Shown here: in pieces, positions 1 through 33,509 of the stretch | Layout: the number at the start of each line of letters is the position of its first letter | Position numbering within the stretch: position 1 is the first letter of the stretch | Assembly (NCBI GenBank): GCA_016432365.1 | Contig: CP066686.1 | Span: 757,992-791,500 of the forward strand | DNA: 33,509 bases | Source: Candidatus Woesebacteria bacterium | GTDB taxonomy: Bacteria > Patescibacteriota > Microgenomatia > UBA8517 | Direction: 5' to 3' | Made by a program: the position numbers and the translations under genes | Notes under the pieces: model-generated | Databases searched by the model: none | What the model was told of the DNA's origin: nothing | The model's input: only the letters and a program-made list of their open reading frames with translations

Positions 1-835
1 TCGTGCACATAACTTCCGGGACTCCTCGAGTTAAATGTTTGTTGGCGATTCCGATAGTTGTTTGGGGACGGTATCCTATATTGCTTATATAGAGCAGATC
101 GGGTTTATAGGATTGTGTGAGTTGATCTAAAGTATTTACATCACTTATAACTTGTGTAAATTTAACCTTTTTTGCTTTGTTCTGTAATTCAATATAATTT
201 GCTTCTGTCATTACAATATCTCCTACAAATCTGTTATTCCTTGTTTTTTTGTTATATCTCATTCTTGAAAATCCATTAAAACTGTACTCATCTGTCCCGA
301 TAAGTTTGGGTTCTCTAAATATCAACCTAAAAAACATCTTAGCTTCTTCCGAAAGGTAATTTTCGACTTTGTTATAGACTTTTTCGTCCCAAATAGGATT
401 AAATTGATTCCTACTTTCTCGACGTTTTGTCCAACCGCCAAATAGTTTTGTATATTCTGACATGGTAAGGTGACACAAGGCCGCGTGCCTAAGTTCAGTA
501 TTAAATGCCGCGGCGGGGGAAACATCAAAGCAAATTATTTCTGTGGCTCCTGCGTTGATAAATGCATGAGCAAATTCACCACTACCGGAAACAGTCATAA
601 CTCGTTTTCCATCTAATTTCAGCGTCATGAGAGACTCCAATGAATCTGAAGAGTTCAAATATAGAGAGTTTTCATGCTGCGTCCCGTGCCCGGCCTCAAC
701 TTGGTTAAGTGTATCGCTTAAATATTGTGGAATCGTTTTTTGCATATCGCCTAAATTATCGTCATAGAAAGTGTGGATGCCAGACTCATGTCTTATTGGG
801 TTTTTATCTATATCGATTTGACCAGGTTTCTCCAT
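1..835 (-). CDS. DUF3419/BtaA-like SAM-dependent methyltransferase-fold protein; the 3' end runs off the window
   Basis: It is absent from the ORF track because no stop lies inside the window. My minus-strand translation from ATG 835-833 reads MEKPGQIDIDKNPIRHESG...GKRVMTVSGSGEFAHAFINAGATEIICFDVSPAAAFNTELRHAALCHLTMSEYTKLFGGW... and stays open to position 1. The pattern recalls DUF3419/BtaA-type proteins. Tracked ORFs 322..528(-) and 709..894(+) are off-frame shadows of this gene. Confidence 0.55.
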   Translation of the reverse strand, partial: MEKPGQIDIDKNPIRHESGIHTFYDDNLGDMQKTIPQYLSDTLNQVEAGHGTQHENSLYLNSSDSLESLMTLKLDGKRVMTVSGSGEFAHAFINAGATEIICFDVSPAAAFNTELRHAALCHLTMSEYTKLFGGWTKRRESRNQFNPIWDEKVYNKVENYLSEEAKMFFRLIFREPKLIGTDEYSFNGFSRMRYNKKTRNNRFVGDIVMTEANYIELQNKAKKVKFTQVISDVNTLDQLTQSYKPDLLYISNIGYRPQTTIGIANKHLTRGVPEVMCT

Positions 836-945
836 ATATCCATTTTATACTATCAAAATTAAAATCAAGGATACTTTTTATTTCCAAGCTGTAAATTAGT
901 TAATTTTTTGGTAAAATACCAGGGGAGAAAGAAAAAAATTTATTC

Positions 946-1017
946 GCGGCGGTAGTTCATCGGTAGAACGTCTCCTTGCCAAGGAGAAGGTAGCGAGTCC
1001 AATTCTCGTCCGCCGCT
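946..1017 (+). tRNA. tRNA-Gly (anticodon GCC)
   Basis: It folds as a 72-nt cloverleaf. The acceptor is GCGGCGG/CCGCCGC, the anticodon loop is TTGCCAA and the discriminator is T. The T-loop reads TCCAATT (C at position 55). No CCA is encoded. Confidence 0.9.
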
Positions 1018-1075
1018 CAATTTTCAAAAAAACTTGACACCACATATCCGTTTATGGCATTCTGACTTGATATAA

Positions 1076-1708
1076 ATGGAGACAAGTATATTTGATAAAG
1101 AGGAAAATATCGGTTTTTGGAAAAACCTGATTTTAGTTGCAGTTTTTTTTACAATTACTCCTATTACACTTGGAATTAGCGTTTATTCTCTATTTTCATT
1201 TAAGAGCGGGTTGCTCTCAAAAGACGCGTTTGGAATAAATCATGTTTCCTCCTCGCAATCAGGTGTACGTGTCTATGCATCCCTCCCTACAAAGTTGCCT
1301 ATCGTTTCCGGTGAAGTCGGACTTGCAGATGCAAGACCGGAAATAATAAAACAATACCTTGAATACTACCATTCTCCTCTTGTTCCTTACGCAAATTTCA
1401 TTGTCACTACAGCTGATAAATATTCGCTCGACTTCAGACTAATTACAGCAATCGCTCAACAGGAAAGCAATTTGTGCAAAATTATTCCCCCCGGCTCGTA
1501 TAACTGCTGGGGTTGGGGAATCACCAGTGTAGGAACTCTGGGCTTTGACTCATTTGAAGAGGGAATCGAAACAGTTTCCAGAGGACTCAGGAAAAATTAT
1601 TTAGACAAAGGTTATATAACTGTTAGGGATATCATGTCCAAATACACCCCTCAATCCAATGGCTCTTGGGCCGACGGAGTCTCCCAATTCATGTCCGAAA
1701 TGGAATAG
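1076..1708 (+). CDS. Membrane-anchored lysozyme-like peptidoglycan hydrolase family protein (paralog 1)
   Basis: It has an N-terminal TM helix (LILVAVFFTITPITLGISVYSLF). The C-terminal domain carries YLEYYHSPL...LITAIAQQESNLCK...CWGWG, a Glu-Ser motif typical of SLT/glucosaminidase-like folds. It is a paralog of 1850..2371. Confidence 0.55.
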   Translation: METSIFDKEENIGFWKNLILVAVFFTITPITLGISVYSLFSFKSGLLSKDAFGINHVSSSQSGVRVYASLPTKLPIVSGEVGLADARPEIIKQYLEYYHSPLVPYANFIVTTADKYSLDFRLITAIAQQESNLCKIIPPGSYNCWGWGITSVGTLGFDSFEEGIETVSRGLRKNYLDKGYITVRDIMSKYTPQSNGSWADGVSQFMSEME

Positions 1709-1721
1709 CCTTCTATATAGT

Positions 1722-1750
1722 TTGACATACCTATAATTTCATGCTATAGT
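1722..1750 (+). promoter_or_regulatory. Sigma70-like promoter (TTGACA, 17-nt spacer, TATAGT)
   Basis: TTGACA lies at 1722-1727 and TATAGT at 1745-1750 with an exact 17-nt spacer. It sits in the intergenic region after the stop at 1706-1708. Confidence 0.55.
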
Positions 1751-1809
1751 ACACATACATTCCGAGGCTTAGTCACGGAAACGTGAACTCGGCGTTGGAA
1801 TTTATATTT

Positions 1810-1839
1810 GGGGCGTGCCTTACGGTACGCCCCTTTTTT
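1810..1839 (+). terminator. Intrinsic terminator-like hairpin 10 nt before the next start codon
   Basis: GGGGCGTGCC (1810-1819), loop TTAC and GGTACGCCCC (1824-1833) are followed by TTTTTT (1834-1839). Confidence 0.7.
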
Positions 1840-1849
1840 GGCAAAAGCA

Positions 1850-2371
1850 ATGAAAAAACTAATTACATTGTTAACCTTATTTATACTTATAGGTATATTT
1901 ACAAACACGGCAAAGGCGGAGGAAACGGTTGTTTCAGGATCTGGGACAATCAGGCTTGGCGTGGCTAAACCCCAATTTGATTATCGTGTAGAGAATCTTA
2001 GGCACTATCTTGATAGGTTCAACTCTCCGCTTACTTCTTATTCCGAAGAATTTGTTATGTATGCAGACCTTTACGGCCTTGATTACCGTCTTGTGCCTGC
2101 AATAACAGGCGTTGAATCAACATTTGGTAAGCATATCCCGTATAAATCTTATAATGCCTACGGCTGGGCCAACGGAAATTACAAATTTTTATCTTGGGAG
2201 GATTCCATCAAACATGTAACTATGACCCTCAGAAATGAATACATCAACAAAGGTGCAGCCTCTATTGCTAAAATATCAAGGCGTTACGCCCCACCTTCCA
2301 CCACTTGGGCAGGCAAAGTGTCCTATTTCATAGGCAAAATTGACTCGCTTCCTGTTTCCTACGACATCTAA
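1850..2371 (+). CDS. Secreted lysozyme-like peptidoglycan hydrolase family protein (paralog 2)
   Basis: The start is moved to ATG 1850, giving a signal-peptide-like MKKLITLLTLFILIGIFTNTAKA. The tracked TTG 1808 start lies inside the terminator hairpin. Motifs YLDRFNSPL...LVPAITGVESTFGK...YNAYGWANG parallel those of 1076..1708. Confidence 0.6.
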   Translation: MKKLITLLTLFILIGIFTNTAKAEETVVSGSGTIRLGVAKPQFDYRVENLRHYLDRFNSPLTSYSEEFVMYADLYGLDYRLVPAITGVESTFGKHIPYKSYNAYGWANGNYKFLSWEDSIKHVTMTLRNEYINKGAASIAKISRRYAPPSTTWAGKVSYFIGKIDSLPVSYDI

Positions 2372-2401
2372 AACTTCTTCGTCTGATATAATTAGTCACA
2401 A

Positions 2402-2483
2402 GCCTCCGTGGCGGAATTGGTATACGCGTACGGTTTAGGACCGTATTCCGTAAGGATTAGAGGTTCAAGTCCTCTCGGAGGCA
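2402..2483 (+). tRNA. tRNA-Leu (anticodon TAG), class II with a long variable arm
   Basis: The acceptor is GCCTCCG/CGGAGGC. The anticodon stem TACGG/CCGTA carries loop TTTAGGA. It has a long variable arm, T-arm AGAGG-TTCAAGT-CCTCT and discriminator A. An extended -10 (TGaTATAAT, 2384-2392) ends 9 nt upstream. Confidence 0.9.
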
Positions 2484-2657
2484 CTCGCCAAGCTCGTTTT
2501 CGTTCGGGCTTGATAGTGCATTTTAAGGACTAACTTGCACACAAGTCCTCTCGGAGGCACTCGCCAAGCTCGTTTTCGTTCGGGCTTGATAGTGCATTTT
2601 AAGGACTAACTTGCACACAAGTCCTCTCGGAGGCACTCGCCAAGCTCGTTTTCGTTC
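2466..2657 (+). repeat. Perfect tandem direct repeat, 76-bp unit, about 2.5 copies; each copy starts with the last 18 nt of tRNA-Leu
   Basis: The units span 2466-2541, 2542-2617 and 2618-2657 (partial, 40 nt). All are identical by eye. Each unit begins CAAGTCCTCTCGGAGGCA, which is the tRNA T-loop C56 through the discriminator. Confidence 0.9.
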
Positions 2658-2723
2658 AGTTTTGGTAGTAGAACAGTTTACAAAAGTTGCAATTTAAAAC
2701 GAACTGGAGTAAATTTCTATGTG

Positions 2724-3167
2724 ATGACTGAAAACAGTAATGATCTGACACAATTTGCCCAAGAAAATTGGATGCTTAGCTCCCATGACAAAGCACAGAA
2801 AATTTTGTCACACCCAGATCCTTTGTCGGCAATGTTTGCAATTCAGTTAGATATCGGTACTACTGGGTTACCGAGGCCAGATAGGTTCAGAATTCTGGGG
2901 GGCCCTGAACTCGCAGCTGCAGTTTCGATGTCCTCAAGAGAAGACCAGTATGAAACTATTATGTTCGCCGCTAAACAAGCAGTTGATCAAATTAAGGCTT
3001 TAATGCCTACAGAAAGTGCCGAAAAGTTATTAGTTGATAAGGAACATTATTTAGATATTTATAGCGCGTTCGAATTCGCCGTCAAGGCAAGATACAAAGA
3101 AGAGGCGTGGACCAACATATTGGGTGATGGGGAATTACGAAGCGTATTTGAAAAGCACGCCAGGTGA
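2724..3167 (+). CDS. Hypothetical protein (no recognisable domain)
   Basis: It is a 147-aa ORF (GTG 2721 or ATG 2724) with protein-like composition. I recognise no family signature. Confidence 0.45.
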   Translation: MTENSNDLTQFAQENWMLSSHDKAQKILSHPDPLSAMFAIQLDIGTTGLPRPDRFRILGGPELAAAVSMSSREDQYETIMFAAKQAVDQIKALMPTESAEKLLVDKEHYLDIYSAFEFAVKARYKEEAWTNILGDGELRSVFEKHAR

Positions 3168-3380
3168 ATTGACACACTGTTACCTAAAGAATTTAATTTA
3201 CTTCCAGAAAAAATCATAACAGCTATTCTATTTAGGTTTATTTTGGGGTATATTATAATAAGAAATAGGCAATAAAATGAAAAACGATTCCATCCACTTA
3301 CACAAAAGGCATAACAACTCACTCGAAAGCTTATTGTACTTGGCCATACCAATCTTAGTTTTTGTTGCAGTAATCTTAAT

Positions 3381-3887
3381 ATGGTTAAACAAATAATATT
3401 GCCGCTTGTAGCAGTAATGGTTTTTATTGCCTTAGTTGGTTTTTACTATAAAAAATCATCTGATCCCGTTTCACCAGCTGCTTCTCCGCAAGCTTCGGCC
3501 GGAGTTACAAAAAAAACATTAATGATAGGGGATAGAATAATTCCGGTAGAGGTTGTTTCCACTCCCGAACTTCGCGCCAAGGGACTTTCGGGACGGACTT
3601 CTCTTGATCAAAATTCGGGAATGCTGTTTACATTTGAATCCCAAAATACCACACCAAATTTTTGGATGAAAGACATGAAAATCGCTATCGACATTATTTG
3701 GATCAATGACGGCAAAATTGTAAAAATTGATAAGAACGTAAAGCCCCAGGCTGAAGGAACTGGTGATTCAAAACTGCAAGTTTACAATCCCGGTCAACCA
3801 ATAGATTTTGTATTAGAAGTAAACGCCAATTATTCGATTAATAACAGTATTCTGGTTGGAGACACGGTTGATCTCTCCAAAATTTAG
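3381..3887 (+). CDS. DUF192 domain-containing protein with an N-terminal TM anchor
   Basis: The stretch ELRAKGLSGRTSLDQNSGMLFTF...FWMKDMKIAIDIIWINDGKIVKI...PIDFVLEVNA matches the DUF192 (COG1430) pattern. Confidence 0.8.
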   Translation: MVKQIILPLVAVMVFIALVGFYYKKSSDPVSPAASPQASAGVTKKTLMIGDRIIPVEVVSTPELRAKGLSGRTSLDQNSGMLFTFESQNTTPNFWMKDMKIAIDIIWINDGKIVKIDKNVKPQAEGTGDSKLQVYNPGQPIDFVLEVNANYSINNSILVGDTVDLSKI

Positions 3888-3914
3888 GCCTCTTCCAAAG
3901 AACCCACCCCATAG

Positions 3915-5105
3915 TTGATTTCTTTATACATTAAAAGATATAATTCCGGGGTGAAAGAAAACGAAAAGATATTTGAACAGGCGGGAAGATGGTCTGTACT
4001 GGGTGAATATAGGCCGATTCTTAGGGATTTTGCAGGTCTCAGCACCGCAGATTTTTCGTTGGAAAAAAATCAACATGCTTTGGAAGTATTGTTTGCCGAT
4101 TATCTTGCAAAACTAAGAAGCGAGGCCTCCCGTTCCGACAAGCAGAGTCTGTTATATTTACGACTTGCCCCGCTTTGCTCACCCGAGATTTTCCAGGACA
4201 AAAAGTACGGAATAAAAGAAAATTTGAATTTTTTGGATAGTCCTATACAAAAAATTGACGACCCTCTTTACGTGATTGCCCGTGAGGTCCAAAGAATGGC
4301 TCCCGGTTCACTAAAACTACTTAGCGTTCCTGAATATTTTTTTAAACCTGAGGAAAAATTCCCAAATCTTATACCTACAATTCTCGAGTACACTTTCCGT
4401 ACACGCTCTTTGCCCAACCCCGTTGCAATGCGTATACCGGCACTTCTCAGATACGATCCCACTGCCCCACATTTTATACAATCTAATTTACCTTTGGTGC
4501 AAAGAATTGCAGAAGTGTTAAAAAGTGTGGAGGAAAATGTAAGTGTTGACATAAAACACTTACCCAGATATGCCGGTAAAGATAACGAATTGATTGTGAT
4601 GCATGCTGAAGCACCTGTTCTGGATTGGCCGGCACTTTTCCCCGGAGCAAGAATTACAACCCCAATCGTTGCGGCTTTTTCAGAAACCCCCCAACTTCCC
4701 ATGGATGATTCCCAATTTGAATCGATTACAATTTCGTCGGGTGAAGTTACCAAAAGTTGGCAGGGATCAACCCGGGGTACGCTTTTTAAAAGAATTATCC
4801 CCATACCGGAAGCAGTAGAATGGTGGTCATTTCAAAACACCGTTAATCAAATAACTAATGTGGTAACGGAAAGATCCGTAAGGAACTCTGCAGAACTTGC
4901 TACGGATATTCTTTCATTAGAGGGGATTAGAGTAGAAAGAGAAGAGCGAAGTGCCACATTTGCGGTTCATGCACCAATTTTGATTATGGCGGCCTATGCG
5001 CAAACCGTTGTGCAGGGTGTTAGACAAGGGTTAGCTCTGAGAGAATCTAATCAAATTGCAAACGATAAAGTGATAAGGGAACAGCGAGAAAGATCTTGGG
5101 CATAG
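3915..5105 (+). CDS. Hypothetical protein, 396 aa, ORFan
   Basis: It is a long open frame with a TTG start (an alternative GTG lies at 3951). I recognise no domain. A long antisense shadow ORF (4268..4804) is consistent with locally higher GC. Confidence 0.5.
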   Translation: MISLYIKRYNSGVKENEKIFEQAGRWSVLGEYRPILRDFAGLSTADFSLEKNQHALEVLFADYLAKLRSEASRSDKQSLLYLRLAPLCSPEIFQDKKYGIKENLNFLDSPIQKIDDPLYVIAREVQRMAPGSLKLLSVPEYFFKPEEKFPNLIPTILEYTFRTRSLPNPVAMRIPALLRYDPTAPHFIQSNLPLVQRIAEVLKSVEENVSVDIKHLPRYAGKDNELIVMHAEAPVLDWPALFPGARITTPIVAAFSETPQLPMDDSQFESITISSGEVTKSWQGSTRGTLFKRIIPIPEAVEWWSFQNTVNQITNVVTERSVRNSAELATDILSLEGIRVEREERSATFAVHAPILIMAAYAQTVVQGVRQGLALRESNQIANDKVIREQRERSWA

Positions 5106-5110
5106 TACTT

Positions 5111-5968
5111 ATGAAAAAAGAATACCAAATACAAACAACCACACAGTTTCCATCGACATGGGAAGCGGCGGGAGCGTGGGTCATTGCAGACAGAACCCCC
5201 GAACTTATAACCAGAATGGACATTCCGGCTCTCGTTATTGCAGCAAGTACCGTCATGAAGACCATGAGCGAAACCGGAGTTAACGGAGAACTTCTCCCAT
5301 CACTTGTCACCTGGATGCGAGAACATATGAATGCCAAAGAAAACATTTCCGAACGTTCTACTGCACATCCTGTTTTTTCAAAACTCTTTCCTATTCCAAA
5401 CCTTCCCAGTACAGTTGCTCCGGAATGGCACCCCTGGGAAATTATAGAAACTGCGGAACCTAAACGGGTGGTTGTTGTCCAACCCCTGATCCTTGACCCG
5501 GTTGCAATTCCAAAAGTAATGGTTATGACACAGGTAAAAGCAGAGGCTTACAGCCCTCCTTACGTTGATCCGTTTGTAATGGCGCAAGTTGATATTGATG
5601 ATCCAAGCCCAACTTTATCCCGGCAAGAAACCGGTCATTTAAGAATGCTTGTCGCATCTTTTTGGGATAATCTCGTAAATGCAAACAAATTGGGAGAGGT
5701 TTCACAAAAGCTGGCACTTTTGACTCCACACAAGGCCGCGGAAGCATTTCCGAAAGTTGAACAGGAGGCTTCCGATCATATCTCCCAATTAATAGAAAGG
5801 ATCGGTCTTTATTTAAGAAGTCAAAACCATTCCGATATAAATTTTCCGCTTTCGATGGTCGCCAGAGGTGCAATACAACTTCCGTGGATAATTAAAGCGG
5901 CTGAAGCCTGGATGAACCCAATTCGCACCCTGGCCGAAGCCGGGCACATAGAGCTGCCGGTTGCCTAA
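5111..5968 (+). CDS. Hypothetical protein, about 285 aa, ORFan
   Basis: ATG 5111 (MKKEYQIQ...) lies 5 nt after the upstream stop; the tracked start at 5096 would overlap that gene. I recognise no domain. Its stop overlaps the convergent polymerase stop (CTAA at 5965-5968). Confidence 0.5.
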   Translation: MKKEYQIQTTTQFPSTWEAAGAWVIADRTPELITRMDIPALVIAASTVMKTMSETGVNGELLPSLVTWMREHMNAKENISERSTAHPVFSKLFPIPNLPSTVAPEWHPWEIIETAEPKRVVVVQPLILDPVAIPKVMVMTQVKAEAYSPPYVDPFVMAQVDIDDPSPTLSRQETGHLRMLVASFWDNLVNANKLGEVSQKLALLTPHKAAEAFPKVEQEASDHISQLIERIGLYLRSQNHSDINFPLSMVARGAIQLPWIIKAAEAWMNPIRTLAEAGHIELPVA

Positions 5969-7215
5969 GCAAGAGTAAATTCTTCAAGCTCTTTGATTCC
6001 GCCAAAGGCTATCCTGTCCTGAACTACTTTGGCGCCGCTAAAACCCCTAGCCGATCCTATTGTAAACTCTCCCCAGCGTTTATTTACAACGTCGATAGCA
6101 GCTATTAAATCGCGTTTTTCAGTTATGCCTTCAAAAAAATCCAATTGTATTGACGTGTTACTTTTGAGGCTAAAGAAAGAAACTGCGATATTCAAGACAG
6201 GTGAAACGGGACTGGCCTCAAGTAAAAGTCTAAAAACAGCCCTATAAAGATCTTTTGAATCAAACATCTGCCTGCCGATAGCCTTACCCCTGTGCCACCA
6301 TTTACCGTTTTTGTAGGCTAAAAAGAGGTGAATGCCACCCGCAGTGTATCCGGCCCTCCTTAATCTACTACAGGCCTTCTCCGTGAGTCTGGCAAGGACG
6401 GGTGAAAGGTCGGGGATTGTACTCAAGTTTTTACCCAAAGCCACCGAGTTTCCATAGCTTCTACGGGCATATTCCACATCGTCGGCTTCATAACCTGTGA
6501 GTCTGGTATGCCAATAAAGACCGGTGATGGAATGAAAGGCGGCCCTGAGCCTCCAAATAGGGGCTTTGTAGAAATCTAAGACTGAGTAAATTCCCATCGA
6601 ATTAAGTCGAGCGGCATTGGCGTTTTTTATTCCGGTTAAATCAGTAAGTTTAAGATTTGAGTAAATGTCTAGAAAATTTTTAGAATTTATTTCGTCCAAT
6701 CCGTCTGGTTTATGAAGACCGGCTGCGATTTTGGCCAAATAGCGGTTTGGGGCGATACCAATCGAAACAGTAAGCCATTCGCCAATTTCTGCTCTTATTC
6801 TATTTTTAATTTCTTGTGCGACCACCTTTAAAGACCGTGTCTTTAAAGTGGAATAATTTTCAAGATTTAAAACAAATTCGTCAATACTTTTGGGGACAAA
6901 ATCGTTGGTATAGTCCGAAATTAATTTCCTGAGTTTTATGTGAATATTCCTGTATTTCTGGGGATCGGGAGATAAAACTATTAAACTTCGATAGATTTCG
7001 CGCCCTTCACGGACTCTCATGCCTGTTTTTATTCCCAATTTTTTGGCTTCGATCGATGCGGCAAGAATACATCCATTGGGTGTTGTATATGCGGCGACTG
7101 CAACCGGCTTTCCCCGCAAAAGAGGATTGGCCTGTTGTTCGATTGTGGCAAAACAAGAGTTGAGGTCAATGTGCATTATGTAGGATGGATTATTGTTAAA
7201 ATTCAGAGTATCCAT
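5965..7215 (-). CDS. dinB: Y-family DNA polymerase (Pol IV/DinB-like)
   Basis: The N-terminal MHIDLNSCFATIEQQ...GKPVAV and the catalytic SIDEFVLNL motif are present. The little-finger region is full length at 416 aa. Confidence 0.85.
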   Translation of the reverse strand: MDTLNFNNNPSYIMHIDLNSCFATIEQQANPLLRGKPVAVAAYTTPNGCILAASIEAKKLGIKTGMRVREGREIYRSLIVLSPDPQKYRNIHIKLRKLISDYTNDFVPKSIDEFVLNLENYSTLKTRSLKVVAQEIKNRIRAEIGEWLTVSIGIAPNRYLAKIAAGLHKPDGLDEINSKNFLDIYSNLKLTDLTGIKNANAARLNSMGIYSVLDFYKAPIWRLRAAFHSITGLYWHTRLTGYEADDVEYARRSYGNSVALGKNLSTIPDLSPVLARLTEKACSRLRRAGYTAGGIHLFLAYKNGKWWHRGKAIGRQMFDSKDLYRAVFRLLLEASPVSPVLNIAVSFFSLKSNTSIQLDFFEGITEKRDLIAAIDVVNKRWGEFTIGSARGFSGAKVVQDRIAFGGIKELEEFTLA

Positions 7216-7361
7216 AATGAAACAGGATGTGCGAAATTTGAAGCTTGAAAAGAATAAAGAATGATGACGTCAGAAATTCGAATCAAAATTCTATTTTCAT
7301 TTTTCAGGTTTCTTTTCCGACTTCTATCTTCAGACGTCTGTTTTCGTCTTCTCTCGCTTAT

Positions 7362-7622
7362 TTAATCCGCCATCCCATCTGATATTTCCTCCAACTTCCA
7401 TCTCAAGGTGTCCGTATCCAGAATCAATTTAAAAAATAGCGTTTTGCTGGCTACAGAAAAAACATGATAAAGAGTACGCCCTGTGCGGTATGAGTGATGT
7501 AACCCAATATTAATTATTGCGTGAAGTTTTCCGTTCCAAACTACCCAGCGCGGCGAAATTCTGCTTTTAGTGTGATCAAAACTTACTCCAACCGAAATCG
7601 GCTCAGATATTTTTTGCAGCAT
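7362..7622 (-). CDS. Small hypothetical protein upstream of dinB
   Basis: It is an 86-aa ORF from ATG 7622; the tracked TTG 7634 sits too close to a TTGACT/TAAATT promoter-like pair. It lies on the same strand as the polymerase, 146 nt upstream of it. Confidence 0.5.
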   Translation of the reverse strand: MLQKISEPISVGVSFDHTKSRISPRWVVWNGKLHAIINIGLHHSYRTGRTLYHVFSVASKTLFFKLILDTDTLRWKLEEISDGMAD

Positions 7623-7686
7623 TTGATACTTCAATTTACACCCGAATAAAATACGAAGTCAATAAGTGAAATGGTACAATAAATAA

Positions 7687-8742
7687 ATGAGAAAATTTCT
7701 TTTTCCCATATACTACATACTGATCCCGGTCACATTCATTTTGATAGGTTGGTTTGCCAATACAGCTTGGAATTTGCCAAGAAATGAAAAAAATATTATA
7801 AGTGAAATCAGGCCACGCCCACTGGATAAATATGCTTTTGAAAATCTAAGTCACGCTAGGGTCGATCCCTCACAAATTGAAATTGGGAGGGTAATCAAGG
7901 ATTATCCTACATTTACTTCTTATGAATTTTCTTTTAATTTTGACCCAACCCTTACAAACGGTCCAAAAAAGAAAGTTGCGGGCTTAATTAATGTTCCGAA
8001 AGACGGAGGTCCATATCCGGTAATTGTTATGTTCCGCGGGTATGTTGACCAAAAACAATATGTAATAGGAACTGGAACCCAACATGCGGGGGAGTTTTTT
8101 GCACAAAACGGATTTATTACAATTGCGCCCGATTTTCTTGGGTATGGCAATTCGGATTCCGAAGCAGGCGATATTTTTGAGTCACGATTCCAAACATACA
8201 CCACCGCTCTAACTCTTCTAAAATCAATGGAGGCTTTAAAGACACGGTCTTTAAAGGTGGAATCGAACGATATTGATGTTGATACACATAATATTCATAT
8301 TTGGGGGCATTCAAACGGGGGACAAATCGCCCTAGCCGTACTCGAAATTACAGGCAAAGCTTACCCAACAGTCCTTTGGGCTCCGAATTCAGCCAAATTT
8401 CCTTACTCAATACTTTACTATCTTGATGAGGCAAGTGACGAAGGCAAGCTGGTTATAACTAAGTTAGCCGATTTTATGAATGATTACGATACGACAAAAT
8501 ACTCTATTAGAAGTTATTTTGACAAAATAAATCCGGATACAAAGATGCAGATTCATCAGGGTCTTGCTGACGACGCTGTGCCTGTAGTTTGGACTGAGTC
8601 ACTTGTAAAAAAGTTAAAAGCTTTAAAATTGAATATATCGTACCTCAAATACCCGGGAGCTGACCACAACTTAACGCCGTCATGGCAGAAAGCTGCTGAA
8701 AATAGTGTGACTTTCTTTAAGTCGCAAACAGTAGTAGAATAA
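7687..8742 (+). CDS. Alpha/beta hydrolase (S9 peptidase / dienelactone hydrolase-like), membrane anchored
   Basis: It has an N-terminal TM helix and the nucleophile elbow GHSNGG (IHIWGHSNGGQIA). A late acidic residue and the ADHN His are consistent with a Ser-Asp-His triad. Confidence 0.75.
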   Translation: MRKFLFPIYYILIPVTFILIGWFANTAWNLPRNEKNIISEIRPRPLDKYAFENLSHARVDPSQIEIGRVIKDYPTFTSYEFSFNFDPTLTNGPKKKVAGLINVPKDGGPYPVIVMFRGYVDQKQYVIGTGTQHAGEFFAQNGFITIAPDFLGYGNSDSEAGDIFESRFQTYTTALTLLKSMEALKTRSLKVESNDIDVDTHNIHIWGHSNGGQIALAVLEITGKAYPTVLWAPNSAKFPYSILYYLDEASDEGKLVITKLADFMNDYDTTKYSIRSYFDKINPDTKMQIHQGLADDAVPVVWTESLVKKLKALKLNISYLKYPGADHNLTPSWQKAAENSVTFFKSQTVVE

Positions 8743-8752
8743 CCTCCCAAAG

Positions 8753-9220
8753 ATGAAGGAGCGTAAACCCAGATTTATAAGTATAGCCAGAGTAAATGCC
8801 ATGATTGGGGCACTTAGCGACGGCGCTAACGCAGACGATCTCCAGTCTGCTGCAAATATGGCTGAAAGAAGAATTACGGACAAAAAGGGCAGGCAGTCAG
8901 AAAGTAATTTTGTGCGTATTAGCAAAAAAATTCCTGAGATTAAACAAATTGACCCAGGCACGAGCCGTGAAAACCGTGAGTGGAACACAGACTTCTGGAT
9001 CGTATTCCGCGAACCGATACATGGAAGAAAAATGTTACCCTTGGAAGTTAAAAGTTCGGATTTTGGTGTACGTGAGGTTAAAAATGGCAAAGATTTCAAA
9101 AGGAACGAATTAGTACTTGTTGTGAATTCGGGAAAAAGAAGACAGGATGCCGAAATCATCAAGGATTTCAGAGAAGAGCTTAATAGGGTTTCCGCGCTTC
9201 TTGCAAACCTAAAATCCTAA
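8753..9220 (+). CDS. Hypothetical protein with a possible PD-(D/E)xK nuclease-like motif
   Basis: It is a 155-aa charged protein. NTDFWIVF...LPLEVKSS resembles the D...(D/E)xK core. The nearly co-extensive antisense ORF 8680..9162 is Ser/Leu-rich and looks like a shadow. Confidence 0.45.
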   Translation: MKERKPRFISIARVNAMIGALSDGANADDLQSAANMAERRITDKKGRQSESNFVRISKKIPEIKQIDPGTSRENREWNTDFWIVFREPIHGRKMLPLEVKSSDFGVREVKNGKDFKRNELVLVVNSGKRRQDAEIIKDFREELNRVSALLANLKS

Positions 9221-9260
9221 AGATCTTGACTTTTTACGTTATAAAATCGATACTTAGTTA

Positions 9261-9599
9261 ATGAAGCTTATTGTTAGGCTTGCTCTAAACGTACTTGCAC
9301 TCTTTATAGTTGAATATTTGGTGCCTGGATTCAGGCTTTCAGGCCTGTGGACCGCAGTTGTGGCGGCCGTGGTAATAGGTATCGCAAATACTTTTATTAA
9401 ACCCATTCTTCAGCTAATAGCTCTTCCGATCTCTATCCTTACCTTCGGTATTGCAGCATTTCTAATCAATGTATTCCTTCTTTGGGGTGTTTCTATGATT
9501 GTTCCGGGTTTTGTAATTGCAGGTTTTTGGACGGCAGTAGTTGCCTCAATCGCCCTATCCTTCGTAAGCTGGTTTCTTCATTCCCTGGCTCAAGACTAA
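9261..9599 (+). CDS. Phage holin family 4 / YvlD (DUF360)-like membrane protein
   Basis: It is 112 aa with 4 TM segments. The VPGF motif is repeated (LVPGFRLSG, IVPGFVIAGFWTA), as is typical of PF04020 proteins. Confidence 0.7.
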   Translation: MKLIVRLALNVLALFIVEYLVPGFRLSGLWTAVVAAVVIGIANTFIKPILQLIALPISILTFGIAAFLINVFLLWGVSMIVPGFVIAGFWTAVVASIALSFVSWFLHSLAQD

Positions 9600-9680
9600 C
9601 AAAAACGGAAAAAGGAAAAGCTATTAACTAATCTCTTAGTTCTTCACTTTTCCTTCTTCGCTTTTACTTAAGAAAGTAAA

Positions 9681-9944
9681 TTACTGTCTTGGTTCCATAG
9701 GTCTGGCCAAGTTAACATTAATCTTTCTTCCTTTAAGGTCGAATTGATTGAATTTCTCAATTGCGGCCTTTGCTTCTTCCTCAGTGCTCATGGTAATAAA
9801 ACCGAAACCACGGCTCCTGCCTGTCATTTTGTCCGTGATAACTGCTGCATCGGTAACTGTACCGGCATCAGCAAATAAAGCCTTAAGATCTTCAGCAACT
9901 ACTGTAAAATCTAAATTTCCAATAAAAAGTTTTGAATTTTGCAT
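9681..9944 (-). CDS. RRM-type RNA-binding protein
   Basis: RNP2 is KLFIGNL and RNP1 is RGFGFITM. The start is set to ATG 9944 (MQNSKLF...). Confidence 0.85.
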   Translation of the reverse strand: MQNSKLFIGNLDFTVVAEDLKALFADAGTVTDAAVITDKMTGRSRGFGFITMSTEEEAKAAIEKFNQFDLKGRKINVNLARPMEPRQ

Positions 9945-10130
9945 TTGTAAGTTTAAACCACGCAAAAACTAGTCTGCGTATGTTTAATTTTTGTGGTCAC
10001 CTCCTTTCATTAAGTCTTTCTCTGGGGGCTAGAGCTTACGAAGAATTAAGAGGAATACTCCTTTACTTCTAACACTCAAACTACCTTCCCTTTGAAAACT
10101 GCAAAAGTATTATATAATATTAATTGCGAT

Positions 10131-10307
10131 ATGGCAAACGACAAGTCAAAAATCGAAGAAAAGATCTTGAAAATTCCTATGCTTAACATTGGAAAGAAGC
10201 CTTCCATGTTTTCCGGAGGTAGGGGTTTTCAGGCCAAATCACCCGGTGCCAGGTTCATTCCTCCTGTTGTTCGTGTAACCCAGAGCAAGGGTTCAGGTGG
10301 AAAATAA
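10131..10307 (+). CDS. Small basic hypothetical protein (58 aa)
   Basis: ATG 10131 follows a TATAAT at 10113-10118. I recognise no family, so coding status is uncertain. Confidence 0.3.
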   Translation: MANDKSKIEEKILKIPMLNIGKKPSMFSGGRGFQAKSPGARFIPPVVRVTQSKGSGGK

Positions 10308-10421
10308 ACACCAGATAACCGGACAACTCGGAAAACTCAGAATGTCAGATTTTCCGATATTCAGACCTCCAAAGATTCTGAGTATTCCGAATATCTGAAA
10401 GTGAGGGTATAATACCAATCT

Positions 10422-11270
10422 ATGTCAGATAAAATAACTTCGGTAATCGCCCGAGAAAATGGTGGCAATATTCAAATCACATTCACCATCCCTTTTGACC
10501 TTGTAAAAAGGGCCCAGGAAGAAACAATTGCCGAAATGGCCAAAGATATTGAGATCCCCGGATTTAGAAAGGGCATGGCCCCGCTTGCAAAAGTCGCGGA
10601 AAAAATTCCCCAAAACCGAATCATTGAACATGCTCTTGGGCACCTTCTTCCTCCTGCTTTGGCAGAATCAGTAGAGAAGAATAATCTGAAACTTGCAATT
10701 TATCCTAAATTTGAGCTCATTAGCGGTAAAGAAAATGAGCCCTGGCAAATAATGGGGCTTACTTGTGAACTGCCGGAAGTTACTTTGGGAGATTACAAGA
10801 AATTTGTGCAAGGCGCACTTCGGGCAAGCTCTATTATTACCGGCCCAGCCTCCGCTAAAGCTACGGCGGGCAGGGAAGAAAAAGAGGGAGTTGTCATTAA
10901 GGCTCTAATTGATAATGTTAAAATTGAAATCCCTCAAATCTTAATTGAAGAAGAAGCCGATAGCAGGCTCAGCAGTCTTCTTTCCAGACTTGAAAAATTA
11001 GGCTTAGCCCTGGAAGGCTACTTGGCCTCTATGAAGAAAAAGCCGGAGGACCTACGCGCGGAATATGCCGTACAGGCCAAACAAGCCATAGCAATAGATT
11101 TGATTTTAAGTAAAATCGCAGTCGATCAAAATATGAAAATCGAGCCTAAAGAAATTGACGAAGCAATTAAAATTTCTGGTTCGTCAGATACTTCCGACGA
11201 GCGTAAACGTCTGATAGAGTCAATCCTCAAGCGCCGCAAGGCTCTGGACTTCCTCATAAGTTTAGTTTAA
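10422..11270 (+). CDS. tig: Trigger factor, short form without a PPIase domain
   Basis: The ribosome-binding signature GFRKGMAP is present in the N-domain. The C-terminal arm region (IPQILIEEEADSRL...) follows directly. The protein is only 282 aa. Confidence 0.75.
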   Translation: MSDKITSVIARENGGNIQITFTIPFDLVKRAQEETIAEMAKDIEIPGFRKGMAPLAKVAEKIPQNRIIEHALGHLLPPALAESVEKNNLKLAIYPKFELISGKENEPWQIMGLTCELPEVTLGDYKKFVQGALRASSIITGPASAKATAGREEKEGVVIKALIDNVKIEIPQILIEEEADSRLSSLLSRLEKLGLALEGYLASMKKKPEDLRAEYAVQAKQAIAIDLILSKIAVDQNMKIEPKEIDEAIKISGSSDTSDERKRLIESILKRRKALDFLISLV

Positions 11271-11307
11271 CTTGAATTATGGCCCGCATAGGGGTAAAAT
11301 CGGCCAG

Positions 11308-11937
11308 ATGACAGACAGCAAAAAGAAAGGCCAGAAATTAATTACCAAGCAAAACATTCTCGAATCCTTAAAAGATTTGGGCGGGGGAGCTATGAGTCAG
11401 TCTGGTGATCTTCTAAAATCCACTTCGGAAGACTTTTTCAGAGAGTTAATGGGCATTGGTAGCGCTCAGGTAAAAAGATCCGGCGAAATCGGTCCGGGGG
11501 AATCTCTGCAAATGAGCGAGGTGTTAAACGGCAAAGAGGAAGAGAACAAAAAACTCCGGGCTCAAATCAGTTTGGAGAGACAGATGTCAAATGAAGAAAT
11601 GAGACTGTCTCAGGACAAATCAAATCAATTAAAAGTCCAGCTACAGGCTTTAACACAAGAAGTTGTAAAAGTGGCCCAGAGTACGGGAAATTTAGCTGAA
11701 GCAACTCAGGTCGCTATGATTCAAGCACCTGCTTCACCCGGAGTTTACCATTTAATATTTTTTGAGAAAGTTTTGGAATTTTTACAATCATTTAGAGCTA
11801 AAATTGATAACGCTGCAACATGGCTTCAAAGCTCCAACAAAAGAGCACAAAAGAAAAATTATTGGAGCATGTACAAAAAGAAAGGAAGCTCGTTCCTTCT
11901 TTCCCCAGATCACTATCTGCAAAGATCGGCGGGTTAG
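11308..11937 (+). CDS. Hypothetical coiled-coil protein
   Basis: It starts at ATG 11308 (MTDSKKKGQ...) and has a central heptad-like KLRAQISLERQ...LKVQLQALTQEV segment. I recognise no family. Confidence 0.45.
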   Translation: MTDSKKKGQKLITKQNILESLKDLGGGAMSQSGDLLKSTSEDFFRELMGIGSAQVKRSGEIGPGESLQMSEVLNGKEEENKKLRAQISLERQMSNEEMRLSQDKSNQLKVQLQALTQEVVKVAQSTGNLAEATQVAMIQAPASPGVYHLIFFEKVLEFLQSFRAKIDNAATWLQSSNKRAQKKNYWSMYKKKGSSFLLSPDHYLQRSAG

Positions 11938-11954
11938 TGTGATATACCAAAAGC

Positions 11955-12497
11955 ATGATCGAACCTCAATTTCCAAATAATATGTCGGGTAATTTTGATG
12001 AAAGACTAAGCAGAGTTAACCGCCTATTAGATGACCAGAAGTTCGTTGAACACCTGAACACGACTTTCATTATGGATTCTAAAGTTGACGGCCAAAGACC
12101 ATATAAAAGCTATGAAATCGAAATGGGCAATGAATCGATTGTCGAAGCAGAAAAAGACGGTTTTAAATTTGAACCTGATAATATATGTTTTAAATTGGGG
12201 AACGGACTCGCAGCAAATACAGAAAACTTTACAAAGGCTGGGTCATTTGTACTAACAGGGGAAACTGTTTCTGAATTTGTAGATTCTTTTTTATTCCGAG
12301 CAATGAAAGATGGTTGGCGTCCGGATGAAATTGGCGTGGCTGCAGAAGCAATAGTTACGGGGGCAATTGGAATTGGCTTCGGAATTCCGTTTGAGAGTTA
12401 CCAAACGGATATTACAATTAGCGGACAAGGCCTTTTGGAAGATACCTATTTTATGGACGTGCAGTTTCGTCCTATCCCCAAAAACATCGAGGTATAA
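11955..12497 (+). CDS. Hypothetical protein
   Basis: It is a 180-aa ORF with no recognisable motif. Confidence 0.45.
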   Translation: MIEPQFPNNMSGNFDERLSRVNRLLDDQKFVEHLNTTFIMDSKVDGQRPYKSYEIEMGNESIVEAEKDGFKFEPDNICFKLGNGLAANTENFTKAGSFVLTGETVSEFVDSFLFRAMKDGWRPDEIGVAAEAIVTGAIGIGFGIPFESYQTDITISGQGLLEDTYFMDVQFRPIPKNIEV

Positions 12498-12519
12498 ATT
12501 TGCTATAATACACCTACGC

Positions 12520-12593
12520 GGATTCTTAGCTCAGTTGGCTAGAGCGTCTCATTGACGTTGAGAAGGTCACAGGTTCGAGTCCTGTAGAATCCA
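12520..12593 (+). tRNA. tRNA-Val (anticodon GAC)
   Basis: The acceptor is GGATTCT/AGAATCC with TA at positions 8-9 and D-arm GCTC...GAGC. The anticodon loop is TTGACGT and the T-arm is ACAGG-TTCGAGT-CCTGT. An extended -10 (TGcTATAAT) lies at 12501-12509. Confidence 0.9.
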
Positions 12594-12597
12594 CTAG

Positions 12598-12891
12598 TTA
12601 GTCTTCTTCAGGAATACTTGAAGGCTTGTAAATAATTTGAGTTGCGACTACATAACCTTGTTTGTCGCCTTTATAAATCGGGTAAAGTGCGACGCTCGGA
12701 ACCTCCTGTGAGAGTTTTGGCAAAGTTTGCATCCAGTTTTGTTTTAGTTCCTCAAACTTTGAAATCGCCTCAGGCGGGGCGGGGCAAATATGCCCTTCCG
12801 CATCCCACACCGGAACGTCAAAAAAATATTCTTCAATAATTTCGGATCTTAATCTTTCCATTGTTGAGGATTGTAGCAGGAATGGGGTCAT
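12598..12891 (-). CDS. Hypothetical protein
   Basis: This 97-aa ORF has an ATGA start/stop overlap with the upstream HAD gene, which suggests co-translation in the uppP-HAD operon. Confidence 0.45.
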   Translation of the reverse strand: MTPFLLQSSTMERLRSEIIEEYFFDVPVWDAEGHICPAPPEAISKFEELKQNWMQTLPKLSQEVPSVALYPIYKGDKQGYVVATQIIYKPSSIPEED

Positions 12892-13355
12892 TCCAAAAGA
12901 TCGATATAGTCCATTAAGCTATGATTGTCTTTATACTGAAAGACGTTCAAACCTGCATATTTAGCAGCTAAAATATTGTCTTCCAAATCGTCCACAAACA
13001 AAATTTCTTCAGGCTTTAATTTTAAGGTCCGGGATATCCTTTTATATGATTCCAAATCCTTTTTAGAAATAGCCATCTGTTCAGCAGAAAAAATTTTTTC
13101 GAATAACGAAGCAACCTTATATTTTATTTCCGGTGCATCCTGAATAGTTCCGGACGTAAACAAGTAAAGCTTATACCTATTTTTTAAATTTCTGAGAAAT
13201 ATCATTAATTCCTCATTAAATTCGAAATTTTGCAATATATCGTAACTTGGATTTACGGCAAGTTTCCTGTGAAGAGCGTTCAATTCTCCCGTATATTCTT
13301 TATCCTTGGGAAAAAATAGAGTTCTAGAAAAATCAAAAATTAAAGCTTTTATCAT
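12888..13355 (-). CDS. HAD superfamily hydrolase
   Basis: MIKALIFDFSRTL is motif I with Ser at the second Asp position. LFTSGT is motif II and VDDLEDN is motif IV. I prefer ATG 13355 over the tracked TTG 13376. Confidence 0.75.
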   Translation of the reverse strand: MIKALIFDFSRTLFFPKDKEYTGELNALHRKLAVNPSYDILQNFEFNEELMIFLRNLKNRYKLYLFTSGTIQDAPEIKYKVASLFEKIFSAEQMAISKKDLESYKRISRTLKLKPEEILFVDDLEDNILAAKYAGLNVFQYKDNHSLMDYIDLLE

Positions 13356-13365
13356 ATGGTTGATT

Positions 13366-14136
13366 TTATCTAACAAAAAACCAAAAAAGTATTGCGATAG
13401 CTATTCTGTAAATTCCAAATGCGGTAAAATCGTGCTTCTTGACGTATCCGATTAAAAACTTAACTGCAAGAGTTGCAAAGAAAAATGCGAGAACGGATCC
13501 CATAAAAAGCGTCAGAAATCCACTCTGTGCAATCATTTGACGAGATCTGTAAATATCCAAGGTGGTTGCCGCAAACATTGTGGGAATTGCCAAAAGAAAT
13601 GAAAATTCGACTGCGGTGGGCCGATCTAGTCCCGCTAGAAGCCCACCTACAACTGTCGCCGCGGCTCTGGAAACTCCGGGAATAACCGAGAGAGACTGGA
13701 AAGTCCCAATAATTAACGCCTGTCGGTAAGTTATAGTTTTCCCTTCTTCGCTTATAGCTTTTCGCTTTTTGATAAAATACTCGACTCCAATTAGAGCTAA
13801 ACCGCCAAAGAATAAAGCATTTAAAGTTATTGAGCTGCTTCCCAGTAATACCCCTTTAATTAGTGGATAAAGAGTAAATCCAACAATAGCTGTTGGTATA
13901 AATGCAACCGCAAGTTTTTTGACAAGGTCGGACCTTGTCAACAATTTCTTTGAGAAGAGAACGACAACTGCCATGATCGCTCCAAGTTGGATTACAATTT
14001 CGAAAGTTTTTACAAAATCTGTTTCTGCAATGCCAAGAAGCTTACTAACCAAAATCAGGTGCCCGGTAGAAGAAATAGGCAAGAATTCGGTTATTCCCTC
14101 TACTGCAGAGAGAATTATGACGTCAAGAAAGTTCAT
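13366..14136 (-). CDS. uppP: Undecaprenyl-diphosphate phosphatase
   Basis: MNFLDVIILSAVEGITEFLPISSTGHL plus PGVSRAAAT match the BacA/UppP signatures. The tracked N-terminal extension to 14310 runs through the tRNA-Ala gene and is rejected. Confidence 0.9.
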   Translation of the reverse strand: MNFLDVIILSAVEGITEFLPISSTGHLILVSKLLGIAETDFVKTFEIVIQLGAIMAVVVLFSKKLLTRSDLVKKLAVAFIPTAIVGFTLYPLIKGVLLGSSSITLNALFFGGLALIGVEYFIKKRKAISEEGKTITYRQALIIGTFQSLSVIPGVSRAAATVVGGLLAGLDRPTAVEFSFLLAIPTMFAATTLDIYRSRQMIAQSGFLTLFMGSVLAFFFATLAVKFLIGYVKKHDFTAFGIYRIAIAILFWFFVR

Positions 14137-14254
14137 TCTATGAGTATATACCCAAATATTCTTCGGGAAAACCGATTTGCATCGTTGTGAACGTAAACCA
14201 TTCTTTTTTGAGTTTACAGATGTTATAATTCGTTGTTCCTGTCTATTTCGATGC

Positions 14255-14325
14255 GGGCTCGTGGTATACCGGTAACACGCTTCCATGGCATGGAAGAGTA
14301 GCGGGTCCAATTCCCGCCGAGTCCA
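14255..14325 (+). tRNA. tRNA-Ala (anticodon GGC)
   Basis: The acceptor GGGCTCG/CGAGTCC includes the G3:U70 wobble, the Ala identity element. The anticodon stem CTTCC/GGAAG carries loop ATGGCAT. The T-arm is GCGGG-TCCAATT-CCCGC and the discriminator is A. Confidence 0.85.
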
Positions 14326-14408
14326 CTGGATAAATTAATTAATTAGGAGTATAATCAAAGCTATAGGCTTCAACTCCGCGCAGGCGGAGTTATCTTTGCC
14401 CTAAAACT

Positions 14409-16220
14409 ATGGAAATCAGAAATGTTGCCATCATCGCTCACGTTGACCACGGTAAAACCACCTTGGTTGACGCTCTTTTGCGTCAATCTCATACCGAGAT
14501 GAAGAAAGAAGACGAGGGCCAAGAGGCAATAATGGACAGTAACGAACTTGAAAGAGAACGAGGCATCACAATTTTTAGTAAAAACGCTTCAGTTGAGTAT
14601 AAGGGCATAAAAATTAATATTATCGATACCCCGGGTCATGCAGACTTCGGAGGAGAAGTTGAACGTGTCCTTTCTATGGCTGACGGAGCTCTCTTGTTGG
14701 TTGATGCCAAGGAGGGCCCTATGCCTCAGACAAGATTTGTTCTCCGGGAGGCATTAAAACTTGGTATCAAAATAATTGTTGTTGTAAACAAAATTGATAA
14801 AAAAGGGGCAAGACCCGACTGGGTTCATGGAAAAACTTTTGATTTATTTGTGGAACTGGGAGCAAAAGAAGAAGAAGCTTTTTTCCCGGTAGTTTTCGCC
14901 AGCGGCCGTGACGGGAAAGCGGGTTTGGAACCGGATTTAGCCAAAATGACCGATATTACGCCTATTTTTGATATGATTCTCAAAGAAATTCCACCTCCCG
15001 TAATACACAACGATCTTCCGCTTCAAATGCTTGTAAGCAATATCGGACGCGATAGCTATAAAGGAAGGATCGCCATAGGTAAAATCCACTCCGGCACAAT
15101 TAAAAACGGCCAAGACGTTGCCCATATCAACCGTGAAGGACAAATAAATAAATATAAAATTACTTCACTTACAACATTTAAAGGACTTGGTAAGAAAGAT
15201 GAAACAGAAGCTTTTGCGGGAGATATTGTTTCAGTAACAGGAATTTTGGATGTTAATATCGGAGAAACTATCGCTGACCCGCTTTCACCGGTTGCTCTGC
15301 CGCTTTTAGATATTGAGGAACCGACAGTCAAAATGGTTTTTATGGTCAACAATTCTCCGTTTGGCGGACATGAGGGGGAATTTAAAACATCAAGCCAGAT
15401 CAGGGCCAGATTGTACAAAGAACTGGAAACGGATGTGGCTCTTAGGGTATTTGATAATCCGGACGGAACATGGACTGTCATGGGACGCGGAGAACTGCAC
15501 TTGGCAATATTTATTGAACGCATAAGACGAGAAGGATACGAGTTCCAAGTAAGTAGACCTCATGTGGTAAACAAAATTGTTGACGGTAAAAAACTCACCC
15601 CTTACGAAAAACTGTATGTCGAAGTTCCGGAGGCTTATTCCGGCGTTGTTATTCAAAAGATGGGCCAGAGGCATTCAAAAATGGACAATATGGAAACAAC
15701 AGAAGGAATTACATATTTGGAATTTACAATTGCAACCAAAGAGTTAATCGGTTTCAGAAGTGAATTCATTACAGACACGAAGGGTTTGGGGATAATGAAC
15801 GCCGCATTTTATGAATTTATGCCGGATGATGGCTTTACCAGAGAACGGGAACGCGGGAGTTTGGTAGCTTTTGAAACCGGAGAAACACGTCTTTATGGTA
15901 TGACTCAAGTTCAGGATCAGGGAGAGTTTTTTGTAGGACCTGCAGAAAAGGTATACAAAGGCCAGGTAATCGGACAGTGCTCAAGGGCCGGAGACCTCCG
16001 CGTTAATGCTTGTAAAGAGAAGAAACTGTCCAATATGAGAAGTAAGGGTGACGGTTCAATGGAACACTTTAACGTCCCTCACAGGATGGGACTCGAAGAG
16101 GCTTTGGAATACATCGACGATTCAGAACTCGTGGAGATTACCCCTAAATCAATCCGTATAAGAAAAGCAATCCTGGACGAAACAGAGGCCAGAAAACAAG
16201 CAAAACTTCAAAAAAAGTAG
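14409..16220 (+). CDS. typA: Translational GTPase TypA/BipA
   Basis: NVAIIAHVDHGKTTLVD (G1), DTPGHADF (G3) and NKID (G4) are present. The 603-aa length and C-terminal domain pattern fit BipA. Confidence 0.95.
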   Translation: MEIRNVAIIAHVDHGKTTLVDALLRQSHTEMKKEDEGQEAIMDSNELERERGITIFSKNASVEYKGIKINIIDTPGHADFGGEVERVLSMADGALLLVDAKEGPMPQTRFVLREALKLGIKIIVVVNKIDKKGARPDWVHGKTFDLFVELGAKEEEAFFPVVFASGRDGKAGLEPDLAKMTDITPIFDMILKEIPPPVIHNDLPLQMLVSNIGRDSYKGRIAIGKIHSGTIKNGQDVAHINREGQINKYKITSLTTFKGLGKKDETEAFAGDIVSVTGILDVNIGETIADPLSPVALPLLDIEEPTVKMVFMVNNSPFGGHEGEFKTSSQIRARLYKELETDVALRVFDNPDGTWTVMGRGELHLAIFIERIRREGYEFQVSRPHVVNKIVDGKKLTPYEKLYVEVPEAYSGVVIQKMGQRHSKMDNMETTEGITYLEFTIATKELIGFRSEFITDTKGLGIMNAAFYEFMPDDGFTRERERGSLVAFETGETRLYGMTQVQDQGEFFVGPAEKVYKGQVIGQCSRAGDLRVNACKEKKLSNMRSKGDGSMEHFNVPHRMGLEEALEYIDDSELVEITPKSIRIRKAILDETEARKQAKLQKK

Positions 16221-16269
16221 TACAATTTCCCCACGATTTCTTGCACTTACTATCAAAAAGGAGACTCAA

Positions 16270-16569
16270 ATGATTCTTGTATTTGAAGTTGCAACAAAAG
16301 ACTGGAACGTACTCACCGATATCGCCGGGAAGATAAATACAATCATCACGAGGGATAGAGAAAATCTCTTTATCCATGAGTGTATCTTCAAGAGATACAC
16401 GGAACCTTACTATCATGCAAATCTTGATAATGGAAAGATGCTGTCTATCGGCGAACCTGTCATTTTCGCATACGGTTTGCGGCATTGCTGGAACGGCGAC
16501 CCAACCAAAATAAGCCTCTTCTGCTCCGAGGTAAAAGAGGCGACAGGAGTCGAAATAATTCCGCTGTAG
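16270..16569 (+). CDS. Hypothetical protein (99 aa)
   Basis: A strong SD (AAGGAG) lies 7 nt before the ATG and a terminator follows. I prefer it over the antisense ORF 16144..16581. Confidence 0.5.
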   Translation: MILVFEVATKDWNVLTDIAGKINTIITRDRENLFIHECIFKRYTEPYYHANLDNGKMLSIGEPVIFAYGLRHCWNGDPTKISLFCSEVKEATGVEIIPL

Positions 16570-16588
16570 CAAATCAAACATTCAAATC

Positions 16589-16640
16589 GGGACGTGAGAC
16601 GTCAAACAAAAATTGATATCTCACGTCCCAAGTATTTTTA
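16589..16640 (+). terminator. Intrinsic terminator
   Basis: An 11-bp stem, GGGACGTGAGA (16589-16599) with TCTCACGTCCC (16619-16629), is followed by AAGTATTTTT. Confidence 0.6.
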
Positions 16641-16642
16641 AT

Positions 16643-16826
16643 TTGACTTTTCCTCACCAACATTATATATTTAAGATGAATTAAATTTCCCGCGTTTGTA
16701 TGCGATTACCAACCGCAGAGTGGGGCGCCTCTTAAGCGAAATTAAGAATAATTAAGTCACTAAAAAGTCGGATGGAACCACCCCTAGCGTAGTCAAAGGG
16801 TTCCGACAAAGAGGTGGCTTTTTTTA
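16643..16826 (+). promoter_or_regulatory. thrS promoter plus T-box-like leader (antiterminator with UGGA bulge, U-run terminator)
   Basis: The promoter is TTGACT 16643-16648, a 17-nt spacer, and TATATT 16666-16671. The antiterminator runs GUCGGA (16767-72), bulge UGGAACC (16773-79), ACCC (16780-83), a 14-nt loop, GGGU (16798-801), then UCCGAC (16802-07). A competing helix pairs CCACCCCU (16778-85) with AGAGGUGG (16810-17) and is followed by CUUUUUUU. Confidence 0.55.
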
Positions 16827-16848
16827 GTTTAAGAGGTAATAATTAAGT

Positions 16849-18636
16849 ATGTCAAAAATTTTAGATGAAAAGTTAGAAAAGATGTCAAAAGAGGAGCAGG
16901 CTTTGTGGTCGTTAAGACACACGGCTGAACATGTTTTGCATACCGCCATGCAAAATCTTTACCCCAAACTTAAAAAGGCAATGGGCCCGGCTACACCCGA
17001 AGGATTTTATTTCGATTTTGACTCGGATGACAAAATCTCGGAAGAGGATTTTTCCAAGATCGAAAAGGAAATGCAAAAGTTAATTGACCAAGATTTGCCC
17101 ATGGCTCAAGAAGATATTTCTGTCGAAAAAGCCAGAGAAATATTTAAAAACAATCCTTACAAACTTGAGTGGATAGATGAAATTGAAAAACGGGGCGAAA
17201 AAGTTTCAATTTACAAAATGGGGGAGATTGACTTGGATCTTTGCAGTGGTCCGCATGTTGAGTCAACCGGAAAACTAAAGGCTTTTAAACTTCTCTCTGT
17301 AGCCGGAGCGTATTGGCATGGGGATGAAAAAAATAAAATGCTGCAGCGGATTTACGGAACAGTATTTCCATCACAAAAAGAGTTGGACGATTATCTAAAA
17401 AATTTGGAATTGGCTAAACTACACGACCATAGAAAACTGGGCAAAGAACTGGAGTTGTTTTCCATTAGCGATGACGTTGGACAAGGTCTGATTCTTTGGT
17501 TGCCAAAGGGGAACATTATTAAAGAAGAAGTTGAGAATTGGGCCAAACAAACTGAAAAAGAATGGGGATACCAAAGGGTTACTACACCTAATATTACAAA
17601 GTCAGGTCTTTACTATACCTCGGGACACCTCCCGTATTATAAAGCGGATATGTATCCGCCCATGACACTTGATGATGGTCAGGAATATTATTTGAAACCA
17701 ATGAATTGTCCGCACCATCATATGATTTATAAAAGTAAACCTCGTAGCTATAAAGATTTACCTTTACGTTTGGCTGAATATGGAACATGTTATAGATACG
17801 AAGCTTCAGGTGAACTTTTTGGCTTAATGAGGGTTAGGGGCTTTGCACAAAACGACTCACATATTTATTGTACAGATGAACAGGCTGTCGAAGAATTTGT
17901 TCAGGTGATGAAACTTCATGAATTTTATTACAAAAGCCTTGGCATTAAAGATTATTATTTGGAGCTTGCTCTTCGCGACCCGGCTGACACTAAAAAATAC
18001 CATGGTAATGAGGAAATGTGGATTCATGCAGAGAAATTGATGAGAGAAGCGGTGAAGAGAGTCGACATTCCGATGGTTGAGAAAGTCGGCAGCGCCGCTT
18101 TCTATGGACCTAAAATAGATTTTATTATCAAAACTTCAATTGGCCGTGAGTTCGCTATTTCTACGAACCAAATCGATTTATATATGGGTGAACGGTTCGG
18201 ACTCAAGTATGTAGATAAAGACGGAACTGAAAAAACACCGGTTATCATTCACCGAGCGCCCCTTGGATCGCATGAAAGGTTTATCGGATTTTTGATTGAG
18301 CATTTCGGAGGCAATTTCCCAACATGGTTAACCCCGGTTCAAGTCAAAATTTTACCAATCACCGAAAAACATTTGGATTATGCGATGAAAGTCAAAAGTG
18401 CGCTAGAACAAGAGGGTATAAGAGTAGAAGTAGATACAAGAAACGAAAGATTGCAGGCTAAAATCCGCGATGCACAGATGGAAAAGGTTAGCTATATGTT
18501 TATTGTGGGGGATAGGGAAGCAGAAGCCAAAGCAGTTGCTGTGAGGAGAAGAGATGGTACGGATCTTGGATCTCAAAATTTAGAAGACTTCATAAAGACT
18601 TTGAAAAAAGAAATTGAGGAGAAGAAAATTAATTAG
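16849..18636 (+). CDS. thrS: Threonine--tRNA ligase (lacks the N-terminal TGS domain)
   Basis: The editing-domain HxxxH (HTAEHVLH) lies at about residue 24. Class II core motifs and a C-terminal anticodon-binding domain are present. The protein is 595 aa. Confidence 0.95.
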   Translation: MSKILDEKLEKMSKEEQALWSLRHTAEHVLHTAMQNLYPKLKKAMGPATPEGFYFDFDSDDKISEEDFSKIEKEMQKLIDQDLPMAQEDISVEKAREIFKNNPYKLEWIDEIEKRGEKVSIYKMGEIDLDLCSGPHVESTGKLKAFKLLSVAGAYWHGDEKNKMLQRIYGTVFPSQKELDDYLKNLELAKLHDHRKLGKELELFSISDDVGQGLILWLPKGNIIKEEVENWAKQTEKEWGYQRVTTPNITKSGLYYTSGHLPYYKADMYPPMTLDDGQEYYLKPMNCPHHHMIYKSKPRSYKDLPLRLAEYGTCYRYEASGELFGLMRVRGFAQNDSHIYCTDEQAVEEFVQVMKLHEFYYKSLGIKDYYLELALRDPADTKKYHGNEEMWIHAEKLMREAVKRVDIPMVEKVGSAAFYGPKIDFIIKTSIGREFAISTNQIDLYMGERFGLKYVDKDGTEKTPVIIHRAPLGSHERFIGFLIEHFGGNFPTWLTPVQVKILPITEKHLDYAMKVKSALEQEGIRVEVDTRNERLQAKIRDAQMEKVSYMFIVGDREAEAKAVAVRRRDGTDLGSQNLEDFIKTLKKEIEEKKIN

Positions 18637-19053
18637 CTAGTCTTCGGAAGAAATCGCTTTAAACTCAGGTTTAAACTCTGTGTATCTCCACCACTTGGGT
18701 GTGAATTTCAAGACGATATGCTCATCATCTAATTTGGCCCCTTCAAATTTCGAAGCAAACACCTTTTCGCATAATTCCGATTCTGCCTCACTAACTTTTT
18801 GAACGATTCCTTCAGACTGGAACTCAATCATTTGCCTCTCATCAAAACCAACCACAAGGGAGGCCGGGTATTCAATACCAGTTTCAAAATGACCGCATTT
18901 TCGGCTCACATTTTTTGTAAAAAAAACAAAATGATTGCCGTCATCTTGCATGGCAAAGTGCATACTGGCCGAATGTGGACTACCATCCGGAAGAAGTGTT
19001 GTCAAAACGGAAACATGTTCCTTTTTCAAAAAATCTAAAACTTTAGCTTCCAT
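18637..19053 (-). CDS. Pyridoxamine 5'-phosphate oxidase-like FMN-binding split-barrel protein
   Basis: MEAKVLDFLKKEHVSVLTTLLPDGSPHSASMHF... matches the PNPOx-like N-terminal pattern. The start is set to ATG 19053. Its stop abuts the thrS stop with zero spacing. Confidence 0.6.
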   Translation of the reverse strand: MEAKVLDFLKKEHVSVLTTLLPDGSPHSASMHFAMQDDGNHFVFFTKNVSRKCGHFETGIEYPASLVVGFDERQMIEFQSEGIVQKVSEAESELCEKVFASKFEGAKLDDEHIVLKFTPKWWRYTEFKPEFKAISSED

Positions 19054-19176
19054 GGCAGCATTATTATACACGATTGACAAAAAGACTTCAGGCACACTCG
19101 AACCAGGCATTTGGCCACAATTTAATACTATCTTGATATTACGCTCAATTTCAGGTAAAATTCCCATGTAACCAAG

Positions 19177-19767
19177 TTGGCAAAACAGAAACTTTTTTGG
19201 CGCACAGATTATCAAATAAGGGCTCCCTCCCTGAGGGTTATTGATTCTGAGGGGAAATTGGTGGGAGTTTTAGCCAAGGATGAGGCTATTAAAAAGGCCC
19301 ATGAGGCGGGACTAGCTCTTATTGAGATCGCGCCAAATGCCGCGCCACCCGTAGCTAAGATTGCCGATTACGGCAAATTTAAGTACGCGGAGGAAAAAAA
19401 GCTAGCCAAACAGAGTAAGGGTGTTAAGGGCGGAGAGGTCAAGGAGATCAGATTCAGTCCGTTCATCGGTGAAAATGACTTCCAGACACGAATTAAGCGG
19501 ATTAGAGAGTTTTTTGACGACAAGAACAAGGTCCGGGTGGTGGTAGTATTTACCGGTCCTCAGATGAGAGTCAAAAACACAGGGTACTTGGTAATTAAGA
19601 GGATCCTTACTGAATTTGGGGAAACGGTCATAACAGACATGCCGCCAAAATTCTTAGGAAAGCATCTGATAACCGTAATATCACAGACAAATAAGGTAAA
19701 GAAAGTGAAAGAACAAGACACTAAAGTGGTGAGTGAGTCAGACGAATCGAACCATGCCAAAAATTAA
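19177..19767 (+). CDS. infC: Translation initiation factor IF-3
   Basis: IRAPSLRVIDSEGKLVGVL...ALIEIAPNAAPPVAKIADYGKFKY is the IF3 N-domain and linker, followed by the C-domain. The start is TTG, and the frame opens only at 19159. Confidence 0.9.
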   Translation: MAKQKLFWRTDYQIRAPSLRVIDSEGKLVGVLAKDEAIKKAHEAGLALIEIAPNAAPPVAKIADYGKFKYAEEKKLAKQSKGVKGGEVKEIRFSPFIGENDFQTRIKRIREFFDDKNKVRVVVVFTGPQMRVKNTGYLVIKRILTEFGETVITDMPPKFLGKHLITVISQTNKVKKVKEQDTKVVSESDESNHAKN

Positions 19768-19954
19768 ATCAAGAAAATCACTAACAAATAGAATAAAGAT
19801 TACCAAAAATGGTAAACTTTTGAGGCGTCAAAGCTTTAGAAGGCATCTTAAAGCAAGCAAATCAAGTAAGAGGTTGGGCAATCTTGCCAAAGTTAAAGAA
19901 GTTGTTGGTTTTCATGCAAAGAAATTTAAAAAGGCATTGGGAGTAAAGAACTAA
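19754..19954 (+). CDS. rpmI: 50S ribosomal protein L35
   Basis: MPKIKSRKSLTNRIKITKNGKLLRR is the L35 signature. ATG 19754 overlaps the infC end by 14 nt. Confidence 0.9.
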   Translation: MPKIKSRKSLTNRIKITKNGKLLRRQSFRRHLKASKSSKRLGNLAKVKEVVGFHAKKFKKALGVKN

Positions 19955-19957
19955 AAT

Positions 19958-20314
19958 ATGAGAGTAAAAAGCGTATCCGCAAGGAGACATCGAAAAATAT
20001 TAGCCAGAGCAAAAGGTTTTAGACAAGCCAGGAATCAAAGGATCCAAGTGGCCAAAGAGGCCGTGGTCCATGCCGGCGCTTACGCCTATGCCGGTCGAAA
20101 GCTTAAGAAGAGAGATCTTAGAGGTCTTTGGATTATTAGAATCAGTGCAGCAGTTAAAAAGTTGGGCGTTTCCTACTCCAAGTTTATTGCCGGACTCAAA
20201 AAGGAAAAAATTGAAATCGACCGCAAAATCCTAAGCGATATCGCAATTCACGACATGGAAACATTCAAAAAAGTAGTTAAAGAAGCTGGATTTGAATTTA
20301 CCCCCGAAAAGTAA
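19958..20314 (+). CDS. rplT: 50S ribosomal protein L20
   Basis: MRVKSVSARRHRKILARAKGFRQARN is the L20 signature. Confidence 0.95.
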   Translation: MRVKSVSARRHRKILARAKGFRQARNQRIQVAKEAVVHAGAYAYAGRKLKKRDLRGLWIIRISAAVKKLGVSYSKFIAGLKKEKIEIDRKILSDIAIHDMETFKKVVKEAGFEFTPEK

Positions 20315-20340
20315 CGGAGGTATTGCTGATTTTAAAGAAT

Positions 20341-20362
20341 AACCTCCGAAAGGAGGTTTTTT
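20341..20362 (+). terminator. Intrinsic terminator of the infC-rpmI-rplT operon
   Basis: The hairpin is AACCTCC, loop GAAA, GGAGGTT, followed by TTTT. Confidence 0.75.
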
Positions 20363-20389
20363 AGTGGTGAAGGTCCAAAACTAACAAAC

Positions 20390-21484
20390 ATGTCGATAGA
20401 AATACAACTAAACATAACACAACCAAACATTAGAAAAGCTCAAATACAAGATTCTGGGAATCTGGCATCTTTGGCAAAGAAAGCCTTTGAAGGATATCCA
20501 TTCGAGTATGTATTCTCGGAAGATGGCACAAAAGAAGCAATCGCCAGAGGTGAGCAAAGGTGGGTAATCTTAAACGAAAACAATCAAATTACAGGTTGTG
20601 CCGTGCTTGGTTTAAGTGATTCCAGAATGGCCGAAGTAATGCGCGTCATGATTGACCCATCTTTACGAAAAAATGGAGCGGCAACATATTTAACAAAAAA
20701 GCTATCATTAGAAGCTATCAGTGAGGAGAAATATGCGTGGGCTGACGTTCGAGGGGATCAAATCGGAATGCAACGTGCAGGAATGGGAGCCAGCATGAAG
20801 GCAATTTCACTCGAGCAGGGAAAACATGTTGTTTATAATCACAAAGATTCAGAAGGAAGAGAACTAGGACCTGCAAGGGAAACCATGGTACACATGACCA
20901 CACTTCCGGTCAACGAACTAGACCTCAAAAATGAGATTGCAAAACTTCCCAACACAATACGTGAACAACTTGCAAACAACCTAAAAAGCTCGTTAAACCC
21001 AACACCAAAGGATCAATCACTAAGCGCTGCTAAATTACCAAATGCCAAGACGACAAAGGAACGAGTTTTAAATAGCATTAATTACAATTCCGAAAAGATT
21101 GGTTCAATCGTCTCAGTTAACAATGATATCAAAAAAATCGAAACAGCCGGAATAAATACGGTTGTTGTTTTGCCGGACGCGTCCGCATTCATTTTGAACG
21201 GCGGTTATTTAGATGAAACAGTAAATTTGTTGACAGCTGTTGGTATACAGGTGGCAACTTACTATTGTGATTTAAATGATGAAAAAATGCAGCAAAAAGC
21301 AATAGACGCCGGAATGGAGGCTGCCTCAATTCGCCCATGGGTAAATGAAAAAACTGGACAAGTTGTTTGGCAAATAGCTTGGAGAAAAACCGCAAACGAT
21401 TACAAAGATTGTTTGCATACAATATCGCTTGACCCACTTGTGGAAAGACAAATTATGAAAATAATTAATGTTATTGAAAAATAA
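20390..21484 (+). CDS. GNAT-like acetyltransferase domain protein with an unassigned C-terminal half
   Basis: The N-terminal ~150 aa carry a GNAT motif A-like MIDPSLRKNGAATYLTKKL. Residues ~180-364 are unrecognised. Confidence 0.45.
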   Translation: MSIEIQLNITQPNIRKAQIQDSGNLASLAKKAFEGYPFEYVFSEDGTKEAIARGEQRWVILNENNQITGCAVLGLSDSRMAEVMRVMIDPSLRKNGAATYLTKKLSLEAISEEKYAWADVRGDQIGMQRAGMGASMKAISLEQGKHVVYNHKDSEGRELGPARETMVHMTTLPVNELDLKNEIAKLPNTIREQLANNLKSSLNPTPKDQSLSAAKLPNAKTTKERVLNSINYNSEKIGSIVSVNNDIKKIETAGINTVVVLPDASAFILNGGYLDETVNLLTAVGIQVATYYCDLNDEKMQQKAIDAGMEAASIRPWVNEKTGQVVWQIAWRKTANDYKDCLHTISLDPLVERQIMKIINVIEK

Positions 21485-21523
21485 ACACTATACGACTGCT
21501 AAAATTGATTTAAAATAACATAT

Positions 21524-22600
21524 ATGGAAAATAAAATTTTAGAATTATCAAAAAAGCTGATATCAGTTCCTTCCGTAAAAGGTGAAACGAAGGAATTGAA
21601 CCGTGTATTGGAAACTGCCAAAAAGGAACTTAAAGGGCATTTTTATAAAGAATATGAAAGCAACGAGGTTCCCAGTATTATTTTTTATAATACTAAAACT
21701 TTGCCCAAAAAATTTAAGTTGATTCTCGACGCGCATTTGGATGTTGTTCCGGGAAATTCCGAACAGTATAAGCCAAAAGTTGTTGGAGATAAGCTTTACG
21801 GACGTGGCGCTTACGACATGAAAGCTGCAGGGGCAGCCGAAATCTTGCTATATAAAGACCTTGCCAAAAAAGTTGATTACCCGTTGGGGCTTCAACTTGT
21901 AACCGACGAAGAAATAGGCGGTTTTAACGGGGCTAAATATCAATTCAAAAAAGGAATCGATGCGGACTGTATTGTTGTGGGTGAATGCTCAAGCGATTTT
22001 ACCGTCAGTGTTGCCTCTAAGGGTGTTCTTTGGTTAAAGATAGATTTTACAGGTGTTGCTTCCCATGCGGCTTATTTATGGGAAGGTAAAAACCCGATTT
22101 ACGAAATGAATCAATTTTTAAACAGACTTTGGAAAATTTATCCAATCCCAACTAAAAAGGTTTGGGAAACAACTGTTAATGTTTCTATAGTTGGCACTAC
22201 AAATGAAACAGGCAACAAAGTTCCGGGCGACGCAAGTGTCCGGCTTGACGCCCGATATATCCCAGGCGAAGGAGAAAAGACTTTAAAGAAAATTAAATCT
22301 TTGCTTCCAAAAAATGCCAAGGTGGAAATATTGGAATTTGAACCGGCAATGAATACGCCGGAATCCGATCCGTACGTTCAGAGTTTTATTAAAACTTCGG
22401 AAATAGCGCTTGGAAAGAAAATTGAAGTTGTTGGAAAAAATGGAGCGTCGGACTTAAGACACTATCCGAAAACAGCGGGGATTGAATTTGGACCAATTGG
22501 AGCGGGTCCACACACCGATAATGAATGGGTTAGTATCAAAAGCCTCAATGTTTATTATAAAATATTGGAATCCTACGTTTTATCACTAAACAGAAAATAA
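21524..22600 (+). CDS. M20 family metallopeptidase (ArgE/DapE-like deacylase)
   Basis: LDAHLDVVPG, YGRGAYDMKAAGAA and VTDEEIGG are the metal-ligand motifs of the M20 family. Confidence 0.8.
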   Translation: MENKILELSKKLISVPSVKGETKELNRVLETAKKELKGHFYKEYESNEVPSIIFYNTKTLPKKFKLILDAHLDVVPGNSEQYKPKVVGDKLYGRGAYDMKAAGAAEILLYKDLAKKVDYPLGLQLVTDEEIGGFNGAKYQFKKGIDADCIVVGECSSDFTVSVASKGVLWLKIDFTGVASHAAYLWEGKNPIYEMNQFLNRLWKIYPIPTKKVWETTVNVSIVGTTNETGNKVPGDASVRLDARYIPGEGEKTLKKIKSLLPKNAKVEILEFEPAMNTPESDPYVQSFIKTSEIALGKKIEVVGKNGASDLRHYPKTAGIEFGPIGAGPHTDNEWVSIKSLNVYYKILESYVLSLNRK

Positions 22601-22603
22601 TAT

Positions 22604-24400
22604 ATGCAAACCAAACAAATCTATTACGAAGATGAATACAAAAAGACTCTCGAGGCAAAAGTTATATCTATCGAAAAATACGACTCGATGGCCAACATTA
22701 TTTTGGATCAAACTATATTTTATCCTGAAGGGGGAGGGCAACCTTCTGATCAAGGTGTAATTAGAGGAAAAAGTGGAAGCCTTGAAGTCCAACAAACCAT
22801 AATTAAGAACGGAGAGGTTGTGCATATTGGAAGGTTAGTCGGTAACTTGGTAGAAAACGAGGTGGTTGAATGTAACATTGACTGGGATCGCAGATATAAA
22901 AACATGCGTACCCATTCTGCAGGACACATTGTAAATGATGCTGTACAAACATTATTCCCAGCGCTGATTCCAGTTGAAGCGGAACACGGTAAAAAATCTT
23001 TTATTAAATATCAAGGTAACCTTAGTCAAATTTCTTCAACAATCATCTTGGAAAAAGCCAATGAAATTATAAATGAAAATTTGCCGATAAAAACTGAGTT
23101 TGTATCCTTTGACGAACTCAAAAAAAGAGCTACATGGATTCCTGAAAATCTACCAAAAAGTAAACCATTAAGAATAATGCAAATTGGGAATTACTCAATA
23201 ATTCCGGATGGTGGAACACAGGTTAAAAAAACTGGTGAAATTATTAGAATTTCTGAAATAAATGTTACAAACAAAGATATTTATGTTTATATTCATTACA
23301 AAATAGAGTCGATTCCAGAACATCCGGAGGTCGAAAATAAAAATCTTGATTCCAATATCAGTTATTCGTCTTACAACTCGAATGATATCATCAATACAAA
23401 AAATCAGGCCATAGCGCAAATTTCCGGTGCCAAAGATAACGAAGAGCTTGAACAAATAAGAATAGATTTATTTGGCAGAAACGGAAAAATAACAAATATT
23501 CTTAAGGGCATTAAAAATGTTCCGCAAGACCAAAGACAACAAATAGGTATTTTGATCAACGAAACAAAAAAAACCCTTGAGGGTATGCTCCTGGATCAGA
23601 AAAACAGTTTTAAAGAGAATGCCCGCGAATGGTTTGACCCTACAATCCCTGGAATTAAAAAGGAAGTAGGGCATGCACACCTCGTTACTCAAGCTATTAA
23701 TCAAATCCAGTCGGTTTTTGAACGAATAGGTTTCAGACGCGCCCGCTACCCCGAGGTTGAATGGGACTGGTTTGCTTTTGAAGCACTAAATATGCCAAAG
23801 GGGCACCCCGCACGCGATGAATGGGAAACTTTTTTTGTCAACAATCCCGAAAATTCCAGATTTGGAAAAATGGTTTTAACACCACACACCTCAAGCGGTC
23901 AAGTTCGCGAAATGCAAAGGTTAAAAGTACCGCCAATCCGTATGATTAATATTGCCAAATGTTATCGGAGGCAATCAGATATATCTCACGTCCAAATGTT
24001 CCATCAATTTGAAGGCATGGTTATTGATGAAAATATTTCTATCGTTAATCTCAAAGGAACGTTAGATTATTTTGCACAAACATTCTTTGGCTCAACGCGA
24101 AAAACCAGGCTTCGTCCGTACCATTTTCAATTTACCGAACCATCTTTTGAGATTGATATCAGTTGCGGTATTTGCAACGGCGTCGGTTGTAAAGTCTGCA
24201 AGGCCGGTTGGTTGGAAATGGGAGGAGCCGGAATGGTGCACCCCAATGTATTAAAAGCCGGAGGAGTTAATCCAAAAAAATATTCTGGTTTTGCTTTTGG
24301 TTGGGGAGTGGAAAGGGTACTGATGATGCAAAGTGGGCTGGCGATTCCGGATGTAAGAATGATTTACAGTCCCGATCTGCGTTTTCTTACTCAGTTTTAG
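22604..24400 (+). CDS. pheS: Phenylalanine--tRNA ligase alpha subunit fused to an N-terminal AlaX-like (COG2872-type) domain
   Basis: Residues 1-235 read YYEDEYKKTLEAKV...DQTIFYPEGGGQPSDQG...IDWDRRYKNMRTHSAGHIV...PDGGTQVKKTGEI. Residues ~262-598 are canonical PheS (FRPYHFQFTEPSFEID, GFAFGWGVERVLMM). Confidence 0.9.
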   Translation: MQTKQIYYEDEYKKTLEAKVISIEKYDSMANIILDQTIFYPEGGGQPSDQGVIRGKSGSLEVQQTIIKNGEVVHIGRLVGNLVENEVVECNIDWDRRYKNMRTHSAGHIVNDAVQTLFPALIPVEAEHGKKSFIKYQGNLSQISSTIILEKANEIINENLPIKTEFVSFDELKKRATWIPENLPKSKPLRIMQIGNYSIIPDGGTQVKKTGEIIRISEINVTNKDIYVYIHYKIESIPEHPEVENKNLDSNISYSSYNSNDIINTKNQAIAQISGAKDNEELEQIRIDLFGRNGKITNILKGIKNVPQDQRQQIGILINETKKTLEGMLLDQKNSFKENAREWFDPTIPGIKKEVGHAHLVTQAINQIQSVFERIGFRRARYPEVEWDWFAFEALNMPKGHPARDEWETFFVNNPENSRFGKMVLTPHTSSGQVREMQRLKVPPIRMINIAKCYRRQSDISHVQMFHQFEGMVIDENISIVNLKGTLDYFAQTFFGSTRKTRLRPYHFQFTEPSFEIDISCGICNGVGCKVCKAGWLEMGGAGMVHPNVLKAGGVNPKKYSGFAFGWGVERVLMMQSGLAIPDVRMIYSPDLRFLTQF

Positions 24401-24437
24401 TTTCGGATTTAGATATTCGAATTTCGAATTTAATCAA

Positions 24438-26390
24438 ATGGATATTAAAATATTAGACAGTTGGCTTAGAGAATATTTAGATACATTGGCGACCCCTAAA
24501 CAAATCGCTGAGTATTTATCCTTGTGTGGTCCTTCCGTGGAAAGAATTAATAAGATTGGAAACGATTCATTGTATGAAATTGAAGTAACCACAAACAGAA
24601 TTGATTCAGCCTCCGTTTATGGAATCGCTCGAGAAGCATTGGCAATCTTACCGAGATTTAAAGTGCCAGCCAAACTTGAAAGAATTAAAACTGAGTCCGC
24701 TTCCTATTCTTTTGTTAAAAAGGTTCCATATCTTACAGCTATCGTTGACCCAAATCTTTGCCCACGTTTCACTGCAGTATTAATTAAAAATGTGAACATA
24801 GATCACTCACCCGACTGGATGGTTAAAAGACTTGAAGCTTGCGGAGTTCGCGCAATCAACAACGTAGTAGACATCAGTAATTACATAATGCTTGGATTGG
24901 GTCAGCCTGTACATACTTTTGATTACGACAAGATCGAGGGTTCAAAAATGATTCTTAGGGAAAGCAAAAGGGGAGAAAAAATTACAACACTTGACGCCAA
25001 AGTGTTTGATTTGACCGGAGGAGATATTGTAATTGAAGATGGCGGAGGGCGACTAATCGATTTGGCCGGAGTTATGGGCGGAGCGCTTTCTATGGTAGAC
25101 GACAACACCAAGAACGTTCTCCTGTTTGTCCAAACATATGATCCTACCAGAATCCGCAAAACCTCAATGGGACTGGCTCAAAGAACCCAGGCCGCTGCAA
25201 TATTTGAAAAGGGAATAGATACCGAACTTGTTTCTCCGGCTATCTTAACTGCAATTGACTTATTTAAAACAATCTGCAAAGGAAATCCCGAAAAGGAAAT
25301 CTTAAATGTCTACCCCAAAGCTTACAAACCCATAAAAATTTTAATTGACAATGAACTTATTATTAAAAAACTCGGTATCGAAGTTTCCAAGAAAGACATC
25401 TCCACATATCTCGGTTCATTGGAATTTGAATCCGTTTGGCACGGAAACAAATTGGAAGTAGTCGTACCCAGTTTCAGAACAAAAGATGTCTTAGGCGAGG
25501 AAGATGTTGTTGAAGAAATTGCCAGAATTTATGGCTACCACAATCTCCCAAGCCAGATAATGTCAGGGGTCATTCCAAATGAACCTCCCCAATCGGATTT
25601 TGCTTTTGAAACCAATATCAAAAATGTATTGGTCGGTCTTGGCGGAAACGAAATCTACACTCTTTCTCTTGTTCCGAAAGAATTTGTTGGCGAAAAAGCG
25701 TTAGGACTTAAAAACCCTCTGGGAGTAGACAGTGAATTTCTCAGAACTTCACTTATGCCCTCGCTTCTGAGCGCCGCCAAAACAAATATCGGTACTTTTG
25801 AAAATTTTCATTTGTTCGAAATGTCTAACGTCTACATTCCACGAAAGAATGATTTGCCGGAGGAGAGAATGACATTGGCGGGTATTTTGTACGGACATAG
25901 TTATAGAAATTCAAAAGGAGTTATCGAAGCTCTTTTATCTAAATTAAACATCAATGCTAAATTTACAGCTGAGGACATAAATGGATTTTCTGCCAGTCAT
26001 TCTGTAACGATAAAAGTTGACGGAAATGATATCGGATTTATGGGTATTACAAACGACAAATTAATATATTACGAGTTTTCAGTTTCTAAATTGATGTCAT
26101 CTATCAAACCACTAAAATTCCAAGAAATTCCCAAATACCCGGCACAAATCGAAGATATAACTTTTACACTGCCGGATAAAACTTTAATCGGCGACGTCAT
26201 TAATGAAATTTACAAAGTACAATCTACAATTTACAAAGTCGAACTTAAGGATACTTATAATGATGCTTGTACTTTCAGAGTTGAATACTTGGACCCAAAC
26301 AAAACTTTAACGAATGCGGATGTCGAAATTACCCGCAAAGAAATTATTGCTTCGGTCAAAAATAAATTCGGCGGAAACATTAAGGAGTAG
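24438..26390 (+). CDS. pheT: Phenylalanine--tRNA ligase beta subunit (short form without the B2 OB-fold tRNA-binding domain)
   Basis: The B1 start (MDIKILDSWLREYL) runs directly into EVTTNRIDSASVYGIARE. The B3/4 region (NNVVDISNYIMLGLGQPVHTFD), B5 and the FDX-ACB-like C-terminus are present. The protein is 650 aa. Confidence 0.9.
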   Translation: MDIKILDSWLREYLDTLATPKQIAEYLSLCGPSVERINKIGNDSLYEIEVTTNRIDSASVYGIAREALAILPRFKVPAKLERIKTESASYSFVKKVPYLTAIVDPNLCPRFTAVLIKNVNIDHSPDWMVKRLEACGVRAINNVVDISNYIMLGLGQPVHTFDYDKIEGSKMILRESKRGEKITTLDAKVFDLTGGDIVIEDGGGRLIDLAGVMGGALSMVDDNTKNVLLFVQTYDPTRIRKTSMGLAQRTQAAAIFEKGIDTELVSPAILTAIDLFKTICKGNPEKEILNVYPKAYKPIKILIDNELIIKKLGIEVSKKDISTYLGSLEFESVWHGNKLEVVVPSFRTKDVLGEEDVVEEIARIYGYHNLPSQIMSGVIPNEPPQSDFAFETNIKNVLVGLGGNEIYTLSLVPKEFVGEKALGLKNPLGVDSEFLRTSLMPSLLSAAKTNIGTFENFHLFEMSNVYIPRKNDLPEERMTLAGILYGHSYRNSKGVIEALLSKLNINAKFTAEDINGFSASHSVTIKVDGNDIGFMGITNDKLIYYEFSVSKLMSSIKPLKFQEIPKYPAQIEDITFTLPDKTLIGDVINEIYKVQSTIYKVELKDTYNDACTFRVEYLDPNKTLTNADVEITRKEIIASVKNKFGGNIKE

Positions 26391-28941
26391 GTGATGGAGT
26401 GGGAGAGGGTGAAGGTTGGGGGGTCGGCGTAGCAGACATTCCCACACCAATAGTTATTTGACTTTCAGATTTGTGGTTTTGTGCATCTGTCGCTTCCGCT
26501 TTAAGTGTGTATATATTATTGGCAAGTCCCGACAAATCACATTTATAATTATTGGCACCGTTATTAAAAGTGCACTTGATAGTACCGTTTACCTGTAAAG
26601 AGGCTTGGGTAATCTGACTATTTGAGTTGGCAGTAAAAGTAACGGTAAAAGTACCAGGCAAATTCGAATCCTGGTCATGGGGGTATGTAAAGTCGACACT
26701 CAGGGGATTACTCGTCCCGCAGTAATCCATAGGAGGGTGATACCGACTGTCCGGTTGTCCGTTTACCCAGTTAAGTATTCCTTCCTGCCATTTGTTGGGG
26801 CTCCCGTTAGAGGCTGTCGGGTCTTCTTCTTTAAATTGAAAATATTCTTTGGAATCATAATTATTTGATGCTATATCGCTCGGATTTGCAAGCTTGCCAT
26901 CGTTTTTGCATACCTTTAACATTACGTGTGTCGGGTCAGGAGGAGAAGGCTCTGTCCCCTTTATAAAATATTCGCTTCGGGATGCAAATCCGTCGTGTGC
27001 CGGGTATCCCGAAATCGTGTCTACATCCATCTGAGAGACATTGTCCGGCTTGTCAAAAGTAACCGGCGGTTTTCCTTTTAAGGCTTGGTTAATAATTTGC
27101 CTCCAGATGGGGGAGGCGCCGCTTACCCCTGAGGCAACGTTAAGCATTTGTGAATTATCATTATTTCCCACCCACACACCCACCATGGCATTATCGTTTC
27201 CGCCTATTGTCCAGTTATCTCGTTTATCGTTTGTTGTTCCTGTTTTTACCATTACGTTGGCAATATTCAGAAGAGAATTAACACCAAAGGTGTCTTTTCT
27301 GGCGGAATTGTCTGAGAGAATCGAATTAATAAGATATGCCTGTTCCTCCGTAAGAACCTTTTTGCCTTTTTGAAAATGATTGTCCTCCAAAACTTTTCCG
27401 TTAACGTCTTCCACTCTTAGGATGGCAACCGGGTCAACCCTATACCCCTTGTTAACAAAAGCCGAATAAGCACCTGCCATATCTATCAGCCGGACTTCCC
27501 CTCCTCCAAGTGTTAAAGAAAGCCCAACACGTTTCAGCGTCTCGGCAGTTGGAGGAAGGGTGGTAAGTCCCATATCGGTTGCCGTGGCAAGAACATCTTT
27601 TATACCAATCATAGCCAATGTTTTAACAGCGGGAACGTTTCTGGAATTTCCCAGTGCATAACGTATTTGAATTGGCCCTACAAATTTTCCGTCATAATTT
27701 ACGGGATTATAATCGGGCTGCCCCACCCCTCCGGGGAATGTTGTAGGTACGTCCATAATCATAGTCGAGGGTGTATATCCTTTTTTAAATGCAGTTACGT
27801 AAGTAAACGGTTTAAAAGAGCTCCCCGGTTGCCTGAGTGAAGTTGTAACATTAACCTGGCCGTCGTAATCAGTTGCACCAAAATTTTTGCTTCCTACCAT
27901 ACTCATTATCTCACCAGTCTCAGGGTTAATAACAATTGCGGCACCATTGGTTATATGTTGTTTTTCAACTTTTGCAATTTCATCTGTTACTATCTGTTGT
28001 ACTTTTTCTTGTAGATCAAGGTCCAAGGTAGTTGTCACCTTTAAGCCTCCTTGCTCAACGGCTGCCTGACCGTATCGGCTTTCCAAAATTCTTTGTACAT
28101 ATTGAACAAAGTGGGGTGCTTTAAATCCGGCGCCCCTCGGCTGAAAAGAAACACCAGGAAGGGCTTCATCAACCGCCTTTTCCTGATCGGCGGTTATATA
28201 CCCGTCTTCGCGCATTCTTCTAAGTACCTCTTTAGTTCGCGTTACATATGCCTTCGGGGTAGAAGAATATGGTGAGTATGCAGAAGGGGATTGTGGCATT
28301 CCGGCTAAAATCGCACATTCGGTAAGGTCCAAGTCCTTAACATCTTTACCAAAATAAGTTTGCGACGCGGCTCCAACTCCCCATGCTGTTCCGCCGTATG
28401 GCACCTCGTTTAAATACATCTGTAATATTTGGTCTTTTGTATATTTCTTTTCTATCTCAACCGCCAATACAAATTCCTTGATTTTTCTGATAATTGTGCG
28501 GTCGTTTGTCAAAAGAGAATTCTTTACAAGTTGTTGGGTCAGAGTTGAACCCCCTTGAGCCCTACCCGACGTAAATATTCGTAAAAAACCTCTGGTAATC
28601 CCTACCGGATCAAATCCGCTATGGGTATAAAAGTTTTTGTCCTCGATAGAGATAGTCGCCTGTCGCAGGTATAAGGGAATGTCCGCTAAAACTTCAGGTT
28701 GTCTATTTTGGTTGGCATACACGTCATAAAGAACTTGGCCGTTACGATCTAATATTTGTGTGGAAAATCCTGTCTGTCGAACAATCTTATCGGGCGAAGG
28801 AAGAGTCAAAGAAAATATCGGAAGGGCAACAAAAAGAAAAACAAAAAGAAGGACAACCCCCAAGAAGACATATTTGGCTATTCGAACCAAATTCCTACTC
28901 CTGGTTAGGTTCTGTCTGTATCTCATCCTGTCTCTCCACAT
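26380..28941 (-). CDS. Class A penicillin-binding protein (GT51 transglycosylase plus transpeptidase) with a C-terminal Ig-like/Pro-Thr-Ser-rich extension
   Basis: GT51 motifs EDKNFYTHSGFD and GGSTLTQQLVKN are present, with transpeptidase SSFKP and KTGTT. The tail reads ATPTPQPSPSPTPSPTP. It overlaps the pheT end convergently by 11 nt. Confidence 0.9.
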   Translation of the reverse strand: MWRDRMRYRQNLTRSRNLVRIAKYVFLGVVLLFVFLFVALPIFSLTLPSPDKIVRQTGFSTQILDRNGQVLYDVYANQNRQPEVLADIPLYLRQATISIEDKNFYTHSGFDPVGITRGFLRIFTSGRAQGGSTLTQQLVKNSLLTNDRTIIRKIKEFVLAVEIEKKYTKDQILQMYLNEVPYGGTAWGVGAASQTYFGKDVKDLDLTECAILAGMPQSPSAYSPYSSTPKAYVTRTKEVLRRMREDGYITADQEKAVDEALPGVSFQPRGAGFKAPHFVQYVQRILESRYGQAAVEQGGLKVTTTLDLDLQEKVQQIVTDEIAKVEKQHITNGAAIVINPETGEIMSMVGSKNFGATDYDGQVNVTTSLRQPGSSFKPFTYVTAFKKGYTPSTMIMDVPTTFPGGVGQPDYNPVNYDGKFVGPIQIRYALGNSRNVPAVKTLAMIGIKDVLATATDMGLTTLPPTAETLKRVGLSLTLGGGEVRLIDMAGAYSAFVNKGYRVDPVAILRVEDVNGKVLEDNHFQKGKKVLTEEQAYLINSILSDNSARKDTFGVNSLLNIANVMVKTGTTNDKRDNWTIGGNDNAMVGVWVGNNDNSQMLNVASGVSGASPIWRQIINQALKGKPPVTFDKPDNVSQMDVDTISGYPAHDGFASRSEYFIKGTEPSPPDPTHVMLKVCKNDGKLANPSDIASNNYDSKEYFQFKEEDPTASNGSPNKWQEGILNWVNGQPDSRYHPPMDYCGTSNPLSVDFTYPHDQDSNLPGTFTVTFTANSNSQITQASLQVNGTIKCTFNNGANNYKCDLSGLANNIYTLKAEATDAQNHKSESQITIGVGMSATPTPQPSPSPTPSPTP

Positions 28942-29008
28942 TAATTTGATTGTATCTTGATTCAGTCACGTTTGCAAAAAGAAAAAATATTATTTTGTTG
29001 CTATAATA

Positions 29009-30247
29009 ATGGTTATGTTAGACATTAATTTCATCCGCGACAACAAAGATAAAGTAATAAAAGCAACAAAAAGCAAAGGCTTCGATGAAACGGTTATTGA
29101 AAGACTTCTTACAGTGGACGTCGAAAGAAGAAAAGTTCTCCAGGAAGTAGAAGGCATCCGTTCCGAACGAAACAAATTGACAAAAGACGATATAGAAAAG
29201 GGCCGTGAACTTAAAACTAAACTTAAAGGCGTTGAGGAAAACCAAAAACAAATTGAGTTAGATTTTAACGAACTTATGTACAAGGTTCCGAACCTTGCAG
29301 CGGACGATGTTAAAGTTGGAACGCCGGAGGAGAATGAAATTGTAAAAACAGTGGGGGAGATCCCCAAGTTTGATTTTCCCGTTCGTGATCATTTGGATAT
29401 AGGAAAACTTACAGACAGCATTGATTTTGAAAGGGGTGCAAAAGTTGCTCAATCGGGTTTTTATTATTTTAAAAATGATTTGGCACTTTTAGAGTTAGCA
29501 CTTGCCCAATACGCTTTTGAGAAATTGTCTAAAAAAGGCTTTACTCCGGTAATTACCCCCAACGTTGCCAAAGAAAGAAATATTGTAGGTTGCGGATTCC
29601 AGGCAAGAAGTGATAAAGAACGTCAGATTTACTCGTTGGAAAACGAGGATTTGGATTTAATTGCAACTGCTGAAATTACACTTGTTGGAATGCATACAGA
29701 TGAAACTTTTGAAGAAAAAGATTTGCCTAAAAAATATGTTGGTTATTCAAGTTGCTACAGAAAAGAGATTGGCAGTTATGGAAAAGATGTCCGTGGAATT
29801 TTAAGAGTTCACGAATTCAAAAAAGTAGAGATGGTGGTTTTTTGCAAACCGGAAGATTCGGATAAAATTCATGAGGAACTTTTGGCCATCGAAGAAGAAA
29901 TTTATCAGGAACTTGGTATTCCCTATCAAGTGGTTAAAATGGTGACAGGGGACTTGGGCAATGCGGCAAGCCGTAAGTATGATCTGGAAGCATGGATGCC
30001 ATCACAAAATAAATATAGAGAGATCACTTCCACAAGTAATACAACTGACTTCCAGGCAAGGAGATTAAATATCAAATTTAAAAGAGAGGGGAAAAATGAA
30101 TTTGTTCATACCTTAAACGGAACAATAACCACAACCAGTAGGACAATTATTGCAATTCTGGAAAACTTCCAACAAAAAGACGGAAGTGTGGCTATCCCCA
30201 AAGTTCTTCAGAAATGGATGGGGAAGGAAAAAATCCAGATAAGATAA
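29009..30247 (+). CDS. serS: Serine--tRNA ligase
   Basis: The MLDINFIRDN start, a coiled-coil arm and class II motifs (RVHEFKKVEM, GTITTTSRTIIAILEN) are present. The true start may be the second ATG at 29015, given the TGcTATAAT at 28999-29007. Confidence 0.95.
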   Translation: MVMLDINFIRDNKDKVIKATKSKGFDETVIERLLTVDVERRKVLQEVEGIRSERNKLTKDDIEKGRELKTKLKGVEENQKQIELDFNELMYKVPNLAADDVKVGTPEENEIVKTVGEIPKFDFPVRDHLDIGKLTDSIDFERGAKVAQSGFYYFKNDLALLELALAQYAFEKLSKKGFTPVITPNVAKERNIVGCGFQARSDKERQIYSLENEDLDLIATAEITLVGMHTDETFEEKDLPKKYVGYSSCYRKEIGSYGKDVRGILRVHEFKKVEMVVFCKPEDSDKIHEELLAIEEEIYQELGIPYQVVKMVTGDLGNAASRKYDLEAWMPSQNKYREITSTSNTTDFQARRLNIKFKREGKNEFVHTLNGTITTTSRTIIAILENFQQKDGSVAIPKVLQKWMGKEKIQIR

Positions 30248-30332
30248 CTCTATAGCAAACTCAAAACAAAATGACGGTTTTTGCGAATTTATGTTTTGAG
30301 TTCGATATATAGGAATTCTACGCTTGCCAAAC

Positions 30333-30360
30333 AAAATGTCAAAACTGACATTTTATTTTT
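30333..30360 (+). terminator. Weak AT-rich terminator-like hairpin after serS
   Basis: AAAATGTCA (30333-41), loop AAAC and TGACATTTT (30346-54) are followed by ATTTTT. Confidence 0.35.
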
Positions 30361-30468
30361 AATATGACTATATAATTTGACTCCTCAGACTTTCAGTTGT
30401 ACACTCCTGGTCGAGAGAAACTCGCCTCTTCTCAATTGCGAGAAGAAAAAAAGTTTTTTCTCACGTTC

Positions 30469-30540
30469 GGCGCGTCCGCCTAAGTGGTAGGGCACCGGTC
30501 TGTAAAATCGGGATAACGGGTTCAACTCCCGTACGCGCCA
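30469..30540 (+). tRNA. tRNA-Tyr (anticodon GTA) with a short (4-nt) variable region
   Basis: The acceptor is GGCGCGT/ACGCGCC and the D-arm is GCCT-AAGTGGTA-GGGC. The anticodon stem CCGGT/ATCGG carries loop CTGTAAA. The variable region is GATA, the T-arm is ACGGG-TTCAACT-CCCGT and the discriminator is A. A TTGACT/TACACT promoter-like pair lies at 30377-30405. Confidence 0.8.
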
Positions 30541-30554
30541 CGTTTAACTTAATT

Positions 30555-30624
30555 ATGAGGGGCTAGGGTAACTAGAAAAAAAACAATTTTTTTCTACTTA
30601 TTCCAATGCCCCTCGTACTTTTTT
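30555..30624 (+). terminator. Terminator-like compound hairpin after tRNA-Tyr
   Basis: ATGAGGGGC (30555-63) pairs with GCCCCTCGT (30608-16). An inner A10/T10 hairpin lies between them, and ACTTTTTT follows. Confidence 0.5.
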
Positions 30625-30634
30625 AAAAACCCTC

Positions 30635-30663
30635 TTGACAAAGATGCGGCCTGGTCGTATATT
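30635..30663 (+). promoter_or_regulatory. Sigma70-like promoter of the T-box operon
   Basis: TTGACA lies at 30635-30640 and TATATT at 30658-30663 with an exact 17-nt spacer. Confidence 0.6.
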
Positions 30664-30680
30664 CTACAACAGTAGCAAAA

Positions 30681-30949
30681 GCTGTGAAGCAGCGAAGTAG
30701 TTAGTTTAGGCGGAAGAATAGAGACGAGGCGGTCGGTGCAAGACCTCGCAAGCTCAAATTAACGAATTACCCTGCAGAGCCGGTTAGACGAAATCTAACA
30801 CGAGAGCGCCCGTAAAAGCGCAAAGAAAGTGTCATCCTGAGCACAGTTGAAGGAAGGAGCTTTCGAAAGAGTATAAAGCGAGGTGGTACCGCCTTTTAAA
30901 GGCCCTTGCCTAGTTCTGATTTTTATCGGAACTATGCAAGGGCTTTTTT
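30681..30949 (+). promoter_or_regulatory. T-box riboswitch leader (Stem I, antiterminator and terminator)
   Basis: - K-turn: 30681-88 with 30776-80 (GC stem, UGU bulge, tandem GA/AG).
- S-turn: AGUA 30696-99 with GAA 30764-66.
- AG bulge AGAGA at 30720-24; distal loop GGUGCAA at 30735-41.
- T-box: GCGAGG-UGGUACC-GCC at 30878-93, closed by GGC-CCUUGC at 30901-09.
- Terminator: GCCCUUGC (30902-09) with GCAAGGGC (30936-43), then U6 (30944-49). Confidence 0.85.
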
Positions 30950-30962
30950 GTATCTAAAAAAA

Positions 30963-33329
30963 ATGAAAGAAACTATTAATCAAAAAGTAGAATCAATACA
31001 CGAAGAGGTGAGACGACGTGATATAGAAAAATTTACTCGCACTATGGTCAGCCTCGTAGCAAAAGTGAATGTTTTCGGTAGCGATGAAAATGATGAATTT
31101 AAGGTGGTTAGGGAAAATGGTTTAACCCAAGGCATATTCAAGACTTGGGCAGTACCTGTTATCCCATTTTTAGAAAGCGGAAGTATTGAAGAATTAGCGT
31201 CAAGTCTAACAAAAGGTGGGCCGTTTTGGGAAAGGCTGGACAACCGACAGTTAAATATTATTACAGACTGGTCAAAAGAACTGTCCTCAAAACCATTAAA
31301 ATTATGGCAAAGCCTTGAAAAATGGAGAGGTTTTGCTGAAACATACGACAGGAGACTGCAATTAATTTTTTCCGAAAGAGAATTACCCACTCAAAAAGAT
31401 GAACGTGCTGCCGAACTTATCCTACGCTTGATAACAGCCTTTGGGTTCGCATCACCTTTTTACCACATTGAAGCAATGGTGGGTGACACACAAAATACAA
31501 GATTGAACCCCATCTCAGCTACTAAAAATAATACTGAAAGGAGTGGGGGTGGTTTGGATTTAGTAGCTATGTCGTTGCCTTCCGCTCTTAAAAACAAGGT
31601 CGTCGCAAAAAAACTTGACTGGTCCGGCTTAAATTGGGAAAAAATAGACAATCGATCAAAAATTGATTCCAAAGATAAGGAATCTATCTTAACCTTTAGA
31701 ATAGCCAAAATTTTGGGTGTAGATATAGGCGATGTTATCTTCGCGGCTAACGCACTCCAATGGATACCTGTAAGTGTGGGGGGCAAGGCAGAAGACTTGC
31801 CACATGATGATGCTCGAATTCTAGTCGAAAATTCACTTAAACCTAATAAAAATACCAACACTGAAACTGTTGGCCGAAACATGAATGCACTTATTAGATT
31901 TTTGAATTGGTTCCCGTTGGTCAAAAATAGTAAAAATTTTTCTGGTAAAGAGTGGAGATACGCTGCAGCATGTGACACATCAGATACTCTGTTGGCAGAA
32001 GTCAACGCAGGAGGAGTCTTGTCCAAATCTTTTGAATTAACGTTTAAACAAGATCTAGCAACACAAGTTAAACAATTGGACGCAACTTCTGCTAAAGGAA
32101 GATTTCTGATCCAACTTTTAAACGATGGAAAACTAAACACAGAAATTTACCAGGAAGTTAAAGCGAGATCGCCAGAATTTTTTAAAGATGTTTCGTCTAA
32201 ACTGGCTGCGCTCGAAAAAAGTGAGGCGGTCCTGGATGTTAACCAAGCAAAACCAAGGCATCTTGTGGGTGGAAAGTCCGCAGGTCTCCGCGAAGCAGGC
32301 TTAATTTTTGGAAAAGAGAATGTTATTCCCGGAATAGTTATTACATCCGAAACTGTAGAAAACTGGCTTAAAACATTACCCAATATATGGACAGAAATAC
32401 AAAATATTAATTCAGCAAAAAATATTTCAGAAAAATTAACCATAGCACATAAAATTTCTGAACTTCTCAGAAAAACTGAGTTTCCTATAAATAATTTCCT
32501 AGATAGCTCTTCATTTTTTAGATCAAGGCTTGCAGTGAGATCTTCATCGTTTGATGAAGACACTGATTACAATGGTTCAGCTGCAGGAATTTACGAAAGT
32601 GAAGTTAACATAGACCCTGCAGAAGTTAAAAGCGCAATCTCACGTGTAATCTCATCATTTTTTTCCGACAAAGCGATAAGTTACAGACATATGCAAGGTT
32701 TGAGCGACATCCCAATGTTTGCAGTAGTTATAAGTCCTTTTGTCGAAGGTCGTGGGGGTGCAGCATTTTCTTCTGGAGATAATAATGGTTGGGAAATCGT
32801 TACAGCGGATAAACCTTCAGATGTGGTTGGGTCGTCATCAGAAAAATTTGATTCATACAAAAAAATTGGTCAGTCAGTTAACAAGGTTAACAACCATGGG
32901 TGGGTAAAAGATTCTCAAGTAAATAAAATTGGCGAGATGTTAATTAAAGCTGAAAAAATAATTGGTGGTCGAGTTGATATGGAGTTTGCGATCGACTCAA
33001 ATGACAAAGTCTGGGTGCTTCAACTCCGAACCATAAAAGAAGAGATGGCGAAAATAGACCATCAAAAGCATAAGCCGCTTTTTGCTCTAAAACTAAACAA
33101 ATTGGAAGATTTAGAAAAAACTGTAGTTGATGCAAACAAAAATATTAAATTAATTATCGGAGAAAATATTAATATTGATCAATTTCAGGGAACGTTATTT
33201 AGATGGTTGACCATAAACCACAACCACGTGGGTCAAATATCGTTGTCTCAAAGAATACCCAGAACCAGTCATTTTGCAAATCTTTGTATTAACCTGGGTA
33301 TTGATTTATTATTTGAAGAACATGGATAA
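30963..33329 (+). CDS. PEP-utilizing/dikinase-like protein: unassigned ~430-aa N-terminal region, PPDK_N ATP-grasp, and swivel phospho-His domain
   Basis: ATG 30963 is preferred because the tracked TTG 30906 lies inside the T-box terminator. The ATP-grasp carries LVGGKSAGL (nt 32262-32288), VRSSSFDEDTDYNGSAAGIYES and DMEFAIDSNDKVWVLQLRTI. The C-terminus PRTSHFANLCINLGIDLLF matches the PEP-utilizer mobile domain, with the His codon at 33270-33272. Confidence 0.8.
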   Translation: MKETINQKVESIHEEVRRRDIEKFTRTMVSLVAKVNVFGSDENDEFKVVRENGLTQGIFKTWAVPVIPFLESGSIEELASSLTKGGPFWERLDNRQLNIITDWSKELSSKPLKLWQSLEKWRGFAETYDRRLQLIFSERELPTQKDERAAELILRLITAFGFASPFYHIEAMVGDTQNTRLNPISATKNNTERSGGGLDLVAMSLPSALKNKVVAKKLDWSGLNWEKIDNRSKIDSKDKESILTFRIAKILGVDIGDVIFAANALQWIPVSVGGKAEDLPHDDARILVENSLKPNKNTNTETVGRNMNALIRFLNWFPLVKNSKNFSGKEWRYAAACDTSDTLLAEVNAGGVLSKSFELTFKQDLATQVKQLDATSAKGRFLIQLLNDGKLNTEIYQEVKARSPEFFKDVSSKLAALEKSEAVLDVNQAKPRHLVGGKSAGLREAGLIFGKENVIPGIVITSETVENWLKTLPNIWTEIQNINSAKNISEKLTIAHKISELLRKTEFPINNFLDSSSFFRSRLAVRSSSFDEDTDYNGSAAGIYESEVNIDPAEVKSAISRVISSFFSDKAISYRHMQGLSDIPMFAVVISPFVEGRGGAAFSSGDNNGWEIVTADKPSDVVGSSSEKFDSYKKIGQSVNKVNNHGWVKDSQVNKIGEMLIKAEKIIGGRVDMEFAIDSNDKVWVLQLRTIKEEMAKIDHQKHKPLFALKLNKLEDLEKTVVDANKNIKLIIGENINIDQFQGTLFRWLTINHNHVGQISLSQRIPRTSHFANLCINLGIDLLFEEHG

Positions 33330-33509
33330 CAGACGACAATCGCTCCTAAGTCAAATGAAAAAAGATGCTATCAAATTAGATTGGGACGTGGCCTTTCAAG
33401 GAAAAGCTAATGGCAACCGACATCTTTTTCGTGTAAATAAAATTATTAGATATCTAGTTACAAAAGAGGGGGGTGACCCATTTATAGCACAATCTGGGGG
33501 CTGGATTCA
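33322..33509 (+). CDS. HD-domain phosphohydrolase-like protein; the 3' end runs off the window
   Basis: It is absent from the ORF track. ATG 33322 overlaps the upstream stop (ATGGATAA). The translation MDNRRQSLLSQMKKDAIKLDWDVAFQGKANGNRHLFRVNKIIRYLVTKEGGDPFIAQSGGWI shows the H...RV...(D)...HD-type N-terminal pattern. Confidence 0.55.
   Translation, partial: MDNRRQSLLSQMKKDAIKLDWDVAFQGKANGNRHLFRVNKIIRYLVTKEGGDPFIAQSGGWI

Follow-up and report, generated by a model that had tools for sequence, protein, structure and literature searches.

A canonical T-box riboswitch, very probably specific for tRNA-Tyr, upstream of an orphan ATP-grasp enzyme in a tyrosine gene cluster of Patescibacteria

The DNA analyzed here, a stretch of 33,509 nt from a Candidatus Woesebacteria genome (the window), contains at positions 30635-30962 a leader that a sequence-only reading had described as a canonical transcriptional T-box controlling a non-synthetase operon. 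Is the leader a T-box, which tRNA does it read, and what do the genes behind it have to do with that tRNA? We aligned it with the Rfam T-box covariance model (RF00230), as that reading had proposed, and obtained a significant, end-to-end match (model positions 1-219) of 82 bits, with an E value of 3.7e-18. The Rfam gathering score for RF00230 is 93, so that routine annotation would miss the copy in the window; indeed, a default Rfam scan of the window at the gathering cut-off reported no T-box, and the match was revealed in E-value mode. Homologous leaders in relatives scored from 78 to 100.6 bits, the highest value (L002) lying over the threshold.

The elements of the leader, together with the tRNA gene that precedes it, are as follows:

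30469-30541, plus strand: gene for tRNA-Tyr(GUA), the predicted ligand (found with ARAGORN and the Rfam tRNA model; aligned with tRNA-Tyr genes from related loci)
30635-30663, plus strand: sigma-70-type promoter, TTGACA-17 nt-TATATT (consensus scan, 11/12 matches)
30681-30780, plus strand: Stem I (Rfam alignment and covariation)
30768-30770, plus strand: predicted specifier UAC (Tyr), within GAAUUACC (TBDB +0 frame; 20/24 leaders; short-Stem-I variants; complementary to anticodon GUA)
30783-30799, plus strand: Stem II, a short hairpin GUUAGA/UCUAAC (Rfam alignment; 5/5 tested pairs compensatory)
30800-30821, plus strand: Stem IIA hairpin ACGAG/CCCGU, F-box-like CCGUAA and downstream GCGC (pseudoknot complementarity; Stem IIA 89% paired)
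30825-30864, plus strand: helix GAAAG/CUUUC enclosing UGUCA...GGAG, linker/Stem III region (100% paired, 5/5 pairs compensatory, 24 leaders)
30878-30909, plus strand: antiterminator with T-box bulge UGGUACC at 30884-30890 (GGUGGUA invariant in 24 leaders; lower helix 94% paired; isolated fold)
30902-30949, plus strand: intrinsic terminator, made up of an outer helix (8 bp, GC-rich), an inner helix (10 bp) and U6 (fold energy; covariation)

Each of the sequence elements named in the sequence-only reading was found where it had been placed. These included the promoter with its 17-nt spacer; similar TTGACA sites occur upstream of many of the homologous leaders. Stem I is built from basal pairs (30681-2/30779-80), a K-turn, a helix (30689-92/30772-75), the specifier loop, a further helix (30700-07/30756-63), the AG bulge, a distal helix (30725-29/30744-48) and the distal loop. 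The K-turn claimed at its base is present as the K-turn/GA motif GCUGUGAAGCAG...CUGCAGAGC, and the S-turn specifier loop has, as described, AGUA on its 5' side and GAA on its 3' side. The 3' side, GAAUUACC (30764-30771), had been thought one nucleotide longer than usual; this was incorrect, its 8 nt being the length of the Rfam consensus (GAAauuca). The predicted AG bulge, AGAGA (30720-30724), and the GNUGGNA-like distal loop, GGUGCAA (30735-30741), both occupy nearly invariant columns (GGUGNAA for the loop in the alignment), and the platform that they form is absent in four variants (L015, L026, L031 and L065).

Stem II and the Stem IIA/B pseudoknot, which are present in most non-glycine class-I T-boxes, follow Stem I. 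On a MAFFT alignment, 68% of Stem II cells were paired. The Stem IIA hairpin itself (30800-13) has one A-C mismatch (30803/30810) in the window copy, and the GCGC downstream of it pairs with the IIA loop, giving the IIA/B pseudoknot. The complementarity of each loop to its own downstream segment averaged 3.9 bp, versus 2.9 bp for cross-pairings, a value reached by none of 5000 permutations. The Rfam Stem III columns fall on sequence in the window that does not pair, and the Stem III pairs are flagged as non-canonical. A hairpin lies immediately 5' of the antiterminator in most relatives, but not in the window copy or in its closest relatives, L013 and L014, whose architecture is the same compact one. 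The covarying helix 30825-29/30860-64, 13 nt upstream, may be a substitute for Stem III.

In the antiterminator, a helix of GCGAGG (30878-30883) with CCUUGC (30904-30909) flanks the 7-nt bulge, whose UGGU is complementary to the tRNA 3' end, ACCA. Folded in isolation, the antiterminator adopted this structure, bulge included, at -11.7 kcal/mol. It had been called perfect; the bulge and the helix stand, although one G-U pair means that it is not strictly so. The fold of the 3' domain was the terminator (-39.6 kcal/mol, z = -7.6), with a hairpin at 30902-30943 and U6 at 30944-30949, ending 13 nt 5' of the ATG at 30963. The outer helix, overlap, U6 and spacing agreed with the earlier description; the inner helix is of 10 bp, not 6. 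Because the two structures share 30902-09, they are mutually exclusive conformers.

A search with nhmmer, using an HMM of seven leaders, yielded 28 non-redundant Patescibacteria (CPR) loci with a homologous leader upstream of the same gene. Covariation was counted on 24 aligned leaders from this set, the structure being mapped on the alignment by hand. Paired cells made up 89.7% of the total, compared with 30-46% in slid controls, and compensatory changes were seen at 35 of 45 pairs, a value that none of 500 shuffles reached. The distal helix of Stem I was 99% paired, with compensatory changes at 5/5 pairs, its lower helix was 99% paired, and the helices flanking the specifier loop were 99-100% paired, again with compensatory changes. 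In the terminator, the outer helix was 97% paired and the inner helix 81% (8/10 pairs compensatory); the comparative data support the terminator conformer equally with the antiterminator-side structure. UGA, AGUA and GGUGGUA were invariant, and GAA was present in 23 of the 24 leaders. With a significant covariance-model match and a conserved, covarying antiterminator/terminator pair in the relatives compared, the leader at 30635-30962 is a genuine canonical transcriptional T-box, far beyond chance, as had been proposed.

The T-box lies in front of two genes, the second of which is cut by the end of the window:

30963-33329, plus strand: first regulated gene, encoding a protein of 788 aa (Pfam PF01326; AlphaFold; Foldseek)
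33355-33509, plus strand: second regulated gene, 5' part only, encoding an HD-domain protein of 238 aa (Pfam HD, E = 1e-5)

Past the window, the HD gene is complete on the same contig (L062, 3031-3747), and the gene order there is PPDK_N-like, HD, PLP decarboxylase, M20 and tyrS. The last is a bona fide tyrS, matching TIGR00234 with 286 bits against a cut-off of 114. In many relatives, e.g., L002, L015, L031, L033, L064, L065 and the P0015 contig, tyrS comes directly after the HD gene or an MBL gene. A tRNA-Tyr(GUA) gene lies 94 nt upstream of the promoter in the window, and tRNA-Tyr genes adjoin the family in eight other loci. There is a conserved tyrosine cluster in Patescibacteria, with the gated pair at its head, consisting of tRNA-Tyr, the PPDK_N-like and HD genes, a PLP decarboxylase, M20, one or more TyrRS paralogues and EamA. 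The term "non-synthetase operon" is correct in that neither of the two directly gated genes encodes a synthetase, but it overstates the oddity of the locus, since the second gene is cut off by the window end. Sitting in a conserved cluster with a tyrosyl-tRNA synthetase, the gated enzyme pair is also less of an orphan.

A 148-nt spacer after the HD gene carries a TTGACA-17-TAATAT site of its own, a leader ORF with three tyrosine codons (YYY; MLNSEYYYLSKDNA), an 8-bp GC-rich hairpin and U7. At least 11 loci keep this arrangement in front of the decarboxylase gene; an Rfam search of the spacer found no known family. In this genome, the tyrS-containing block is therefore preceded by what the sequence indicates to be a separate promoter and attenuator. 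Because the stop codon of the decarboxylase leader lies right against the terminator stem, the polarity of its control is not obvious. Relatives that lack the T-box have leader peptides with YYY to YYYYYY, followed by a terminator, upstream of the gene that the T-box precedes here. When the leaders of L008, L007 and L062 were folded, that of L008 had near-isoenergetic alternative conformers. The cluster thus appears to be wired to the status of tRNA-Tyr either by a T-box or by a Tyr-codon leader peptide, depending on the lineage.

The codon that the T-box reads had been left open between UUA (Leu), UAC (Tyr) and AUU (Ile), with a lean towards tRNA-Tyr. A reading of tRNA-Leu(UAA) via the UUA directly after the S-turn GAA, or of tRNA-Ile(GAU) via AUU, has in its favour that each triplet occurs in 25 of the 28 leaders, and in the latter case that the A after AUU would restore the conserved purine. 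A purine directly 3' of the T-box specifier is near-universal, although not strictly defining; for UAC, the next nucleotide is C in the window (30771) and in 17 of the 24 leaders, and A in the other 7. Nor can the UGGU bulge tell the three apart, since tRNAs for Leu, Ile and Tyr typically have A73. However, in L052, L050 and L029, which read GAAAUACC, UUA becomes AUA and AUU becomes AAU, whereas UAC is kept. In the short-Stem-I variants L065 and L031 (...AAUACA followed by CCCC), neither UUA nor AUU occurs and UAC is the sole candidate triplet left. The TBDB frame rule (PMC7778990), which places the +0 specifier triplet, gives UAC here, and UAC makes up 99% of Tyr specifiers while UUA makes up 1% of Leu specifiers. 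The +0 triplet was UAC in 20 of the 24 leaders; in L002, L004 and L005, which read GAAUUAACC, it was AAC, though these loci are still linked to TyrRS genes. Finally, no linkage to LeuRS or IleRS was seen, whereas ties to tyrS, to tRNA-Tyr and to Tyr leader peptides are pervasive. The Leu and Ile readings, which we now regard as very improbable, were rejected on these comparative grounds, and the three-way ambiguity closes on UAC as the predicted specifier. The tRNA-Tyr(GUA) encoded next to the leader has A73, as the bulge had been taken to predict, does not encode CCA, and has a short (class-I-like) variable region; it would read UAC, and the earlier lean towards it agrees with the comparative evidence. 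We are thus highly confident in assigning the element to the class-I transcriptional T-boxes and in tRNA-Tyr(GUA) as its specific ligand.

Two further explanations concern not the codon but whether, and over what distance, the riboswitch acts. The leader might be a decaying relic that has lost regulation: its 82 bits fall short of the gathering score (93), Rfam flags Stem III and some of Stem I as non-canonical, Stem IIA contains an A-C mismatch, Stem III is missing, and a pyrimidine follows the specifier. We give this little credence: the key motifs (AGUA, GAA, AGAGA, GGUGNAA and GGUGGUA) are invariant or nearly so in the 24 leaders, nearly every helix shows compensatory changes, the compact architecture recurs in L013 and L014, and the antiterminator/terminator overlap is intact and energetically poised. 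A less improbable idea, although one we still consider unlikely, is that the T-box transcript spans the whole cluster here, making it effectively a tyrS T-box with four extra genes coming first, and the hairpin after the HD gene a partial attenuator. From 30963 to tyrS, all genes run in one direction, the 148-nt spacer being the one exception to the short gaps between them, and in the T-box-led operons of relatives tyrS lies directly 3' of the HD or MBL gene. Nevertheless, the spacer has its own promoter, YYY ORF, hairpin and U7, kept in at least 11 loci, an arrangement that argues for a separate unit under its own control and for most transcripts from upstream ending there.

On the preferred reading, i.e., a tRNA-Tyr T-box gating the PPDK_N-like and HD genes, transcription would start at the promoter at 30635-30663, and Stem I would capture tRNA-Tyr by pairing of UAC (30768-30770) with the anticodon and by contact of the AG-bulge/distal-loop platform with the tRNA elbow. 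If the tRNA were uncharged, its 3' ACCA would pair with the UGGU of the T-box bulge and stabilize the weak antiterminator (30878-30909), and RNA polymerase would continue into the two genes. With charged tRNA, the much more stable terminator (30902-30949) would form instead, and transcription would stop 13 nt before the ATG.

The two proteins gated in this way had been described as dikinase-like and as an HD hydrolase. The 788-aa protein does have a PPDK_N domain (PF01326, E = 1.3e-27) and its partner an HD domain. The former begins with an all-helical N-terminal domain (residues 1 to ~425), continues with an ATP-grasp domain of the PPDK_N type (~430-695) and ends in a small alpha/beta domain at the C terminus. 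AlphaFold models had pLDDT values of 88 and 94, with the N-terminal domain (428 aa) modelled confidently. In Foldseek searches with the whole protein, the ATP-grasp part alone matched rifampin phosphotransferase and PEP synthase (for this domain, E = 2.5e-11 to 5hv1 by Foldseek and E = 2.4e-27 to 5hv6 by profile), and the N-terminal domain, searched alone against PDB folds, gave no match (best E = 0.69). The C-terminal domain contains a TSHFAN motif, in which TSH..N (H770, N773) is nearly invariant, the one hint of a phosphohistidine swivel domain. However, a Pfam search of the last 100 aa at E <= 1 gave no match to PEP-utilizers (PF00391, the phosphohistidine swivel), so that the label "dikinase" is not established; nor did the 788-aa protein contain a PEP/pyruvate-binding TIM barrel or an RPH-type rifampin-binding domain. 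A single-protein query against genome contigs found no relatives; an alignment-based search did find them. We count 83-84 members in the family, 83 being the number of clusters in a set of 1.84 billion representatives. The protein is thus an orphan, whose N-terminal fold, as modelled, is without a PDB counterpart. All NCBIfam matches of the decarboxylase, M20 and HD proteins were far below equivalog cut-offs, and hence no substrate can be assigned to them.

How does this locus compare with known systems? The Bacillus subtilis tyrS leader, which was the founding T-box, belongs to RF00230 and has the specifier UAC. The present leader shares its domain order, in which a Stem I with K-turn, S-turn specifier loop, AG bulge and distal loop is followed by Stem II, the IIA/B pseudoknot and an antiterminator that has a UGGN bulge and overlaps a terminator, as well as the UAC specifier and the UGGU/A73 discriminator logic. 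It differs in that the first gated gene encodes an orphan ATP-grasp protein and the host belongs to Patescibacteria (CPR), and in the sub-gathering score of the window copy, the C after the specifier and the want of a discrete Stem III at the antiterminator. Unlike in B. subtilis, the tRNA-Tyr here also lacks a long variable arm. The spacer element resembles the trpL, pheL and hisL attenuators in that a short ORF, in which codons for a single amino acid stand in tandem, is followed by an intrinsic terminator, upstream of genes for the metabolism of that amino acid; unlike them, it uses tyrosine codons and is found in a CPR host, and in front of the decarboxylase gene its ORF ends right at the terminator stem. 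The 788-aa protein shares the PPDK_N-type ATP-grasp domain with rifampin phosphotransferase and PEP synthase/PPDK, and its large helical accessory domain and small C-terminal domain are reminiscent of the three-part plan of RPH. In contrast to those enzymes, the helical domain is N-terminal, without a fold relative in the PDB, and there is no PEP/pyruvate TIM barrel.

In the tyramine (TDC) cluster of Enterococcus and Lactobacillus, a T-box-regulated tyrS paralogue lies by a PLP tyrosine decarboxylase and a transporter (PMC3315439). The Patescibacteria cluster likewise groups a transporter gene and a group-II PLP decarboxylase with an additional TyrRS gene and a Tyr-responsive leader. However, the T-box stands before the PPDK_N-like/HD pair and not tyrS, M20 and HD genes are added, and the decarboxylase has its own Tyr-codon leader peptide and best NCBIfam matches, far under cut-offs, to PanP and MfnA. 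T-boxes are also known to gate amino-acid biosynthesis or transporter genes in place of synthetases (PMC2494555; TBDB, PMC7778990). As in those cases, the function of the gated genes can be guessed from the specifier; unlike those surveyed, the proteins gated here belong to no characterized biosynthetic or transport family.

The riboswitch is textbook in kind, adding a member, not a mechanism, to a known class. Text searches of the literature for T-boxes together with Candidate Phyla Radiation or Patescibacteria found no paper, and an annotation gap is apparent, since T-boxes of Patescibacteria score just below the Rfam cut-off and are missed by routine annotation. The locus also illustrates regulatory replacement, in that a T-box and ribosome-mediated attenuation swap before the same gene; the two coexist, moreover, within one cluster. 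The T-box also points to a role connected with tyrosine for a rare family of CPR enzymes. Its specifier, taken with the Tyr-codon leader peptides of sister lineages, is a rare regulatory clue to an orphan family, and makes the biochemistry of the enzyme directly testable with tyrosine-related substrates; whatever its activity, the enzyme would be wanted by cells when tRNA-Tyr is uncharged. We suggest, tentatively and with more doubt than conviction, that the PPDK_N-like/HD pair is a previously unrecognized tyrosine-starvation response module of Patescibacteria. It would consist of an ATP-dependent phosphotransferase with a new substrate-binding fold and a phosphohydrolase, either supplying tyrosine from an unusual precursor or protecting tyrosyl-tRNA synthesis. 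In the protective variant, for example, an inhibitor of TyrRS would be modified much as rifampin phosphotransferase modifies rifampin. Because every lineage examined keeps the pair beside tRNA-Tyr and tyrS and ties it to the status of tRNA-Tyr, whether by a T-box or by a Tyr leader peptide, such a module would be important to these biosynthetically minimal cells.

All of the T-box elements that the sequence-only reading had listed in the region 30635-30962, upstream of the PPDK_N-like gene (788 amino acids; 30963-33329, + strand), were present at the positions it had assigned to them:

30635-30663 (+): promoter, TTGACA-17-TATATT, with 11 of 12 consensus matches
Base of Stem I: GA/K-turn motif
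30720-30724: AGAGA bulge
30735-30741: distal loop with GGUGCAA
30764-30771: 3′ side of the specifier loop, GAAUUACC, with AGUA on the 5′ side
30878-30883 and 30904-30909: antiterminator strands GCGAGG and CCUUGC, enclosing the bulge UGGUACC (30884-30890)
30902-30943: terminator, overlapping the antiterminator
30944-30949: U6 run, with the ATG 13 nt further on, at 30963

The terminator fold of the 3′ domain was calculated at −39.6 kcal/mol (z = −7.6) and the antiterminator, which when folded in isolation reproduced the predicted 7-nt bulge exactly, at −11.7 kcal/mol; this is the asymmetry required of a T-box. Downstream of the tRNA-Tyr gene and ahead of the T-box promoter, at 30557-30625, lies a long imperfect hairpin (GAGGGGC...GCCCCUC) with a U-run after it, probably the terminator of the tRNA-Tyr transcript.

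A default Rfam scan of the window reported five tRNAs only, and not the T-box. With permissive filters, the match to the T-box model RF00230 that had been proposed as a check was obtained over its whole length (model 1-219; 82 bits, E = 3.7e-18), though under the curated gathering score of 93. The Rfam alignment shows why the score is low: Stem II is short, Stem IIA contains an A-C mismatch, the linker is long and unaligned, and this copy lacks a discrete Stem III; most relatives have a discrete Stem III hairpin beside the antiterminator, which is absent from the window and from two other loci (L013 and L014). Rfam found a T-box upstream of the PPDK_N-like gene in 6 of 12 genome loci, at 83-100.6 bits.

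For the comparison we retrieved 61 loci encoding relatives of the PPDK_N-like protein (numbered with an L; L062 is the window's own contig). This unnamed family occurs in metagenome-assembled genomes of Patescibacteria/CPR, among them Woesebacteria, Collierbacteria, Roizmanbacteria and Gracilibacteria. A search with a seven-leader HMM picked up a T-box leader in 37 loci (28 when redundant ones are discounted). When the window helices were projected onto an alignment of 24 leaders, standard pairs occupied 89.7% of cells, versus 30-46% in controls whose partners were displaced by 1-3 columns; both sides had changed in 35 of 45 pairs, and none of 500 shuffles equaled the observed values. Support for the terminator conformer was just as good, with 89.2% paired overall (outer helix, 97%). 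The IIA/B pseudoknot (loop of the hairpin at 30800-30813 with GCGC at 30818-30821) also covaried, with a mean of 3.9 bp for a leader's own pairs versus 2.9 bp for cross-pairings (0 of 5000 permutations as high). On this comparative evidence from helices, terminator and pseudoknot, the window element is a real, conserved and functional-looking T-box. Many relatives carry a GC-rich, terminator-like hairpin with a U6-7 run within Stem III or the linker, 5′ of the T-box sequence (e.g., L001 ~3290-3330, L017, L003, L039, L050 and L052; columns ~300-345 of the leader alignment, A2); this insertion is missing from the window copy.

The specifier had been left open between UUA, UAC and AUU, the 3′ side of its loop having been judged one nucleotide longer than usual. 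The Rfam consensus at that point also has 8 nt (GAAauuca), so the loop is not over-long. TBDB sets the +0 (primary) frame by counting in the 5′ direction from the 3′ end of the bulge that holds the specifier and taking nucleotides 2-4 (PMC7778990); applied to GAAUUACC followed by CUGC, this rule gives UAC, as it does in 20 of the 24 leaders. Variation is seen both between GAA and UAC (U or A) and at the position after UAC (C or A), and three leaders reading GAAAUACC abolish both UUA and AUU. Neither of these triplets occurs in L065 and L031, where Stem I is truncated and the terminal loop (...AAUACA, then helix) offers UAC plus a purine. In TBDB, 99% of Tyr specifiers are UAC and 1% of Leu specifiers are UUA. 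UGGU is invariant across the leaders, and the tRNA-Tyr(GUA) encoded at 30469-30541 carries A73. On these several lines the predicted specifier is settled as UAC (Tyr). One exception, L049, has an extra C that places UAC in the −1 frame. The others, L002, L004 and L005, have the loop GAAUUAACC, in which a one-nucleotide insertion (A2 columns 115-123) removes UAC, so that the +0 frame reads AAC; despite this, their leaders sit between two TyrRS genes.

Stem I itself varies. In L015 (~3250-3300) and L026 (~3142-3200) the specifier loop is kept, and the AG bulge and distal-loop platform are gone. In L031 and L065 what remains of Stem I is a hairpin whose terminal loop holds the specifier, an arrangement shared with actinobacterial translational T-boxes, although both retain a terminator. 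In L065 (9560-10001; Rfam score only 25.8 bits) this ultrashort T-box is followed by its terminator, a tRNA-Tyr gene and the PPDK_N-like gene; because the tRNA gene lies 3′ of the terminator, the riboswitch appears to gate the gene of its own ligand together with the operon.

Bacterial tRNA-Tyr normally has a long variable arm. tRNA-Tyr(GUA) genes occurred within a few kb in L065 and at the following loci (L014 being taken together with L063), the first five bearing T-boxes and the last two being distant and leaderless:

Window 30469-30541
L001 1351-1421
L014 2620-2691
L026 1571-1644
L054 2967-3039
L042 6579-6666
L046 3071-3156

Those beside T-box-bearing loci have G1-C72 and A73 and measure 71-74 nt, without the long arm, which is kept in L042 and L046 (86-88 nt). 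Diversity of TyrRS and tRNA-Tyr in CPR has been reported previously (PMC5370408).

The operon had been described as a non-synthetase one, but the window cuts its second gene (HD) after 155 nt. On L062 (coordinate = window coordinate − 30324) the order is PPDK_N-like, HD (238 amino acids), a 148-nt spacer, group-II PLP decarboxylase (512), M20 hydrolase (400), tyrS (421; TIGR00234, 286 bits versus a cut-off of 114) and a GNAT-like ORF. TyrRS genes accompany the PPDK_N-like family almost everywhere the flank suffices. tyrS directly follows an HD-like or metallo-β-lactamase gene in the P0015 contig (another relative), L002, L005/L064, L015, L031, L033/L035 and L065, and follows decarboxylase-M20 in L062 and L063. 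In L010 a TyrRS gene lies downstream of the decarboxylase gene and in L003 beyond a ~1.5-kb stretch matching none of the queries, with no M20 match in either. Because the contig continues to tyrS and the cluster is conserved, the description was, for the cluster, an artefact of the window edge, and for the operon it is also wrong in many relatives. Frequently, the neighborhood also includes EamA transporters and a further TyrRS paralogue. Of the two paralogues per cluster (L063, 14410-15675 and 16780-17946; L064, 6270-7487 and 13954-15177; P0015 contig), an S4/SYY C-terminal domain is clear in one, the other having only weak C-terminal domain matches.

About 600 nt past the 3′ end of the window, ahead of the decarboxylase, M20 and tyrS genes, the spacer after the HD gene contains a further block (L062 coordinates):

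3752-3780: second promoter-like site, TTGACA-17-TAATAT
Within the block: ORF of 14 codons, MLNSEYYYLSKDNA
3837-3865: 8-bp GC-rich hairpin, then a U7 run

At least ten other loci show this layout upstream of their decarboxylase gene (including L063 ~11395-11510, L001, L002, L004, L010, L015, L023, L024 and L025). Their ORFs have 2-4 consecutive Tyr codons (peptides include MNSCYYYHLSNLNV, MTTGYYYYFSPSF, MINSYYYFIGSI and MNYYYMVDILV), the stop codon borders directly on the stem of the terminator, and the hairpins end in U7-9; among random small ORFs of these loci, YY occurred in 31 of 952 and YYY in 7 of 952. The element had no Rfam match and looks like a tyrosine leader-peptide attenuator. In this genome, the arrangement suggests a T-box unit (PPDK_N-like plus HD) separate from a decarboxylase-M20-tyrS unit, each sensing tyrosine itself.

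Loci lacking the T-box had instead, within 300 nt upstream of the PPDK_N-like gene, a Tyr-run leader peptide and terminator:

L007: ...QTYYYLL...
L008: ...NTYYYYLL...
L009: ...KNYYYQ...
L045: ...NSYYYYYYD...
L046, L047 and L042: ...AYYYYS...
L055: ...GCYYYYYYF...

The alternative folds of the L008 leader are nearly isoenergetic, of the classical attenuator kind. In the lineages examined, the family is thus predicted to be wired to Tyr-tRNA status by one device or the other, which is independent support for reading the T-box specifier as Tyr.

The encoded protein had been called dikinase-like, a label that is justified only in part. Residues ~430-695 are an ATP-grasp domain of the PPDK_N family, to which rifampin phosphotransferase and PEP synthase are related. 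The label is less clear for the last ~90 residues, modeled as a small α/β domain in which a TSH..N motif is nearly invariant; this domain is reminiscent of a phosphohistidine swivel domain and had no Pfam match. In the N-terminal all-helical domain (residues 1-428; 30963-32246), many polar and aromatic residues are invariant; the domain was modeled with confidence (AlphaFold pLDDT of 94, and 88 for the whole protein), and a search for fold relatives in the PDB found none (best E = 0.69). In an exhaustive search of 1.84 billion representative clusters, just 83 matched, and nearly all of these share the ~780-residue architecture.

T-boxes are well known to precede genes other than those of synthetases (PMC2494555). 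The window leader is of the same mechanistic type as the Bacillus subtilis tyrS T-box, and the nearest analogue of the cluster is the Enterococcus tyramine cluster, with a T-box-regulated tyrS paralogue and a PLP tyrosine decarboxylase (PMC3315439). The window leader and its locus differ from these known systems in the CPR host, the sub-threshold Rfam score, the pyrimidine after the specifier, the lack of a discrete Stem III in this copy, the tRNA-Tyr without the long variable arm and the orphan first gene. The T-box offers a clear regulatory entry point to an enzyme family that is rare and contains a new domain. The locus also illustrates how T-box and leader peptide interchange upstream of one gene: as predicted from these leaders, T-box and ribosome-mediated attenuation replace one another across lineages.

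Follow-up and report, generated by a model that had tools for sequence, protein, structure and literature searches.

The locus studied here raises the question of what a dikinase-like protein might phosphorylate, and in response to which signal, when its gene stands behind a T-box leader and directly before the gene of an HD-domain phosphohydrolase. It lies at the 3' end of the window, that is, the whole stretch of DNA that was analysed (33,509 nucleotides of contig CP066686.1 from a Candidatus Woesebacteria bacterium). On balance, we consider it probable that the two genes encode a dikinase-type phosphotransferase and a phosphatase for its product, induced by uncharged tRNA-Tyr and serving the tyrosine supply; it is the substrate and the direction that we infer. 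The elements of the locus are the following.

30469..30541, + strand: tRNA-Tyr gene, anticodon GTA, 73 nt (ARAGORN; Rfam tRNA, 52.7 bits)
30635..30663, + strand: sigma-70-like promoter TTGACA-17-TATATT, just upstream of the T-box (11/12 consensus match only)
30675..30953, + strand: T-box leader (Rfam RF00230, own Stem I model, covariation, terminator)
30963..33329, + strand: dikinase-like ORF, ATG start, 788 aa, stop at 33327-33329
30963..32237, + strand: N-terminal all-alpha domain, aa 1-425, presumed second-substrate domain (AlphaFold2; no Pfam/NCBIfam match)
32250..33062, + strand: PPDK_N-type ATP-grasp nucleotide-binding domain, aa ~430-700 (PF01326, Foldseek, invariant residues)
33075..33329, + strand: minimal C-terminal phospho-histidine carrier ('swivel') domain, aa ~705-788 (invariant His770, hhalign, model)
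33322..33509, + strand: 5' part of the HD-domain phosphohydrolase gene (PF01966), ATG at 33322, running past the window end

Domain composition of the dikinase-like protein

The start of the dikinase-like ORF was taken to be the ATG at 30963; a longer ORF starting with TTG at 30906 is disfavoured, as it would cross the T-box terminator. The original prediction had placed a PPDK_N-type ATP-grasp in the C-terminal part of the protein, and PF01326 (PPDK_N) is indeed detected by Pfam in the window protein (aa 433-609 and a second stretch; 97.4 bits, cut-off 27, E 1.3e-27). The same domain is found in 84 of 84 homologues. The motifs quoted at that time were all recovered, with key residues that do not vary across 48 aligned homologues: K438 in GGK, R526 in VRSSS, E532 in DED, E674 in DMEF, Q687 in LQLR and H770 in TSH. 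The model of the whole protein is confident (pLDDT 89, pTM 0.91), and its nearest folds according to Foldseek are rifampin phosphotransferase (RPH; 5hv1, E 3e-11), PEP synthase (2ols), HpeI (9goj) and PPDK (1kbl), the last one aligned over about 529 columns. The PEP/pyruvate TIM barrel is absent, as had been proposed, because the protein ends at aa 788, only 18 residues past His770. The identity that automatic annotation would suggest, PEP synthase or pyruvate, water dikinase, is ruled out by this domain content; the best NCBIfam matches are PEP synthase models, which score 58 and 54 bits where 598 and 740 would be required, and cover the ATP-grasp only. The NCBIfam equivalog for RPH (NF041857) scores 31.6 bits, below its cut-off of 999.

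For the swivel phospho-histidine domain claimed earlier, the histidine itself stands. His770 (codon at 33270-33272, motif RTSHFAN in the window protein) is kept in 48 of 48 aligned homologues, T or S at position -2 is conserved among homologues, and in the model the histidine is located at the N-terminus of helix 770-778 of a beta-alpha-beta-alpha-beta-alpha-beta unit. The domain around it is minimal (~85 aa), and Pfam gives no PF00391 match in the window protein at E up to 1. A C-terminal profile run against PDB sequences found no PEP-utiliser, only noise (internalin, kinesin), and hhalign placed SQRIPRTSHFANLCINLGIDLL in register with E. coli PpsA around His421 with P 4.7e-4 but a probability of only 32%.

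Since the Foldseek matches of the whole protein were confined to the ATP-grasp, the N-terminal domain was modelled separately with AlphaFold2 from truncated database sequences. The resulting model is of high confidence (pLDDT 92.2, pTM 0.90), and the earlier impression that these ~430 residues resemble nothing familiar was borne out both by sequence (no Pfam or NCBIfam match) and by fold (no Foldseek match in PDB, the best hits having E 0.64 and TM 0.15 or lower). In particular, Foldseek found no similarity to the rifampin-binding domain (5hv1) or to the domain that binds the substrate in known phenol kinases. The N-terminal domain contains 64 of the 95 positions at which conservation is 90% or more. 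It is acidic (median pI 5.05, net charge -13), and tRNA binding by it was judged unlikely because of this acidity. The family is rare: a search with the N-domain profile gave 96 cluster representatives out of 1.84 billion, and every member that was checked has the same architecture. Family members were located only in contigs of the CPR/Patescibacteria type.

Domain make-up and the conservation of catalytic residues are observed directly; by our best reading the protein is most likely a His-mediated dikinase-type phosphotransferase working through His770. RPH, HpeHI, CreHI and PpsAB offer the closest comparison. They share with it the PPDK_N-type ATP-grasp, a phospho-His carrier near the C-terminus and a separate, mostly helical domain for the second substrate, and have no PEP/pyruvate barrel; RPH and HpeI are also its best Foldseek matches. 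However, the domains are ordered substrate-ATP-grasp-His in the window protein and ATP-grasp-substrate-His in the RPH type, and the His motif of the family, RT(S/C/G)HFAN, has no GG loop and contains a PEP-synthase-like Thr. Unlike RPH-type proteins, this kind of dikinase is always paired with a phosphatase and is under predicted tRNA-Tyr control. HpeHI, CreHI and PpsAB act as kinases of phenolic substrates, with a scavenging role suggested for HpeHI (PMC12167813). With PEP synthase and PPDK, the window protein has in common the ATP-grasp residues, the T-S/C-H motif and presumably His-mediated transfer of the beta-phosphate, but it has no C-terminal TIM barrel, its carrier is reduced to ~85 aa and is missed by PF00391, and it possesses the additional 425-aa N-terminal domain.

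The partner phosphohydrolase

The overlap of the dikinase stop with the start of an HD-domain gene, which had been taken as a sign of a two-gene module, was confirmed: ATG at 33322 precedes and overlaps the stop at 33327-33329 (ATGGATAA). The full HD gene was taken from an identical public contig (L001), where its product matches PF01966 with 26.2 bits against a cut-off of 22; it is 249 aa long if read from the overlapping ATG and 238 aa from the start called on that contig. Start-stop overlaps also occur in L003, L005, L006, L012, L016 and L034. In 15 homologues, the metal ligands H23, H52-D53, H96, H111-D112 and D114 do not vary. Among solved structures, the closest are of the YpgQ/YedJ type (3b57, 2pjq, 5dqv and 3gw7; profile E 1e-16 to 1e-11), a group that has the same H...HD...H...HD...D ligands and includes a nucleotide pyrophosphohydrolase. 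The HD partner differs from it in an extra conserved C-terminal region of ~100 aa and in its obligatory pairing with the dikinase.

This pairing is observed throughout the family. Wherever enough sequence is available downstream (31 of 31 distinct loci), the very next gene 3' of the dikinase gene encodes a phosphohydrolase. The synteny predicted for the dikinase-HD pair holds in this broader sense, but an HD protein is the partner in only 22 of the 31 loci; elsewhere it is PP2C (seven loci), His_Phos_1 (one) or an MBL-fold protein (one). The four families are mutually unrelated, and such a swap is a clean case of non-orthologous displacement, which fixes the role of the partner.

The T-box leader and its specificity

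The promoter was found by a consensus scan of the identical contig (L001 311-339) and also read in the window sequence. Downstream of it, RF00230 matches positions 30675-30910 with 82 bits (E 2.4e-17) against a gathering score of 93, the model being aligned over its full length (1-219); homologous leaders score 100.6 bits (L003) or 83-91 bits (others). A regular expression for the canonical GGTGGTACCGCG box, matching only at the window locus (L001) and at one unrelated site in L013, was replaced by Rfam E-value scans and our own Stem I model. The latter scores 84.5 bits for Stem I of the window leader (30676-30783), and in 24 distinct homologous leaders 92% of the cells are paired, with compensatory changes in 21 of 23 pairs. 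The leader ends with a terminator hairpin (30898-30947; -33 kcal/mol, z -9) followed by a T-run, and the 5' arm of this hairpin overlaps the antiterminator. The T-box bulge UGGU (30884-30887) complements A73 of the adjoining tRNA-Tyr, which has a short variable loop, G1-C72, the discriminator A73 and no encoded CCA. The association of T-boxes with dikinase genes is observed well beyond the window, so that the link suggested originally recurs across relatives: Stem I is located upstream of the dikinase gene in 23 of 39 distinct loci. Rfam scans of L008, L060 and L061 gave no T-box, and in L013 they gave none in front of the dikinase gene.

Judging from the specifier loop, the leader most likely responds to tyrosine (UAC). 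The 3' side of the loop reads GAAUUACC at 30764-30771, with UAC at 30768-30770, and it ends with UAC+N in 21 of 24 distinct leaders, an arrangement that corresponds to the '+0' frame of TBDB (PMC7778990). The tyrS T-box of B. subtilis has the same Stem I AGAGA and distal-loop motifs, loop-E GAA, specifier UAC and UGGN bulge, and likewise an antiterminator and a terminator that exclude one another (PMC2879506). In contrast to tyrS, the CPR leaders control the dikinase-phosphatase pair first, with TyrRS behind it or absent, have one extra nucleotide between GAA and UAC, and in most cases carry C rather than the usual purine 3' of the codon. With the specifier read as UAC, the pair would be made when tRNA-Tyr is uncharged.

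Tyrosine-related neighbours and leader peptides

The surroundings of the dikinase genes point to the same amino acid. For the window locus, this larger tyrosine/TyrRS gene neighbourhood lies past the window end. A tRNA-Tyr gene adjoins the dikinase gene in seven loci, the homologous cases being L002, L016, L028, L044, L048 and L060. One dikinase-adjacent tRNA-Tyr carries a 59-nt insert after the anticodon. A TyrRS gene is present in 16 of 21 well-flanked loci; it comes straight after the T-box-led pair in L017 and L035/L037 (gaps of 9 and 29 nt), and in L003 and L006 it stands behind the pair, separated from it by one gene or by a gap of 55 nt. Several genomes have two or three TyrRS paralogues, one within the T-box operon and one outside. 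Even the most distant dikinase subgroup has HD, TyrRS and PLP decarboxylase genes close by, and prephenate dehydratase, an ELFV amino-acid dehydrogenase and an LDH-like fusion are also encoded near dikinase loci.

The T-box is not the only tyrosine-related leader. In five of 14 T-box-less loci, mini-ORFs with runs of YYY to YYYYYY are located directly upstream of the dikinase gene, whereas 0.04 would be expected and the observed count was reached in 0 of 300 resamples; the association of dikinase loci with tyrosine leaders is observed directly. A PLP-decarboxylase/M20 operon near the dikinase has its own Tyr leader peptide. As in trpL, pheL, hisL and pyrBI-type attenuators, a short ORF with runs of one codon type is followed by an intrinsic terminator, but the CPR peptides are specific for tyrosine, and those preceding the decarboxylase have their stop codon 0-8 nt from the terminator stem. 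No conserved antiterminator was found in the leaders before the decarboxylase gene. Together, the position of the stop and the lack of an evident antiterminator suggest read-through when Tyr-tRNA is plentiful. Tyrosine leader peptides of this kind would be a new amino-acid attenuator, possibly opposite in sense to the classical ones.

A link of TyrRS to a group II PLP decarboxylase is also known from the TDC cluster tyrS-tdcA-tyrP of Enterococcus, whose tyrS is reported to be under tyrosine-responsive leader control (PMC3315439). However, the decarboxylase near dikinase loci is closer to MfnA/DABA decarboxylases, no Tyr/tyramine antiporter recurs there, and the TDC cluster has no counterpart of the dikinase, phosphatase and M20 genes.

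A proposed mechanism and its alternatives

We propose that transcription from the sigma-70-like promoter would pass the T-box, and the pair would be made, on uncharged tRNA-Tyr. By analogy with PEP synthase, rifampin phosphotransferase and the phenol kinases PpsAB/HpeHI, the ATP-grasp domain would bind ATP, the beta-phosphate would be carried on His770 of the small C-terminal domain and delivered to a hydroxyl of a second substrate held by the acidic all-alpha N-domain. The translationally coupled partner, HD here and PP2C, His-phosphatase or MBL-fold elsewhere, would then remove the phosphate or hydrolyse the phosphorylated product. The module is probably part of a CPR-specific tyrosine regulon that also includes TyrRS, tRNA-Tyr and the PLP decarboxylase/M20 operon with its Tyr-leader control. 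Most likely, it helps to secure tyrosine for TyrRS when tyrosine is limiting, a pathway direction that we infer. A more specific guess, offered with low confidence, is that ATP-driven phosphorylation traps or protects tyrosine or a 4-hydroxyphenyl precursor and that the phosphatase releases it. On paper, a kinase and a phosphatase made together constitute a futile cycle unless some step intervenes.

According to the prevailing view, CPR/Patescibacteria have no amino-acid biosynthesis of their own and depend on hosts, and a conserved, lineage-specific pair wired to the charging of one tRNA would provide a testable entry into how they acquire tyrosine. T-boxes usually control synthetases, biosynthetic genes and transporters; one that precedes a dikinase-phosphatase pair would add to the types of regulon known. 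Our literature searches returned no description of the dikinase family or of T-boxes in CPR bacteria. The N-domain, a confidently modelled and strongly conserved fold without a solved relative, would extend the substrate range of His-mediated dikinases.

A bolder version of the tyrosine reading, which we regard as tentative at best, is that the pair, the PLP enzyme, an M20 deacylase and an acetyltransferase form a new CPR route of tyrosine salvage or biosynthesis. It would have two tRNA-Tyr sensors, the T-box or classical leader turning the kinase pair on in starvation and the compact leader turning the decarboxylase operon on in plenty, and its N-domain would be a new fold recognising tyrosine or a 4-hydroxyphenyl precursor.

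The substrate might instead be a protein, with the dikinase phosphorylating TyrRS, the PLP decarboxylase or its own Thr768 and the partner resetting this switch. We consider this unlikely, even though PP2C and His_Phos_1 are more typical of protein substrates, seven partners are PP2C/SpoIIE-type proteins and the single His_Phos_1 partner belongs to the family of the phospho-His phosphatase SixA. The acidic N-domain could also dock a basic protein, and the conserved T/S at -2 from the histidine resembles the regulatory Thr of PEP synthase/PPDK (PMC12167813). Yet neither the YpgQ/YedJ-type HD proteins that make up 22 of the 31 partners nor the MBL-fold one is a typical protein phosphatase, and none of the candidate targets accompanies the pair in all loci. 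All members of the dikinase class known to us act on small molecules or glucans.

Inducible resistance is a rather improbable explanation. The dikinase would inactivate a natural TyrRS inhibitor or a toxic tyrosine analogue by phosphorylating it, in the way RPH inactivates rifampin; uncharged tRNA-Tyr, accumulating when TyrRS is inhibited, would trigger the T-box and, in part of the genomes, also an additional TyrRS that is resistant. Extra synthetase copies under T-box control are familiar from resistance, several genomes have TyrRS paralogues inside and outside the T-box operon, and RPH is the closest structural relative of the ATP-grasp. However, an inactivating kinase needs no phosphatase, and one is encoded in all 31 loci; many loci have a single TyrRS or none nearby, and neighbours such as prephenate dehydratase, amino-acid dehydrogenase and peptidase suggest amino-acid supply. 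A role in phage defence was dismissed, as PADLOC, whose library covers phage defence only, gave no matches.

That the tyrosine link is a coincidence of neighbourhood, the T-box sensing tRNA-Thr (ACC/ACA read directly next to the helix) or tRNA-Leu (UUA behind GAA), seems very improbable to us. ACC or ACA is kept in 24 of 24 distinct leaders, including the three that read UAACC (L003, L005 and L006), its C/A variation resembles a synonymous third position, and ThrRS genes occur near the T-box in the window and several other loci. These ThrRS genes, however, are upstream of the T-box and not behind it, where TyrRS is found in many loci; the Tyr-codon runs of T-box-less relatives are an independent tyrosine signal, and ACC/ACA would require the '+1' frame, the least preferred one in TBDB (PMC7778990). 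The Leu reading was dropped because UUA is broken in L031/L052, which read GAAAUACC.

About equally improbable is an RNA end-healing pair (5'-kinase plus 2',3'/3'-phosphoesterase) for processing or repair of tRNA-Tyr. RNA-repair systems do use interchangeable phosphoesterase families, HD included, and tRNA-Tyr adjoins the gene in the seven loci mentioned, once with the insert after the anticodon; against this, the strong acidity of the N-domain counts, as does the lack of any ligase or endonuclease gene that recurs among the loci; the T-box response requires an intact tRNA, and we know of no dikinase acting on RNA.

The dikinase protein and its catalytic domains

Public contigs and loci with dikinase homologues are designated by handles L001 to L061; L001 is an 8.4-kb contig identical to the locus of the window. 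The gene pair under study is:

30963-33329, + strand: dikinase-like protein, 788 aa, ATG start
33322 to past the window end, + strand: partner gene, whose ATG overlaps the dikinase stop (ATGGATAA)

The dikinase start was assigned to the ATG at 30963 because a longer reading, from a TTG at 30906, would begin within the T-box terminator. PPDK_N (PF01326) is the sole Pfam family in the protein (aa 433-609 and a second stretch, 97 bits versus a cut-off of 27), and the ATP-grasp recognized in the original prediction is intact. NCBIfam yielded sub-threshold matches only, confined to the ATP-grasp, namely PEP synthase (58 bits versus a cut-off of 598), rifamycin phosphotransferase (32 bits versus 999) and prodigiosin ligase PigC. 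The PEP/pyruvate TIM barrel is indeed missing, since the protein stops 18 residues past the RTSHFAN motif. The AlphaFold2 model of the whole protein (pLDDT 89, pTM 0.91) matched, via the ATP-grasp, rifampin phosphotransferase (RPH), PEP synthase, the Rhodococcus dikinase subunit HpeI and PPDK. In other words, the catalytic core belongs to a known kind.

The C-terminus had been described as a swivel phospho-histidine domain. Pfam detected no PEP-utilizer mobile domain in the protein, and no PDB sequence was matched by a profile built from the final 90 residues. However, His770 is invariant across 48 homologues, the motif around it (SQRIPRTSHFANLCINLGIDLL) aligns in profile comparison with the His421 motif of E. 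coli PpsA (P 4.7e-4, probability 32%), and about 529 columns of the full-length model align with PPDK in Foldseek, all of which argues for a putative cut-down phospho-histidine carrier.

The N-terminal domain and its family

Among 5.8 billion proteins, a word-indexed search recovered 84 relatives, mostly of about 780 aa; PF01326 is the only Pfam family in each, and none of them bears an informative name. The N-terminal domain profile found just 96 matches among 1.84 billion cluster representatives, spanning 650-910 aa if fragments are left aside, and the architecture was identical in all 10 of the most distant full-length matches tested. Modeled alone (pLDDT 92, pTM 0.90), the domain has no fold match in the PDB (best E 0.64, TM at most 0.15), in keeping with the earlier remark that this region resembles nothing familiar. 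Of the 95 positions that are at least 90% conserved, 64 fall within this domain, whose conserved residues include D44-E45-F46, K60, W62, R155, Y167, K275, R312 and R380.

The named organisms are mostly Patescibacteria (CPR): Woesebacteria, Collierbacteria, Roizmanbacteria, Gracilibacteria and Saccharibacteria. Four public bins (L004, L007, L011, L012) are titled 'uncultured Gammaproteobacteria' or 'Pseudomonadales'; these labels look wrong, because the neighboring genes match those of CPR loci.

An obligatory but interchangeable phosphohydrolase

The overlap of the dikinase stop with an HD gene, noticed at the outset, is real: the start at 33322 agrees with the N-termini of HD homologues, and the gene in L001 encodes an HD-domain protein. 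Scanning genome and metagenome collections, we found 41 distinct loci with the dikinase gene. In all 31 distinct loci with at least 750 nt downstream, a phosphohydrolase-family protein is encoded next to it, so that the partner is obligatory. The proposed pairing with HD in particular holds in 22 of them only, the others having PP2C/SpoIIE-type (7), histidine-phosphatase superfamily (1) or metallo-beta-lactamase fold (1) proteins. Since four unrelated families occupy one fixed position, this is a case of non-orthologous displacement, and the selected function is phosphate-ester hydrolysis rather than the HD fold itself. The HD partners retain all metal ligands and are similar to YpgQ/YedJ-type proteins.

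Probable control by tyrosine tRNA

The region in front of the dikinase gene contains:

30469-30541, + strand: tRNA-Tyr(GTA), 73 nt, just 5' of the leader
30635-30663, + strand: promoter consensus match, TTGACA-17-TATATT
30675-30910, + strand: full-length T-box, Rfam 82 bits (below the gathering score of 93), E 2.4e-17
30898-30947, + strand: terminator, -33 kcal/mol, z -9

The T-box anticipated upstream is a full-length Rfam match, though a sub-threshold one, and it recurs in relatives. A Stem I covariance model placed a T-box 250-550 nt 5' of the dikinase gene in 33 loci (24 distinct sequences), corresponding to 23 of 39 distinct loci. Stem I covaries, with 92% of cells paired (45% at most in slid alignments) and compensatory changes in 21 of 23 pairs; the helix closing the specifier loop is 99% paired. 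Of 24 leaders, 21 read (G/C)AA(U/A)U-ACC or -ACA on the 3' side of the loop, which gives UAC in the standard frame of codon, one nucleotide and helix. B. subtilis tyrS shows this arrangement in its solved structure (PMC2879506), and the frame is the preferred one in the T-box database TBDB (PMC7778990).

A T-box of different specificity would be the rival here. From the leaders alone, ACC/ACA flush with the helix may be read as Thr. However, the evidence independent of the leaders favors tyrosine, and the T-box most likely senses tRNA-Tyr, as judged from Tyr-run mini-ORFs, the TyrRS neighborhood and adjoining tRNA-Tyr genes. A leucine reading (UUA) fails in L031/L052.

Mini-ORFs with 3-6 consecutive Tyr codons lie directly 5' of the dikinase gene in 5 of 14 T-box-less loci, with 0.04 loci expected and the observed count reached in none of 300 resamples. 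They run from YYY to YYYYYY, as in MKVINGKNTYYYYLLFREGGYYVP and ..NSYYYYYYDL..:

L008 7772-7858; L010 4502-4576; L011 1480-1533; L047 6779-6847; L060 4913-4990: Tyr-run mini-ORFs

Therefore, one gene has two different putative tRNA-Tyr-sensing devices across lineages. TyrRS genes are present in 16 of 21 well-flanked loci. In L017 and L035/L037 the order is T-box, pair and TyrRS directly after, and in L003 and L006 TyrRS follows the pair with one gene or a 55-nt gap between. tRNA-Tyr genes adjoin the dikinase gene in 7 loci. Taken together, a T-box, TyrRS or tRNA-Tyr link exists in 19 of the 21 well-flanked loci, and Tyr-run leaders are present in the other two, L008 and L010. HD, TyrRS and decarboxylase genes lie nearby even in the most divergent subgroup.

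In several genomes the locus has two or three TyrRS paralogues in its vicinity. Those of one group, located within the T-box operon, show degeneration of the catalytic motifs (HIGH to HIGR, KMSKS to KMSSS) and Lys at the equivalent of tyrosine-binding Tyr34; this group may be inactive or have acquired a new function. The paralogue at L002 16001-17173 has HLGN.

L003 7394-8617; L006 11873-13096: degenerate TyrRS paralogues (compared with L001 6701-7966 and L003 2741-3958)

Three related T-box leaders (L003 4010-4116, L005 3474-3580, L006 7620-7726) differ by one additional A in their specifier loop (GAAUUAACC), where the standard frame gives AAC (Asn), not UAC. The operons of these three loci contain either the degenerate TyrRS paralogue or no paralogue at all. 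About 4.5 kb 5' of the dikinase gene in L013 (3234-3531), before an unrelated small ORF, a perfect AGGTGGTACCGCG box is part of a weak T-box match (28 bits).

The tRNA-Tyr genes adjoining the locus are only 71-74 nt, lacking the long variable arm, which is unusual for bacteria. The window copy, the sole one inspected base by base, has the bacterial G1-C72 pair; that of L060 has a 59-nt insert after GUA, the usual intron position. Loci with the short tRNA-Tyr also carry 'group A' TyrRS.

Window 30469-30541; L002 5851-5921; L016 6120-6191; L028 2820-2893; L060 5050-5178: short tRNA-Tyr genes

The decarboxylase operon

In L001, the gene after the HD gene encodes a PLP-dependent group II decarboxylase, whose nearest relatives are DABA and MfnA Tyr/Asp decarboxylases. 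Further along come genes for an M20 ArgE/DapE-type deacylase and for a bona fide TyrRS (286 bits with TIGR00234), as well as a GNAT-like ORF. Besides another promoter match, the HD-decarboxylase intergenic region contains an ORF of 14 codons (MLNSEYYYLSKDNA) and a strong terminator, whose stem begins at the stop codon of this ORF. Of 12 loci, 10 have the same layout in front of PLP-decarboxylase/M20/TyrRS genes; their mini-ORFs contain 2-4 consecutive Tyr codons, and the stop codon is 0-8 nt away from the terminator stem (further examples, MTTGYYYYFSPSF and MINSYYYFIGSI):

L001 3748-3894 (about 240-390 nt past the window end); L016 10047-10260; L002 11850-12015; L003 8618-8765; L005 7720-7850; L012 10945-11054; also in L017, L025, L026 and L027: Tyr leader-peptide attenuators

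No conserved antiterminator was found in these leaders. The terminator is abolished when the ribosome footprint at the stop codon is masked and stays intact with the ribosome stalled at the Tyr codons. This geometry suggests that the leader would permit read-through when Tyr-tRNA is plentiful, opposite to the T-box. If so, the dikinase pair would serve in starvation and the decarboxylase operon in surplus.

Proposed function and alternatives

We propose that ATP would load His770, from which the phosphate would move to a substrate held by the N-terminal domain; the partner would afterwards hydrolyze the phosphoester. The module would be produced when tRNA-Tyr is uncharged, and would serve tyrosine supply. 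Tyrosine or a 4-hydroxyphenyl precursor is an attractive guess for the substrate, given the precedent of PpsAB, CreHI and HpeHI. These dikinases phosphorylate phenols, and a part in scavenging has been suggested for them (PMC12167813); however, their substrate domain is unrelated to the N-terminal domain described here.

The PP2C and histidine-phosphatase partners, together with a conserved Thr at -2, would also suit a protein kinase/phosphatase switch. Alternatively, the dikinase might inactivate a TyrRS inhibitor, as the RPH similarity and the multiple TyrRS paralogues could suggest, but a universal phosphatase speaks against this. A role in tRNA end-healing is disfavored by the acidic N-terminal domain (median pI 5.05).

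The initial observation of a dikinase coupled to a hydrolase and a T-box is real and its interpretation holds. What is new is the substrate domain, the phosphatase partner, obligatory yet interchangeable, and the probable control by tyrosine tRNA; the literature searched contained no description of any of them.

Other neighboring genes

Prephenate dehydratase, a TrpR-related protein, a YddG-like exporter and a YbaK-like deacylase are consistent with an aromatic amino-acid theme, and so are the amino-acid dehydrogenase and the kinase-dehydrogenase fusion described next. In L010 the gene of the YbaK-like aminoacyl-tRNA deacylase comes after the HD gene, and in L004 an ELFV amino-acid dehydrogenase is encoded between the HD gene and TyrRS. 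A fusion of about 500 aa, joining an HprK-like P-loop kinase to an LDH/MDH-like dehydrogenase, is divergent from the T-box in five loci:

L002 5991-7505; L004 2510-4027; L012 6093-7535; L017 5263-6714; L028 about 2956-4341, all - strand: HprK-like/LDH-MDH-like fusion

Translation genes abound throughout the window (BipA, ThrRS, IF3, PheST, SerRS and five tRNAs). In its regions 20390-22600 and 22604-26390, a GNAT-like gene and a second M20 peptidase gene are located directly 5' of pheS-pheT; this M20 shares 29% identity with its counterpart near TyrRS. At its N-terminus, the PheS product contains a stretch that matches the C-terminus of the class II AlaRS model.
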